The notes below the pieces were generated by a model. The model was not told where the DNA came from and did no database searches. It worked only from the letters and a program-made list of their open reading frames with translations. DNA of 64,000 bases from an uncultured Acinetobacter sp. (GTDB lineage: Bacteria > Pseudomonadota > Gammaproteobacteria > Pseudomonadales > Moraxellaceae): the NCBI RefSeq assembly GCF_947626835.1, contig NZ_CANQTS010000008.1:1039-65038 (forward strand). The letters are read 5' to 3'. A program made the position numbers and the translations under genes. Positions 1 to 64,000 of the stretch are shown in pieces. Positions within the stretch are counted from its first letter, which is position 1; each line of letters starts with the position of its first letter.

Positions 1-1019
1 GGCTGTTTCTCAAAAATATATTTATCACCGTATGAATAGGATTTTCCTCTATAGAATGTCTTACTTACTATCTCATCAAGCAGGGGTTTAAATGGTGCAA
101 TAACACTTTTAGTCTTTCCACTTCTTGTCACATAAAGTTTATCATCATACGGATAAAAAACCTTTCCAGTCATATAAGATTGAATTTCTTCAATATATAT
201 ATCTAAAAAGCTAGTTTCCGGACTAACACAAGTATAATCACCGTAATCAAATGACACGTTTTTTTCTTTTAATTTCTTAAATACTGTAACTTCCTTTCTA
301 TCAATAACCTTATTTTTTTTTGTTTCAATAAGTTCAGTTATAACTTTAGGAATAGTTGACCCCGATACTATAATTCTTTCAAATTTACCTAAATCTAGAT
401 TATCTAGAAAGTCTATGACCTGCTTGCTAGATGTCTCGATATCTTCTACGACCCTTAAGTCAAAAATAAGAATAATCTTTTCAAAGGCAGCCTCAAGATT
501 TGCTAGGCAATCTTCAAACTCATACTCAATGAACTCATAATCCTCAAAGGCCGACTCAGTCAATCGAATAGCAACCTTATCCTTTAAAAATACGCCTGCT
601 TTTGCACTAGCTATAACACAATTTAAATGCTCTGGTACTCGATCATCAACACCACATACAGGTATCATTCCGAGAGGCGCAAACTCATCTATAATTGTTT
701 TATAATTATATGTTTTACCATCAATTTTAACTAAAGGATCTATATCATAATTATCAATAAAAATATCATCCAAAAAATTAAGCTTAGTAGTCAGATATTT
801 TTTTTGAGCTTCAATTTTCTTTTTTAATGCCTCAGTTTTAAATCCAAGTAACTCTTCAGGAGAAAAAGAATTAACACCGTCATTATGCGACTTTGAAGGA
901 AGTTCATTAGGTAAGTCAAAAAATACACTTAGACCTACTTTAAGATCATCATCTAAGTAATTTAAAGCATAAACCTCATTCATTTTAAATTTTAAAAATG
1001 GAATATATTTAGAGTTCAT
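1..1019 (-). CDS. Beta-family protein (phage P4 beta / PF14350-like), 3'-truncated by the window edge, at least 339 aa
   Basis: Translated by hand: open from ATG at 1019 to base 3 with no stop. MNSKYIPFLKFKMNEVYALNYL..IPVCGVDDR..VAIRL..ILIFDLR..IIVSGSTIP..IDRKE..YGDYTCVSP..KVFYPYDDKLYVTR..FYRGKSYSYGDKYI matches the Beta-family motif order (YxPxLKxKxxExxAL, GDY, SxGDxxI) as recalled. Start overlaps the upstream stop by 11 nt. Not in the ORF track. Confidence 0.75.
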   Translation of the reverse strand, partial: MNSKYIPFLKFKMNEVYALNYLDDDLKVGLSVFFDLPNELPSKSHNDGVNSFSPEELLGFKTEALKKKIEAQKKYLTTKLNFLDDIFIDNYDIDPLVKIDGKTYNYKTIIDEFAPLGMIPVCGVDDRVPEHLNCVIASAKAGVFLKDKVAIRLTESAFEDYEFIEYEFEDCLANLEAAFEKIILIFDLRVVEDIETSSKQVIDFLDNLDLGKFERIIVSGSTIPKVITELIETKKNKVIDRKEVTVFKKLKEKNVSFDYGDYTCVSPETSFLDIYIEEIQSYMTGKVFYPYDDKLYVTRSGKTKSVIAPFKPLLDEIVSKTFYRGKSYSYGDKYIFEKQ

Positions 1020-1836
1020 AGTTAATTTTATATTCCGCTCTTAATTTTGAGTAACTGGCCCAATCATTATTTTCAAACGATAGCCTCCCTGCAATAATAC
1101 TTGGATGAACTTCGAATAGCTTCGAATAACTAGCCAAGTCTTCTAAATTTCTTGTGGTTTTAATAGTTCTCCAAATTGCATTTGGGATCATTACTTCCCT
1201 CGCAAGTTTATTTGCTTGCTTCTCTAATTTATTTATATCTACATCGGAACTTTCTTCAAAATAGTCGACAATAGGTTCATTAAGTTCTTCAAAGTGTAAT
1301 ACGATATGGGACAATTCATGAAGTAACGTAAACCAAAAACTATCTAAATTTTTTAGTCTTAAAGACATAGCAACAACAGGCTTTTCATTAACTTTTAAAG
1401 AGACACCGTCTACTTTCGTACCTTCTTTAGCCATTTCGAAAATTAGGTATATACCTTGTTCTAAAAGAAAATTTTGTATGGCTATCAAATTGGTTTCTTT
1501 GATAAATTTATCAAAGAATACTCGAAGAAAATCTCTGTTTATACCAGTATAAGATTTATCCAAAAAACCATCTAAAAATTTAGCTTTACCACTTACAGTA
1601 GACACCCAAAAATCAATTAAATATTGATCAGCTGAATCTGTTTTCTTAAATAAACTTTTAGTGGGACTATTACGATATATATTAAAAAAGTTATGATAAT
1701 TTTCATTGTTAATACCTATTTTCTTTTTAACATTATCAGGCATTTGCAAATAATATGAATGAAATACATCAAATTCATTAAAGATTGCAACACTATTAGT
1801 TGAATAACAACCTATTGATTCTATTTCCAAACTCAT
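1009..1836 (-). CDS. ImmA/IrrE-family Zn metallopeptidase lacking an N-terminal HTH
   Basis: FWFTLLHELSHIVLH (HExxH), downstream EKQANKLA (third-ligand ExxAN motif), KVDGVS..PVVAMSLR typical of HigA-associated peptidase domains. ATGA overlap with the GNAT stop. Confidence 0.85.
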   Translation of the reverse strand: MSLEIESIGCYSTNSVAIFNEFDVFHSYYLQMPDNVKKKIGINNENYHNFFNIYRNSPTKSLFKKTDSADQYLIDFWVSTVSGKAKFLDGFLDKSYTGINRDFLRVFFDKFIKETNLIAIQNFLLEQGIYLIFEMAKEGTKVDGVSLKVNEKPVVAMSLRLKNLDSFWFTLLHELSHIVLHFEELNEPIVDYFEESSDVDINKLEKQANKLAREVMIPNAIWRTIKTTRNLEDLASYSKLFEVHPSIIAGRLSFENNDWASYSKLRAEYKINYEL

Positions 1837-2513
1837 GCTACTGCTCCAATAATACTTGAAACTTCATGCTCTGGTAATTCAAAATACTTTAATGAAGGTT
1901 TATCATTACTTTCAACATGTTGCATCTTTAATTTATTAATATAATAACCTTCAGCTTGCGTTAGCGAATGTAATGAAAAACGTCCAGAATTTTTATATTT
2001 ATTTGCAAGATAAGTAATTGCTTTTAATAGCAATAATCTTCCTAGACCCTTATTTCGTTGATCTTCGATAGGAGTATAACGATTCCATGGAGCAACAGCT
2101 AAATACTCCACATAGAAAATATTTTCTGAAGGGTTCAAATAACTATCTTTAGGAAAATAAATTAAGCATGCAGCTTCTACTTTTGAGTCAATTCTAAGAT
2201 AGAACCATTCATTACAATCATCAGTTTTCAAATTATAAGTTTTATTTAACCATTTCCAATGCCAATCCTGCGAATCAATTTTTTTTGCTAGTTCAATCGC
2301 TTCTTCTTCAGGTAAGGTTTTTAGATAAGCCATAACTTGTGCATGATATAGCTTCCACTCCTGATCACAGTACAGGGATTTTTCAAAACTGTATCCGTTA
2401 GAAATTTCTAATAATTGTCCAGTCGGCAAAAATTCTGAATGAATAATTTGCTCATTAGGTGATTGAATTAGAATTCCATAACTCTTCAACTGATCTAAAA
2501 TAGACTGTCCCAT
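1833..2513 (-). CDS. GNAT-family N-acetyltransferase
   Basis: YVEYLAVAPWNR..QRNKGLGRLLL contains acetyl-CoA motif A (R-x-x-G-x-G); SLHSLTQAEGYY is motif B-like. GGGGTG Shine-Dalgarno before the ATG. Confidence 0.8.
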   Translation of the reverse strand: MGQSILDQLKSYGILIQSPNEQIIHSEFLPTGQLLEISNGYSFEKSLYCDQEWKLYHAQVMAYLKTLPEEEAIELAKKIDSQDWHWKWLNKTYNLKTDDCNEWFYLRIDSKVEAACLIYFPKDSYLNPSENIFYVEYLAVAPWNRYTPIEDQRNKGLGRLLLLKAITYLANKYKNSGRFSLHSLTQAEGYYINKLKMQHVESNDKPSLKYFELPEHEVSSIIGAVA

Positions 2514-2532
2514 ATCACCCCCATTTTTTTAC

Positions 2533-2541
2533 ATTATAACA
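2533..2541 (-). promoter_or_regulatory. Extended -10 promoter (TGtTATAAT) for the GNAT-peptidase-Beta operon
   Basis: Perfect TGnTATAAT on the minus strand, 19 nt upstream of the GNAT ATG; no good -35. Confidence 0.55.
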
Positions 2542-2630
2542 AATAAAATCAAATACTAAGGCATAATATACTTATACTAGCTTATACTTTAAAAAAATAA
2601 AACATTGTTATCTATGAGATATCTTAAATA

Positions 2631-3992
2631 ATGACTTCAAAAAACACACGCCAACTTCACCATTTGATTAAAGATGGCCTTGATGAAAACGAACTTAAGG
2701 CACACCTTCAAGCTATCGAAGAGCTGTTTGGTAAAGAATACCTAAATTCTTCAATTGCTAAAGGTGAATTACCTATTCTTTGGAAGCGTTTGGATTTTAT
2801 ATGCACTAATGAATTAATCACGCTAGGTATGGCAATATCTAACTTAAAGGCGAAAAAAAATCCTCAAATTGATGAGTGGTTAATTTCAACGGCTAAAGCT
2901 GTAAAAAAACATTCAAAAAATAAAGGGCGATCAAATGGCTTCATTCGAGAAATTATTTATTGTGGATCAATTTGTGATTCAATTGGTGAAGTTTATCCTG
3001 CAAAAAAGGCTCAACAAGGCTATGACTTAGAGATCAAAACGACAAATGTTGATTTTGTAACGTCTTTAAAAAAATTTGGTAAATCAGACAATCATAAAGA
3101 GTTTGAAACTTTTTGTAATCAATTAGCTAATGTAGTAAAGCATAAGGCTACATACTTCAAAAAAAATGTTCATGTATGTATTATTTTAAGCCAAAAATTA
3201 GATGAAGAATTATTTCAACGTCTTAAAAAAGTAATTTCCAATGCAAAAGATATTGATAATATTGAATATTATGAAAATGGCATTTTAATAATGTTTTCTC
3301 GACCCTTAACTATTGAAGACCTAAGCCTTAATAGTGCAAGTTGGCAAATAAACGTCTTATCACCTGAGAGTAAAAATGAACAGGATAGATTTCTAAAAAA
3401 AATCATTCAAGAAATTTCCAATATGAAAATAACGTTGGATGCTTCATTAAATCATAACTCATTACGCACACTTCATGTAAATGTTAATGAGAACTGTGAC
3501 ATGGATTCTTTACAAGAAAAATTAGTACGCCATTACAAAGGCCACGATGATATAGGTGTGGATATTGTTATGATCCATAAATCAGCAATATGTGAAAGTA
3601 AATCGTCGAACAAGTTGAAAGACATTGAAAAAGCTATCTACCATGATATAAGACCAATTAATTTTGAAAAGAATTTATCAAAAAGAATGCTGCATTTTAT
3701 AAATACAACAGATATCTCCTCAGCTCCTTTGAAAATGAATTGTGGAATCGGTATGTTAGCAAAAATACCATCTGGTACTTTTGCTGGAATAGATACAATT
3801 AATAAATATAACTTTCAAAAGGGTATATATTATTTTGATATGAAAAGGCAAAAAGATGGCAGTTGGTATGCTGACTTAATTTCTGTTACTCCCAAAGGTA
3901 TTCAATGCGAAATACTCCTACCCAAAAATTTAAGTTCATCAATCATAGGGAGTAAAATTACTCCTCCCCATGATGATTTATTAATTGTCTAA
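2631..3992 (+). CDS. Hypothetical 453-aa island cargo protein, possible PD-(D/E)xK nuclease fold
   Basis: Long ORF with AT-rich codon use. Helix-E (GFIREII), GYDLEI and SLK in a spacing compatible with a restriction-endonuclease-like active site (inference). Confidence 0.6.
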   Translation: MTSKNTRQLHHLIKDGLDENELKAHLQAIEELFGKEYLNSSIAKGELPILWKRLDFICTNELITLGMAISNLKAKKNPQIDEWLISTAKAVKKHSKNKGRSNGFIREIIYCGSICDSIGEVYPAKKAQQGYDLEIKTTNVDFVTSLKKFGKSDNHKEFETFCNQLANVVKHKATYFKKNVHVCIILSQKLDEELFQRLKKVISNAKDIDNIEYYENGILIMFSRPLTIEDLSLNSASWQINVLSPESKNEQDRFLKKIIQEISNMKITLDASLNHNSLRTLHVNVNENCDMDSLQEKLVRHYKGHDDIGVDIVMIHKSAICESKSSNKLKDIEKAIYHDIRPINFEKNLSKRMLHFINTTDISSAPLKMNCGIGMLAKIPSGTFAGIDTINKYNFQKGIYYFDMKRQKDGSWYADLISVTPKGIQCEILLPKNLSSSIIGSKITPPHDDLLIV

Positions 3993-4409
3993 GTTTTTCT
4001 TAAGTAATGGTCTATCTAGTGTTGCCAAATTCACATTAGGCATTTGAGATAGATTATATTGCCATCGTCTGTACTGGTCTGCCCATAAACTTTCTTTTTC
4101 TTCAAGTAGCTTTTTCAAATGTGAAATTTGGCTTCTTAATTCTTCATTCTCTTTGATCAGCATATCAATAGTTACATCGCCCATTGAGGCTATAACAGTC
4201 GATTTTGCCTCTCTAAGCGTCTTTTTTCGAAGATTAAAAGCCTGTTTTACAGACTCATAGCTCATTAAGGTAAATTTAGAAATAGAGGGTTTATCTAATG
4301 CTCTAGCTACTGACACTGCAAAAAGATCCCAAGTTAGCTTACCGGACCATTTATTCAAAATACTCTCAATAATTTTCATTTCTTTGACGTCAATGAATTT
4401 ATGTTTCAT
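3981..4409 (-). CDS. Small accessory recombination protein, GinD-like (helical N-terminus plus coiled coil)
   Basis: Last gene of the coupled recombinase operon (ATGA overlap). Heptad segment LIKENEELRSQISHLKKLL. 142 aa. Confidence 0.65.
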   Translation of the reverse strand: MKHKFIDVKEMKIIESILNKWSGKLTWDLFAVSVARALDKPSISKFTLMSYESVKQAFNLRKKTLREAKSTVIASMGDVTIDMLIKENEELRSQISHLKKLLEEKESLWADQYRRWQYNLSQMPNVNLATLDRPLLKKNLDN

Positions 4410-6565
4410 AAGTCACCTTGCAATAATGCTAAGAATGAATTTTTTGACTCATTCACTATCTGTTCAGACATTGGATTCTTTTCATCTACTTTATTAATTA
4501 AATTCTGTTCACCTAATGCAATTTTTGTCAGGCTAACGTCTAACTCTTCTGGAATACGAAGTACTAGTCCATCAGGTAATTTATCATCTTCTAGATATTT
4601 CAATAATGTCTTAATAATAGCGAGTTTTTTACCATGGTAAATTAACCAAGTATTTGCACCATGAAAGCCTTCTTGCATAGCGACAGCAGCTCGATTCAGT
4701 TCATTTTGCACAACATCTTCTAGCTGCTTGAGATGTTCAACATTTTTCGGCAATCCTTTTACACATGCATGCTCTTTACAACTGATACATTCACCTGCTT
4801 TAGTACAGGGTGTCATTGTCCAGTCATGCTCACAGTATCCATAACCTGAGACTTGTACTGTACCTATTCGATCTTTACGCCCCAGCATTTCAAATGTCAC
4901 AGGTACATTAACTTTGACAGCTTCCAAAGCGGTTGTGCCATCCAAACTTTCTAATCCGAGTTCTAAAAGTTTTCTAGATTCAGCTTTAAACTCACTCATT
5001 GGTCGCAAATCATAAGCACGATTATCTTCAATTCTTGAACGTCCAGCAAACATAGCTAGATCCAGAGAATCCATCTCACCACGCTCTGCCATCGTGGATA
5101 GCCAAACTCTAATTTGATGGGAGGAAATAACTATCTCACCTCCATCTTCATTTTTAATACCTAATTCACTGAATAGAGAGTGTGTACCAGGTAATCTCTG
5201 ATGTATTGCACCTAATGCATCATTTAGTAAATTTAGATTTGGACATTCAAAACTATACTTTTTGGGTGCAAATTCAATATGAAATTCATTCTCTCGAACC
5301 AAACACAATAGATCACAAATCGGCTTATCAATTTCAGCTATTTGGGGCCAACTTGGGAATTTTTTCTTATATTTTTCAACAGTGAATTGAGCTAAGTCCC
5401 TGTAAGTAACATAACTCTTTGCACCAATGAGATTTGCAACCCATTTTTGTCTATATAGTTTCTTAATAACCTCAGTATTTGTGGATATACTTTCTAAACT
5501 TGTAGAAATATCTACTAAATTGAATGCAGCAGCAAATTCACCAACTGTAAGTGGTGCATCTTCATCGTGTTCCTTAGATGTTATACAGCCATCATGCCGA
5601 TAAAATTGACTGGATTTCTCAATAGCCCATTTTGCAGCTTTTCTTGCAGGCTCTCCAATCATAATTAGTCGCTTAACAGCTTCCTTAACTGTAGGTGCTA
5701 TTAACGGATGAACAGGCTTGGAAATAAGACCCCCACCTTTTTCAGCCTTCCATCGAATATAAAGAATTGTTGTTTCTTTATCCTCAAGCTGCTGAGTTTC
5801 CTCATTTCTTACTTTTTCACTATGAGTTTCTTCAAACAAACAATCTACTGTTAAAAAACTTAACTCCCCACCACGACTAGGAGCACACATCAGTAAGACA
5901 GCTTGAGCTGAATAAAATTTTTGATAAGCTGTTGTTGCTAATCTGAATGCATCAGCTAATGCTGTAATTTCAAAACTTGTTAATAGCCTATCTTTTTGCC
6001 ATTTTCTATCTTCTTCTGATGTTCCTTGTGCTTTATTTCCAGGCCGTTTCCACGGATTTGTCCATACAGGAATAGTTATATTAATTTTAAGAAGTCGCAA
6101 ATCTTCTAAAAATTTTTCCAACATTTGTCCATAACGGTATCTTGAAGATTCAGAACTCCGTTCATAAATCATCTCAGTAATCTTTCTTAATACAATCCCA
6201 TCAAGTAGTAAAACATCTGCCTTAGAGTAAACAAAGAGTAGTGCATCATGACAAGTCTTTAATACCATCATCATGTTACCGGGATTTGTTGCATTCCATG
6301 TTTGGCTATCTCTTACATAAGCTTTAGCAAAATCAACAAAAGGGGGTTCCATCGGAGAACCAGTCTTTCTACCTTTTTCCGCTAAACCAGTAAATTCCAT
6401 AGATTGAGCACGACCATTAGCTAAATAATGCTTCCAATTTGAGCTACTGAAACCACCTTGATCTTCATAAATAGTTAACTGATTCTTGGCCCGATAAATA
6501 AAATCATTTAAGTTCTTTTGACAATCTAATTCATGTTTGGGGAAAAATGGAATAACTTCACTCAT
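4406..6565 (-). CDS. Large tyrosine recombinase, GinC-like
   Basis: APSRGGEL (Arg I), KAEKGG (Lys), SSHQIR (HxxR), AGRS..RAY (His II replaced by Arg, Tyr kept). C-terminal CEH..C..C..C..C cluster. Confidence 0.85.
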   Translation of the reverse strand: MSEVIPFFPKHELDCQKNLNDFIYRAKNQLTIYEDQGGFSSSNWKHYLANGRAQSMEFTGLAEKGRKTGSPMEPPFVDFAKAYVRDSQTWNATNPGNMMMVLKTCHDALLFVYSKADVLLLDGIVLRKITEMIYERSSESSRYRYGQMLEKFLEDLRLLKINITIPVWTNPWKRPGNKAQGTSEEDRKWQKDRLLTSFEITALADAFRLATTAYQKFYSAQAVLLMCAPSRGGELSFLTVDCLFEETHSEKVRNEETQQLEDKETTILYIRWKAEKGGGLISKPVHPLIAPTVKEAVKRLIMIGEPARKAAKWAIEKSSQFYRHDGCITSKEHDEDAPLTVGEFAAAFNLVDISTSLESISTNTEVIKKLYRQKWVANLIGAKSYVTYRDLAQFTVEKYKKKFPSWPQIAEIDKPICDLLCLVRENEFHIEFAPKKYSFECPNLNLLNDALGAIHQRLPGTHSLFSELGIKNEDGGEIVISSHQIRVWLSTMAERGEMDSLDLAMFAGRSRIEDNRAYDLRPMSEFKAESRKLLELGLESLDGTTALEAVKVNVPVTFEMLGRKDRIGTVQVSGYGYCEHDWTMTPCTKAGECISCKEHACVKGLPKNVEHLKQLEDVVQNELNRAAVAMQEGFHGANTWLIYHGKKLAIIKTLLKYLEDDKLPDGLVLRIPEELDVSLTKIALGEQNLINKVDEKNPMSEQIVNESKNSFLALLQGDL

Positions 6566-8115
6566 GCTCTTATTTCCTGCATTTGAATGCGCTTATCACA
6601 CGCATCTAAAATGGCTTTTACACGAGATAATTGTAAGTCATAAGATTTTATAACTAATTCGCTAGCACCCTCTTTATGTCGCTGTTCAACTTCTTCTAAT
6701 AAATCTAAAAACAATTCATCCCAAGGTGCATAAAGTAAAGGTTGAAATTGATCACATAGCAGACATGCTTTCATACCAGCTTGACATGATGGAGAGCCTC
6801 CACAATTACCAATCTGTTTATTGTCCCCCTTATAAATTCTGCTAGCAATATCTTGTCCTCGTCTAGCTTCTCTCTCATCCTCGATTAGTCGACCTTCAAA
6901 TTTAGTAGCTAGGAAAGTCATAGGATCATTCATGTGCTCAAAGATGCGTAAGGCCAATTCATGGGTATGAGCTGTATAAACTTTCAATTGTTGAGTATCT
7001 GAATGATCCATTAAATATGCCATTTGAACTCCCGTGATTCCATGTCGAACCAAATTTGTTGCACGAGTTCGTCTGCATCGTACTGGAGTAAAGTGAATAT
7101 AATCTGATGTTCTTTCAGAAATAGCGTCACACTTTCTGGATAAACTTGTAGTTAATGTATAAACATCTTTAATTGAAGCATGAAGATAATCAGGTGTCGT
7201 CTTCAATTTTTCTCTAAATAACTCTAATGAATTGACTACTTTCAATCTATTAATATTGAAAAAAATTGGAAGCTCTTTTAAGTCTTCTTCTGTTAATTTT
7301 GGTATGTATTTTCTAGCTGCTTGCTTGTTTTGCTCAGTTAAATTTTTCAAAACCAAGTACATATCTTCACTAATATATATTAATCGTGATTCTCCCCTAA
7401 ACTCACCACCTCTTTGTTTAGCTCTAGGAATTTCAAGCTCGTATTTTAGACCATCAACACCCTTTTTAACTGTTAAATCGACTGCTCTTAATGCTCGAAT
7501 CTGATTTGGTCGGCGAGCCGTAGAATAAATTGTATAGAACCATGCAAACTCTTCTAAACTAATTAATCCGCTTTTAAATGCATTCCCAGCCCATACTAAC
7601 AGTGATTGTTGTTCAGTTAATGTATATGGACCTGTATAAGGACAATGGTGAGTAACAGCCTTTCCTTTAGTATTTCCCGCTAATACAATCTTATCTAAAA
7701 CTTCTTCAACACCAATAGTTAAGCCATTAAATCCCCAAGAGATCCAACTACGTAATAGGGCACGAATAGTTCCTAATTTATATTCATCTTCTTTACTTAA
7801 ACTAGCTTTAATATTCAAAATCAATTCAGGTGTAATAAGTCCACCATCATAAATATCTGTATCTAGGAGGTATCTTCTAAAATAATTCCAACAATTATGC
7901 GTGTAATGAGCTGATACTTCCTCAGCTAATCTTGCAATTGTTAAGCGGAAACCCTTAAGTACTTCAGGATGGATTTTTTTATTTACAATATCCCAGTTTA
8001 TTGTCAAAGAATTATCTAAAGACCACAGAGAATTGAAAAAATCAAATCCATAACCAGCCTTACTTAATCGTGTGTCGAGATAGAATTCAGCAACATCTGA
8101 ATAATCGTGTTTCAT
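6562..8115 (-). CDS. Tyrosine recombinase, GinB-like
   Basis: TARRPNQI (Arg I), PRAKQR (Lys), PVRCRRT (HxxR with His lost), MDHSD..KVY (His II, Tyr). C-terminal C-x5-C-x6-CxxC cluster. Confidence 0.85.
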   Translation of the reverse strand: MKHDYSDVAEFYLDTRLSKAGYGFDFFNSLWSLDNSLTINWDIVNKKIHPEVLKGFRLTIARLAEEVSAHYTHNCWNYFRRYLLDTDIYDGGLITPELILNIKASLSKEDEYKLGTIRALLRSWISWGFNGLTIGVEEVLDKIVLAGNTKGKAVTHHCPYTGPYTLTEQQSLLVWAGNAFKSGLISLEEFAWFYTIYSTARRPNQIRALRAVDLTVKKGVDGLKYELEIPRAKQRGGEFRGESRLIYISEDMYLVLKNLTEQNKQAARKYIPKLTEEDLKELPIFFNINRLKVVNSLELFREKLKTTPDYLHASIKDVYTLTTSLSRKCDAISERTSDYIHFTPVRCRRTRATNLVRHGITGVQMAYLMDHSDTQQLKVYTAHTHELALRIFEHMNDPMTFLATKFEGRLIEDEREARRGQDIASRIYKGDNKQIGNCGGSPSCQAGMKACLLCDQFQPLLYAPWDELFLDLLEEVEQRHKEGASELVIKSYDLQLSRVKAILDACDKRIQMQEIRA

Positions 8116-9482
8116 TAAACCTCTCCAATTCTTAGATGTTCATCAATTCTATTTTGTTCATTTTTTAGTAGTTTCTCTGCCTGCTCTTTAGTATGTCTCA
8201 AATTATAAACTGTGGCAGAATCAGCACTACGATGACCATTTAGATACATCCTTTGTTCTATTTCCTTTTTTTCTGAAATAACATCATTTAACCTGCCTTC
8301 CTCTACTGCTAAAGCATTGTTTGTATCAATAATTTTAGAAAATCTATTATTAAAATTATGTCTAAAGCTGTGTTTGGTTAGAGTTCTAGATGTAGAAAAA
8401 CCATTTTTCTTAATAAAATCGGCTAGTTTTTCACTAACAGCGACTTTCTCTACCATTTTAGAAAATTGAATTAGTGACAATGGATCCCCTTTACTTTTTC
8501 CTTTATTTGAAACAAACAAAAAACTATGTGATTTTGTATTAGGTATTTCTCTACGCTCATATAAAATATAATTTCTAAGTTCATTAGATAGTTTACGTGA
8601 GATAGGAATATCTCTTTCTTCAGTTTTTGCATTCGGTTCGAATCTACGCTTTGTATCTTCGGGATCGTTATGCCTTCTTCTTACTTGAATTGCTGAGTCC
8701 GAAAAATCAATATCTGTAATCTTTAGCTGTAATATTTCACCCGTTCTCATACCTGTTTCATAAAGCACTCGAAACAATAAATAATTTCTAGTTCTAACAG
8801 CAGAAGTAAATGGATTCATTGGATTCTCTAAATCAACAATCCTCATGACTTCATCAAAGACTTCGGCAGGAGGTGCCTTTCTATCAGGATCAGTTACTTT
8901 GTTTCTGGAACTACGGCCTTTACTCTTTTGATTCAAAATATTGCTTTTAATTCGAGATATTTGATCTAAGTAAGCTGAAAAAGAAGGTTTAGATCTTAAG
9001 ATATTGATTGCTAAAAATTCAAAATATTCTGCGAATTCATGAATTCGACCTATTTGTTGCTCTACCCCCACTATTGGATCAGGGATTTTACTTATCGGAG
9101 ATATGAATTTAATTAAGTTATCATTTCTTGTTTTTTTCGATGAGGCTTTTAAATTTCTTCTCGCAGCTTTTGAAGTTAATTTACAATGATGGCCAATCTG
9201 ATGGATTTCATTTGTCGTAAATAAATCATCATTTAGTATTTTAGTATGGTCATTAAATGCACGGATTATCTTGTCTGATAAACGTTCACCTACAATTTGT
9301 TCCCAAATATTGATATGAACCAAGTTGTTTAAATGTGCTCTTTGAGTAGCCTGAGTCTGAGATCTCACTTTAGTAGTCATATAGAGTGTAGTCCAGAAAT
9401 CAGGAATACCATCTTCATTAACTAACAAAGTAAATCGCTCACCCTCTTGAGCTATGAAGTTTTTACGGTGTAAGTCAGACAT
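8115..9482 (-). CDS. Tyrosine recombinase, GinA-like (start corrected to MSDLHRK)
   Basis: ETGMRTGE (Arg I), AKTEER (Lys), KHSFRH (HxxR), NGHRS..TVY (His II, Tyr): complete catalytic set. TAATG overlap with the next gene. The ORF-track start at 9542 runs through the AT-rich dyad region. Confidence 0.9.
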   Translation of the reverse strand: MSDLHRKNFIAQEGERFTLLVNEDGIPDFWTTLYMTTKVRSQTQATQRAHLNNLVHINIWEQIVGERLSDKIIRAFNDHTKILNDDLFTTNEIHQIGHHCKLTSKAARRNLKASSKKTRNDNLIKFISPISKIPDPIVGVEQQIGRIHEFAEYFEFLAINILRSKPSFSAYLDQISRIKSNILNQKSKGRSSRNKVTDPDRKAPPAEVFDEVMRIVDLENPMNPFTSAVRTRNYLLFRVLYETGMRTGEILQLKITDIDFSDSAIQVRRRHNDPEDTKRRFEPNAKTEERDIPISRKLSNELRNYILYERREIPNTKSHSFLFVSNKGKSKGDPLSLIQFSKMVEKVAVSEKLADFIKKNGFSTSRTLTKHSFRHNFNNRFSKIIDTNNALAVEEGRLNDVISEKKEIEQRMYLNGHRSADSATVYNLRHTKEQAEKLLKNEQNRIDEHLRIGEV

Positions 9483-9495
9483 ACTTAAGAATAAT

Positions 9496-9519
9496 AAATA
9501 CAATGTTTTATATTGTATA
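9496..9519. repeat. Dyad AAATACAAT-N7-ATTGTATA, inner copy
   Basis: ATACAAT gttttat ATTGTAT at 9498-9518, 15 nt upstream of the first recombinase ATG. Confidence 0.7.
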
Positions 9520-9554
9520 AAGTTATTTTTAAGAAAATACAAGTTTTTTAGATT

Positions 9555-9590
9555 AAAAAAAATAAGAACCCAATCTAAATCAGGTTCTTA
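9555..9590 (-). terminator. Rho-independent terminator downstream of ssb
   Basis: TAAGAACC-N12-GGTTCTTA stem followed by T8 on the minus strand. Confidence 0.65.
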
Positions 9591-9599
9591 CTCTATCTT

Positions 9600-9624
9600 A
9601 AATACAATATTTAGTTATTGTATA
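9600..9624. repeat. Dyad AAATACAAT-N8-ATTGTATA, outer copy; candidate att core
   Basis: ATACAATA tttagt TATTGTAT at 9602-9623 (8-bp arms, 6-bp spacer), 3 nt after the ssb stop. Confidence 0.7.
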
Positions 9625-9626
9625 GT

Positions 9627-10223
9627 CTAAAATGGTAAGTCATCGTCCATATCCGCAGGTGGTTGTGCAGCAGGCGCTTTAGGCGCAGCTTGCGGTGCAA
9701 AACCACTTGGGTTGTTGTTGCCATAACCATTTTGATTTGGCGCAAAACCACCTTGGTTGGCATTATTGGCATAACCACCTTGGTTATTGTTATAGCCGCC
9801 TTGATTAGCATTGCCATAACCACCTTGGTTATTGTTGTTAAAACGCGGTTGACCAAAACCACCTTCTTGTGCCGCGCCATCACTTTGACCACGTGAGTCA
9901 AGCATTTGCATTTGATCACCACGGATTTCGGTGCTGTAACGCTCTTGACCGTTTTGATCAGTCCATTTACGGGTACGTAATGAACCTTCAATATAAACTT
10001 TTGAGCCTTTTCGTAAATATTGCTGTGCAATTTCACCTAAACGGTTATTCAGCACAATACGGTGCCATTCGGTTTGTTCTTTACGTTCACCGCTGGCTTT
10101 ATCTACCCAAGCTTCACTGGTTGCAATTGAAAATTGAGTAATTGAACCACCATTTGGAAAGCTTTTGGTTTCCGGATCTTTACCCAACGTACCCACTAAA
10201 ATAACTTTATTTACACCACGCAT
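9627..10223 (-). CDS. ssb: Single-stranded DNA-binding protein
   Basis: [13 protein letters not shown]-fold, EWHR motif, N/G/Q-rich linker, acidic tail DDDLPF. Start corrected to MRGVNK. Confidence 0.98.
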
Positions 10224-10276
10224 GAGTTCTATACCTAACAACTGTTTTTACTTGTTTTACTTTATAAGAGTTAAGC

Positions 10277-11641
10277 CTAAATGGCTATATCTTTCCCTAA
10301 CAACTGCGTTAATTGTTGTCGCCCTGCATCATCCAGTAACTGCTTTTCAACTTTAACATAAGCCACGTTTTGCTCGGCCATAATCACCACTTCTTCAATG
10401 CCACGAATTGCCAATAAAGTTTGGCTCCATTCTTGGTCTTTTTGATTTTCAGGTAAACGAAACACCATAGAAGATAAATAACGTGGCTGCTTTAATCCAA
10501 AGCTGACCAATAACCATAAAATGGCAATTACTGTTAAAATGCTCCAACCTAAGGCCGTGTTGTTGAGTAGTAATAATTGCCCACCCAAAAGACCACCCAC
10601 AAATGCACCTAAAAATTGGCTAGAGGCATTGACGCCCATGGCGGTGGCTTTAGATTGAATGGGTGCCGATTTTGACATCCATGAAGGTAGCAATGCTTCC
10701 ATCACGTTAAAGGCAATAAAGAACAGTGCTAGACCTAACAATAAGATATATTTTGATTCAAAACCAAAAATCAAAATGATTAAACCTAAGATAATACCGC
10801 CAATCGCGGTTAAGAAAATGCCCCGCATTTTGCGGTATTTCTCGGCCAAAATAATGCTTGGGAAGGCAAAAAACAAACTCAGCACCAACAATGGCAAGTA
10901 CACCAAACCATGACTTGCAAGCGGTAAATCTGCCATCTCGATCAACTGGGATGGCATATAAATAAACATCGCGGTAAGCAATAAATGTAAGCTAAATACC
11001 GAGACATGCAGACGGTTGAGATCGCCCATTTTAAGCACTTGCTTCAGTTGTGTGATGTAACCTTGTTGGAAATTTTCATGGTGACGAATCACTTTAGGCA
11101 CCAAAGCCAACATTCCAATCGCCACTAAACCCATAATCGTAGTCACCCAAAACAAGCCTGAGATGCCCACTAAACTGGTCAGCCAAGGACCTAAGCTAAA
11201 AGCCACCACAAAGGATAAACCAATACTCATGCCCATCATCGCCATAGCTTTAGAGCGTTGCTCCTCTCGGGTCACATCGGCCAGTAATGCCATGACGACC
11301 GCAGACACAGCTCCACCACCGGCAATGGCACGCCCAATGATCACCCCATAAATGCTCTCAGACATGGCAGCGACTGCCCCACCTAAAGCAAACATTAATA
11401 AACCAATCACAATTAAAGGTTTACGGCTATAACGGTCGGCAATCAAGCTAAATGGAATCTGTAAAAGGGCTTGGGTCAAACCATAGACCCCCACGGCTAG
11501 ACCAATCAGCATTGGGGTGGCATGTGCATATTGCTGCCCCGCGACCGAAAACACCGGAATAATCATGAATAAACCCAACATGCGTAAAGCAAAAATACTG
11601 CTTAAGGCAAAAGTTGAGCGTCGTTCTAAGGCATTCATCAT
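10277..11641 (-). CDS. MFS transporter, YajR-like
   Basis: 12-TM pattern, ADRYSRKP motif A, C-terminal soluble domain, position next to ssb. Confidence 0.9.
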   Translation of the reverse strand: MMNALERRSTFALSSIFALRMLGLFMIIPVFSVAGQQYAHATPMLIGLAVGVYGLTQALLQIPFSLIADRYSRKPLIVIGLLMFALGGAVAAMSESIYGVIIGRAIAGGGAVSAVVMALLADVTREEQRSKAMAMMGMSIGLSFVVAFSLGPWLTSLVGISGLFWVTTIMGLVAIGMLALVPKVIRHHENFQQGYITQLKQVLKMGDLNRLHVSVFSLHLLLTAMFIYMPSQLIEMADLPLASHGLVYLPLLVLSLFFAFPSIILAEKYRKMRGIFLTAIGGIILGLIILIFGFESKYILLLGLALFFIAFNVMEALLPSWMSKSAPIQSKATAMGVNASSQFLGAFVGGLLGGQLLLLNNTALGWSILTVIAILWLLVSFGLKQPRYLSSMVFRLPENQKDQEWSQTLLAIRGIEEVVIMAEQNVAYVKVEKQLLDDAGRQQLTQLLGKDIAI

Positions 11642-11712
11642 AGGGTTTGGGATTTTATAGCAAGGTCGCTAATATGCTACATCATTCAGCCTCAAGCTGC
11701 TATTTCAGGCAT

Positions 11713-11736
11713 AAAAAAGGCGCATTGAAATGCGCC
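11713..11736 (-). terminator. Terminator after the DUF475 gene
   Basis: GGCGCA-TTTCAA-TGCGCC followed by T6 on the minus strand. Confidence 0.7.
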
Positions 11737-11752
11737 ATAGTTGATATCGGTT

Positions 11753-12841
11753 TTACGAATCTAACTTTGCTTGACGTTTACGATACTGAATCGACGCAAT
11801 AATCGCCCAAACAATAAATGCCACACCAATTAAACCAGTCACAACTTCAGGGACGTGTAAACCAGTACCACTGGCAATCATAATGAACGCCAAAGCACCA
11901 ATGGCATAATGGGCACCATGCTCTAAATACACATAGGCATCTAAAGTGCCTTTTTCTACCAAATAAATGGTAATAGAACGCACGAAGATTGCACCAATGG
12001 CAAGACCGAGCATAATGATCACCACGTCTGAGGTAATCGCAAATGCACCTATTACACCATCAAAACTAAACGATGCATCGAGCACTTCAAGGTACAAAAA
12101 GCCACCAATACCAGCTTTTACCACACCACCTGGTACAGGATTACCGGCTTTGTCTACAGTATTGCCATCGTCATCTAATTCAGGCTCGCCGCCTAATAAA
12201 TGGCTGAGGACTTGTACACCAATATAAATCACAATGCCCCAAATACCCGCCATAGTCATCACCAGACGTTTGGCTTCATCTACATTGGCAGCCATAACTA
12301 AAAGTGCCACTAAAGCCACAAACACCGACAGTGCAGGCACAGAGGCTAAATTGGCTAAGCGACGCTCAATCCATTTAAACCAATGGGTGTCTTTACCATC
12401 ATCTAAGAAGAAGTTTAAGAACACCATGAGTAAGAATGCACCACCAAAAGCGGCAATTTCAGGATGGTGATTCATTAAACGTGCTGAGTATTCTTTAGGA
12501 TCATTTAACGCTAAATTCACCACTTCCATCATGCCCATGTCGGCTGTCACCGCCACAATCACAATTGGGAAAATTAAACGCATACCAAACACGGCCACCA
12601 AAATCCCGACCGTTAAAAACAGCATTTTCCAAAAATGATCCCAATGGCGCAGTACCGATGCATTTACAACCGCATTATCAAACGACAACGACACTTCCAT
12701 GACTGCCAAAATGGCGGTAATGGTCAGCATCGTCAACATGGTTTTTAAGCCTGCGTCAGGTCCATGGGTATAACCCCAATAAGCCGACAGCCCCAAACAC
12801 ACGATCGTAAATACAATTGAAAAACCAAAATGTTTCCACAT
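11753..12841 (-). CDS. DUF475 (TerC-related) integral membrane protein
   Basis: EVSLSFDNAVVNA, LEVLDASFSFDGVIGAFAIT and YLEHGAHYAIG family motifs. Confidence 0.9.
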   Translation of the reverse strand: MWKHFGFSIVFTIVCLGLSAYWGYTHGPDAGLKTMLTMLTITAILAVMEVSLSFDNAVVNASVLRHWDHFWKMLFLTVGILVAVFGMRLIFPIVIVAVTADMGMMEVVNLALNDPKEYSARLMNHHPEIAAFGGAFLLMVFLNFFLDDGKDTHWFKWIERRLANLASVPALSVFVALVALLVMAANVDEAKRLVMTMAGIWGIVIYIGVQVLSHLLGGEPELDDDGNTVDKAGNPVPGGVVKAGIGGFLYLEVLDASFSFDGVIGAFAITSDVVIIMLGLAIGAIFVRSITIYLVEKGTLDAYVYLEHGAHYAIGALAFIMIASGTGLHVPEVVTGLIGVAFIVWAIIASIQYRKRQAKLDS

Positions 12842-13042
12842 AATTTTTCGACCTTAAATATTAATCAATAAGAAAACGCTTGGGCAATCTGGCCAAACAA
12901 GCATTTATACGTTGCGATTATTGTACTCGTAAAGAGCTAAGGGTCGTTGAATTTATTGTCTGACTGACGGCATTTTTTGCCCTAGGGCTAGACTGGATAA
13001 ATTGTTATAGTCCCACACAATTTCACCTCTTGGATTCAAGAT

Positions 13043-13705
13043 ATGCTTTTCTCTGCACAGCTTTGGCAACAACATGCCGACATTTATCAAAAAATTCTCG
13101 CGCATCCGTTTAATCAACAATTAAGCCAAGGCACGTTATCGCAAAGTGCTTTTCAGCATTATATGATTCAAGATGCACATTATTTGGTGGCTTACGGACG
13201 CGCCTTAGCCGTATGTGCAGCCAAAGCTTTTGATGCCAAAGACGTGATTCAATTTGCCGAAGCTGCCAAATTGGCGATTGTATTTGAACGTGAAATGCAT
13301 GACAGCTTTTTAACCCAGTTTAATGTCAGCCAAGCAGAATTTGAAAATGCTCCGCTCACCTTAGCCTGTCACCATTACACCAGTTTTTTAACTGCTACCG
13401 CATGGTCAGAAAGTTACCCTGTGGTATTGGCATCTTTGCTGCCATGTTTTTGGATTTATGCCGAAGTCGGTCGTGATATTGTCAAGCAATCGGTTGCCAA
13501 CAACCCTTATCAAGCATGGATTGATACCTATGCAGGCGAAGAGTTTCACACTGCTGTTGGTGAAGTAGTGGCGACTATTGACCGTGTTGCTGCGCGTTGT
13601 GATGAAGATACCTTAGCTAAAATGCATCAAGCCTATCGCCGTGGTGCAGAACTCGAATGGCTGTTTTGGGACAGCGCTTATCATGAGCAGACTTGGCCTT
13701 TATAA
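13043..13705 (+). CDS. tenA: TenA thiaminase II / aminopyrimidine aminohydrolase
   Basis: HPF..YMIQDAHYL, LLPCFWIY (catalytic Cys), YQAWIDTY, EWLFWD. Confidence 0.9.
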   Translation: MLFSAQLWQQHADIYQKILAHPFNQQLSQGTLSQSAFQHYMIQDAHYLVAYGRALAVCAAKAFDAKDVIQFAEAAKLAIVFEREMHDSFLTQFNVSQAEFENAPLTLACHHYTSFLTATAWSESYPVVLASLLPCFWIYAEVGRDIVKQSVANNPYQAWIDTYAGEEFHTAVGEVVATIDRVAARCDEDTLAKMHQAYRRGAELEWLFWDSAYHEQTWPL

Positions 13706-13882
13706 TTTCACTTGGCGATTAAACAAGTTTATGTTTGATCGCCTGATGTTGTGCAGCTATAGATTTGCCCATAAACACAGCACTCCGACATAATTTGACG
13801 TACAAATGTAGTCAAAGCCCACTTGAACATTTTTCATGCGCTATTATATACGCCTCTCAAGATAAATGTTTAGGATCATTGC

Positions 13883-16714
13883 ATGAGCCAAAGTCATATC
13901 CGTATTCGAGGCGCACGTACCCATAATTTAAAAAATGTGAACCTTGATATTCCACGCGATCAGTTTGTGGTGATTACGGGGCTTTCGGGTTCAGGTAAGT
14001 CATCACTTGCTTTTGATACCTTATATGCCGAAGGTCAGCGTCGTTATGTAGAATCGCTGTCGGCTTATGCGCGTCAATTCCTATCACAAATGGAAAAACC
14101 CGAAGTCGACTCGATTGAAGGTTTAAGCCCAGCCATTGCCATCGAGCAAAAATCAACAAGTCATAACCCACGTTCAACCGTGGGCACCATTACCGAAATT
14201 TACGACTATTTACGTTTATTGTATGCCCGTGTCGGTACACCGTATTGCCCTGAGCATGACCTACCTATGGTGGCGCAAACCGTGTCAGAAATGGTCGATG
14301 CAGTCAAAGGACTAGAAGAAGGTACAGCGCTGATGCTGCTTGCGCCAGTGGTGCGTGAACGTAAAGGTGAATACAGTAATTTATTTGAGCAATTGCAAAG
14401 CCAAGGCTTTGTGCGTGCCCGCGTCGATGGTGAAATTGTTGATCTTGACCCGATACCTGAATTGGACAAAAAGAAGAAACATACTATTGAAGTGGTAGTC
14501 GATCGCTTTAAAGTCCGTGATGACTTAGGCAACCGTATTGCTGAAAGTTTTGAAACAGCGCTACGTTTAGGTGGTGATATTGCGATTTTATCATGGATGA
14601 ATGGTGAGCATGATGATCGAGTCTTTTCAGCCAAACACTCTTGCCCACAATGTGAACGCGCTGTAGCAGAACTCGAGCCACGTTTATTTTCATTTAATAA
14701 TCCCTTTGGTGCTTGCCCTGTCTGTGATGGTTTAGGCACACGTAACCATTTTAGTGCCGAAAAATTGATTCATAATTCTGAATTGTCCATTAGCCAAGGC
14801 GCAATTCGTGGTTGGGATCGTCAGCGTCCGTATTATTACAGCATGTTGCAAAAAGTGGCGGAGCACTACGGTTTTTCCATGGACGCAGCATGGAATCAAC
14901 TGGATAAAGACACGCAAAAGAAATTTTTATACGGCACAGGGCGTGACAAAATTGACTTAAGTTATATCGATGAACGTGGTCGTCGTCATAACCGTGTTAT
15001 GCCTTTTGAAGGAATTTTGCCGCATTTAGAACGTCGTTATCGTGAAACCGAAAGTAACTACGTACGTGATGATTTATCACAGTATTTATCCAATACCGCC
15101 TGTGACGCCTGCGATGGCTCTCGCCTTAATGAAATTTCACGTCATGTCAAAATCTTAGACAAGACCATTGCTGAAATCACAAAAATGTCGATTGGCGATG
15201 CCGAGCAGTATTATCAGGATTTAGAGCTCAGCGGTGCTAAAGGCGAAATTGCCGATAAAATCTTTAAAGAGATTCGTGACCGTCTGCACTTTTTAGTCTC
15301 GGTGGGTTTAAATTATTTAAGCCTGTCACGTTCTGCCGAAACTTTATCCGGTGGTGAAGCACAGCGTATTCGTTTGGCATCGCAAATTGGTGCAGGCTTA
15401 ATGGGCGTGATGTATGTGCTGGATGAACCTTCCATTGGTTTACATCAGCGTGATAACGACCGTTTGCTAGAAACTTTGGTGCGTTTACGCGATTTAGGCA
15501 ACACCGTATTAGTAGTGGAGCATGATGAAGATGCCATTCGCGCAGCCGATCATATTATTGATATTGGCCCGGGCGCAGGTGTACATGGTGGTCATGTGAT
15601 TGCTGAGGGTACTTATGATGAGATTTTGGCCAATCCTGATTCCTTAACGGGTCAGTATTTATCAGGTAAACTCAAAATCGAAGTGCCAAAAACACGCATT
15701 CAACCGCCAAAACCCGATGAGCAAATTAAGCTGATGGGCGCGGCAGGTCATAACCTTAAAAACGTAGACTTAACCTTACCTTTAGGCGTCATGACCTGCG
15801 TAACAGGTGTATCAGGTTCAGGTAAATCGACCTTAATTAACCGTACCTTGTTGCCGCTTGCTGCCACACAACTCAATGGTGCAACTACCTTAACTCCTGA
15901 GAAATTTGACTCGATTGATGGCTTACAGTTCTTAGATAAAGTGGTTGATATTGATCAAAGTCCAATTGGTCGTACCCCACGCTCTAACCCTGCCACCTAT
16001 ACCGGTTTATTTACCCCAATTCGTGAATTGTTTGCCCAAACCCAAGAAGCCAAAGCACGTGGTTATACCGCAGGCCGTTTTTCATTTAACGTCAAAGGTG
16101 GACGCTGCGAAGCCTGTGAAGGCGATGGCATGATTAAAGTCGCCATGCATTTCTTACCCGATATGTATGTGCCGTGTGATGCCTGTCATGGCAAGCGTTA
16201 TAACCGTGAGACCTTAGAAGTTGGCTATAAAGGTAAAAACATTGCCGATGTATTAGAGATGACCGTAGAAGATGCCATGCATTTCTTTGATGCGATTCCT
16301 GTGATTCATCGTCGTTTAGAAACCCTAAACCAAGTGGGTTTGGGCTATATTCGTTTAGGTCAGTCGGCAACCACTTTATCGGGCGGTGAAGCGCAACGGG
16401 TTAAACTTGCTCGTGAACTCGCTAAGCGTGATACAGGTAAAACCTTGTATGTGTTGGACGAGCCAACCACAGGTTTACATTTCCATGATATTGCTAAATT
16501 ACTGGATATTTTGCATCAGCTGCGTAACAAGGGTAATACCATTGTGGTGATTGAGCATAATTTGGATGTGATTAAAACTGCCGATTGGATTGTAGATTTA
16601 GGCCCTGAGGGCGGTTCAGGTGGCGGTATGATTATTGCCCAAGGTACACCAGAAGATATTGTAAATGTTGACGTTTCACATACAGGTCGTTTCTTAAAAC
16701 CGATGTTGAAATAA
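13883..16714 (+). CDS. uvrA: Excinuclease ABC subunit A
   Basis: Two Walker A motifs ([16 protein letters not shown]), LSGGEAQR signatures, Zn fingers. Confidence 0.99.
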
Positions 16715-16720
16715 ATGATG

Positions 16721-16749
16721 TCCCCCTCTAAATAAGAGGGGGATTTTTT
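16721..16749 (+). terminator. Terminator after uvrA
   Basis: TCCCCCTCT-AAATA-AGAGGGGGA followed by a T-run. Confidence 0.75.
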
Positions 16750-16774
16750 GATTAATTCACGCGAAAATGAAAAG

Positions 16775-18115
16775 TTAATTTATTTCGGAAGCATATATAG
16801 TCTGCCGCTTTTTATATAGTGCAATTACACAGATAAAAGCAATCGCTAACGGTACAGCTAAGGCAAAGAAATAACCATTTACGCCTGACCAAGACAAAAC
16901 CATCCCACCAATGGCTGAACCTAAAATTGCACCTAAACGTCCCATACCAATTGCCCAACCTGTAGCCGTCGCACGTACCTGTGTAGGATAAGAAGCAATG
17001 ACTAAATAATTCAATGCAAGTTGCTGTCCACCAATACCAAAACCAGCAAAAGCGATTAGAGCAAAAATCAGACTCCATTGTTGGCTTGCAATTGTAAGAC
17101 CTAGGGCACAAGCAATTGCAATACCACAGATAAACATAAATGATAAAATCTTAGTGGTATTTAATCTAGGCAAGTAATAGGCAAGCGGTAAAGCAAATAA
17201 AATAAAAGCTGCATTTACCGTAACTGAAGCATAAGGGGCTTGTAATGGATCTAAACCAGCTTGTTTTAAAATGGTAGGTAGCCATGACAGTAACATAAAC
17301 CACGCAATCCAGTTGAAGAAATATGTTCCCCAAACTGCTAATGTCGTCTTGGCCAATCCCTGCTGAAATAAGCTGCTTAAACGCCCTGCACGTACTTTCT
17401 CATTATATTCATAGTCATCAAATGATAAATGCATTGATTGTGAACTTATGCGATTAAGTATTACAATGATACGCTCATGATTTTGGACTGATTTTTTTTG
17501 ACTTAAATATTGCAATGATTCAGGTAAGACAAAAAATAATACTAAAAGTAGTACTAATGGGACTACACCACCAATGAGGTAAATGCTCTGCCACCCCCAA
17601 ATTGGAATAATCTTAGCCGCTAATAAACCACCTAGCATTGCACCTGCTGGTAACGCTAGCAATACTCCTGTAGTAACTAAACCTTTAAAGCGTGATGGAG
17701 AATATTCTGATGCTAGTGCTAATAATACAGGCGTTGCTCCCCCCATCCCCAGACCAGCAATCACCCTAAGAATAAAAATATGCTCAAGTTTACTTACATA
17801 TGCAGTGAATAGAGTTGCCAATCCAAATACTAAAACGCAAGCCATTAAAGTATTGCGTCTGCCCCATCGGTCACCGAGAATACCCATTCCCATAGCCCCA
17901 ACAGTCATACCAATAATTCCTGCAGTTAATACGGGTGCTAAAGCTTTTGCTTGTAAATCAAAGGCTTCAATAATGGCTGAACCAGTAAATGCTACTGCTT
18001 GAGTATCAAAACCATCAAGTAGGGCAATTAAAAAACAAAGTAAGATGACTAAACACTGATAAAAAGAAAATCCTTGATCTAAAATCTGTGTAATTTTATT
18101 TTTTTGCGATTCCAT
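16775..18115 (-). CDS. Aromatic acid:H+ symporter (AAHS; PcaK/BenK-like MFS)
   Basis: LDGFDTQA TM1 Asp motif, GDRWGRR motif A, ASEYSP, YPTQVRATATGWA. Confidence 0.88.
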   Translation of the reverse strand: MESQKNKITQILDQGFSFYQCLVILLCFLIALLDGFDTQAVAFTGSAIIEAFDLQAKALAPVLTAGIIGMTVGAMGMGILGDRWGRRNTLMACVLVFGLATLFTAYVSKLEHIFILRVIAGLGMGGATPVLLALASEYSPSRFKGLVTTGVLLALPAGAMLGGLLAAKIIPIWGWQSIYLIGGVVPLVLLLVLFFVLPESLQYLSQKKSVQNHERIIVILNRISSQSMHLSFDDYEYNEKVRAGRLSSLFQQGLAKTTLAVWGTYFFNWIAWFMLLSWLPTILKQAGLDPLQAPYASVTVNAAFILFALPLAYYLPRLNTTKILSFMFICGIAIACALGLTIASQQWSLIFALIAFAGFGIGGQQLALNYLVIASYPTQVRATATGWAIGMGRLGAILGSAIGGMVLSWSGVNGYFFALAVPLAIAFICVIALYKKRQTIYASEIN

Positions 18116-18222
18116 TACCGTATTCTTTTATTATAGATAATAGTTGCATAATTTAACGATTATGAGATAAGCACAAGCCTATATGGAGTATATCTATATA
18201 TATTTAAAGTATAGAGTAGATC

Positions 18223-19908
18223 TCACCCCTCCACTGCATTTTTACCACTGGCTTTAACTCTTAATAAACTTTGATCTGCTTTGGCAAGCAACTGCTTCCA
18301 TGAATCTCCCCCAAAAGCCACACCTGCACTCACCGAAACGCGTAAATCCTCATACCCTTCTACTTGGACTGGATGATGACTAATCGCACAACGTATTTTA
18401 TCGCCAATATACAAAGCATCGCCAAAAGCACATTTTTCTAAAATCACCACAAATTCATCACCGCCATAACGCACCACCAAATCCGTGCTTCTGACATTCG
18501 CTTGCAATTGCTGGGCAATATGGCGAATGACATCATCCCCCACCAAGTGCCCATACTGATCATTTACCTGCTTAAAGTTATCAATATCAACGATAATAAG
18601 CGCCGTGTCACTAAAGGCTTGGCTTGGGTGATTTTTTAATTTTAAGTATTCATCTAACGCAACTCGGTTAGACACTCCGGTTAAAGCGTCGGTATTGGCA
18701 ATATTTTTGAGTTTAAATGCCAAGGCATCACGTTGCTGTAAGGTCTGCTTCATACGTTCAATAGCATCTAGCAAAGTCACAGAATCATTTAAATCATGTT
18801 TATTTGCCGGGTCAACCAAATCAAGTAAAGTATTACGTGCCAATACTAAAGGTAAAAATACCTGATGACGTACATATAAAAAGGTAAAAATAACCGCGCC
18901 CAAACATAAAAATAGTATCAAACAAGAGACGATAAAATCGCGCTGTGCACCTTGCTTACGTGCTTCAACCACAGCCAAACGAGTCTTTAGCACATAATTT
19001 TGTAAATCCAATACAGCTGCAGAACTTTGCACTGCAATCATGGTCATTTCTTGAGTGGTATAACTATAAGGCTGTGCTTGACTACTTTGTTGTAATAAGG
19101 TGTCTATGAGCTGTTTGTTGTTCTGTAGCAACTGGATTTCAAGCGCTTGATAATACTTTTGAAATGCAGCATCTTTTGCACCCATGTACTCAATATTGCC
19201 AATTAATTTCCATAAATATTCAACTTGATATAACTGTTTTAAAGTCGCAATACGTTGCTGCTCATTAATTTTTTCAGAAAATGTGACAGGGGCTTTTAAA
19301 AAAGAGGTAATACGGCTAGTTTGGTCCTGTAGGTCACAGATCAATAAAAGCATGGCATAATGATAAGTGCTTTCCATACCATACGCTCTAGATTCAAGCA
19401 GCTTCTTTTTTAATAGCGTATGCGTCTTTTCCCATACATTAAATAAGCTTTGCAAATCTTGCATCAAGCGCTGTTGCGTACGCTGTTGGGGTGGCATTTT
19501 GATATACCGATCAAAATCAGCGCGCGCATTTTCCAAATGCGGTGTCACCTCATTTTTTAACTGATGCGCAATTTCAGAAAAACCTGATGCTTGCAAAATC
19601 TGTATGGTTTGCTGAATCTCTAGGTCTACTCGATCACGATGCTGCTGTAGTTGAGCTTGATAAATTGCTTGTGTTTCAGCACTGGCATGATGAACTAAAT
19701 TAATGGGTAAACGTTCACTGAGCATCGCCTGAGATAAATCTGACATGACCATGAGAGTTTGAATCTCAAGTAAAGTATAATTTGCTTTTTGATAGCTTTG
19801 ATAACTTTTAAAAATCAATGAGGTGGTCAGGATCAACAAGCAAATCACAATCACTAAAGTCGAGATATGCAAATGCGTGCGAATACGTTCAGAACGTAAT
19901 TTATACAT
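18223..19908 (-). CDS. Membrane-anchored diguanylate cyclase
   Basis: Two TM segments flanking a periplasmic region. DALTG, DIDNFKQVND, intact RYGGDEF with I-site RSTD. Confidence 0.92.
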   Translation of the reverse strand: MYKLRSERIRTHLHISTLVIVICLLILTTSLIFKSYQSYQKANYTLLEIQTLMVMSDLSQAMLSERLPINLVHHASAETQAIYQAQLQQHRDRVDLEIQQTIQILQASGFSEIAHQLKNEVTPHLENARADFDRYIKMPPQQRTQQRLMQDLQSLFNVWEKTHTLLKKKLLESRAYGMESTYHYAMLLLICDLQDQTSRITSFLKAPVTFSEKINEQQRIATLKQLYQVEYLWKLIGNIEYMGAKDAAFQKYYQALEIQLLQNNKQLIDTLLQQSSQAQPYSYTTQEMTMIAVQSSAAVLDLQNYVLKTRLAVVEARKQGAQRDFIVSCLILFLCLGAVIFTFLYVRHQVFLPLVLARNTLLDLVDPANKHDLNDSVTLLDAIERMKQTLQQRDALAFKLKNIANTDALTGVSNRVALDEYLKLKNHPSQAFSDTALIIVDIDNFKQVNDQYGHLVGDDVIRHIAQQLQANVRSTDLVVRYGGDEFVVILEKCAFGDALYIGDKIRCAISHHPVQVEGYEDLRVSVSAGVAFGGDSWKQLLAKADQSLLRVKASGKNAVEG

Positions 19909-20143
19909 GAATCTCTACGTCCTAAAACCAACAAATCAGGAAAAACATAGCTAAATTAGGCTGCTACTTTAAAACGAAAACATTTTGGCTGCTAGCGCTA
20001 TATTCATGCAGCAAGTAAAGATACGCACCATTATCGCTCATTTGCATACAAGATCACCTCCATTTCTCTACATATGTCATATTTCAGTGCTTTTCGATCC
20101 GCTAAAAAACGCTATTTTTTTGCTGATTTGCGGTAACAAAATA

Positions 20144-20172
20144 TTTACAGCTGCTACAAAGCGGTGCATAAT
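20144..20172 (+). promoter_or_regulatory. Sigma70 promoter with no downstream ORF
   Basis: TTTACA-17 bp-CATAAT. Confidence 0.5.
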
Positions 20173-20178
20173 GCACTT

Positions 20179-20274
20179 CATTAGGGCGAGTTGAAATATT
20201 CCTCAGCAGATTTTTTAACTTTCCCGCAGATTTTGGCTAAAAAACCCACTTTTCTTTGAAAAGTGGGTTTTTTT
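20179..20274 (+). ncRNA. Candidate sRNA of about 95 nt
   Basis: Lies between the promoter above and a strong hairpin AAAAAACCCACTTTTC-TTT-GAAAAGTGGGTTTTTTT; no ORF with an RBS inside. Confidence 0.45.
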
Positions 20275-20387
20275 ATGATGAAAATTTAATTCAAAAACCA
20301 TATTTCTGCACCAAAATAGCGCAATATTGAGTTAGATTGATAAGTTGTAAGCCAACTATCCACCATCAATGAGCAGGTAAAATGCGC

Positions 20388-20500
20388 AAAAAAAAGCCCA
20401 ACCTTGGGGAAAGCTGGGCGGATAAAAACAAATCACAATGGTTTTTTAAGCATTATATTCATTAAAAATAGAACATAATGTTATGAATAGAGTTCATTAA
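20388..20500 (-). ncRNA. Candidate sRNA divergent from omp33 (5' end uncertain)
   Basis: Orphan terminator GCCCAGC-TTTCCCCAAG-GTTGGGC-T8 at 20388-20419 on the minus strand, with no coding gene upstream on that strand before omp33. Confidence 0.4.
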
Positions 20501-20967
20501 GCCGACTAAACTAGTCAACTTTATGATAGAAATTATGGAAGAAAACTTCAGTGAAGTAAAGCACACTAAAAACACATGCTTTTTTTTTAATCACTCTATC
20601 TTTAAATAGTGTGTCAAACATCCCAATTTCAAACAATTTATTTTCTTTATCACAGTATTTTTCATAAAAAGTGACGGGTTTAAGGTTTAAATTATTTTAA
20701 AATGCCAAAATATTCACTTTTTTGGTTACATGAATATAACACTAAAAATGTTTTTAACAATTAAAAATTAATCATTGATCGTTTTTATTAATATTATTAT
20801 TTACGATATTGTTCCTGTATTTTTAATTTTTCTAGCTGCAATTTTACTTATTCTTTTGTTCTAAAAAGTTTTTTCCTGATATTGAGATTAAAACTCAAAT
20901 GTATGATTTTTAATCACTTAACACATATCATCTAGATAAAGCAAAATAATAATATCTTTCCAGTTCA

Positions 20968-20995
20968 TTGACTTAATGAAATGTTACAATAGAAT
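20968..20995 (+). promoter_or_regulatory. Putative omp33 promoter
   Basis: TTGACT-16 bp-TAGAAT, 46 nt upstream of the ATG. Confidence 0.5.
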
Positions 20996-21041
20996 TGGCT
21001 AAGCAAATTCAGTCCATTTTTAATTACAACTGGTATCTATT

Positions 21042-21932
21042 ATGAAAAAACTCGGTTTAGCCACTGCTTTATTATTAGCCGTAACCGGTGCTCAAGCTTA
21101 CCAATTTGAAGTACAAGGTCAATCTGAATACCTAGACACGACAGTAAATGACAAAGACTTTATTGGTGGTGTTCAAGCGACTTACTACTTTAAAAATGTT
21201 GATGCTGCTAAAGGTCCTTTAGCTGAAGCTGCTTTTTTAAACCATGCATCTAATATTGCTGTTGCTTATAACTATGCTGAATTAGGTAACGAAGGCCTTG
21301 ACGTTGTAGCGCATAACATGGGCGCTAAAGGTGAAGTTTACATCCCAACTTCAGTGGTACCTGTATATGCAAGTGCATCTTACAGCGCAACGATTGCTGA
21401 TGCTAAAAACCAAATCACTAAACAACTTGGTTTTGAAGACAACGGCGACCGTTATGCATTAGAACTTGGTGCTTTAGCACTACCTAACTTCTTGGTTGCT
21501 GTAGGTTACACAAGCGCTGCGAACCAACAAGCATTTGACGCATTCAAAGTTGCAAACAACGGTGTTGTTGCAGGCTATGGCGAGTCTTTAACTTTAGGTG
21601 AAGACCAAGACGCAATCACTGCACGTACTAAATACGTAGGTGATATTGACGGTACTAACATGTCAGTTGCTTTTGAATCTGGCTTAGTTTATGGCGATGA
21701 GACTGCATTTAACTTAGGTTCTACACTTTATGTAACACCTAAATTAGGCTTAGGCGTTGCTTACTACGAATCTAGCTTTGCAGCTTCTCCAGATTCAGCT
21801 TTAGCTGCAAATGTAAACTACTTCATTACACCAGCTGTTGCTGTTGGTGCTTCATTTGTTAAAGCAAATGCTGAAGACAACTCTGTATTGGATACAGAAA
21901 CTGTTGGCTTAAATGCTAAATTCCGTTTCTAA
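21042..21932 (+). CDS. omp33: Omp33-36 family outer-membrane porin
   Basis: MKKLGLATA signal peptide, YQFEVQGQSEY, KGPLAEAAFLN, C-terminal GLNAKFRF, as recalled for Acinetobacter Omp33-36. Confidence 0.9.
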   Translation: MKKLGLATALLLAVTGAQAYQFEVQGQSEYLDTTVNDKDFIGGVQATYYFKNVDAAKGPLAEAAFLNHASNIAVAYNYAELGNEGLDVVAHNMGAKGEVYIPTSVVPVYASASYSATIADAKNQITKQLGFEDNGDRYALELGALALPNFLVAVGYTSAANQQAFDAFKVANNGVVAGYGESLTLGEDQDAITARTKYVGDIDGTNMSVAFESGLVYGDETAFNLGSTLYVTPKLGLGVAYYESSFAASPDSALAANVNYFITPAVAVGASFVKANAEDNSVLDTETVGLNAKFRF

Positions 21933-21951
21933 TTTAAATTAGATTCTGAAT

Positions 21952-21980
21952 AAAAAAGGACGCTTAGCGTCCTTTTTTTT
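21952..21980. terminator. Bidirectional terminator
   Basis: AAAAAAGGACGC-TTA-GCGTCCTTTTTTTT. Confidence 0.85.
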
Positions 21981-21990
21981 ATCTGTCATG

Positions 21991-22665
21991 CTAAATTTTT
22001 CTTTCGCCAATATATTGCAGCGCAATTAAACGTGACACGATCACGGCTAAATACATCACGCCACAAAACATTTGTACAATCGCCAAAACGCGCGCAAAGG
22101 GAGTTAATGGCATTAAGTCAGATAAGCCTGTAGCCGATTGCAGACTAAAGCTTAAAAATAACAAGTCTAACCATTGCTGTTGCTGTGCAATGCTGTCTAA
22201 GCTAAAACTATATGGGATCAGCAATTGGCAGCTACTGTATAAAAATGCAAAACCCCATGCCAATAAGGTAAATACAGCACCTGCGGCAAACAATTCATCT
22301 AACGTTAAATAACGATCTTCAAACATATAACGCAATAAACCATACGCTGCACTAAAATAAGCAAAAGCCTCAAACACATGCGCCAATATTTGCACCCAGC
22401 TTTGATCTATCCCAATTAAAATCAAGCCAGAAAACAACACCGCTAAACTTACAAAGCTTAAGCCTAAAAATGTAAATACGGGCGTTTGGCGGATCACTTT
22501 TGCAATCACTAATAATGCCAACACCCCAAGCACCCAAGTCACCACTCGATACGACTGGCTATAAGAGCTAAACATAGCCAATATCAACATCAGGCTTTGT
22601 AAAAGTAACAGCCAAGCTGAAGGAAGCCGTTTAAAAGTGCACCAAAAATTAACAAATGCCTGCAT
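21991..22665 (-). CDS. Potassium-channel-family (Ion_trans_2) membrane protein with a non-canonical filter
   Basis: Several TMs, then pore helix FLSFSLQSATGLSDLMP and inner helix. Confidence 0.75.
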   Translation of the reverse strand: MQAFVNFWCTFKRLPSAWLLLLQSLMLILAMFSSYSQSYRVVTWVLGVLALLVIAKVIRQTPVFTFLGLSFVSLAVLFSGLILIGIDQSWVQILAHVFEAFAYFSAAYGLLRYMFEDRYLTLDELFAAGAVFTLLAWGFAFLYSSCQLLIPYSFSLDSIAQQQQWLDLLFLSFSLQSATGLSDLMPLTPFARVLAIVQMFCGVMYLAVIVSRLIALQYIGERKI

Positions 22666-22739
22666 AGCGTGTTTACTGTTGTGTTTTTATACGCAGTTAA
22701 CTTAGCATGAGCCAAGTGCTTTACTGAGCAAAATATTGT

Positions 22740-23252
22740 ATGAAAATCACAGCCAAAATTCGTCAAGAAATTACTGCCATTGAATTACGAGAAGATTTAT
22801 CTCACGCTAAGAAAATCTCCAATATTACCCACATTGCTTGCGCAACATGTGCAGGCGTCTCCATTCAACCCTTGCCGTTTGCCGATATTTTGTTACTGAC
22901 TCCATTACAAGGTTATTTTGCCAGTCGTATTGCTGCGATTCATGGTGTTCCCATTAGTGAAAATGAGGCGCTTGATTGGGTCAAAGAAATTGTTGCTTTG
23001 GCAGGTTTAGGCATGTTGGCACAGCAATTGGCGCTTGGGGTTTGGAAAACCGTAAGTTTTGGTTTTGGCGGTTTGCTGTCCATTCCGTTGGTGTATGCCC
23101 TCACCTATGCAATTATGAAAGTGGCCGATGTCTATTTTGCGCATAAAGCTAAAAATGAAAAAATCAGCGAAGCACAGATTAAAGCGATTTGGCAGCAGGC
23201 TTTTCAACAAGGACAACAACGCGCCAAAGCGCAAAAAAAGCAGGAGGATTAA
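22740..23252 (+). CDS. DUF697/YcjF-family protein
   Basis: QPLPFADILLLTPLQ motif and Gly-rich hydrophobic hairpin. Confidence 0.75.
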   Translation: MKITAKIRQEITAIELREDLSHAKKISNITHIACATCAGVSIQPLPFADILLLTPLQGYFASRIAAIHGVPISENEALDWVKEIVALAGLGMLAQQLALGVWKTVSFGFGGLLSIPLVYALTYAIMKVADVYFAHKAKNEKISEAQIKAIWQQAFQQGQQRAKAQKKQED

Positions 23253-24092
23253 ATGTCTCAGGCTTATCATTATTTAAATCGTCAGCTAAATACGCTTGAG
23301 ATTACCCAAAGTTTGCTAGATGTTGTGCAATCTCATTCACTTTCATCACAAACACATGTGGTGATTTTGGCACTGCGTTTTGCTGTAGAAGAAGTAAAAG
23401 ATTACGATGCAGCTTTGATTCAAGACTATTTACAAACCATTGATGCAAATCAGATTGTCGCTTTGGTTAAAAATATCAAGACACAGCTGTCTTTGCTGGA
23501 GTGCTTAAAACTCCAACATGAACAAGACATGCTGTATGTGGCTTATCCCAAAACTCATAGCAATACACTTGAAGTGTATTTACATAGCCAAGACTTAGAT
23601 GCTGTTTGCTTAACCTTATCAGTCTTTGGGCAAGCGGCATGGTCAGTTAAAAACCCTGAAGAACATGCCATTGGTGGCGTTGAAATATTACATTCTTTGC
23701 AAGATGAAAATGCACCTAATCATAAAGTGATGCTACAAAATGTGGAAGATGCGATTGATCTATGGGTAACGGCCAAAGATCCAAACGATGAGCATTTTTG
23801 GGAGTATTTTCCAGCCATTTCTGTGCTGAGTGTGTCTTTAGCGATTTATGAATTGTTCAAACGCTATCAACGTCAAGAGATGAGTTGGCAACAATTTCAA
23901 TGGATGGCCGCAAAAGTCTCAGGACTGAAAGTCAGTAAAATTGCTTTGATTGGCGTGTTACTGAGTCTACCTGTTGTAGGACAAGTAACAGGTGCTTACT
24001 TAGTGGCGCGTTTATTGCTGAGTGCCAAAGCCACTTGGTTTGAAAAAGATGCTGTTTTTTATCGTTATTTAAAGCATAAATCTAAACCCTAA
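23253..24092 (+). CDS. Hypothetical protein with C-terminal hydrophobic helices
   Basis: 279-aa ORF abutting DUF697 (TAA ATG), host-like codon use, followed by a terminator. Confidence 0.75.
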   Translation: MSQAYHYLNRQLNTLEITQSLLDVVQSHSLSSQTHVVILALRFAVEEVKDYDAALIQDYLQTIDANQIVALVKNIKTQLSLLECLKLQHEQDMLYVAYPKTHSNTLEVYLHSQDLDAVCLTLSVFGQAAWSVKNPEEHAIGGVEILHSLQDENAPNHKVMLQNVEDAIDLWVTAKDPNDEHFWEYFPAISVLSVSLAIYELFKRYQRQEMSWQQFQWMAAKVSGLKVSKIALIGVLLSLPVVGQVTGAYLVARLLLSAKATWFEKDAVFYRYLKHKSKP

Positions 24093-24099
24093 ATCACAT

Positions 24100-24127
24100 A
24101 AAAAAAGCCCCAAATGGGGCTTTTTTT
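24100..24127. terminator. Bidirectional terminator
   Basis: A7-GCCCC-AAAT-GGGGC-T7. Confidence 0.85.
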
Positions 24128-24140
24128 AAGGTGTTATCAC

Positions 24141-25847
24141 TTAGTGATCTGAAGCACCTGAGATACCAATACCTGTTTGTGAACGTACAAACTGCGCATC
24201 GAAAGCACGGCGTTCTTCTTGAGCTTGCGCTGAGTTATCTGTCACAGAGAACAACCAGCAGCAGAAGAATGCTAAAGGCATTGCAAATAATGCAGGACCA
24301 TTGTATGGGTTAACTGGTGTATCAGAAATACCCAATGTATCTACCCATACTGCTTTAGATAAGATAATCAATAGTACCGCGAGTACTAGACCAACCACGC
24401 CACCCATGACTGCACCGCGTGTGGTTAACCCTTTCCAGAACATTGACAATACAAGCACTGGGAAGTTGGCACAAGCAGCAACAGAGAAGGCAAGACCCAC
24501 CATGAAGGCAACGTTTTGTTTTTCGAAAATGATACCTAAAACCATGGCAAAGATTGCTAAACCTAAAGTTGCAATTTTTGACATACGTAATTCAGATTCA
24601 GGTGTAGTTTGACCTTTCTTAAATACGTTGGCATATAAGTCGTGTGAAATCGCTGAAGCACCTGATAGGGTTAAACCTGCAACCACGGCTAAGATTGTGG
24701 CAAACGCAACCGCAGAGATAAAGCCCATGAACAAGTCACCGCCCACTGCATCAGATAAATGCACCGCAGCCATGTTGTTACCGCCCACAAGTTCTAATTT
24801 ACCTGTCACTGCCATTTTAGCAACGTCAAGGAACTGTGGATTGTTTGATACGTAAAGGATTGCACCAAAACCAATAATGAAGGTTAATAGGTAGAAGTAA
24901 CCAATGAAACCTGTTGCAACCACAACTGATTTACGTGCTTCTTTAGCATCTTTTACCGTAAAGAAACGCATCAAGATGTGTGGTAAACCTGCTGTACCAA
25001 ACATCAACGCTAAACCTAAAGAAATCGCATCAATTGGATTCGAAGCTAAGCTACCTGGACCCATGATTTTTGCAGCATCTGTTAAGTTTAAGTCATGTAC
25101 TTTAGAGAACACTTGAATAGATTGTTCAAACATGTTGGTAAAGCTAAAGCCTACACCTTTCATCACAATAAATGCCATGAAAGTTGCGCCAGACAATAAC
25201 ATTACAGCTTTAATGATCTGTACCCATGTCGTGGCTAACATACCGCCAAACATCACATACGCCATCATTAACAAGCCAACAATCACCACTGCAAGGTTGT
25301 AGTTCAAACCAAACAGCAATTTGATGAGCTGACCTGCACCGACCATCTGTGCAATAAGGTAGAACGCCACAACCACCAATGAGCTGACCGCAGCCAAAGT
25401 ACGCACTGGTTTTTCTTGTAAGCGGAAAGATACCACGTCAGATAAGTTAAATTTACCTAAGTTACGTAGACGTTCAGCCACCAAGAATAAAACGATAGGC
25501 CAACCCACCATAAAGCCCAGTGAATACAGCAAGCCGTCAAAGCCCGACATAAACACCATGGCTGAAATACCCAAGAACGATGCAGCCGACATATAGTCAC
25601 CAGCAATTGCTAAACCGTTTTGGAAACCTGAAATCCCGCCACCTGCAGTATAGAAATCATTGGTGCTGGTGGTTTGTTTAGCAGCCCATTTGGTAATAAA
25701 TAAGGTACCCCCTACAAAGATCATAAACATGATAATTGCAGGCCAGTTGGTCGGTTGTTGTTCTGCTGCACCTAAGTCAGGACCTGCAAATGCTAATCCT
25801 GAAGTCAGCAACATAGTTGCTGCGGCAAAAATTTTAGATTTGATCAT
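24141..25847 (-). CDS. actP: Cation/acetate symporter (SSS family)
   Basis: [33 protein letters not shown]; preceded by DUF485. Confidence 0.95.
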
Positions 25848-26179
25848 GCATTTGGTCCTTTTTCTTTGGCAATTGCTTCAACTTCACGAATCGCTTCATT
25901 GTTTAAACTGTCGAGTTTGTTGTTGGCAATGTACGAATACACACCACACAGCACAAAGGACAACACAATGATGCCAAGACCTAATGGAATCCCAATGGTG
26001 GTAACGCCACCGCTTAACGATTGCAATAAGAACTCTTTGTTGTAGCCTACCAATAGCATGAAACCAACATAAGCAAACAGCATGATTGCCGTGAGCGTCC
26101 AGCTCAAGCGACTTTTTCGTGCCACCATTTCTTTGAATTTTGGATTTTGTAGAATACGATCTACATGAGCCTGATCCAT
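25844..26179 (-). CDS. DUF485 (YjcH-like) membrane protein
   Basis: [16 protein letters not shown] plus two TMs; ATGA overlap with actP. Confidence 0.9.
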
Positions 26180-26272
26180 TTTTGTACTCCCTGCGCGAAA
26201 ACCGTTCGGCGCGATTTTTTAATTAGAATTCTTCCTGATGCCAAAGTAACAATGTGCAGGCTGCTTGTAATT

Positions 26273-26286
26273 TAGACTTTGGTCGT
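26273..26286. promoter_or_regulatory. Candidate CrbR/ErdR binding site
   Basis: TAGAC-TTTG-GTCGT (GAC-N4-GTC dyad), 94 nt upstream of the DUF485-actP start; matches the motif recalled for CrbR targets. Confidence 0.55.
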
Positions 26287-26362
26287 TAAATTTTAATCAA
26301 TTTCGACTGACCAGTTTATGAATAAGCTATCATAGCCGCATAATCGGTACGCTCTAGGCAAT

Positions 26363-29300
26363 ATGAACAGTTGGCTCATTATGGGGGTGTTAGCCCTCTA
26401 TATCGCACTCCTCTTTATCTGTGCATTTTTTGGTGAAAAACATGCCAGTCGTTTAAGTACTCGCGGTCGCATGCTTTTGTTTAGCTTAACTTTAGGCGTG
26501 TATTGCTCGTCATGGACATTTTATGGGGCGACTGGAGCGGCTGTTCGTGAAGGCATTATTTTTCTGCCCATTTACTTAGGTCCATTGTTATTTATTGCAG
26601 TCGGTTACGATATTTGGCGCCGTCTTGGGCGGGTGCGCCAACATCATGCTATTTCCTCGATTGCCGATTTTGTCGCTGCACGTTACGGTAAAAGCGGCTC
26701 GCTTGCCTCTTTAGTCACCATTCTTGCCGTTATTGCTATTATTCCTTATTTAGCACTGCAACTACGCGCAATTGCCTTAAGTGCCACGGTCATTATGGAC
26801 AGCCCAACTAGCATGGCCTCCACCAGTAACGGGGTATTGTTCTTAACCGCTGTTTTGGCTATTTTGGCCATGATTTTTGGCACACGACAAATTGCCAACA
26901 CCGAGCAACATGGTGGCTTAATGTTAGCGGTCGCCTTTGAGTCTTTTGTTAAACTGTTTGCTCTGATTGCAGTGGCATTGTTTTTTATTTTTGCCGAGCC
27001 GGGAAATTTACAACAGATTTCACGTGATACATTAAATACATTCCAAGAAGTACAATTATTTGGTGTACCAGATACCTTTTGGGTACAAACTTTGTTGGCT
27101 GCTTTAGCGATTATTTGTTTGCCACGTCAATTCCATGTGGCTGTGGTTGAGCTGCGTGATGAAAAACATATTCGTGGCGCACGGCGTTGGTTTGCCACCT
27201 ATTTAATTTTAACCACCATTGCCATTATTCCAATTGCCAGTTGGGCACTGCATGCAGCACCTGAATACTTGGCCATTCCTGATGTGGCGGTTTTATCGCT
27301 ACCTTTAAGTTATAACCAAGATTGGCTAAGTATTTTGGCTTTCTTGGGTGGTTTTTCTGCCTCCACGGGCATGCTTTTGGTGTCATCGGTGGCACTGTCA
27401 ATTATGCTCAGTAACGATTTGATCATGCCGGCATTGTGGCGTTTAGGCTTATTGTCACGTCATGATAAGCGTCTACCTTTGGTGCTTAAATTTACTCGCC
27501 GTGTCTGTATTTTAGCGGTGATGTTGTTGGGCTTTTTATTCTTCCACTTCTTTAATGATATTGACCAATTGTCTGTATTTGGGCTGTTGGCTTTTAGTGC
27601 TGTAGCACAATTTGCGCCGGCTTTAATTGGAGGTCTATATTGGCGTGGTGGCAGTAAACAAGGCGTCTATGCAGGTTTAATTATTGGCTTTGTGATGTGG
27701 GCATATACCCTATTCTTGCCAACTGTCTTACGCAGTTTACCTGAGGCCTACTTTGCCATGAGTCATGCCTTTTTGCATCAAGGTCCACTGGGTTTAGTGT
27801 GGTTACGCCCTGAAGCCTTACTTGGCTTTGAATCATTTGCGCCACTAACTCACGGTGTGCTGTGGTCATTGGGCTTAAATATTGTGCTCTATGTCTGGGT
27901 GTCACGCATTTTCCGCCCTAGTATTGCCGAGCAAATTCAAGCCGAAAGTTTCTTTTATTACGAAACCAAACCGCTACTTGCGCAAAATACCTCAACCGAT
28001 ATGACCTACTTGCATCACGACGTGGCACGTTTAAAAGTAGGTGACTTAATTGCGCTTGCCAAACGTATCACTGGCGAGGGACCGACCGTTCAGGCATTTC
28101 AACAATTTTGTGCCCAAAATAATGTGGTACTTAATGAAAGTAGCAGTGCCAACGGTATGTGGTGGCGTTTTACCGAACAATACTTAGCAGGCACCATTGG
28201 TGCAGCTTCGGCACGTACTTTACTCACCACTGCCATGGTCAATAATGGCTTGGCTTTAGGACAAGTGGCCAATATTTTAGACCAAGCGTCACAGTGGCAG
28301 CGTTTTAATCAAAACTTAATTATGACCATGATTGACCATATGACCCAAGGGGTAAGTGTGGTCGATGCCAACATGTGCTTAGTGGCGTGGAATAATCAAT
28401 ATTTAAAACTTTTCGATTATCCAAAAGATATTGTATATGTGGGCTGTCCAATTGCCGATTTGATTCGTTATAACGCCGAACGTGGTGAATGTGGTCCCGG
28501 CTCTATTGAAGAACATGTGCGTAAACGTATTCATTGGATGAAAGTAGGCAGCGCACATGAATTTGAACGGGTACGTAAAGATGGTCGCGTAATCCAAATG
28601 CGCGGTAATCCAATTGAAGGTGGCGGCTTTGTCACCACCTTTGCCGACATTACCACCTTCCGTGAAAATGAAGCGTTGCTTGAAGGTCGTGTACAAGATC
28701 GTACCCAACAGCTTGCCGATGCGCTTGCCGAACAACAGTTAGCCCGTGAACAAGCTGACAAAGCCAACATGTCTAAAAGTCGCTTTATTGCCGCGGCAAG
28801 TCACGACCTTTTACAACCCATGCATGCCGCACGTTTGTTTAGTACCGCACTTGAGCAAAGCATCCAATCTGATGAAGATCGTAAAATCCTCCAGCAGCTT
28901 GATCGCTCCTTACATGGGGCAGAAAGTATGTTGTCGGCATTATTGGACATTGCGCGTTTAGAAGGCGGTACTATTCAACCAAATCGTCAGCCGTATCCAT
29001 TACATGATTTACTCAGCGATTTAGACTTACAATTTAAATCAATTGCTGCACAGCGTGGCATTCAATTTAAAGTGCATGATGTGCAATTTTGGATTGATAC
29101 CGATCCTCAATGGATTCGTCGTATTATTCAAAACTTTGTCAGTAATGCACTGCGTTATACCGCCAAAGGTCGCGTCATTGTTGGTGTACTACGCTCAGCA
29201 GAGCGTCCGCAACATATTCGGATTGGGGTATGGGATACAGGTCCCGGCATTGCAGAACAACAACGTATTAAATTGTTCCAAGAGTTTGAACGTTGTGGAC

Positions 29301-29854
29301 ATACCTCACCTTGGGGTGAACAAGGTTTAGGTTTAGGCTTAGCCATTGTACAACGTATGACCAGTATGCTCGATTACCCCGTGCATGTGTATTCTGAGTA
29401 TGGTCAGGGTTCGTGCTTTATGATTGAAGTGCCAATTGTGCCTGCACCAAAAGTAGTGGCACAACCTGTACAAGCTGTACCGCTTAAAACCAAAGCCTAT
29501 AAGATTTTGTGCTTAGACAATGATGAAACTATTTTAGAAGGTATGGCAACTTTATTGACCAAATGGGGCTATCAAGTCTTTAAAGCCACAGAACCTGAAC
29601 AAGCCATGCAGATTATTCAAGATGAGAATATTCAAGTGTGGTTGGTCGATCAGCATTTAAACCATGACAAAGTCGGCCTAGATTTCATTTTGGCGCATCG
29701 TCAGGACAAAGTACCAGTGGCTTTAATTACCGCAGACTCAGATCCTGATCTACCGCAGCGTTTAAAAGAACTGAATATCATATTGCTGCGTAAACCTTTA
29801 AAGCCTGCCGGATTACGGGCTTGGTTATCGGGTTTAAAAATCTCAACGGATTAA
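26363..29854 (+). CDS. crbS: SLC5/STAC-fused hybrid sensor histidine kinase (CrbS/MxtR)
   Basis: N-terminal SSS-like TM domain, PAS (LVAWN), HisKA (ASHDLLQP), HATPase (NALRY, DTGPG), C-terminal receiver; adjacent to actP. Confidence 0.9.
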   Translation: MNSWLIMGVLALYIALLFICAFFGEKHASRLSTRGRMLLFSLTLGVYCSSWTFYGATGAAVREGIIFLPIYLGPLLFIAVGYDIWRRLGRVRQHHAISSIADFVAARYGKSGSLASLVTILAVIAIIPYLALQLRAIALSATVIMDSPTSMASTSNGVLFLTAVLAILAMIFGTRQIANTEQHGGLMLAVAFESFVKLFALIAVALFFIFAEPGNLQQISRDTLNTFQEVQLFGVPDTFWVQTLLAALAIICLPRQFHVAVVELRDEKHIRGARRWFATYLILTTIAIIPIASWALHAAPEYLAIPDVAVLSLPLSYNQDWLSILAFLGGFSASTGMLLVSSVALSIMLSNDLIMPALWRLGLLSRHDKRLPLVLKFTRRVCILAVMLLGFLFFHFFNDIDQLSVFGLLAFSAVAQFAPALIGGLYWRGGSKQGVYAGLIIGFVMWAYTLFLPTVLRSLPEAYFAMSHAFLHQGPLGLVWLRPEALLGFESFAPLTHGVLWSLGLNIVLYVWVSRIFRPSIAEQIQAESFFYYETKPLLAQNTSTDMTYLHHDVARLKVGDLIALAKRITGEGPTVQAFQQFCAQNNVVLNESSSANGMWWRFTEQYLAGTIGAASARTLLTTAMVNNGLALGQVANILDQASQWQRFNQNLIMTMIDHMTQGVSVVDANMCLVAWNNQYLKLFDYPKDIVYVGCPIADLIRYNAERGECGPGSIEEHVRKRIHWMKVGSAHEFERVRKDGRVIQMRGNPIEGGGFVTTFADITTFRENEALLEGRVQDRTQQLADALAEQQLAREQADKANMSKSRFIAAASHDLLQPMHAARLFSTALEQSIQSDEDRKILQQLDRSLHGAESMLSALLDIARLEGGTIQPNRQPYPLHDLLSDLDLQFKSIAAQRGIQFKVHDVQFWIDTDPQWIRRIIQNFVSNALRYTAKGRVIVGVLRSAERPQHIRIGVWDTGPGIAEQQRIKLFQEFERCGHTSPWGEQGLGLGLAIVQRMTSMLDYPVHVYSEYGQGSCFMIEVPIVPAPKVVAQPVQAVPLKTKAYKILCLDNDETILEGMATLLTKWGYQVFKATEPEQAMQIIQDENIQVWLVDQHLNHDKVGLDFILAHRQDKVPVALITADSDPDLPQRLKELNIILLRKPLKPAGLRAWLSGLKISTD

Positions 29855-29858
29855 AAAC

Positions 29859-29889
29859 AAAAAAGACCGCTTCAAGCGGTCTTTTTTTT
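29859..29889. terminator. Bidirectional terminator
   Basis: AAAAAAGACCGCT-TCA-AGCGGTCTTTTTTTT. Confidence 0.85.
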
Positions 29890-29898
29890 CAAGCTGTT

Positions 29899-30549
29899 TT
29901 AAATCTTACGTTCTTCAATATTTAAAGCATTAATGGCTAATACGGCTTGAGTACGGTTTTGTACGCCCAATTTACGGAAAATTGCCGTCACATGCGCTTT
30001 AATGGTCGCTTCAGAGACATCTAACTCATAGGCAATTTGCTTATTGAGTAAACCTTCCGCCACCATCATTAATACGCGAAATTGCTGTGGTGTTAAAGAT
30101 TGAATACGTTCAGCGAGTGCTGTTTCATCGGCTGCACGCGGGTCAAAGTTCATATTGGCAGGCAGGTTAGGTGGTAACCAAATTTCGCCTTCTAAGACTT
30201 GACGGATCGCTTCACCAATATGGCTTGGGTGCGCTGATTTTGGAATATAGCCCATTGCACCATGCGCAATTGAGCGTTGAATAATAGACACTTCTTCATG
30301 TGCCGACACCACAATGATCGGCAAAGCAGGATACTGCGCACGCACGTGTACCAATGCGGAAAAGCCTGAAGCACCGGGTAAGTTTAAATCTAATAAAACA
30401 AGATCAGGCTCAGGACCATTTTCTAAGCGTTCGTAAAATTCATTTACAGCGGCAGTCTCATGAATTTGGGCTTGCGGTAAGCTATAACGCACAGCTTGAA
30501 TTAAAGCATGGCGAAATAAGGGATGATCATCAACGATTAAAATATTCAT
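29899..30549 (-). CDS. crbR: NarL/LuxR-family response regulator (CrbR/ErdR)
   Basis: MNILIVDDHPLFR, LLDLNLPG, LTPQQ..GLLNKQIAYEL HTH. Start corrected to MNILIV. Confidence 0.88.
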   Translation of the reverse strand: MNILIVDDHPLFRHALIQAVRYSLPQAQIHETAAVNEFYERLENGPEPDLVLLDLNLPGASGFSALVHVRAQYPALPIIVVSAHEEVSIIQRSIAHGAMGYIPKSAHPSHIGEAIRQVLEGEIWLPPNLPANMNFDPRAADETALAERIQSLTPQQFRVLMMVAEGLLNKQIAYELDVSEATIKAHVTAIFRKLGVQNRTQAVLAINALNIEERKI

Positions 30550-30922
30550 AAGTAGTGACGCGAAGGATCTGGTACACATTAGGCTCTATTCTAACCACAC
30601 ATCGCCCTTTAGCGATACGCAAGAATCGATTATTTTTTGCCAATGCATGGCATTGTATTCTCAAAAGCCGCTTTTTTCAGCATTTTAGAATAAAAAAAGC
30701 AGATTTTCATATAAATTTTATTCCCAAAGCAGAAAAGTTTATCTTTATGGAATATAAATTTAATATTCAAATACTTAAATTTATTTTTATTCATCAAAAA
30801 AGCAAAAAAAAGCCATATCTTAAAAATAGATAACTTATCTTTTTTTGCGTATTTTACAGAATATGTGATGTGTTGATTAATAGTGAATATTCCGAGCGAG
30901 CAAGACTTACGAGTAATTTACT

Positions 30923-31651
30923 ATGAGCATTTCACTACAAAAACCATTGAACATTGTGGCTGTATCAGGCGGCTTAAATACTCCATCTAAAACCGAAGCA
31001 TTGGTGCAAGAAATTTTAAATGAGTTAGGTGAAGCCACACCAATTCAAGTGCATTTCATTAAATTTAGCGAAATTGGACATTTGTTGGGTGGTGCAATTT
31101 ATCGCAACCAATTACCACAACGTGTACAAGATGATTTAGCGGCTGTTGAAGCAGCTGATGCCTTAATTGTAGGTACACCGGTGTACCGCGCTTCATTTAC
31201 AGGTCTATTTAAACATTTCTTTGATTTTGTCGAACAAACGGCATTGGTGGATGTACCAGTATTATTGGCAGCATCAGGAGGATCTGAGCGTCATGCTTTG
31301 GTACTTGAGCATCAATTGCGCCCATTATTTAGCTTTTTCCAAGCACAAACTTTACCGATTGGCGTGTATGCCACAGATCAAGACTTTAGCGCAGCTTATA
31401 CAGTGCAAAGCGAACATCTACGTGCTCGCATTACCCTAGCGGTAGCACGTGCTTTACCCATTTTACAGTGGGCACCAGCGAAAGGTCAGCGTGCTGACGT
31501 GGTTAAAGAAAAAACCATTCAAGCCAGCCAAAATTTAGGCATTAACACACAAATTGAACAAGCAGAAGTATTGCCATCTGCCGCAGTACCAAGCCTTGAT
31601 GCAGCCGAAGCACGCTTACATGGCAAAAAGACCATCACGGAAGTGGCTTAA
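30923..31651 (+). CDS. msuE: NAD(P)H-dependent FMN reductase (MsuE/SfnF)
   Basis: VSGG..SKT, GTPVYRASFTGLFKHFFD, GGSERHAL. Confidence 0.9.
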   Translation: MSISLQKPLNIVAVSGGLNTPSKTEALVQEILNELGEATPIQVHFIKFSEIGHLLGGAIYRNQLPQRVQDDLAAVEAADALIVGTPVYRASFTGLFKHFFDFVEQTALVDVPVLLAASGGSERHALVLEHQLRPLFSFFQAQTLPIGVYATDQDFSAAYTVQSEHLRARITLAVARALPILQWAPAKGQRADVVKEKTIQASQNLGINTQIEQAEVLPSAAVPSLDAAEARLHGKKTITEVA

Positions 31652-31675
31652 AACAAGATTAAGGAGCAACATGCA

Positions 31676-32761
31676 ATGTCAAAACCAATTACTTTTGCCT
31701 ATTGGGTTCCCAATGTCAGTGGTGGTTTAGTAGTCAGCACCATTGAGCAACGCACCGATTGGAGTTATGAATATAATGTACGTTTAGCACAAGCAGCCGA
31801 GAATAATGGCTTTGACTACGCCCTCACTCAAATTCGTTTTACTGCCGGTTACAATGCAGAATATCAACACGAATCCGTCAGCTTTAGTCATGGTATTTTA
31901 GCCAAAACCGAACGTCTCAAGGTGATTGCGGCGATTTTACCGGGTCCTTGGAAACCTGCGGTGGTGGCTAAGCAACTTGCAACGATTGATCATCTTACCC
32001 AAGGGCGTATTGCGATTAATGTCGTCAGTGGTTGGTTCCGTGGCGAGTTTGATGCGATTGGCGAACCATGGCCTGAGCATGATGTACGCTATCAACGTTC
32101 AGAAGAATTTATTCGCGCTCTAAAAGGCGTGTGGACTCAAGATCAATTTAATTTTGATGGCAAGTTTTATCAATTTAAAGACTATAGCTTAAGTCCAAAA
32201 CCAGTACAAAAACCGCATATTGAAATTTTCCAAGGCGGTAGTTCACGTGCAGCACGCGATATGGCAGCACGCGTGTCGGATTGGTATTTTACCAATGGCA
32301 ATAGCCCTCAAGAACTCAAAAAACAAATTGATGATATTCGTGAAAAAGCACAAGCCAATGGTCATCAGGTTAAAATTGGCGTGAATGCCTTTATTATTGC
32401 CCGTGATACTGAACAAGAAGCTCAAGCTGTTTTACAAGAGATTATTGATAAAGCCCATGTCGCTGCGGTGAATTCTTTTGCTGATGCCACCCGTGAAGCA
32501 GGCGCTGCAACCAATGAAGGTGAAGGCAATTGGGCCAAATCAACTTTTGAAGATTTAGTCCAATATAACGACGGCTTTAAAACCAATTTAATTGGCACAC
32601 CACAGCAAATTGCTGAGCGTATTCTTGAACTGAAACAAGTTGGGGTAGATTTGGTGCTTTCAGGCTTTTTACATGCCATTGAAGAAGTCGAATATTTTGG
32701 CGCTCAAGTTTTACCCTTAGTACGTCAACTAGAGCAACAACAGCAACTTAAATCTGCTTAA
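31676..32761 (+). CDS. sfnG: Dimethylsulfone monooxygenase
   Basis: FAYWVPNVSGGLVVS, QIRFTAGY, LVQYNDGFKTNLIGTP, typical of SfnG. Confidence 0.92.
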   Translation: MSKPITFAYWVPNVSGGLVVSTIEQRTDWSYEYNVRLAQAAENNGFDYALTQIRFTAGYNAEYQHESVSFSHGILAKTERLKVIAAILPGPWKPAVVAKQLATIDHLTQGRIAINVVSGWFRGEFDAIGEPWPEHDVRYQRSEEFIRALKGVWTQDQFNFDGKFYQFKDYSLSPKPVQKPHIEIFQGGSSRAARDMAARVSDWYFTNGNSPQELKKQIDDIREKAQANGHQVKIGVNAFIIARDTEQEAQAVLQEIIDKAHVAAVNSFADATREAGAATNEGEGNWAKSTFEDLVQYNDGFKTNLIGTPQQIAERILELKQVGVDLVLSGFLHAIEEVEYFGAQVLPLVRQLEQQQQLKSA

Positions 32762-32928
32762 AGCATTCTAATAATAATAAATCATCAGCGTACTGTCCCT
32801 TAAGACTCGGCTTAAGGGATTTTTTTGTCTCAGCATTCCAAGGCCATGATGATCTTCTGGCACGAATTGTGCATTTTTCAAGCAAAATAAAAACTGCACA
32901 CTTCAGTGCTCCCAAGGATGAGAACAAG

Positions 32929-33585
32929 ATGAATAAGCCAAAAACTGGGTTTGTGAGCGGCACCATGGTACACACTGCCTGTGGGTTAAAACCCATTCAG
33001 GATTTAAATGTTGGTGAACTAATTTTAACTTACTCTCTTGATGGCTATACCGTATTTCAGCCTATTGTTCAGATTGATAAAACTGTCCAAGCCATTTATC
33101 GTTGTACTTTATTAAACGAAGAAGATCCGCAATCGTGCACCGTAGATTATTTGTTTACGGCACCCGAACAACACATTTTTGCGCACAATGCTTGGACCTG
33201 TGTGTTAAATCCTGAGCAAAAACAGCTACGAGCCTTTAGTTTAGCCAAGCAGCCGTTAAGCTTATGGCAAGGCAAACCCATTTTTGCAGTAAATACACGT
33301 ACCCAACAAACCATTGGTTTAAATGCAGCCACGTTTAGCCGTGACTTATATCCCAATGGCAAAGATGATGAATTTATTTGCATCTCAAACAAAGGCTTAG
33401 TGCATTATCCCAATACAGATTGTCAGTTTAAGTTTTCTCATGTGGCTGCACCGTTGTATCGCAACAGCGTCAATTAGCACAGCCTTTAGCAAAATACCTT
33501 AGTGCTTCCTGTGTACCAATTAAAACTGGCACATAGTGATAATTATTTTGTGGGTGAAGCTGGAATTTTGGCACGCGCCAGTTAA
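32929..33585 (+). pseudogene. Stand-alone Hint-domain gene interrupted by two in-frame TAG stops
   Basis: N-terminal Hint block TGFVSGTMVHTACGLKPIQDLNVGELIL. TAG at 33475 and 33487. The same frame resumes with the C-terminal block LPVYQLKLAHSDNYFVGEAGILARAS, TAA at 33583-33585. Confidence 0.65.
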
Positions 33586-33614
33586 AAAAAGCCCGCAACT
33601 GCGGACTTAGATAT

Positions 33615-34793
33615 TTAAGAATAGAAGCTCGGTTTGGGGAATTTATTGCTCACTACCCATTCACCAATTTCTTGATACTTATAATCTACAGGGTCATGCA
33701 AAGTTTGGGTACGCACATTGCGCCAAAAACGATCTAAATTCAATTGAGCAGTGGTGGCGCGCGCGCCCATCACTTGGAATATATTTTGAGTAATGGCTAA
33801 ACTGCTATTGGTGGCGGCGATCTTCGCTGTGGCAATCGCAACTGCTGCCTCTCCACGCTGTTCAGGGCTTAAATTTTGACCTTCATTCCATGCACTTTGT
33901 AAGCTTGCTACCGCTTTGGCTGCTAATAAACGAACACTTTCCAGTTGCACATAAAATTCAGCAAAATGCCGCTGAATATAAGGATCATCGACTGCCTGTT
34001 CAGTCAGTGACTTGGACCACGCTTTTTGCCCCTGTACGGCATGTTTGGCGGTGTTAAATGCGCCTTCTGCTACACCTAAAAACATATGCACAAAAATCAA
34101 TTGCGCAATCAAAGGACGTACACTTGAATATGGTGTACTTAAAGGTCCAGGATTAAGTAGCAATTCATGTTGATGAATTTTGACTTGTTCAAAATGACTG
34201 GTGCCACTATCGGTTTGGCGTTGTCCCATATTGTTCCAATCGCCTAAGAAACTCACACCCTCGCGTTGCGTTGGAATCACAGCTATCAGTAATTTACCTT
34301 CAGGATTATAAGCAGAACATAGCAACATATCTGAGTCTATTGAGCCTGAGCAAAAGCTTTTATCACCATGAAAGATATATTCATTTTCATTGATTTTTGT
34401 AGCTGTGACACGTCGATCAAGTGGATTTAAAGTGTTGCCCCAAAACAGATTTTCTTGAACTGTTTTTTCAAACCAAGGCGCGTATTGTTGTGGTTGCGCA
34501 AACAATTTGACTGTGGCTATCAGTAAATGATGAAAAGCATAGACATGCGCCAACGAGCTATCGGCACGGGCAATGCTTTGAATAGTGGCAAAAATCGTTG
34601 CCCAATCGGCACCTTGTCCACCAAATTCTTTGGGGATGGATAAACTCAGTAAGCCACTTTGACGAATTAAATCGCGCTCTTTTTTAGGGTTACCGCCTTG
34701 TTTGTCACGCTGTGCGGCAGTTTGTGCAAATTGTTCGGCAAGAGATTCAGCAATGCTCAGCGGATCGAGGCTATTTTGATGTGTAATATTCAT
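33615..34793 (-). CDS. Acyl-CoA-dehydrogenase-fold flavin monooxygenase, SfnB/DszC-like
   Basis: GDKSFCSGS, WNNMGQRQTDSGT, LDRFWRNVRTQTLHDPVDYK. Start taken at MNITH. Confidence 0.88.
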   Translation of the reverse strand: MNITHQNSLDPLSIAESLAEQFAQTAAQRDKQGGNPKKERDLIRQSGLLSLSIPKEFGGQGADWATIFATIQSIARADSSLAHVYAFHHLLIATVKLFAQPQQYAPWFEKTVQENLFWGNTLNPLDRRVTATKINENEYIFHGDKSFCSGSIDSDMLLCSAYNPEGKLLIAVIPTQREGVSFLGDWNNMGQRQTDSGTSHFEQVKIHQHELLLNPGPLSTPYSSVRPLIAQLIFVHMFLGVAEGAFNTAKHAVQGQKAWSKSLTEQAVDDPYIQRHFAEFYVQLESVRLLAAKAVASLQSAWNEGQNLSPEQRGEAAVAIATAKIAATNSSLAITQNIFQVMGARATTAQLNLDRFWRNVRTQTLHDPVDYKYQEIGEWVVSNKFPKPSFYS

Positions 34794-35216
34794 AGTAATA
34801 CTTAATGCTTCCAATATTTTTAGATTAGCAGAACTGTGGCTTATGCCTTAGCTAAATGCTTGATGTACTTATGGTAAAAAATAAAATGCGCTCATGTAAG
34901 CTGAGCTTAAATGCTTTGTTTCATTAGTTTTATTATTTACTCTGATCCTTTTAACTTAAGCCACCAATACCTTCTTTTATCAGCTTGAGCATAGCTCAAT
35001 CTTTGCACTTTAGTGTGCTTATTTATGTAAACTGAATCTATAAATCGCGATCAAAAGCCAGCTGTTAGGCTAACAAGATCAAATAAATCAAGCATAAAAT
35101 TTTGATCTATTTATAACTCTTGTTCAGCAGGTATTTTGAGTAAAAAGAGTAACTCAAGTTAATTTTTTAGCAATTTTCAGGCACAATAAAACAAAATTTT
35201 ATCAATTGGAAAACCT

Positions 35217-36182
35217 GTGGCTGAACAAGAGAATGCCTCAAAAGATTTGTCCGAAGGTGCGGCTAATTTAATTCAAGAGGCCAGCAATAAAACTGCTGAG
35301 GCGGTGAGTTTATATGCTAAAACCTCTATTGAGGCGTATTCCACCATTGATCATTTTATTGATTTATTTTGGCAACGCCTGCCCTACATTTGCATTGCAA
35401 TTGTGGTGTTTACTATTTTTTATTTACTCTCGAAAGTATTTAAATTATTTGTACGTAAGGCATTATCAGAACGCTCTTATACCAAACAAAATTTAGTTTT
35501 GGTGCTCAATCGGGTTGGTAGTTCTGCAATCATCTTTTTTGGTTTTTTAATTGCCATGGTGATTGCCATTCCGGGCTTTACACCGGGTCAACTGATGAGT
35601 GCCCTCGGGATTGGTTCGGTTGCCATTGGTTTTGCTTTTAAAGATATTTTCCAAAACTTGCTTTCAGGAATTTTAATTTTATTGGGCGAGCCGTTTAAAA
35701 TTGGCGACGACATTATTGTTTCAGGTATGGAAGGTACGGTCGAAGACATTCAAATTCGCGCAACATTTTTACGCTCTCCCGATGGACGTCGTATTGTCAT
35801 TCCAAATGCTACGGTTTACACCAGTCCAGTCACAGTCAATACAGCCTATCCGCGTCGTCGTTGTCAGTTTGTGGTGGGTATTGGTTATGAAGATGATGTA
35901 CAAAAAGCCAAAGACATCATTATGAGCATTTTAGATAAAGACCAAACTATTTTAAGCCAACCGGGCTTTAGCGTTAATGTGAATGCACTGGCGGATTTTT
36001 CGGTCAATTTAAATGTCACATGGTGGGTCAATACCTCAGAAACCACCATGTCAGGTTCAATTAGTGATGTCCAACAACGCGTGATTAAAGCCTTTGCTGA
36101 ACATGGCATTTCAATTCCTTACCCTGTACAAGAAGTGAAAGTCTATCGTGGCGACCCTGTTGTAGATTCAAGTGCTAAATAA
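35217..36182 (+). CDS. Small-conductance mechanosensitive channel family protein
   Basis: GFAFKDIFQNLLSG, PFKIGD, GTVEDIQIRAT, IPYP. Confidence 0.92.
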   Translation: MAEQENASKDLSEGAANLIQEASNKTAEAVSLYAKTSIEAYSTIDHFIDLFWQRLPYICIAIVVFTIFYLLSKVFKLFVRKALSERSYTKQNLVLVLNRVGSSAIIFFGFLIAMVIAIPGFTPGQLMSALGIGSVAIGFAFKDIFQNLLSGILILLGEPFKIGDDIIVSGMEGTVEDIQIRATFLRSPDGRRIVIPNATVYTSPVTVNTAYPRRRCQFVVGIGYEDDVQKAKDIIMSILDKDQTILSQPGFSVNVNALADFSVNLNVTWWVNTSETTMSGSISDVQQRVIKAFAEHGISIPYPVQEVKVYRGDPVVDSSAK

Positions 36183-36878
36183 GCGCCCAATCAAATAAGG
36201 AATCACTGTTTCGGTGCGAATAATACGGTTGCCTAAGTTTGCTGCTTGGCAGCCGTTTTTTATGAGTAAATCAATCTCATAAGGAATAAAACCGCCTTCT
36301 GGCCCAATCACAATAGTACACGGCTGATTGATCGCATGTGGCATGGCTTGCTCTATATAAGGATGTGCAACAAAAGCTGGTTTAGCTTCAGTGATTAACA
36401 TTGGTAGCACATCCTCGACAAATGGTTTAAAGCGTTTATACAGCTCAACTTTTGGAGCAATGGTATCACCTGCTTGCTCAAGTCCAAGTTCAATATAATG
36501 ATTCACTTGCTGCAAAAATGGGGTTTGCCAATAGCTTTTATCCACCCGATAACTATGAATTAAGATAATTTTCTCAACGCCTAAGGTCACCGCATCCATA
36601 ATTAAACGTCGTAAAACTTTAGGGCGTGGCAGCGCCACAATTAAGGTAACAGGTAATTTTTGGGGTACATTTTCTTGTTGGATCGGCTGAATCTGAACAA
36701 CACTTGGACCAACTTGCAACACTTTGGTTAAATAACGCGCGCCTTCGGCAATGCCAACTTTGAGCGTATCACCAACTTGTAGATTGATATGCGTATGTAG
36801 ATGCTCAAGCTGACGTTTGGATGTGATGCTCCACACTTCATTTTGAGTTTGGCGAGGGTCAAGTAAGACAATATTCAT
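36168..36878 (-). CDS. rsmE: 16S rRNA m3U1498 methyltransferase
   Basis: SPOUT motifs IGPEGGF and LGNRIIRTET. Confidence 0.9.
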   Translation of the reverse strand: MNIVLLDPRQTQNEVWSITSKRQLEHLHTHINLQVGDTLKVGIAEGARYLTKVLQVGPSVVQIQPIQQENVPQKLPVTLIVALPRPKVLRRLIMDAVTLGVEKIILIHSYRVDKSYWQTPFLQQVNHYIELGLEQAGDTIAPKVELYKRFKPFVEDVLPMLITEAKPAFVAHPYIEQAMPHAINQPCTIVIGPEGGFIPYEIDLLIKNGCQAANLGNRIIRTETVIPYLIGRLFST

Positions 36879-36887
36879 AAGCGCCTG

Positions 36888-38168
36888 TTAAAGATAAGTG
36901 TCGAGGAATTGGATATGCCGTGCCAATGCACCTTGGTTACGTTGCATCACCTGTTGGGCATTTAAATTAAGCTGTTGGCGCTGCTCTAAATTATCAATCA
37001 AGCTGAGCAATATTGTGCAAGCATGTTTAAAATCGCGCACAACTTTTACCCCATCTACCGCCACAAACTCATCAACGATACTTTGGAAATTAAAATACTG
37101 TTGCCCTAATACCGTTGCCACACCCAGTGCAATAGGCTCCAAAATATTATGGCCACCACCGGGCTGATTAAGTGAGCCCCCTACATAGCAGGCTTGAGTT
37201 AAAGCGTACCATAGCCACATCTCACCCATCGAATCGGCCAAATAGACTTGTGTATCGGGCTGAATACTTTGCCCTAAACTACGGCGTTGGGTATTTAAAT
37301 TTAAGGCCTGACAGGCTGCAAAAACTTCATCAAAACGCTCAGGATGACGTGGTACCACAATACAAACTAAATTGAGATCAGCCATTAAAGCAGGTTTAAG
37401 CTGCTCAAGCAGTTTCACTTCTTCAGGGGCATGGGTACTGGCAAGCGTAATAATTTTACGCTGCGTTAATTGCCACTCTTTTTTAAGCTTTTGTGCTTGT
37501 TGTATAAAGTGTTGTGGCGCACCAATGTCAAATTTTACGCTACCTAAAACTTGGGTTTTTTCAACAGGCATGCCGAGTTTAATAAAACGTTGCTGCGTGG
37601 CTTGATCTTGCGCCAATAAAGCATCCAAACACTGTAACATTCCTCGGGTTAAACCTTTGACTTTGGCATAGCCGCGTGCTGATTTTTCTGATAAGCGTGC
37701 ATTTAATACAATACACGGCACATTAAATTCTTGTGCCACATCAATTAAATTTGGCCACAATTCTGTTTCCATTAACGCTAAGATTTTAGGTTGATATTTT
37801 TGGTAAAAGTTACGCACTAAATCACGTTGATCGGCAGGCAAATACACTGCCTGAAACAGATGCTCATATTCAGGTTTTAAAAATAAGGCTTTGGCTCTAG
37901 CTTGACCGGTTTTGGTGGTATTGGTGACTAAAACTGCATGACCTTGCTTTAAATAATGCTCGATGATCGGCTGTGCTGCGTTGGTTTCGCCAACCGAAAC
38001 CACATGAAACCACAGTGCTTTTAAATTTTTAGGCGTTTGAAAAGGCCCAAAACGCTCAAGGCATTCTTGTTGCAACGCTTGTGGTGAAGTAGCACGTTTT
38101 TGAATACGTGCACGATAAATTGGCTGAATAAGTTTTAATGCTGCGTTATACCAAAACGGAGTAGCCAA
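36888..38168 (-). CDS. waaA: Kdo transferase
   Basis: WFHVVSVGE, METELWPN, VPRHPERF, GGHNILEP. Confidence 0.96.
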   Translation of the reverse strand: MATPFWYNAALKLIQPIYRARIQKRATSPQALQQECLERFGPFQTPKNLKALWFHVVSVGETNAAQPIIEHYLKQGHAVLVTNTTKTGQARAKALFLKPEYEHLFQAVYLPADQRDLVRNFYQKYQPKILALMETELWPNLIDVAQEFNVPCIVLNARLSEKSARGYAKVKGLTRGMLQCLDALLAQDQATQQRFIKLGMPVEKTQVLGSVKFDIGAPQHFIQQAQKLKKEWQLTQRKIITLASTHAPEEVKLLEQLKPALMADLNLVCIVVPRHPERFDEVFAACQALNLNTQRRSLGQSIQPDTQVYLADSMGEMWLWYALTQACYVGGSLNQPGGGHNILEPIALGVATVLGQQYFNFQSIVDEFVAVDGVKVVRDFKHACTILLSLIDNLEQRQQLNLNAQQVMQRNQGALARHIQFLDTYL

Positions 38169-38296
38169 GAAATCGCCTCAAATCACAAGCCATGAAAGCG
38201 CAGAATATAGCAGAGAAGTGCTTGTATGAATAGAAACAGCCAAATGGCAATGACATAAAAGCGCCGAGTCAGCACTCGACGCTTTGAGTTTTTTTG

Positions 38297-39367
38297 TTAA
38301 GCTTCAACCATTTCTAAAGTTGGATAATCGATATACCCCTCTGGCGTATCTGTGCCAATCATTTTATCAAGTTGTACTTCATTGAGTGGTGCGTCTTGCA
38401 CTAAACGTTCATATAAGTCAGGATTGGCAATATAGGCTTTACCAAAGGCAACCGCATCTGCTTTACCTGAAGCCAATAACTCAATCGCATCTTGACGAGT
38501 TAAACCCATATTGGCGATGTAAGGCACTCCACCTGAACGCTCTTTCATATAACTTGAAATACTGTCTTCCGCTAAATATTCACGGGTAAAGAAAAAAGCA
38601 ATCTTACGTTTACCCAATTCTTGCATGGCGTAACCAAAGGTTTCACGTGGATTCGCATCGCCCATGTCATTTTCATCACAACGTGGCGCAAGATGCACGC
38701 CTACTCGCCCTGCACCCCATACTTCAATTAAAGCATCGACAATTTCAAGTAAAAAACGCACACGATTTTCTACCGAACCACCGTATTGGTCATCACGTAA
38801 ATTGGTGCTGCTTTGCAAAAACTGATCGACCAAATAACCATTGGCTGCATGTAACTCTACGCCATCAAAACCTGCTGCTTTGGCGTTCATCGCCATTTTT
38901 TTAAAGTCAGCAATTGTGGTTTGAATTTCATCTAAGCTTAGAGGACGTGGTGCCACGTAATCTTGTTTTGGACGTAACAAACTCAGTTGACCTGCAGGTT
39001 TTACATCACTCGCCGAAACAGGCTTTTGTCCATTTTGAAAATATGGATGAGAAATATGCCCTACATGCCAAAGCTGCGCCATGATTAAGCCACCTTTGGC
39101 ATGTACAGCATCTGTGACACGCTTCCAACCTGCAATTTGCGCTTGGCTAAACATGGCTGGGGTATTGGCATAGCCGATCGCTTGCTGAGAAACAATAATC
39201 GCTTCAGAGATAATTAAGCCTGCACTAGCGCGTTGGGCGTAATAATCCGCCATCATTTGAGTCGGAATTAAGTCATCTGCTACGCGCGTACGCGTTAATG
39301 GTGCCATAATCACACGATTTCTAAGCGTTAAGTCGCCAAGCGTAATTGGTGTCGATAATTCAGCCAT
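38297..39367 (-). CDS. Old yellow enzyme / alkene reductase, copy 2
   Basis: NRVIMAPLTR, QLWHVG, ELHAANGYL. Start at MAELST. Confidence 0.93.
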   Translation of the reverse strand: MAELSTPITLGDLTLRNRVIMAPLTRTRVADDLIPTQMMADYYAQRASAGLIISEAIIVSQQAIGYANTPAMFSQAQIAGWKRVTDAVHAKGGLIMAQLWHVGHISHPYFQNGQKPVSASDVKPAGQLSLLRPKQDYVAPRPLSLDEIQTTIADFKKMAMNAKAAGFDGVELHAANGYLVDQFLQSSTNLRDDQYGGSVENRVRFLLEIVDALIEVWGAGRVGVHLAPRCDENDMGDANPRETFGYAMQELGKRKIAFFFTREYLAEDSISSYMKERSGGVPYIANMGLTRQDAIELLASGKADAVAFGKAYIANPDLYERLVQDAPLNEVQLDKMIGTDTPEGYIDYPTLEMVEA

Positions 39368-39563
39368 GCTGCCCCTCATTAAATTAATTTTTAAAATCTA
39401 AATTGATATTTCAGTTAACATTTATCATCAAGAATCTGCTTTTTTAACTAGAAAAAATTGCATTTAGATGAATTGAATAGCGCAGCATACAATACTCAAT
39501 ACTTGAATAGAAACAAAAAAACGCCAAGGTTTAACTTGACGTTTCAATTGAATCATACTGATT

Positions 39564-40622
39564 TTATTTTAGGCTTGGATAATCGATATAGCCTTCTGCG
39601 ACATCGGTTCCAATCATATTTTCGAGCTTTAATTCATTGAGTGGCGCGTCAATTAATAAACGCTCATATAAATCAGGGTTAGCAATATAGGCTTTACCAA
39701 ACGATACTGCATCGGCTTTGCCTGAGGCTAATAAATCAATTGCATCGGCACGGCTTAAACGCATATTGGCAATATAAGGCACCCCATTAGAGCGCTGTTT
39801 CATATACTCAGAAATACTATCTTCAGCCAAATATTCACGGGTAAAGAAAAAGGCAATATTACGTTTACCCAATTCTTCCATCACATAGCCAAATGTTTCA
39901 CGTGGAGTCGCATCCCCCATATCGTGTTCATCACCACGCGGTGCTAAATGCACACCGACACGCCCTGCACCCCAAACTTCAATTAAAGCATCCACCACTT
40001 CAAGTAAGAAACGGGCACGATTTTCAACTGAACCACCATATTGGTCATCACGTAAGTTCGTTGTGCTTTGTAAGAATTGATCAATTAAATAACCGTTAGC
40101 AGCATGTAGCTCTACACCATCAAAACCTGCTTCTTTGGCATAAATGGCAGCTTGTTTATATTGTTCCTTAATGGCATGAATTTCAGCAATTTCCAGTGCA
40201 CGAGGAACGACATATTCACGTTTTGGACGCAATAAGCTCACATAACCTGCTTGTTGTACATTACTGGCTGAAACTGGGGTTGCACCATCTAACAAATCAG
40301 GATGCGATACACGCCCCACATGCCAAAGTTGCGACACAATTAAGCTGCCTTTTGCATGTACAGCATCGGTGACCAATTTCCAACCCTCAACTTGGGCTTG
40401 GTTAAATAGCCCCGGGGTATTTAAATAGCCATTGGCTTGTTCTGAAATGACCGTTGCTTCAGCAATAATTAAACCAGCACTGGCACGTTGGGCATAATAC
40501 TCAGCCATCATTGCTGTAGGTACACGGTCTTTGGTCGCACGACTACGGGTTAGTGGTGCCATGACCACACGATTTTTAAGTTTTAATTCGCCAAGCGTTA
40601 AAGGAGTATTCAATTCAGCCAT
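39564..40622 (-). CDS. Old yellow enzyme / alkene reductase, copy 1
   Basis: NRVVMAPLTRSR, QLWHVGR, ELHAANGYL. GAGG RBS before MAELNT. Confidence 0.93.
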   Translation of the reverse strand: MAELNTPLTLGELKLKNRVVMAPLTRSRATKDRVPTAMMAEYYAQRASAGLIIAEATVISEQANGYLNTPGLFNQAQVEGWKLVTDAVHAKGSLIVSQLWHVGRVSHPDLLDGATPVSASNVQQAGYVSLLRPKREYVVPRALEIAEIHAIKEQYKQAAIYAKEAGFDGVELHAANGYLIDQFLQSTTNLRDDQYGGSVENRARFLLEVVDALIEVWGAGRVGVHLAPRGDEHDMGDATPRETFGYVMEELGKRNIAFFFTREYLAEDSISEYMKQRSNGVPYIANMRLSRADAIDLLASGKADAVSFGKAYIANPDLYERLLIDAPLNELKLENMIGTDVAEGYIDYPSLK

Positions 40623-40641
40623 AATTACCTCATCACTCAAC

Positions 40642-40947
40642 TTAAAGTGAGTGTTGTAAATGATCAATATAGTGCTGAATTAAGGCTTCATTGCGAGAAA
40701 AATAGGACCATTGCCCATGCTTTTGCGCTTGGATTAAACCCGCTTGCTGTAAAACCGACAAATGATTGGACATGGTCGATTGTGATACATTGCCAAGGCG
40801 TTCAATTTGCCCTGCACACACACCACGTTCAAAATTACCACATTCTTCAGCCGGTAAATACGCTGCTGGGTCTTTGAGCCACATTAAAATCTGCCGTCGC
40901 GTGGGATTCGCTAAGGCTTTAAAGATTAAATCAACATCCATAGACAT
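40642..40947 (-). CDS. ArsR/SmtB-family transcriptional regulator
   Basis: FKALANPTRRQIL, SQSTMSNHLSVLQQAGLI; two Cys. Confidence 0.92.
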   Translation of the reverse strand: MSMDVDLIFKALANPTRRQILMWLKDPAAYLPAEECGNFERGVCAGQIERLGNVSQSTMSNHLSVLQQAGLIQAQKHGQWSYFSRNEALIQHYIDHLQHSL

Positions 40948-40995
40948 AGACCCTCTTCAAATTACACAAAGGCCTAATTCAGCGTTATATTAATA

Positions 40996-41035
40996 TATCG
41001 TATTTTTTAGATATTAATATCTATTTTTTACGATA
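40996..41035. promoter_or_regulatory. Candidate tandem ArsR operator
   Basis: TATCGTA-N5-TAGATATTAATATCTA-N5-TACGATA, equivalent to two TATC-N10-GATA sites, 49-88 nt upstream of the ArsR gene. Confidence 0.55.
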
Positions 41036-41071
41036 AATAACCAAAACGCTGCATTAGACCCTTGGAAAAAC

Positions 41072-42167
41072 TTATAAACCTTGTTTTAAGCTGGCTTCAA
41101 TAAACTTATCTAAGTCGCCATCTAAAACTGCACCTGTGTTGGAATTTTCTACACCAGTACGTAAGTCTTTAATACGTGAGTCATCTAAAACGTATGAACG
41201 AATTTGACTGCCCCAACCAATATCAGACTTCGAGTCTTCTAAGGCTTGCGCTGCTTCATTACGTTTGCTCATTTCTAACTCATAGAGTTTGGCACGTAAT
41301 TGCTTCCAAGCATGGTCACGGTTGGCGTGTTGTGAACGCTGGTTCTGACATGCCACGACAATACCGGTTGGCGCGTGGGTTAAACGTACCGCAGAGTCAG
41401 TTTTGTTAATGTGCTGACCACCTGCCCCTGAGGCACGATAAGTATCCGTACGTACATCGGCTGGATTAATATCAATTTCGATATTGTCATCGACTTCAGG
41501 CGATACAAACACTGCAGAGAATGAAGTATGACGACGGTTACCTGAATCAAATGGCGATTTACGTACTAGACGATGTACACCAGATTCAGTACGCAGCCAA
41601 CCATAGGCATACTCACCTTCTACACGAATGGTCGCTGACTTAATACCAGCCACATCACCGTCTGATTCTTCCATCACTTCGGCTTTAAAACCATGACGCT
41701 CGATCCAACGTAAATACATACGTAGCAGCATAGAGGCCCAATCTTGTGCCTCTGTACCACCAGAACCGGCTTGAATTTCCACATAACATGGGTTTGGGTC
41801 CATCGGATTACTAAACATACGACGGAATTCAAGCTTCGCTAATTCTTCTTCAGCAGCGCTGAGTTCTGCTTGCACATCAGCCAACATCTCTTCTTCATCT
41901 GCTTCAACAGCAAGATCAAGCATCGCTTGAGCATCTTCAAGTTGGGTGGTTAAACCATCCAGCACATTGAGTACGTTTTCAAGCTCGCCTTTTTCTTTGG
42001 CCATGGCTTGGGCACGACTTTGGTCATTCCAAATTGCAGGATCTTCTAACTCGCGCAGAACCTCTTCTAAACGCTCTTTCTTTAGATCGTAGTCAAAGAT
42101 ACCCCCGTAGTGTTTGACCACGGTCGTTTAAGTCTTTTAGCTGTACTAGATAAGGATTAATTTCCAC
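41072..42167 (-). CDS. prfB: Peptide chain release factor 2 with programmed +1 frameshift
   Basis: GTG start at 42167 (MEINPYL..RGYL), CTT TGA C slip site, then DYDLKK; SPF and GGQ motifs. Confidence 0.98.
42092..42107 (-). promoter_or_regulatory. prfB frameshift signal
   Basis: CGGGGG TAT CTT TGA C: internal Shine-Dalgarno, slippery codon and UGA. Confidence 0.95.
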
Positions 42168-42474
42168 GTTCGTCTCTCAAACAAATGTAAGCGTTAAATA
42201 GTCCAATATTATAGCACAGCCGCATTTTAGATTTTTAAATCGGCAACATAGGCAAAATTTACTACTTGAGCTATGATTTTAACTGCTATCCTCTTCATGA
42301 TTTATTCTTAATTGGATACAAATATGCATAATTCACTTGATTTTTTACAATTTTGAATAAAATATACAGATCTGATCTAAAGCTAAGAATAAAATAAATC
42401 AATAAAAATCAATAGTTAATAAAAACAACTTTACATAACATTACCAAATTCACAAAACGGTAACTTTGCAGAGA

Positions 42475-42502
42475 TTGACGATATTTGAATATGCTCTAGA
42501 CT
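42475..42502 (+). promoter_or_regulatory. Putative omp25 promoter
   Basis: TTGACG-16 bp-TAGACT, followed by the dyad CTTGT-A-ACAAG at 42507-42517. Confidence 0.5.
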
Positions 42503-42557
42503 AAAACTTGTAACAAGAAATTTATTATTTTAATCAGTTTCAGAGGGGTGGACATCC

Positions 42558-43337
42558 ATGAAAAAATTAGCAATCGCATCTGCACTTCTTTCCGCTATTG
42601 CATTCACAGGCACAGCAGCACACGCTTACCAAGCTGAAGTTGGCGGTTCTTTAGGTTATGTTGACCCAGATCGCGGCAGTTCAGGTGAGTCTTATGGCTT
42701 AAACGGTACGTATTATTTCAAGCAAGTTCAAACACGTAATGCACCACTTGCTGAAGCTGCTTACCTAGACCGTGCAAGTAATGTAAGTGCACATGTTCAA
42801 TTTGATGACGTAGGCGCTGCTGAAGAAACCAAATACGGCGTTGCGGGCGAATACTTTGTACCAAATTCTGATTTTTATGTAAGTGCTAACCTTGGTCGTA
42901 CAGACGTAGAAGAGCGTGGTTATGCAGATGTAGATACCACAACATTTGGTGCTGAAGTCGGTTACTTCTTTGCTCCAGGTTTGTTGGTCGCTGCAGGTCT
43001 TAAAGGCTATGACAATGACTTTACAGATGGTACAGATCCAACCTTACGTGCTAAATATGTAACCACATTAAGTAACGGTAAAGATATTAATTTAGAAGCT
43101 GGTGCTGCATTTGGTGATCTAGATGAATACCGTGTTGCTGGTGATTACTACATCGACAAAACATTTAGCGTAGGTGCTGACTATATCGATAATGACCTAC
43201 AAGAAAGCAGTGAATTGGGTATTAAAGCTCGTAAGTTCTTTAATCCTCAATTAAGTGTAGAAGGTCGTGTAGGTTTTGGTGAAGTCAATACAGTTGACTA
43301 CAACAAGTTTGGCTTAGCTGCGAAGTATCGTTTCTAA
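42558..43337 (+). CDS. Omp25-like putative porin (same family as Omp33-36)
   Basis: MKKLAIASALL signal peptide, YQAEVGGS, NAPLAEAAYL, C-terminal AKYRF. Confidence 0.88.
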   Translation: MKKLAIASALLSAIAFTGTAAHAYQAEVGGSLGYVDPDRGSSGESYGLNGTYYFKQVQTRNAPLAEAAYLDRASNVSAHVQFDDVGAAEETKYGVAGEYFVPNSDFYVSANLGRTDVEERGYADVDTTTFGAEVGYFFAPGLLVAAGLKGYDNDFTDGTDPTLRAKYVTTLSNGKDINLEAGAAFGDLDEYRVAGDYYIDKTFSVGADYIDNDLQESSELGIKARKFFNPQLSVEGRVGFGEVNTVDYNKFGLAAKYRF

Positions 43338-43359
43338 GTCTTGGATAAAATCTAAAATC

Positions 43360-43388
43360 AAAAAACCGCGCTATGGCGCGGTTTTTTT
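43360..43388. terminator. Bidirectional terminator
   Basis: AAAAAACCGCGC-TATG-GCGCGGTTTTTTT. Confidence 0.85.
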
Positions 43389-45099
43389 ATTGGCTTAAGT
43401 GAATCACTTTCAGCTGTAAACTCACCTGCCCATTAAATTCATTCCGATCAAGCTCATACACTAAATGTACATAATCTTGCATCGGGTTAAATTCATATTT
43501 GCTTGCTGCGTTAAATGCAATCGCTTCTACTATTGGCCCAGTTTTCCCATCTGCTAATGCAAGATGCAATTTTAAATGCACCTCTTTAAGCCAACGAAAA
43601 TCAACAATTTTAAAGGTCCCTTCAAATACAGGGCTTGGGAATTTTTGCCCCCATGGACTTAAATTTTTTAGTAAATCGACTGTCGTTAAATTTAACTCTT
43701 GTGTACTTAATTCACCATCTGTCCAAAGAGTCGCTTGAAATAGCTCTGCTTCATAGGTGGCAATTAAAGCTTCAAAACGTGTCTTAAACTCAGCAAAATG
43801 TTGTTCTTTAATGGTCAAACCTGCGGCTGCTGCATGTCCACCAAAATGCGTGACTAAATGCGGATATTGCTCAGCAAGCAGTTCAATCACATCACGAATA
43901 TGAATGCCTTCAATCGAACGTGCTGAACCTTTAATATGCACCCCATCTTCATCACAAGCAAAGACAATACTTGGACGATGAAACTGCTCTTTTAAACGCC
44001 CTGCTACAATGCCAATTACACCTTGATGCCAATGGGGTTCAAACAAGACTAAAGCATGTGGTAAATGCGCTTGATCAAGCTCAATTTGTTCAAGGGCGGC
44101 AAGTGCATCTTGTTTGATTTTGCCTTCTACCTGACGTCGTTCTACATTTAATTGCGTCAGTTGCTCGGCCAACGGATAGGCTTCTTTTAAACTTGGCGCC
44201 AACAAACACTCAATGCCGATGTCCATGGTTTCCATGCGCCCAGCAGCATTAATTCTTGGACCAAGCACAAAGCCTAAATCAGATGCTGACAAATGCGCCG
44301 CATCACGTTTAGCCAAATCAAGTAAGGCCAAAATACCCGGACGACATTGCTGCTGACGAATGCGCTGTAAACCGGCATCAATAAAAATACGGTTGTTATA
44401 ATCTAAACTTGCTACATCTGCATATGTGCCTAAAGCGACCAAATCCAAATATTGCACCATCGCCACATGGCTTTTGCCTTGTTGTTTACGCTGACTGGAT
44501 AAATTAGCCAACACATAAAAAGCTACACCGACCCCTGCTAAGGCTTTACTCGGAAAAGTACAACCCAATTGATTGGGATTAACCACAGCTTCTGCTTGCG
44601 GTGTGGGTTTAGTAGTCAGGTGGTGATCGGTGATAATCACTTGCATACCGTGATCTTGCGCCTGTTGCACACCTTCATGGCTTGAGATACCGTTATCTAC
44701 CGTAATTAATAGATCAGGCGTAAATTTGGCAAAGGCTAAATCAGCAATGGCAGGTGTTAAGCCATAACCATATTTAAAACGATCTGGGACTAAATATTCA
44801 ACATCAGCACCCATTTCACGTAAAGCAAGCAGCATTAATGTGGTACTGGTTGCTCCATCAGCATCGTAATCACCCACAATCACGATTTTTTTATTTTGAT
44901 CAATGGCTTGATCCATTAAAGCAATCGCTTGTGGTAAACCCAACATGGTAGGTGCGAGTAAATGTTTAAGTTTAAGTTCTAATTCTTGAGTGGATTGCAC
45001 ACCGCGGCGCGCTAAAATTTTTGCCACCAAAGGCGACACGCCCTGAAAATTTTCAGGGCGTGTGAGAAATGGGCGTTGTTGAACAAGGATCTTGGTCAT
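43387..45099 (-). CDS. recJ: ssDNA exonuclease RecJ
   Basis: GDYDADG, TVDNG, TDHH (DHH), GSARS, GGHAAAAG. Confidence 0.97.
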   Translation of the reverse strand: MTKILVQQRPFLTRPENFQGVSPLVAKILARRGVQSTQELELKLKHLLAPTMLGLPQAIALMDQAIDQNKKIVIVGDYDADGATSTTLMLLALREMGADVEYLVPDRFKYGYGLTPAIADLAFAKFTPDLLITVDNGISSHEGVQQAQDHGMQVIITDHHLTTKPTPQAEAVVNPNQLGCTFPSKALAGVGVAFYVLANLSSQRKQQGKSHVAMVQYLDLVALGTYADVASLDYNNRIFIDAGLQRIRQQQCRPGILALLDLAKRDAAHLSASDLGFVLGPRINAAGRMETMDIGIECLLAPSLKEAYPLAEQLTQLNVERRQVEGKIKQDALAALEQIELDQAHLPHALVLFEPHWHQGVIGIVAGRLKEQFHRPSIVFACDEDGVHIKGSARSIEGIHIRDVIELLAEQYPHLVTHFGGHAAAAGLTIKEQHFAEFKTRFEALIATYEAELFQATLWTDGELSTQELNLTTVDLLKNLSPWGQKFPSPVFEGTFKIVDFRWLKEVHLKLHLALADGKTGPIVEAIAFNAASKYEFNPMQDYVHLVYELDRNEFNGQVSLQLKVIHLSQ

Positions 45100-45756
45100 T
45101 TAAGGCATCAGACGTTGTAGCTTCCAGTTGCCTGCAATTCTTTCATAAATTAGGCGATCATGTAAGCGATTTGGTCGGCCTTGCCAAAACTCATAGTGCT
45201 CAGGCACTAAACGATAGCCACCCCAAAATTCAGGTTTCGGCAATTCTGCTTGTGTAGCGACCTGAGCTTGCAAGTCATCAAAGCGTTGTTGCAAATCTTC
45301 GCGACTGGCAATCACCCCACTTTGTGGGGTACTAATATGCGCTGCAATTTGGCTATCGCGCGGGCGCTTATGATAGTAATCAGTTGATTCTTGCTCAGAA
45401 ATTTTTTCTACACTACCTGAGATACGCACCTGACGTTCAAGCTCAGGCCAATAAAATAAAATCTCTGCATAAGGATTGGCCGCTAAATCTAAGCCTTTTT
45501 GACTATCATAATTGGTATAAAAGTCATAACCTAGCTCCGTGGCCCCACGTAACAGTACAGTGCGTACATGTGGACGCCCCTGACCATCAGCTGTGGCAAT
45601 CGACATGGCATACGGTTCATGCAACTGTGCCGATAAGGCTTGGTTAAACCATTGCAAAAACTGTTGATGCGGATCAGTTTGAATCTGATCTTCATGCAAC
45701 TCACCTTTTTGATAGCTTAAACGCAATTCACTTAAATCTTTAATTACATCAGTCAT
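45100..45756 (-). CDS. pdxH: Pyridoxamine 5'-phosphate oxidase
   Basis: RTVLLR, FYTNYDSQK, EFWQGRPNRLHDR. Confidence 0.97.
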   Translation of the reverse strand: MTDVIKDLSELRLSYQKGELHEDQIQTDPHQQFLQWFNQALSAQLHEPYAMSIATADGQGRPHVRTVLLRGATELGYDFYTNYDSQKGLDLAANPYAEILFYWPELERQVRISGSVEKISEQESTDYYHKRPRDSQIAAHISTPQSGVIASREDLQQRFDDLQAQVATQAELPKPEFWGGYRLVPEHYEFWQGRPNRLHDRLIYERIAGNWKLQRLMP

Positions 45757-45765
45757 GAGATTTCC

Positions 45766-47097
45766 TTAAACAGCATTGGCACGTACAGCATCGGCTAAAT
45801 GATTGGCTAAAGCAGTGACTTCGGCTAAGTCATCACCTTCAACCATCACGCGAATCACAGGTTCTGTACCTGATTTACGAATTAATAAACGACCACGACC
45901 TTTAAGCTGTTGCTCGGCTTTATCAAATTCAGTCACTAAAGCAGGCACGCCGTAAGGGTCAAACATGGCATCTAAACGTACATTGACCAATACATTTGGC
46001 AATAATTTAAAGTCAGCCACTAATTCAGCTAAGCTTTGCTGACGCTCCACCATCACAGTTAACACTTGTAGTGCTGCAATAATCGCATCGCCGGTGGTGC
46101 TCTTATCTAAAGTAAGGATATGACCTGATGGCTCACCACCAGTTACCCAAGCGTGTTGCTCTAAACCTTGCAATACATAACGGTCACCGACTTTAGCACG
46201 CACAAATGGCACATTTGCTTGCTCTAAAGCCAACTCTAAAGCCATATTGCTCATGAGTGTACCCACAATACCTGCAGGTTTTTGCTTAGCTTTAGTCGCT
46301 AAGATATAAAGGATATGATCGCCTGTGATTTCTTGACCATGTTGGTCAATCATAATCACACGATCTGCATCACCATCAAAAGCAATACCTAAATCCGCTT
46401 GATGTTCAAGTACAGCAGCTTTTAGGTTTTCAGGATGGGTTGAACCACAATTTTCGTTAATGTTTAAACCGTCAGGCTCATTAAAGATCGCAACGACTTT
46501 AGCACCGAGTTCACGGAATACCGCAGGACCGACGTTATAAGCTGAACCATTGGCACAATCCACCACAATTTTAAGATCATTTAAGTCTAGATGGTACGGG
46601 AAGGTTGATTTACAAAATTCAATGTAACGACCATTGGCATCTTTTACACGTACGCTTTTACCTAAGTTAGCGGTATCTTCAATGACCAAGTCTTTTTCAA
46701 GTTCTTGATTAATTTCTTCTTGTAAACTATCAGGTAATTTTTTACCTTCAGCCGAGAAAAATTTAATACCATTATCAAAATACGGGTTATGCGAGGCCGA
46801 AATCACAATACCTAAACTTGCATGTAAAGCACGGGTTAAATGAGCAATCGCAGGCGTTGGCAATGGACCCAATAAGTGTACATAGACCCCAGCAGCGTTT
46901 AGACCTGCTTGTAGAGCAGCTTCTAAAATATAACCAGATAAACGTGTATCTTTACCCATCACCACAATAGGTTTTTTCTTTTTACTGTTACGTTTTAATA
47001 CTTTACCCGCGGCAAAACCTAATTTTAAAGCAAATTCAGGGGTAATGGGTAAAACACCAAACTTACCACGAATACCATCTGTTCCAAAATAACTCAT
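45766..47097 (-). CDS. glmM: Phosphoglucosamine mutase
   Basis: [29 protein letters not shown]. Confidence 0.98.
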
Positions 47098-47176
47098 ATT
47101 CTGCTCGCTATATTTTTATTGCTGCATATTGGGCAGCACTTGGTTTTTAATGGCAAATACTTTATCACCAAAATGT

Positions 47177-47206
47177 AAAAAAGCCGTCATTTTATGACGG
47201 CTTTTT
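47177..47206. terminator. Terminator after guaB
   Basis: AAAAAAGCCGTCAT-TTT-ATGACGGCTTTTT. Confidence 0.8.
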
Positions 47207-47225
47207 CAATCTCTAGGTTAATAGA

Positions 47226-48719
<1,494 letters not shown>

Positions 48720-48893
48720 CTATTATAAACAAAATTTTGGCTTTTATTCATTTAAATTTAGATAAAGATGCTAAAAAATATTCTATCTTGCTGAATAGCT
48801 TATAAGTTTAGTTAAAACAAGGCCTTATTTTTGATGATCTTTTTAAGTCTTTATTTCATTTAGCCAAGGGCAAAGTAAACTTTGCCCTTAGAT

Positions 48894-49259
48894 TTAACAC
48901 ACCTGATCGAAATCTTCATCATTGGTGGCAGGGCGCGCCTCGATATTCACCAATGGGATCATGTTATACGCTGCACGGGCTTTGTTACACTGTGCATCGC
49001 CGGCTTGCACTTCTTGGCAGCTTGAGCTGCGTGCGCTATATACGCCACAACTGACCTCTACCCCAATTTCACCTTGTAATGCAATACAGCGTGGCTGGGA
49101 TTGATTGGTACCTGCCATACAGCTATACACCGCGGTTACCGGTTCTGTGTAATGCTCAGGCAGATTTAAACCCTCTGCCCAATAAAAAGAAACACGAAAG
49201 TGCGCACAACACGCACCACAACTTAAACATGAATCTTCGCTTACCGATTGCGATAACAT
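48894..49259 (-). CDS. YkgJ-family cysteine-cluster protein
   Basis: CLSCGACC, RCIAL, CGVYSARSSSC. Confidence 0.88.
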   Translation of the reverse strand: MLSQSVSEDSCLSCGACCAHFRVSFYWAEGLNLPEHYTEPVTAVYSCMAGTNQSQPRCIALQGEIGVEVSCGVYSARSSSCQEVQAGDAQCNKARAAYNMIPLVNIEARPATNDEDFDQVC

Positions 49260-49349
49260 TTTTTAGCTCTTTTCGTCTGCAACTTCTTGGACCGAAAATT
49301 TTAAAAAAACTGTTTTTTGCAGGCAATATTTTTTTGTGATCTATTGGTC

Positions 49350-50147
49350 TTAGTGTGGATAGCTAAATACGCTTTCATCCATCAAGTCGGTACCACATTC
49401 AAGTGTTTCCACCCAATCTAAAAATTGATTGACTTTGGCTTTGCCGACAAAAGGCAAACCATGTTGTGGCACAATCATTTCTACATCCATGGTACGCACC
49501 ATGTTGACCCACAAGCGAATCACTTTATTACAGCACATATAACGCTGATGAAAACCTTTCATTTTGGCAATGTGCATATCAAAGTCTTCTACAATGGCTT
49601 TACCATCTTCGACAATGGATGCGCCCATATCGCCTGAAAATAAGATTTTTGCCAGTGGATCATAAAACTGAAAATTACCGACCGAATGTAGAAAATGCGC
49701 CGGCACAGCCACAATTGAAGATTCACCCAAAGGAATCACTTGTCCCGGATCAGGCAGTTCAATCAAACGATCCAGCCAATTACCTTTCATACGGTCGGTC
49801 ATAAAAGCTGAGTTTAAATGCGGTAGAAAGCGTGCCCATAGTTTAGAAGCTACAATCTTGGCATCGGTATACACCAACCAACGTGGCATAGAGGTAATAA
49901 TATCGGGGTCTTGATGCGATGCCATCACGTAATCAAGGTTCTTCAGCTTGGTATAGCGGCTGAGCTCCATAGTCAGTGGCACATAGGTTAAATCACCACC
50001 CGGATCAAGCACAGCAGCACGTCCATGGTCAATAATCAGGAATTGATTGGCTTGAATACCCTCACCCTGCACAAGGCTTGTAAAGCTAATACATTTATGG
50101 GTGCCATTATCAAATAAGACTTGTGAAGTGGTACGTTCAAGTGCCAT
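49350..50147 (-). CDS. Metallo-beta-lactamase-fold di-iron protein (ODP/FprA-like)
   Basis: NQFLI, DPGG, SHQDPD, HFLH, SGD, PQHG; no flavodoxin domain. Confidence 0.8.
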   Translation of the reverse strand: MALERTTSQVLFDNGTHKCISFTSLVQGEGIQANQFLIIDHGRAAVLDPGGDLTYVPLTMELSRYTKLKNLDYVMASHQDPDIITSMPRWLVYTDAKIVASKLWARFLPHLNSAFMTDRMKGNWLDRLIELPDPGQVIPLGESSIVAVPAHFLHSVGNFQFYDPLAKILFSGDMGASIVEDGKAIVEDFDMHIAKMKGFHQRYMCCNKVIRLWVNMVRTMDVEMIVPQHGLPFVGKAKVNQFLDWVETLECGTDLMDESVFSYPH

Positions 50148-50308
50148 GTAAATCCCCTTGCAGGACGTTGTGTGTTGTTTATATTAATTCCACACAAAAT
50201 ATATGCTTTTCTTGCAAGTTACAATCACGACAAAGGTGTAATTTTGCAGTAAATCCAGTAGATGTGCATAACCTGATACAAAATAATGCACAGGTTATGC
50301 GCTTTCAT

Positions 50309-50884
50309 TTAAAAAAAGTAATGCTGCAACAAGGTCCACATACCAATGCTTAAAAAGATCACGGCACTGACTTTATGAATTAATGAAATTGGCAACTTGT
50401 CAGCAAGTTTATTACCAATAAATACCGCTGGTGCATTGGCCAACATCATGCCTAAAGTTGTGCCTAACATGACCCAAACCAAACTATCAAAACGTGCAGC
50501 CAAGGCAACGGTGGCAATTTGAGTTTTATCGCCAATTTCGGCTAAGAAAAATAAAATAAAAGTTGCCCCAAATACCCCATAACGCTGCCACTTATTAATA
50601 CTCTCGCTTTCATCGTCCAGCTCATCTGGTACAAGCATCCAAAGGGCCATACCAATAAAGCCCAATGCCAGAATCCACAGTAACACTTCAGGACTCATCA
50701 CAGTGGTGACCCACTGACCTAAAGCCGCAGATAAACCATGATTAATAATGGTGGCCAATAAAATAGCAATTAAAATAGGAACGGGTTTTTGATAACGTGC
50801 AGCAAGTAGCAGCGCTAAAAGTTGGGTTTTATCGCCCATTTCGGCAAGCGCGACAATGGCAGTTGAGAGTAGGAACTCATACAT
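50309..50884 (-). CDS. TMEM165/GDT1 (UPF0016) Mn2+ exporter
   Basis: Two E-x-G-D-K-T motifs (AEMGDKTQ, AEIGDKTQ); yybP-ykoY riboswitch upstream. Confidence 0.92.
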   Translation of the reverse strand: MYEFLLSTAIVALAEMGDKTQLLALLLAARYQKPVPILIAILLATIINHGLSAALGQWVTTVMSPEVLLWILALGFIGMALWMLVPDELDDESESINKWQRYGVFGATFILFFLAEIGDKTQIATVALAARFDSLVWVMLGTTLGMMLANAPAVFIGNKLADKLPISLIHKVSAVIFLSIGMWTLLQHYFF

Positions 50885-50957
50885 GATGTGTTTCTCTGGC
50901 TAGCATACATACCAATGACCTATCCCTCCTGCTAGCCAAAATCTGCAGAGTGATAAA

Positions 50958-51092
50958 TCAAAGGTCTTGCCAACAAAAGAAAGCTTACATAAGCTTATTT
51001 GGTTCTTTGCTATGATGACCATGCTCGGTTTAGAGCAAATATGTTGACCATCACCTTTTTACTTTGCGTAAAAAGCGGCTACTCCCCAATGA
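50958..51092 (-). ncRNA. yybP-ykoY (Mn2+) riboswitch
   Basis: Minus strand TCATTGGGGAGTAGCC..GTCAACATA..GTCATCATAGC..GGCAAGACCTTTGA, upstream of a UPF0016 gene. Confidence 0.85.
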
Positions 51093-51101
51093 AGTGGCTT
51101 G

Positions 51102-51130
51102 ATTATAGTCAACTCAAATTTAATTTACAA
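51102..51130 (-). promoter_or_regulatory. Sigma70 promoter of the riboswitch-TMEM165 transcript
   Basis: TTGTAA-17 bp-TATAAT. Confidence 0.7.
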
Positions 51131-51139
51131 ACCTAAATC

Positions 51140-51170
51140 AAAAAACCCTGCCGAAGCAGGGTTTTTTTTT
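51140..51170. terminator. Terminator after aceF
   Basis: AAAAAACCCTGC-CGAA-GCAGGGTTTTTTTTT (cUUCGg loop on the minus strand). Confidence 0.85.
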
Positions 51171-51186
51171 ACTTAAACCAATCTGA

Positions 51187-53139
51187 TTAGATTAATAAAG
51201 TACGGATGTCTTTCAGCAATTTAGTTAACTTATTGGTGAAGCGTGCTGCATCGGCACCATTAATCACACGGTGATCATATGACAATGAAAGCGGCAGCAT
51301 AAGCTTCGGATCAAAACCTTGACCATTCCAAACCGGCTGCATCGTTGCAGGTGAAATACCTAAAATTGCCACTTGTGGCCAGTTTACCAGTGGGGTAAAT
51401 GCTGTACCACCAATGGCACCAAGGCTTGAAATTGTGAAGTTTGCACCTTGAAGATCTTTCGGAGAAAGCTTCTTATCACGTGCTTTTTGACCTAGCTCAC
51501 CCAATTCAACCGCAATTTGCTTAATTGATTTTTGGTCTGGGTTACGTAATACAGGCACAGTTAAACCATCTGGCGTTGCCACCGCAATGCCCATATGGAT
51601 TTCGTTACGCAACAATACCGATTTACCATCATCAGCCAAGTGACCGGCAAACTCACGCTCTTCTTTAAGAAGATGCGCAACTGCTTTGATGATAAAGGCC
51701 ATAATGGTTAAGCTCACGCCCTCTTTCTTAAAGTTGCCTTTAAGATCATTACGCCATGCTTCAAGCTCAGTGATGTCAGCTAAGTCAAACTGGGTGACTT
51801 GTGGAATGTAGTTGTTTAAAGACAACTGCGGAATTGACACTTGTTGTAAACGCGTCAATGCTTTTTCTTCCACACCACCAAAGGCATCAAAGCTTGGCAG
51901 TTTTGGTAAACCTGCAGCAACCGTAGCCGCCACTGGAGCAGCAGCAGGTGCTGGCGCAGTCAGACGTGTTTTCACATAAGCAAACAGGTCTTCTTTCATT
52001 AAACGTGCATGTGGGCCAGATGCTTTCACTTCTGCCAAAATTACGCCTAATTCACGCGCCAACTTACGTACTGCAGGGCCTGCATACACTTTTGCATTGG
52101 CTGCATTTTGTCCTTTGGTCAGCTTATCTGCCGAAGGTGCTGCTTGTAGAGGTGCAGTAGCTGCTTTTGCTGCCTCAGCTTTTGCTGGCACTTGTGCAGG
52201 CTCAGGTGCAGCAGCCACTGGGGCTTGGCCTTCAGCTTCAATCGTGACTAAAGCAATGCCTTCAGAAACGTTTTGACCTAAAGTTACATGAATGGCCGTA
52301 ATCACACCGCTTGCTGAGCTTGGTACTTCAACTGTTGCTTTGTCTGATTCAACTACAATGATGCTTTGGTCTTTTTCAACCTTGTCACCTACTGCAACTA
52401 AAATCTCAGCCACAGCTGCTTTGTCCACACCTAAATCAGGTACAGCGATGTCAACTTTACCTGCTGCGACAGCAGCAACGGGTGCTGCCACTTCTGCTGT
52501 TGCTGCTTCAGGAGCCGCTTGTGCAACTTCCGCTTGTACTGACGCAGCTGGCGCTGCCGCAGAACCTGCAGTTTTCACTTTTAAGATCACCACACCTTCT
52601 TTTACGCTGTCACCGACTGAAATTTCGATAGCAGTTACAGTGCCTGAAATGGTGCTTGGCACTTCTACAGTGGCTTTATCCGATTCAACCACTACGATGC
52701 TTTGATCAACGTCAATTTCATCGCCTACAGCAACCAAGATTTCACCCACAAGTGCTTTTTCAACACCAATGTCTGGCACTTGCACATCAACCACTTGTGA
52801 TGCTGCTGCCGCTACAGGCTCAGCTTGCGCTGCAACCGGTGCTGCTGCTTGCACTTCTGCTTTAGGTGCTTCAGCTTTTGGCGCTTCAGCAGCAGATGCA
52901 GGCTCGGCCTGACCTTGTGCTTCAAGTTCTACCAAAACTGCACCTTCAGCGACTTCGTCACCAAGATTGACTAAAATGCTTTTTACTACACCTGCGACCG
53001 TGCTAGGCACTTCAACAGATGCTTTGTCAGATTCAAGCAAGACAATGCTGTCATCAACAGCAATGCTATCGCCCACTTTCACCAAAATTTCAGCGACTGT
53101 GGCTTTATCTACACCAATATCAGGAGTCGTAATTTGCAT
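51187..53139 (-). CDS. aceF: Pyruvate dehydrogenase E2 with three lipoyl domains
   Basis: ESDKA(S/T)VEVP three times, Ala/Pro linkers, YDHRVINGA. Confidence 0.97.
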   Translation of the reverse strand: MQITTPDIGVDKATVAEILVKVGDSIAVDDSIVLLESDKASVEVPSTVAGVVKSILVNLGDEVAEGAVLVELEAQGQAEPASAAEAPKAEAPKAEVQAAAPVAAQAEPVAAAASQVVDVQVPDIGVEKALVGEILVAVGDEIDVDQSIVVVESDKATVEVPSTISGTVTAIEISVGDSVKEGVVILKVKTAGSAAAPAASVQAEVAQAAPEAATAEVAAPVAAVAAGKVDIAVPDLGVDKAAVAEILVAVGDKVEKDQSIIVVESDKATVEVPSSASGVITAIHVTLGQNVSEGIALVTIEAEGQAPVAAAPEPAQVPAKAEAAKAATAPLQAAPSADKLTKGQNAANAKVYAGPAVRKLARELGVILAEVKASGPHARLMKEDLFAYVKTRLTAPAPAAAPVAATVAAGLPKLPSFDAFGGVEEKALTRLQQVSIPQLSLNNYIPQVTQFDLADITELEAWRNDLKGNFKKEGVSLTIMAFIIKAVAHLLKEEREFAGHLADDGKSVLLRNEIHMGIAVATPDGLTVPVLRNPDQKSIKQIAVELGELGQKARDKKLSPKDLQGANFTISSLGAIGGTAFTPLVNWPQVAILGISPATMQPVWNGQGFDPKLMLPLSLSYDHRVINGADAARFTNKLTKLLKDIRTLLI

Positions 53140-53141
53140 GC

Positions 53142-55844
53142 TTAGTTCTCCTCTTTGTAGTCAGCAACAGCATGTACTGATGGAGTCGCTTGAGGAAGCC
53201 ATGCTACTGGACGGTCTGTATCTAATTCAAAGCTAGAGATCGCATCTTTGACTAAACGCGCGTCTACTTCGCCTTCATCAGCCAATTTTTTCAACGTTGC
53301 CACCACGATGTGCGCTGCATCTACACCAAAGTAGCTACGTAACTTAGCGCGTGTATCTGAACGACCGTAACCATCAGTACCAAGCGCTACGAATGGGCGG
53401 TTGTCTGGAAGGTACGCACGGATTTGTTCGCTATAGGCACGCATATGGTCTGTTGCAGATACCACAATACCTTTGGTGCCACGTAATTGCTGAGATACCC
53501 AAGCTTCTTTGGTTTCTTCAGCCATTGGATGTAGACGGTTGTATTCTTCACACGCCATACCATCACGCGCAAGCTCATTGAAGCTGGTTACGCTAAATAC
53601 GTTTGAATGAATTTGGTATTCGTCACGTAAAATTTGAGCCGCTTTGATCACTTCACGTAGGATTACACCTGAACCCATGAGCTGAACAGTGGCTTTTTCA
53701 TCTTCTTCAAGTAAGTACATACCACGTTTAATACCCTCTTCAACGCCTTGTGGCATTGCAGGATGCTCGTAGTTTTCGTTCATTACCGTTAAGTAGTAGA
53801 ACACACGCTCTTGGTTCACATACATGCGTTTTAAACCGTCATGTACAATCACAGCCAATTCGTAACCGAAACATGGATCATACGAGATACAGTTTGGAAT
53901 AGTATTGGCTAAGATATGTGAGTGACCATCTTGGTGCTGTAAGCCTTCACCGTTTAAGGTTGTACGACCTGCTGTAGCACCCAACAAGAAGCCTTGTGCT
54001 TGTGCATCACCTGCTGCCCACGCAATGTCACCAATACGTTGGAAACCAAACATAGAGTAGTACATGTACATTGGAATCATTGGCAAATTGTTAGTTGAAT
54101 AACTAGTTGCCAACGCAGCCCACGCGCTCATTGCACCGGCTTCGTTAATCCCTTCTTGTAGCATGTGACCGTCTTTAGCTTCACGGTAATGCATCAATTG
54201 TTCTTGGTCTTCTGGGGTATATTTTTGACCGTGAGCAGCATAAATACCCAACTGACGGAACATACCTTCTAAACCAAAAGTACGTGCTTCATCTGGCACA
54301 ATTGGAACAACACGATCTTTAATGGCTTTTTCTTTTAATAAAGCAGAGATTAAACGCACCATGACCATGGTGGTTGATTGCTGCTTACCATTAGAACCGG
54401 CAAGGACTGCATCAAACGCTGATAATTCAGGAATGGCAAGCTGTTCGCTTTCTTTACGACGTGCAGGTAAGTAACCACCTAATGCTTCACGACGCGCCTT
54501 CATGTATTTAATTTCAGGTGAATTTTCGCTTGGACGATAGAACGGTACTTCTTCTAATTGCTCATCGGTAAATGGCAAGTTAAAGCGGTTACGTACATAT
54601 TTAAGCGATTCAAGCTGCATTTTTTTGATTTGATGGGTTTTGTTAACCGCTTCAATCTCATCAGATAAACCGTAACCTTTTACAGTTTTCGCTAGAATCA
54701 CTGTAGGTTGACCAGTTGACTTCATCGCTTCTGCATAAGCTGCATAGACTTTATACGGGTCGTGACCACCGCGGTTTAAGTTGTCGATGTCTTCATCGCT
54801 TAAGCCTTTAACCAGTTCTTCAGCTTCTGGGTATTTACCAAAGAATTTAGCACGCGCGTAAGCACCGCCTTTGACTTGTAAACGTTGGAATTCACCATCA
54901 ACGGTTTCTTCCATCACTGCTTTTAAAGCACCTGATTCGTCTTTGGCAAGGAGTGGATCCCAATGACGACCCCAAACCACTTTAATCACACGCCAGCCGG
55001 CACCACGGAACAATGATTCAAGTTCTTGAATGATTTTGCCGTTACCACGTACCGGACCATCAAGACGTTGTAAGTTACAGTTGACCACCCAAATTAAGTT
55101 ATCTAACTTTTCACGACCAGCTAATGCAATTGCACCAGTGCTCTCTGGCTCATCCATTTCGCCATCGCCAAGGTAGGCCCATACCTTACGATTTTCTTCT
55201 TTGATCAAGCTACGATTCATCAAATATTTTTGAATGTGCGCTTGGTAAATCGACATGATAGGACCCAAACCCATCGACACAGTTGGGAACTGCCAATAAT
55301 CCGGCATCAAGTATGGATGCGGGTACGAAGGTAAACCAACACCATCTACTTCACGACGGAAGTTATTTAAATGATCTTCGGTTAAACGACCTTCCAAGAA
55401 TGAACGTGCATAGATACCCGGAGCACAGTGACCTTGGTAATAGATCATATCACCGCCAAAGTGATCACTGTTGGCACGGAAGAAGTGGTTAAAACCAACA
55501 TCATATAAGGTTGCTGATGACGCAAAACTTGCCAAGTGACCACCGAGGTCGTCGCCAGTTTTGTTAGCACGGAGTACCATCGCCAACGCATTCCAACGAA
55601 TGAGGGCACGAATACGGCGTTCCATGTCGGCATCACCCGGCATAGCTGGCTGTTCTTCTACAGAAATTGTGTTTAAGTAAGGTGTATTTAAGCGCTGAAT
55701 GGGAACATGCTTTGCAATCGCGCGCTGATACAATTTTTCTAATAAAAAGGCAGCACGTTCTGTACCCATGTGTTCTAACACAGAGTCAAACGCTTCTTGC
55801 CATTCTTGGGTTTCTTGCGCGTCAGTATCGCCATAAAACGCCAT
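53142..55844 (-). CDS. aceE: Pyruvate dehydrogenase E1 (homodimeric type)
   Basis: GGHLASF, GDGEMDEPES..NCN TPP-binding motif, GLQHQDG. Confidence 0.98.
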   Translation of the reverse strand: MAFYGDTDAQETQEWQEAFDSVLEHMGTERAAFLLEKLYQRAIAKHVPIQRLNTPYLNTISVEEQPAMPGDADMERRIRALIRWNALAMVLRANKTGDDLGGHLASFASSATLYDVGFNHFFRANSDHFGGDMIYYQGHCAPGIYARSFLEGRLTEDHLNNFRREVDGVGLPSYPHPYLMPDYWQFPTVSMGLGPIMSIYQAHIQKYLMNRSLIKEENRKVWAYLGDGEMDEPESTGAIALAGREKLDNLIWVVNCNLQRLDGPVRGNGKIIQELESLFRGAGWRVIKVVWGRHWDPLLAKDESGALKAVMEETVDGEFQRLQVKGGAYARAKFFGKYPEAEELVKGLSDEDIDNLNRGGHDPYKVYAAYAEAMKSTGQPTVILAKTVKGYGLSDEIEAVNKTHQIKKMQLESLKYVRNRFNLPFTDEQLEEVPFYRPSENSPEIKYMKARREALGGYLPARRKESEQLAIPELSAFDAVLAGSNGKQQSTTMVMVRLISALLKEKAIKDRVVPIVPDEARTFGLEGMFRQLGIYAAHGQKYTPEDQEQLMHYREAKDGHMLQEGINEAGAMSAWAALATSYSTNNLPMIPMYMYYSMFGFQRIGDIAWAAGDAQAQGFLLGATAGRTTLNGEGLQHQDGHSHILANTIPNCISYDPCFGYELAVIVHDGLKRMYVNQERVFYYLTVMNENYEHPAMPQGVEEGIKRGMYLLEEDEKATVQLMGSGVILREVIKAAQILRDEYQIHSNVFSVTSFNELARDGMACEEYNRLHPMAEETKEAWVSQQLRGTKGIVVSATDHMRAYSEQIRAYLPDNRPFVALGTDGYGRSDTRAKLRSYFGVDAAHIVVATLKKLADEGEVDARLVKDAISSFELDTDRPVAWLPQATPSVHAVADYKEEN

Positions 55845-56137
55845 AATTACTATCCCATATACCTAGTTTAGGATGTATATGTATCATACTTTAGCCGTAG
55901 CAAGTTATCGTTGTAGCTGAATAGCAAATCCGAGGAGTATTTCATAACTAAATAGTTGCTGTTTAACATTCAGTCAAATTAACAAAAAACCGCCAATTCA
56001 GGCGGTTCTTTAGACAACAACTATTCTTTCTCAGTGATAGCCTAACGTTTAAAGAGGCTTTTTAATACAGCTTAGGACTTCAACTGAAAGTTTTAAGTGT
56101 TGACAATTTATTCATGCAAGCACTTAAAGCGACTCAA

Positions 56138-56887
56138 TTAACGTAACATCGCTAAATAAGGTGATGGATTTTTACGCTGACCATTCTTAACTACTTCATA
56201 GTGCAAGTGTGGTCCAGTACAACGACCAGTACAACCTACGTTAGCAATATGTTGACCCGCTTTGACACGTTGACCCACTTTAGCAATTAAACGTGAAGCA
56301 TGTGCGTAACGCGTCACATAGCCATCGCCGTGGTTGATTTCCACATATTGACCATAGCCTGTACCCCAACCTGATTTGGTCACTACACCCGGACCTGTGG
56401 CATAAATTGGTGTACCGGTTGGTGCTGCTAAATCCAAACCTGAGTGGTTTTCGGCACGACCATTCATAGTACGACCGCCGTAGTTTGAACTAATACGACC
56501 ATTGGGCAGTGGATGATTGAGCAACCAAGAATATGGGCTAGCACTTGAAGATATATTTTGTAGAGAAGCCGAATAATCTGTACTTGTGCTTGGATATTTT
56601 TTCTCAAGCATCTCATTATTGAGTACTGTGGTTTTTTCTGCACCACGAATAGTTACATTCAGTTCAGTTGGTTTAAGTTCAGCAATTTCAGCTGCTGGTT
56701 TAAAGTCTGAATATGAACCTTGAGCCAATGTTTTGGTGAGTTGCTCAAGTGCATCCTCATTGGACTCAACTTTTAAATCTAATACTTGAACTTTAGTTTG
56801 CGTATTCAGATCAACCAATTCAGCTAAAGCCACGGTTGACGCTGAAGCCGCTAAAGTACACGCTACAAAAATACGTCGCAAATGCAT
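56138..56887 (-). CDS. M23-family peptidase with signal peptide
   Basis: HSGLD, TRYAH, GPHLHYEV. Confidence 0.9.
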   Translation of the reverse strand: MHLRRIFVACTLAASASTVALAELVDLNTQTKVQVLDLKVESNEDALEQLTKTLAQGSYSDFKPAAEIAELKPTELNVTIRGAEKTTVLNNEMLEKKYPSTSTDYSASLQNISSSASPYSWLLNHPLPNGRISSNYGGRTMNGRAENHSGLDLAAPTGTPIYATGPGVVTKSGWGTGYGQYVEINHGDGYVTRYAHASRLIAKVGQRVKAGQHIANVGCTGRCTGPHLHYEVVKNGQRKNPSPYLAMLR

Positions 56888-56998
56888 AAAAAAACCTCTT
56901 TAAACTGTCTTTAGCAAAGTTCCCTTGTCTGAATTTCTTCCTTGATATCCAACAAAAGAAGCGCATAAGATTAAGACATAAATATGAAGGAATGATGT

Positions 56999-57439
56999 AT
57001 GTCTGAACCTGTCAACGTCTTTGGGCAAACAAGTCAACATTTAAAAACAGGAAACTTAACGTTTCTCTCAAGCCAAGTTGCTGCTTGGCAGAAACTGAGC
57101 AAACTTATCCAACCCATCCTGCCCCAACCGGAGCACTGGCAAGTTGTGTGTTATGAAAATGGTACTTTGACGATCACTGGTGAAAATCAAGCCATGATTA
57201 GTCAGCTTGGTTATCTACAAAAGCAATACGTACAACAATTGTCACAAATTTCTGGTTTAGAACACTTACAGAAAATTCAGGTACGTTTGCGGTCTAAAAC
57301 CCAAGCACCTGTAAAAAATCCGAATTGTTCTAGACAGTTACAAGCAGAAACGCAAGATATGCTCCGCGATGCTGCTTGCTTTGTGAGCGACCCTAAGCTT
57401 AGCCAAGCTATGCTACGTTTGGCAAGCAAAAAAAAGTAA
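56999..57439 (+). CDS. dciA: DciA/DUF721-family protein
   Basis: Position opposite lpxC and next to the M23 gene; KH-like segment (LTITGENQA..LGYL) and Lys-rich C-terminus. Confidence 0.65.
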   Translation: MSEPVNVFGQTSQHLKTGNLTFLSSQVAAWQKLSKLIQPILPQPEHWQVVCYENGTLTITGENQAMISQLGYLQKQYVQQLSQISGLEHLQKIQVRLRSKTQAPVKNPNCSRQLQAETQDMLRDAACFVSDPKLSQAMLRLASKKK

Positions 57440-57536
57440 TTCTCATTTATGCTTAGACCAAATGATGAATAAAATTCGTGACTTAAATCACAAGTGTATC
57501 TGTTACATTATTACATTTACATGAAAAGACAAGAAC

Positions 57537-58439
57537 TTATGCAATTGTTACATAACTGATGGGACATTTTTCAACGTCATCAAATGTTACAATTTCATAG
57601 CTCGTTGGATCATTTTTCACATTGCGTAGTAACTGATTATTCAGGGCATGACCTGATTTGTAACCATCAAATTTTGCAATGATTTGATGCCCCATAAGGT
57701 ATAAATCGCCTACAGCATCTAAGATTTTATGGCGCACAAATTCATCAGAAAAACGTAAACCTTCTTCATTGACCACACCGGTGTCATCTACCCCAATCGC
57801 ATTTTCAAGACTGGCACCTAAAGCCAAATTATTGGCTTTTAAGTAATCAAGGTCTTTCATAAAACCAAAGGTACGCGCCTCACTGACTTCATAGACAAAG
57901 GTTTCTGTGGAAAAATCAATCGTGGCAGACTGATACTCTTTTTCAAACGCAGGATGGTCAAAATCAATGGTGAAATTTAGCTGAAAACCTTCATGTGGGG
58001 TAAAAATAGCTTTTTTATCCTGAATTAAGGCTTCCACAGGCTTTAAGATTTTAATAAATTTCTTGGCTGCATCTTGTTCTTGTAAACCACCTTGCATCAG
58101 TAAATAAATAAATGGACCAGCGCTGCCATCCATAATCGGTAATTCTGAAGCAGAAACTTCAACAATTAAATTATCAATGCCTAAACCGGCAATGGCACTC
58201 ATGACATGCTCAATCGTGCCCACTTTGGCATTGTCTTGTACCAAGTTAGAACACATAAATGCTTCTTGAATCAGCATGGCATCGGCAGGAATATCCACCA
58301 CTGGATCTAAATCAATACGACGAAACACAATCCCCCCGTCCGCATGGTGAGGCACAAAGTTAATAAAGACTTTTTGACCACTGTGCAGACCAATACCGCT
58401 CGCTTTCACGACACGTTTTAGGGTTCTTTGCTTCAACAT
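57537..58439 (-). CDS. lpxC: UDP-3-O-acyl-GlcNAc deacetylase
   Basis: [25 protein letters not shown]. Confidence 0.98.
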
Positions 58440-58501
58440 ATCCGTCCAATCTATTCGCTTAAACCGCTATACGTTAGCATACTTAAACCTGATGCAAAAA
58501 C

Positions 58502-58528
58502 AAAAAGGTAGCCCGAAAGCTACCTTTT
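58502..58528. terminator. Terminator between ftsZ and lpxC
   Basis: AAAAAGGTAGC-CCGAAA-GCTACCTTTT. Confidence 0.75.
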
Positions 58529-58562
58529 ACGTTGTAACAATGTAAACATATCTTGTTACATA

Positions 58563-59753
58563 TTACTTACGTTGTTGATTTTTAAGATAATCTTGAATAC
58601 TCATTGGTGTTGGACGACCATTACCTGTTGGAGCAACTGGTGTACTTGGCGCCTCGGTCGTTTGACGCTGAATAGCAGGTACATCATCATCATCCACTGC
58701 TGTTTGCTGTGCTGCTGAAGCATTCGGTACTGTTGGATTAGCCGCTGGACGTTTGACCACATCAGCAGCATCGGCTGAGTTACGGGTTAAACCAGTGGCA
58801 ATTACAGTCACGCTGATTTCATCACGCGCATCTGGGTCAAATACGGTACCGTAGAACACTTGACCTTCATCAAGATCGACAATTTGATTGACTACATCGG
58901 TGATTTCTTCAATTTCACCAAAGGTCACGTCATCGCCACCAGTTACATTAATTAAGATGCCTTTGGCATTCATAATCGTGACGTTGTCTAACAATGGGCT
59001 ACGAATCGCTTGTTCAGCTGCTTGACGGGCACGATTTTCACCACGACCTAAACCTGCACCCATCATGGCATACCCACGTGTGCTCATGGCGGTTTTTAAA
59101 TCGGCAAAGTCAAGGTTAATATGACCTGGACGCACCACAAGGTCAAAGATACTACGTACTGCATTAAGCAATACATCGTCGGCTTTTTTGTAGGCATCTT
59201 TCATTGAGATGTCACGGAACACTTTAAGCAGACGTTGGTTTGGAATAATAATCAAAGAATCAACATGTTGCTCTAATGCTTCAATGCCTTTTTCTGCTGA
59301 AAGTAAACGACGTTTACCCTCAAAATTAAATGGCGTGGTCACTACACCGACAGTCAAAATGCCCATTTCTTTAGCAATTTCAGCCACAACAGGCGCAGCA
59401 CCCGTACCAGTACCACCGCCCATACCTGCGGTCACAAAAACCATGTCAGTACCTTCTAGGTGCTGACGAATGATCTCGCGACTTTCTTCAGCCGCAGCTT
59501 GACCCACTTGTGGATTTGCACCTGCGCCTAAGCCGCGTGTGCTTTGCTCGCCCAACTGAATTTTAAATTGCGCATTCATACGATCAAGCGCCTGACAGTC
59601 GGTATTGGCACAAACAAATTTTACGCCTTGGATGTCAGATTCCAACATGTGTTGCACAGCGTTACCACCAGCACCACCTACACCAAACACAGTAAAACGG
59701 GCTTGACCGTTGCTATCGGTTTGATCATCTTCAAAAAATTCAAATGAGGCCAT
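58563..59753 (-). CDS. ftsZ: Cell division protein FtsZ
   Basis: [23 protein letters not shown]. Start corrected to MASFEF. Confidence 0.98.
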
Positions 59754-59918
59754 GACCTTGAGAGTTCCTAATTCATAATTGGCAGCCACTTAAAGCCCGT
59801 ACACTGCCTTATATTTAATAAATAAAAATTGCTTTAAAGCATGCTGTTCAAGTGACGGCTTGTCAAGTCTAAGCTTAATTTGTAGCCGCAATTGTAAATG
59901 CTTTTACCGCATATTCAC

Positions 59919-61181
59919 CTAAAAGAATGATTTCAACTTATCGTTTAAACCAGACCAAGCGCGGCCAGCACGCTTCCAAAATGAAACTTCATCAGTTTCT
60001 TCTTCCTCAGAAATCGCTTCAGGCAACTCACTTTGGCTAAACATCAACAGTCCTGCTGCTGTTGCATATTGTGAACGGTGTAACGCCGCTTGCTGCGCAT
60101 CATCGCTATATACCGCTGTTGGTGGATTGGCTAAATGTGCAGACACCCCCAGCATACGACGCACAAAATTCACCATACCTTCAATTTGGCAGGCATCACC
60201 TGCAAGGACCACGCCATGATAAAGCCCTTGTAACGCACCCGTTTTTTCTAACTCTTGACGGATTTGCCCAAAAATTTCTTCGTAGCGCGCAATAATAATA
60301 TCAGTCAGCTCAATTCGACTAATAGTTTGTGGACCATCAATGCCTTGAATCTGAATCATATGATCGGGTTTTACGACTTTTTGATCCACACAACCATACA
60401 ATAATTTAATACGCTCTGCTTCTTCGGTCGTGGTTTGCAACACAGCTGCAATGTCGCGTGTGACATGTTCACCACCACGTTGTAGAGTATGCGTGAGTGC
60501 CAAACGACCTTCAATATACATCGCTACATTGGTGGTACCTGCACCAATATCAATTAAGCATACGCCATATTCTTTTTCATCTTTTAATAGGCACGCTTCT
60601 GATGTGGCAAGGGTTGAAATCACCATTTTTTCAACGCCAATATTAGCGCCTTTCATAGCACGATCTAGGTTTTGCATGGTGCTAATCGGCAGTTGCATCA
60701 ACTGATAATGACCAGTCATGCTATTGGCTGACATACGAATTGGGTTTTGTACCCATTCACCTGACTCATCTAAATCAAAACCTAAAGGCACAGCACTGAC
60801 TAAATAGTGATCTGAACTGACCTGACTGGCTTTAGCAAGCTCAAGCGCACGCACCACCTCGCTAGTGGTAATGGTGTGATCGGCATTGGTAATGGTAGTC
60901 GTGCCAAAGGCATAGCAACTTTTTAGCTCTGTACTTGGAATAGACACCCAAGCAGAATGCACACGGCATTCAGCCATATCTTCGGCTTCTTGCACAGCAT
61001 TTTTAATTGCAGTGATAACTTTATCGAGACTAACAATTTTCCCTTTATTCATGCCTCGGTTACGAGCTGTTGCCATACCAATCACTTGGATTTTATCCGG
61101 CGCGTGTACCTTACCAATCAAAACCGAAACTTTGTGCGTCCCAATGTCAATCGCAACAACCGAGGGAACAGCTTCACTCAT
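59919..61181 (-). CDS. ftsA: Cell division protein FtsA
   Basis: IDIGTHKV, IDIGAGTT, C-terminal amphipathic helix. Confidence 0.97.
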   Translation of the reverse strand: MSEAVPSVVAIDIGTHKVSVLIGKVHAPDKIQVIGMATARNRGMNKGKIVSLDKVITAIKNAVQEAEDMAECRVHSAWVSIPSTELKSCYAFGTTTITNADHTITTSEVVRALELAKASQVSSDHYLVSAVPLGFDLDESGEWVQNPIRMSANSMTGHYQLMQLPISTMQNLDRAMKGANIGVEKMVISTLATSEACLLKDEKEYGVCLIDIGAGTTNVAMYIEGRLALTHTLQRGGEHVTRDIAAVLQTTTEEAERIKLLYGCVDQKVVKPDHMIQIQGIDGPQTISRIELTDIIIARYEEIFGQIRQELEKTGALQGLYHGVVLAGDACQIEGMVNFVRRMLGVSAHLANPPTAVYSDDAQQAALHRSQYATAAGLLMFSQSELPEAISEEEETDEVSFWKRAGRAWSGLNDKLKSFF

Positions 61182-61244
61182 TATTCACTACTACCATTAT
61201 GTTGGTTTAATTTCTGGCCTTAAGCCTCTATTTATAAAGCCAAA

Positions 61245-62102
61245 TTATGGCTTTGCCTTGGTTCCTGTTGCAATGCTTTTGTCATTTGTAGTTACAACAA
61301 AATGACCATTTACAATACTCGGTGCCGCTGAATGTTGCCATTGAATGGCTAAACCATTGCGGTAGCGTAAATCAATGGATGACATTTTTTGCCACACCGG
61401 CTTAAAATCAGTTTGTGCCAAATGACTTAAACGTTGCAACTTACTCATGGTTTGATCTTGATCGACAATGACGCGTAGACCCGAATCAAACTGCATAAAC
61501 CAGGTCATGCGGTCTGTTAAATATAATTCTTTGAGACGCAAATTCACTGGTAGGAATAATTGATTAATTTCATTATAACGACGCATCATCATCTCAGACT
61601 GATGCACCGGACCATGTAATAAAGGCAGATGTTGATAGTTTTTTGCATCAACTTCACTAAACACCACACCACTATCACTGAGCAGTCGTCCTGTACCCCA
61701 ACGTGCAATGGGATGACGTGGCATCACACGCACACGAATGGCATTAGGCCATGCACGTGACACCACCACACGCTCAACCCACGACAACTCTAAAGTACGA
61801 TCACGCACCACCCCAAGGTCAGAGGTAAAATAATTTTTGGTGATTACCGGTGCAACATGTTGCACCACTTTACTACTTTCAGCACCTGAACGTGTACCTA
61901 CGACATCTAATTTAGCCACCTGTGCATCAGTCATTAGGTTATATAATGCATAGATGCCCACTGCCAATACAGCGCATGCAATCACCAATAATAACCAACC
62001 ACCCCAATGTGCAAGCTTTTCTTGCTTGGTCGGTGGCTTGTCATGAATAGAGGTAATCGCCTTGTTGCGTTTACGCCGCATTGCAGCAGGAAGTTGGACC
62101 AT
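61245..62102 (-). CDS. ftsQ: Cell division protein FtsQ
   Basis: Single TM, POTRA (VSRAWPN), IDLRY. Confidence 0.95.
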   Translation of the reverse strand: MVQLPAAMRRKRNKAITSIHDKPPTKQEKLAHWGGWLLLVIACAVLAVGIYALYNLMTDAQVAKLDVVGTRSGAESSKVVQHVAPVITKNYFTSDLGVVRDRTLELSWVERVVVSRAWPNAIRVRVMPRHPIARWGTGRLLSDSGVVFSEVDAKNYQHLPLLHGPVHQSEMMMRRYNEINQLFLPVNLRLKELYLTDRMTWFMQFDSGLRVIVDQDQTMSKLQRLSHLAQTDFKPVWQKMSSIDLRYRNGLAIQWQHSAAPSIVNGHFVVTTNDKSIATGTKAKP

Positions 62103-62105
62103 GAT

Positions 62106-63035
62106 TTAGTGAGCCACATCCGTTAAAGTTTGCTCTAAAATCGCAACACACAATTCATCAAAATTATAACCGACGGCTTGGGCTGCTTTTGGCACTAAAG
62201 AATGACTGGTCATCCCCGGCACGGTATTGACTTCAAGTAACCAAAAATTACCTTGTTCATCCTGCATGGCATCAATACGTCCCCAACCGCTTGCACCAAC
62301 TGCTTGGAAAGCACGTAAGCTTAATGCTTGTAGGCGTTGTTCTTCTTCTGGGCTTAAACCACATGGAATGCCGTATTCTACATCATTACGCTGATATTTC
62401 GCTTCATAATCGTAAAATGCAACATCTGCTGGTGGTTGTAAACGAATCACAGGCAATGCCTGACCATTGAGCATGACGATAGTAAATTCACGCCCAGTAA
62501 TCCATTTTTCTGCCATTACAATCGCATCGTGTTCAGTGGCTTTGGCAAGAGCAGCTGCAAAATCTTCAATTTTCTCGACTTTGCTCATCCCAATACTTGA
62601 ACCTTCATGTACCGGTTTGATAATAAATGGCAAACCAATCGAAGCTACAACTTCATCTAAATTAGAATCTTTACTGACAATACGATAAGGCGCTGTTGGC
62701 AGTTCAGAACCCTGCCAAATTTGCTTAGTTTTTACCTTGTCCATACCAATGGCTGAACCTTGCACACCTGTACCGGTATAAGGAACATTTAACCATTCCA
62801 ATGTACCTTGGATTTGACCATCCTCACCGCCACGTCCATGCAAAACAATAAAGGCACGATCATAGCCGACTAATTCGGTCACGCTACGTTGTTGTGGATC
62901 AAACGCTTCTGCATCTACACCTGAGCGTAATAATGACTCAAGCACAGCATGACCACTATCGAGCGACACTTGACGCTCTGCTGAGTTCCCACCAAATAAC
63001 ACGGCTACTTTGCCGAATTTTGCAACATCTAACAC
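62106..63035 (-). CDS. ddl: D-alanine--D-alanine ligase
   Basis: GG.SAERQVSL, LHGRGGEDG, EGSSIG, EVNTVPGMT. GTG start with AAGGA RBS. Confidence 0.96.
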   Translation of the reverse strand: MLDVAKFGKVAVLFGGNSAERQVSLDSGHAVLESLLRSGVDAEAFDPQQRSVTELVGYDRAFIVLHGRGGEDGQIQGTLEWLNVPYTGTGVQGSAIGMDKVKTKQIWQGSELPTAPYRIVSKDSNLDEVVASIGLPFIIKPVHEGSSIGMSKVEKIEDFAAALAKATEHDAIVMAEKWITGREFTIVMLNGQALPVIRLQPPADVAFYDYEAKYQRNDVEYGIPCGLSPEEEQRLQALSLRAFQAVGASGWGRIDAMQDEQGNFWLLEVNTVPGMTSHSLVPKAAQAVGYNFDELCVAILEQTLTDVAH

Positions 63036-63091
63036 GCTAATATCCTTAAAATCTTTAGTACAGCTTTTAATCAAATCTAATCGCAAGCAAA

Positions 63092-64000
63092 TTATTTTAA
63101 ATACAGATGATTTTGCGCTAACTCGACTGAAATCCCACCCACATTACCTGCGCCTTGGGTTAATAACAAGTCATTTGCTTGTAACACTTTTTGCAATGCA
63201 TTTTGCAGGTTGCCTTCTACAGGATCAATCAAAATTGGCTCAACATCACCACGTAAACGGATACTGCGCGCTAAGGCACGACTGTCTGCACCGACAATTG
63301 GTTTTTCACCTGCACTATAAACTTCAAGGAGTAACAATTGGTCAACTTGCGACAAAACGTCGACAAAATCGTCAAAGCAGTCACGCGTACGGCTATAACG
63401 ATGTGGCTGGAACATCATCACTAAACGACGATCTGGATGGCTTTGGCGCGCGGCTTTAATAGTCGCTTCAACTTCTTTTGGATGATGACCATAATCATCC
63501 ACCAATTTTACATCACCGCCAGCAACTTCAAACTGACCTTGGACTTGAAAGCGACGACCTACACCGCTAAAGCTCTCTAGGGCACGGCAAATTGCACCAT
63601 CGGATACACCTTCATCGGTGGCAATACCAATCGCTGCTAAAGAATTGAGGATATTGTGCGCACCCGGCATATTAATGGTGACACGTAATGGCTCACGATC
63701 TTTACGAAGTACAGTAAAATGTGATTGCATGCCATCTTGTTCAACATCAACAGCACGAATGTCATTGTCTTCGTTAAAACCATAGGTTAAAACTGGACGA
63801 CCAATACGCGGCATAATTTCACGTACGTTGGCATCATCGCCACACACTACAGCTAAACCATAAAAAGGGAGCTTTTGTAAGAAGGTGACAAACGTGTCTT
63901 TAAGTACATCAAAGCTACCGCCATAGGTATCCATATGGTCGGCATCAATGTTAGTCACAATGGCAGCCATTGGCTGTAAATGTAAGAAAGTGGCATCTGA
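63092..64000 (-). CDS. murC: UDP-N-acetylmuramate--L-alanine ligase, 5'-truncated by the window edge
   Basis: [34 protein letters not shown]; the frame continues past 64000. Confidence 0.97.

Follow-up and report, generated by a model that had tools for sequence, protein, structure and literature searches.

The region directly downstream of ssb in this uncultured Acinetobacter sp. raises the question of what kind of mobile element occupies it, where that element begins and ends, and how it entered the gene. The stretch analysed (the window) comprises 64,000 nucleotides of one contig, designated C8. As argued below, the locus very probably holds a GInt that carries a ginABCD module, integrated at the end of ssb with a small defence cargo and in tandem with the remnant of a resident GInt.

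The gene module and its relatives

Four co-directional ORFs on the minus strand, encoding proteins of 455, 517, 719 and 142 aa, follow ssb, with 144 nt between the end of ssb (9627) and the ATG of the first recombinase:

9627..10223, minus strand: ssb, the host target gene (Pfam SSB, 4e-37)
8115..9482, minus strand: ginA, tyrosine recombinase, 455 aa (PF00589, 2e-17)
6562..8115, minus strand: ginB, tyrosine recombinase, 517 aa (NCBIfam NF041502)
4406..6565, minus strand: ginC, 719 aa, tyrosine-recombinase fold (homology to ECs_3510; AF2 model)
3981..4409, minus strand: ginD, 142 aa, all-helical (homology to ECs_3509; alignment; model)

The coupling of the genes that had been described before is borne out by the ORFs and by the junctions of the successive pairs, GTTTAATGAAA (TAATG), GCATGAGT (ATGA) and TTATGAAA (ATGA). 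These overlaps may, as had been proposed, imply a fixed stoichiometry. The same holds for the presence of three tyrosine recombinases, identified by a Pfam match (GinA), an NCBIfam match (GinB) and by fold only (GinC). A coupled, co-directional operon of three integrase-type genes and one small gene is characteristic of GInts, and in the Pseudomonas model all four gin genes are essential (PMC5385486).

The ginABCD-like layout proposed in the preliminary description is supported by BLASTP against ECs_3512-3509 of E. coli O157:H7 Sakai, as each protein is homologous, in the same order, to a member of that module: GinA to ECs_3512 (28% identity, 1e-32), GinB to ECs_3511 (25%, 9e-29), GinC to ECs_3510 (6e-15 and 1e-12) and GinD to ECs_3509 (27%, 7e-10). 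Among the entries of Additional file 10 of Idola et al. 2023 (Mob DNA 14:7), ECs_3510/3509 constitute a ginC-ginD block. GInt membership is thus supported at the level of sequence, and transitively, via the Sakai module. The identity to this listed module is low (about 25-28%), and the Sakai module differs further in that its proteins are shorter (401, 437, 543 and 132 aa) and that it lies beside ypjA, within a region annotated as prophage Sp17.

A similar appearance, with an ordinary recombinase, two large proteins and one small protein and without mobilisation genes, would be presented by a strand-biased circularizing integrative element (SE; intA-tfp-intB-srap), which is copied out as a circle and leaves no empty site behind. 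SEs likewise cluster their four core genes at one end, cross over within 6-7 nt and are specific for their target, and SE core genes were noted in Acinetobacter by Idola et al. 2023. Nevertheless, comparison with the IntA, Tfp, IntB and Srap proteins of SE-6283 and SE-6945 (taken from pSEA1, NZ_AP024167.1) revealed no detectable sequence relation to the Gin proteins: BLASTP gave generic catalytic-domain matches only (E 0.018 and 0.054), the third and fourth proteins had no match at all, and no significant Tfp, IntB or Srap orthologue was found among the 517-, 719- and 142-aa proteins, as against 1e-32 to 7e-10 for the GInt module. Moreover, the second position in SEs is taken by the non-catalytic Tfp, which is devoid of the motif, and the third by the large catalytic IntB, whereas the second protein here retains Arg, Lys, Arg and Tyr. 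The Tfp/Srap synteny block that defines SEs is absent and an SE identity is very improbable. The RefSeq accessions of family members had no match among the entries listed in the GInt and SE tables of Idola et al., which cover complete genomes only.

Three adjacent, overlapping recombinase-type genes are also found in RIT elements (recombinase in trio), and GMT islands (GmtY, GmtZ, GmtX; Mahata et al., bioRxiv 2023.03.28.534373) and Tn554 resemble the present element in that their cargo is rich in defence genes, their recombinase module lies at the 5' border and their target is dyad-symmetric, with inverted repeats on either side of a spacer. However, a RIT element totals about 3.5 kb and has no gene beyond its three recombinases of ordinary size, whereas the module here spans 5.5 kb, a conserved fourth gene included. 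[quoted passage not shown] Neither the ritABC nor the three-gene GMT layout is present, and on these descriptions a trio instead of a GInt is extremely improbable.

Conserved residues and folds of the Gin proteins

In an alignment of 70 homologues, GinA shows conservation of R246, K286, H371, R374 and Y426, and to a lesser extent of H417. GinB scores 419 bits against NF041502 ('site-specific integrase', cut-off 350) and has conserved R202, K233, R348 and Y380, with Val at the first His position, as well as a conserved C-terminal Cys4 cluster (C438/C444/C451/C454). Sequence searches of the PDB, Pfam and NCBIfam gave no match for GinC. Its AF2 model (pLDDT 82), in contrast, retrieved Cre, XerH and Tn1549 Int as the best PDB matches in a fold comparison, and the alignment revealed an invariant R-K-H-R-R-Y set (R231, K276/K283, H483, R486, R509, Y518). 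Judged by its model, GinC is a tyrosine recombinase with a Cre-like fold. It also possesses four conserved cysteines (C578/C587/C593/C596), two of which are kept in the GinC of Sakai. The GinD model (pLDDT 80) consists of a small N-terminal helix bundle and a long helical hairpin, with W21, G23, L25, T26, W27, R115 and W116 invariant in the alignment.

GinC has been said to lack part of the catalytic motif, the first Arg according to Bardaji et al. 2017 and RHRY according to Idola et al. 2023. The protein described here deviates from that picture, as it retains the Arg, His-x-x-Arg and Tyr that are incomplete in the alignment of Bardaji et al. In fact, R231, H483, R486 and Y518 are invariant across 26-30 sequences that include the GinC of Sakai, and since the latter is listed as belonging to a GInt, the incomplete motif does not define the class. 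Why three recombinases are needed might be approached through the invariant catalytic-type residues of GinC and the Cys4 clusters present in both GinB and GinC. It is conceivable, though rather doubtful, that in the ssb-targeting clade GinA, GinB and GinC are all active tyrosine recombinases that each cleave a defined strand or half-site within a hetero-oligomer held together by the Cys4 clusters, and that the codons of the SSB tip form a near-universal landing pad that allows unrelated GInts to be stacked in tandem.

Attachment sites, target and tandem array

Whether ssb is a documented target had been left as a question in the preliminary description. It is: Bardaji et al. 2017 (Sci Rep 7:46254) reported the 3' end of ssb as the target in six of the eleven GInts surveyed, with insertions in P. 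syringae UMAF0158, AZ84488, Shewanella baltica BA175, Ralstonia solanacearum PSI07 and Opitutus terrae, an attL that overlaps the end of the gene and direct repeats such as CCGTTTTTAATT; Acinetobacter is absent from their tables. The corresponding sites of the present element are:

9629..9635, minus strand: attL core CCATTTT, made up of the Pro-Phe codons and the T that opens the stop codon (alignment of attB, attL and attR; own attL/attR)
C8:196-202, outside the window: second core copy at the far element end (own attL/attR comparison)
9602..9624, minus strand: outer dyad TATACAATA-N6-TATTGTAT, in element DNA adjoining the core (repeats; conservation)
9559..9594, minus strand: element-borne intrinsic terminator, which replaces the native ssb terminator
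9498..9519, minus strand: inner dyad TATACAATA-N5-CATTGTAT, overlapping a sigma-70-like promoter

The interval 3981-9482, to which the element had been confined previously, is too short. The element extends from the ssb stop codon (window position 9628) leftwards beyond the window start to C8:196-202, so that its far end is reached 836 nt before the window starts; its length is 10,471 bp (C8:196-10,666). Its own attL and attR have T[T/A]ACCATTTTAG in common and form imperfect direct repeats (ACTTACCATTTTAG versus GTTAACCATTTTAG), as expected for the site-specific insertion of a GInt, where such repeats measure about 10-17 nt. The tripartite plan of the class is also found: the gin operon occupies the 5' end, the cargo starts from the ginD stop codon and the 3' end is short and AT-rich (C8:203-413, 211 bp), with a GC content of 0.147, compared to 0.32 for the island and 0.41 for the genome. 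The element resembles the GInts of Bardaji et al. in this plan, in having imperfect direct repeats of ~10-13 nt over the ssb stop codon with SSB unchanged, and in being devoid of transfer genes; it differs in standing in tandem with a second GInt.

The outer dyad is kept in the lineage-1 elements L036-L040, including a 55%-identical element (genome G151), and is probably a recombinase-binding (P') site. The promoter (TATACA-17-TATTAT) lies just upstream of ginA, and the inner dyad that overlaps it is possibly an operator. The 10-mer ATTGTATTTA has only three exact copies in 11 kb, all of them near the element ends.

The earlier suggestion to survey Acinetobacter for empty and occupied ssb 3' sites proved fruitful, as both kinds were found. 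The attL and attR of A. lwoffii S1047-1 (G170, occupied) and the attB of an empty relative (G009, locus L012) reveal a precise insertion: over 200 nt, the two flanks agree to 97.5% and 100%, and CCATTTT is duplicated. These natural sites narrow the crossover to 7 nt, namely the last two sense codons of ssb (CCA TTT) plus the T that opens the stop codon. The SSB protein is left unchanged and only the stop codon changes (TGA to TAG). Comparison of such sequences demonstrates that the element entered the last codons of ssb by conservative site-specific recombination.

The element adjoins another GInt that is distantly related to it and whose left end has been cut by an IS: with 94-97% identity, the 118 nt past the far end of the element (attR1) correspond to the left (ssb-proximal) ends of lineage-2 GInts, the proteins of which are, in relatives, about 26-29% identical to those of lineage 1. 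On contig C2, a second attR-like end (TATATCCGTTTTAAGG, attR2) precedes a terminator and ahpC, and in at least five relatives ahpC directly follows ssb. These data point to a tandem GInt array between ssb and ahpC, with the native ssb terminator now beyond the array, after attR2. The join between C8 and C2 is putative; their IS flanks do not have a 9-bp target duplication in common, while one is present in three other pairs of contig ends. The array had been overlooked in the preliminary description.

Taken together, the sites suggest the following mechanism. The circular form would carry a dyad-symmetric attachment site, TATAGT-TAACCATTTTAG-ACTATA, with TATAGTTAACCATTTTAGACTATACAATAAC at the predicted circle junction, on which, as well as on the ATTGTATTTA copies that recur at either end, GinA, GinB and GinC would assemble, while the helical GinD could act as an accessory DNA-binding or directionality factor. 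The exchange took place inside CCATTTT, which now stands at both ends, and the element supplies the stop codon and a terminator of its own for ssb, leaving the SSB protein unchanged. The target is presumably the coding sequence of the universally conserved C-terminal tip of SSB (..D-[IL]-P-F-stop), which would account for the site being shared by 64 of the 66 informative loci among 80 related loci in the Alpha-, Beta- and Gammaproteobacteria. In the present genome the element presumably landed in the attL of the resident, distantly related GInt, which later lost its own gin genes through IS-associated rearrangement, so that a tandem array is left between ssb and ahpC. Excision is predicted to join the ssb end to TCTAGAACGG in A. 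lwoffii S1047-1 and to the lineage-2 left end in the present genome.

Distribution, mobility and cargo

The gene order A-B-C-D is kept in most of the 80 related loci, and of 201 genomes of Acinetobacter species, at least 13 (including the genome under study) are occupied at ssb by gin modules, which fall into two lineages. The Gin proteins of A. lwoffii GC2 are 91-96% identical to those described here, whereas the flanking MFS and SSB proteins are 83-84% identical only; going by this sequence divergence, the gin module is spread by horizontal transfer. Acinetobacter, a clinically relevant genus, is herewith added as a regular host of GInts, whose way of moving cargo dispenses with conjugation and phage genes, has received little study and has been tested in the Pseudomonas model alone. 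The element itself is an ordinary addition to the described GInt family and leaves the known picture of the class unchanged.

It could be argued that the element is a GInt by descent that has become a fixed, immobile island in this species, like its tandem partner, which has already decayed. Exact protein look-ups with SSB and AhpC yielded no empty site of the same species: every metagenome contig with an identical ssb allele was occupied by the island, and the ahpC contig found via AhpC contained the right-hand remnant only. The neighbouring GInt lacks gin genes, the genome has many IS copies, and empty sites were undetected for several GInts in the survey of Bardaji et al. 2017. Against this stand the four intact genes with all conserved residues, the intact ends and core, the 91-96%-identical modules in other species with their more divergent flanks, and a conspecific MAG in which a 95%-identical gin module is accompanied by a partly different cargo. 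Fixation is therefore unlikely, although it deserves to be taken seriously. The intact genes and the cross-species distribution suggest instead that the GInt may still be mobile.

The cargo within the window consists of:

2631..3992, plus strand: orphan protein of 453 aa
1833-2513, minus strand: GNAT (Pfam)
1009-1836, minus strand: M78 peptidase, like PD-Lambda-2_B (Pfam; PADLOC)
1019 leftwards beyond the window start, minus strand: Beta protein, like PD-Lambda-2_C (Pfam; PADLOC)

Immediately beyond the window edge there is a cII-like gene in convergent orientation. Based on sequence similarity (PADLOC E-values of 1.9e-44, 1.2e-34 and 4.5e-27 for the cassette at 1..2513), the GNAT/M78 peptidase/Beta/cII-like cassette is related to the PD-Lambda-2 anti-phage defence system. 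The reported absence of relaxase, phage and replication genes holds for the island part of the window, with a cargo that is defence-like. The finding of a phage-defence cassette as cargo makes the ssb 3' flank a hotspot for defence islands in Acinetobacter. The gene for the 453-aa protein overlaps the ginD stop codon (3981-3992), and different DNA takes its place in the conspecific MAG (locus L062).

Class of the recombinase module and residues of its proteins

GInt-1, the element at the left end of the window, is a GInt (Genomic Island with three Integrases), and both its class and its type of target are already known; a 7-nt core, a putative tandem array, near-universal use of ssb, catalytic-type residues in GinC and Cys4 clusters in GinB and GinC are useful, modest additions. 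The window corresponds to positions 1039-65038 of contig C8. The source assembly (Acinetobacter, 2.56 Mb, 54 contigs) has a GC content of 0.41, against 0.30-0.36 from the window start to around 9600. The ssb gene (Pfam SSB, 4e-37), whose upstream neighbour encodes an MFS transporter, ends at 9627, which leaves 144 nt before the first recombinase ATG. The ORFs and the junction sequences (TAATG, ATGA and ATGA, in order) bear out the four coupled genes of the preliminary description.

8115-9482, minus strand: ginA, 455 aa, tyrosine recombinase (PF00589, 2e-17)
6562-8115, minus strand: ginB, 517 aa, NCBIfam equivalog NF041502 'site-specific integrase' (419 bits, cut-off 350)
4406-6565, minus strand: ginC, 719 aa
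3981-4409, minus strand: ginD, 142 aa

The GInt module has been described as ginA-ginB-ginC-ginD, and in Pseudomonas both excision and integration require all four genes (PMC5385486). [quoted passage not shown] As GInt reference we used ECs_3512-3509 of E. coli O157 Sakai, of which ECs_3510/3509 is given as a ginC-ginD block in Additional file 10 of Idola et al. (PMC10214605). Each protein matched the Sakai protein in the same position (GinA, E 1e-32; GinB, 9e-29; GinC, 6e-15 and 1e-12; GinD, 7e-10). Identity as an SE was rejected, as the eight proteins of both SEs of plasmid pSEA1 showed generic catalytic-domain similarity only (E 0.018 and 0.054) and none matched the third and fourth gin proteins. 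RIT elements (~3.5 kb, three genes) and GMT elements (three genes, the second protein of Phage_Integr_2 type) were set apart by description, thus on architecture only. The Sakai matches in all four positions and the misfit of SE, RIT and GMT argue that the module is of the GInt class, as first proposed, with a link to the archetypal Pseudomonas proteins that is transitive, via the Sakai module.

Conservation was assessed over 58-70 homologues for the Gin proteins and 26-30 sequences for GinC.

Conserved residues of the Gin recombinases
GinA: catalytic-type R246, K286, H371, R374, Y426
GinB: catalytic-type R202, K233, R348, Y380, first His replaced; also C438, C444, C451, C454
GinC: catalytic-type R231, K276/K283, H483, R486, R509, Y518; also C578, C587, C593, C596

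GinC has no sequence match in Pfam, NCBIfam or PDB. Its model (pLDDT 82) matches full-length Cre, XerH, Tn1549 integrase and IntI (TM-scores 0.5-0.6 on the target), and its invariant residues sit on the secondary-structure elements that bear the Cre catalytic residues. GinC has been described as lacking the first Arg (PMC5385486) or the RHRY motif (PMC10214605); judged by these residues, the absence of a catalytic motif does not hold in the GInt-1 clade or in the Sakai protein. GinC is at most a candidate DNA-cleaving enzyme. The Cys4 clusters of GinB and GinC, to which GinC adds H599 and C601, lie after the catalytic domain and are probably zinc-binding modules; the GInt literature, as far as available to us, yielded no mention of them. 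The GinD model is all-helical (pLDDT 80) and showed no significant structural match.

The ssb 3' end as target and the crossover site

The ssb 3' end is an already documented GInt target. According to Bardaji 2017 (PMC5385486), 6 out of 11 GInts from different phyla use the 3' ends of homologous ssb genes as insertion site, where attL overlaps the gene end, the product is unaltered and the repeats are of type CCGTTCTAAT or CCGTTTTTAATT. Acinetobacter does not appear in its tables, and a literature search for Acinetobacter, GInt and ssb combined yielded no paper.

In relatives, ssb is directly followed by its terminator and ahpC. As the preliminary description had suggested checking, both empty and occupied ssb sites exist in Acinetobacter, the cleanest pair being occupied A. 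lwoffii S1047-1 (G170; Gin proteins 85-96% identical) and the empty site of genome G009 (L012).

Attachment sites (left flank, core, right flank)
attB, G009: ..gatgacctt CCATTTT gatctagaacgg..
attL, G170: ..gatgacctt CCATTTT AGACTATACAATAAC..
attR, G170: ..TATACAGTTAA CCATTTT gatctagaacgg..
own attL, window 9629-9635: ..gactta CCATTTT AGACTATACAATAAC..
own second core copy, contig C8:196-202, 836 nt left of the window start: ..TATATAGTTAA CCATTTT agtacaccc..

The G170 and G009 sites have the core in common, and over 200 nt their host flanks show identities of 97.5% and 100%; this places the exchange inside the 7-nt CCATTTT, which comprises a Pro and a Phe codon and the first base of the stop. 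Insertion turns the ssb stop from TGA into TAG and leaves the SSB protein unaltered (G170 versus G009). The positions of the own attL and attR give GInt-1 a length of 10,471 bp; the 211 bp before attR have a GC content of 0.147 and represent the 'short AT-rich 3' end' by which GInts are partly defined. Joining of the ends would create a dyad-symmetric attachment site, TATAGT-TAACCATTTTAG-ACTATA.

Further signals lie between ssb and ginA:

9602-9624: outer dyad, adjoining the core
9559-9594: intrinsic terminator, element DNA now serving ssb
9498-9519: inner dyad, near-identical to the outer one, overlapping a sigma-70-like promoter 15 nt before ginA

Comparison with the empty site shows that the outer dyad belongs to the element and is distinct from the crossover. 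The dyad-terminator-dyad layout recurs in a 55%-identical element (G151). The 10-mer ATTGTATTTA occurs in three exact copies in 11 kb, in one orientation, two inside the dyads and one 124 nt inward of the right end; dyads and 10-mer are putative binding sites of the recombinases or GinD, and the inner dyad a possible operator.

In several empty ssb flanks of Acinetobacter relatives (L004-L006, L010-L012, L015, L017) the final ~20 nt of ssb recur as an inverted pseudo-copy within 0-10 nt past the stop (for example gatgatgatcttccgttttaaCTTATCAAAACGGTAAATCTTCATC), which yields a second core, CCGTT(T/C)T, facing the other way. Earlier GInt traffic may have left it as a scar; alternatively, it may be a second landing pad or a hairpin.

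A probable remnant of a second GInt next to GInt-1

The 118 nt past the far end of GInt-1 (C8:78-195) are 94-97% identical to the DNA that separates the ssb stop from ginA in GInts of a second Acinetobacter lineage (lineage 2), whose Gin proteins show only 26-29% identity to those of GInt-1. Beyond this stretch an IS cuts contig C8. Contig C2 opens with the opposite end of an IS of this type, followed by genes of 117 aa and 550 aa (Sel1-repeat) and then by TATATCCGTTTTAAGG, which resembles the right end GTGTATATCCATTTTGA of the complete 6.2-kb lineage-2 GInt of G056; a terminator and ahpC come next. The simplest reading is the order ssb, GInt-1, GInt-2 remnant, ahpC, with a putative C8-C2 join, in which GInt-1 would have taken attL of a resident element as target.

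The IS flanks on C8 and C2 have no common 9-bp duplication, unlike three other contig-end pairs, and a metagenome contig sharing the ahpC flank continues into a TCAD9-domain gene, which the own genome lacks. Because of these two observations, an IS-associated deletion is likely. In a near-identical strain with this ahpC flank (L033, 1-1157) the lineage-2 remnant holds this gene, which has TCAD9 and response-regulator domains and is further conflict-system cargo at the ssb hotspot.

The IS, with terminal sequence GGCTTTGTTGCACAAA, is found at 16 contig ends (C2, C8, C9, C11, C13, C16, C22, C28, C30, C33, C34, C36, C40, C44, C53, C54) and at one site inside C40, with common 9-bp target duplications for C22/C34, C36/C30 and C44/C54. 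It explains much of the assembly fragmentation and also cuts the second GInt.

A lineage-2-type left end (CACACCCTAGAGAG..) follows the ssb stop at L008 (G002) and L018 (G018). A search of G002 for GinC homologues gave none, and its ssb flank suggests another gin-less GInt remnant.

Cargo, distribution and transfer

The cargo matched PD-Lambda-2_B (1.9e-44), PD-Lambda-2_C (1.2e-34) and a P4 cII-like protein (4.5e-27) in PADLOC, with a coupled GNAT gene. The reported lack of relaxase, phage and replication genes was confirmed, as genes for transfer, replication or phage structure are absent from the element.

A GinC homologue was present in 18 of 201 Acinetobacter species genomes, the own genome included. 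At least 13 gin modules, including that of the window, directly follow MFS-ssb, five have other locations, and for two the contig is too short to place them. Elements with both ends placed measure 6.2, 10.5, 16.3, ~18.7 and ~20.5 kb. A wider scan (one genome per species) picked up GinC relatives at 80 loci of Gamma-, Beta- and Alphaproteobacteria; of the 66 loci having enough upstream sequence, 64 had ssb co-directional with ginA and no more than 900 nt from it, and the use of ssb by the GInt-1 clade is near-universal.

In A. lwoffii GC2 the Gin proteins are 91-96% identical to those of GInt-1 and the flanking MFS and SSB proteins 83-84%, a contrast that points to horizontal transfer. A conspecific MAG, with a gin region 95% and a defence cassette 89% identical and different DNA replacing the 453-aa cargo gene of GInt-1, argues for cargo turnover. 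In one genome (G137:C1:2810321-2819686, L047) the lineage-2 gin module has an additional, apparently identical copy that is not beside ssb.
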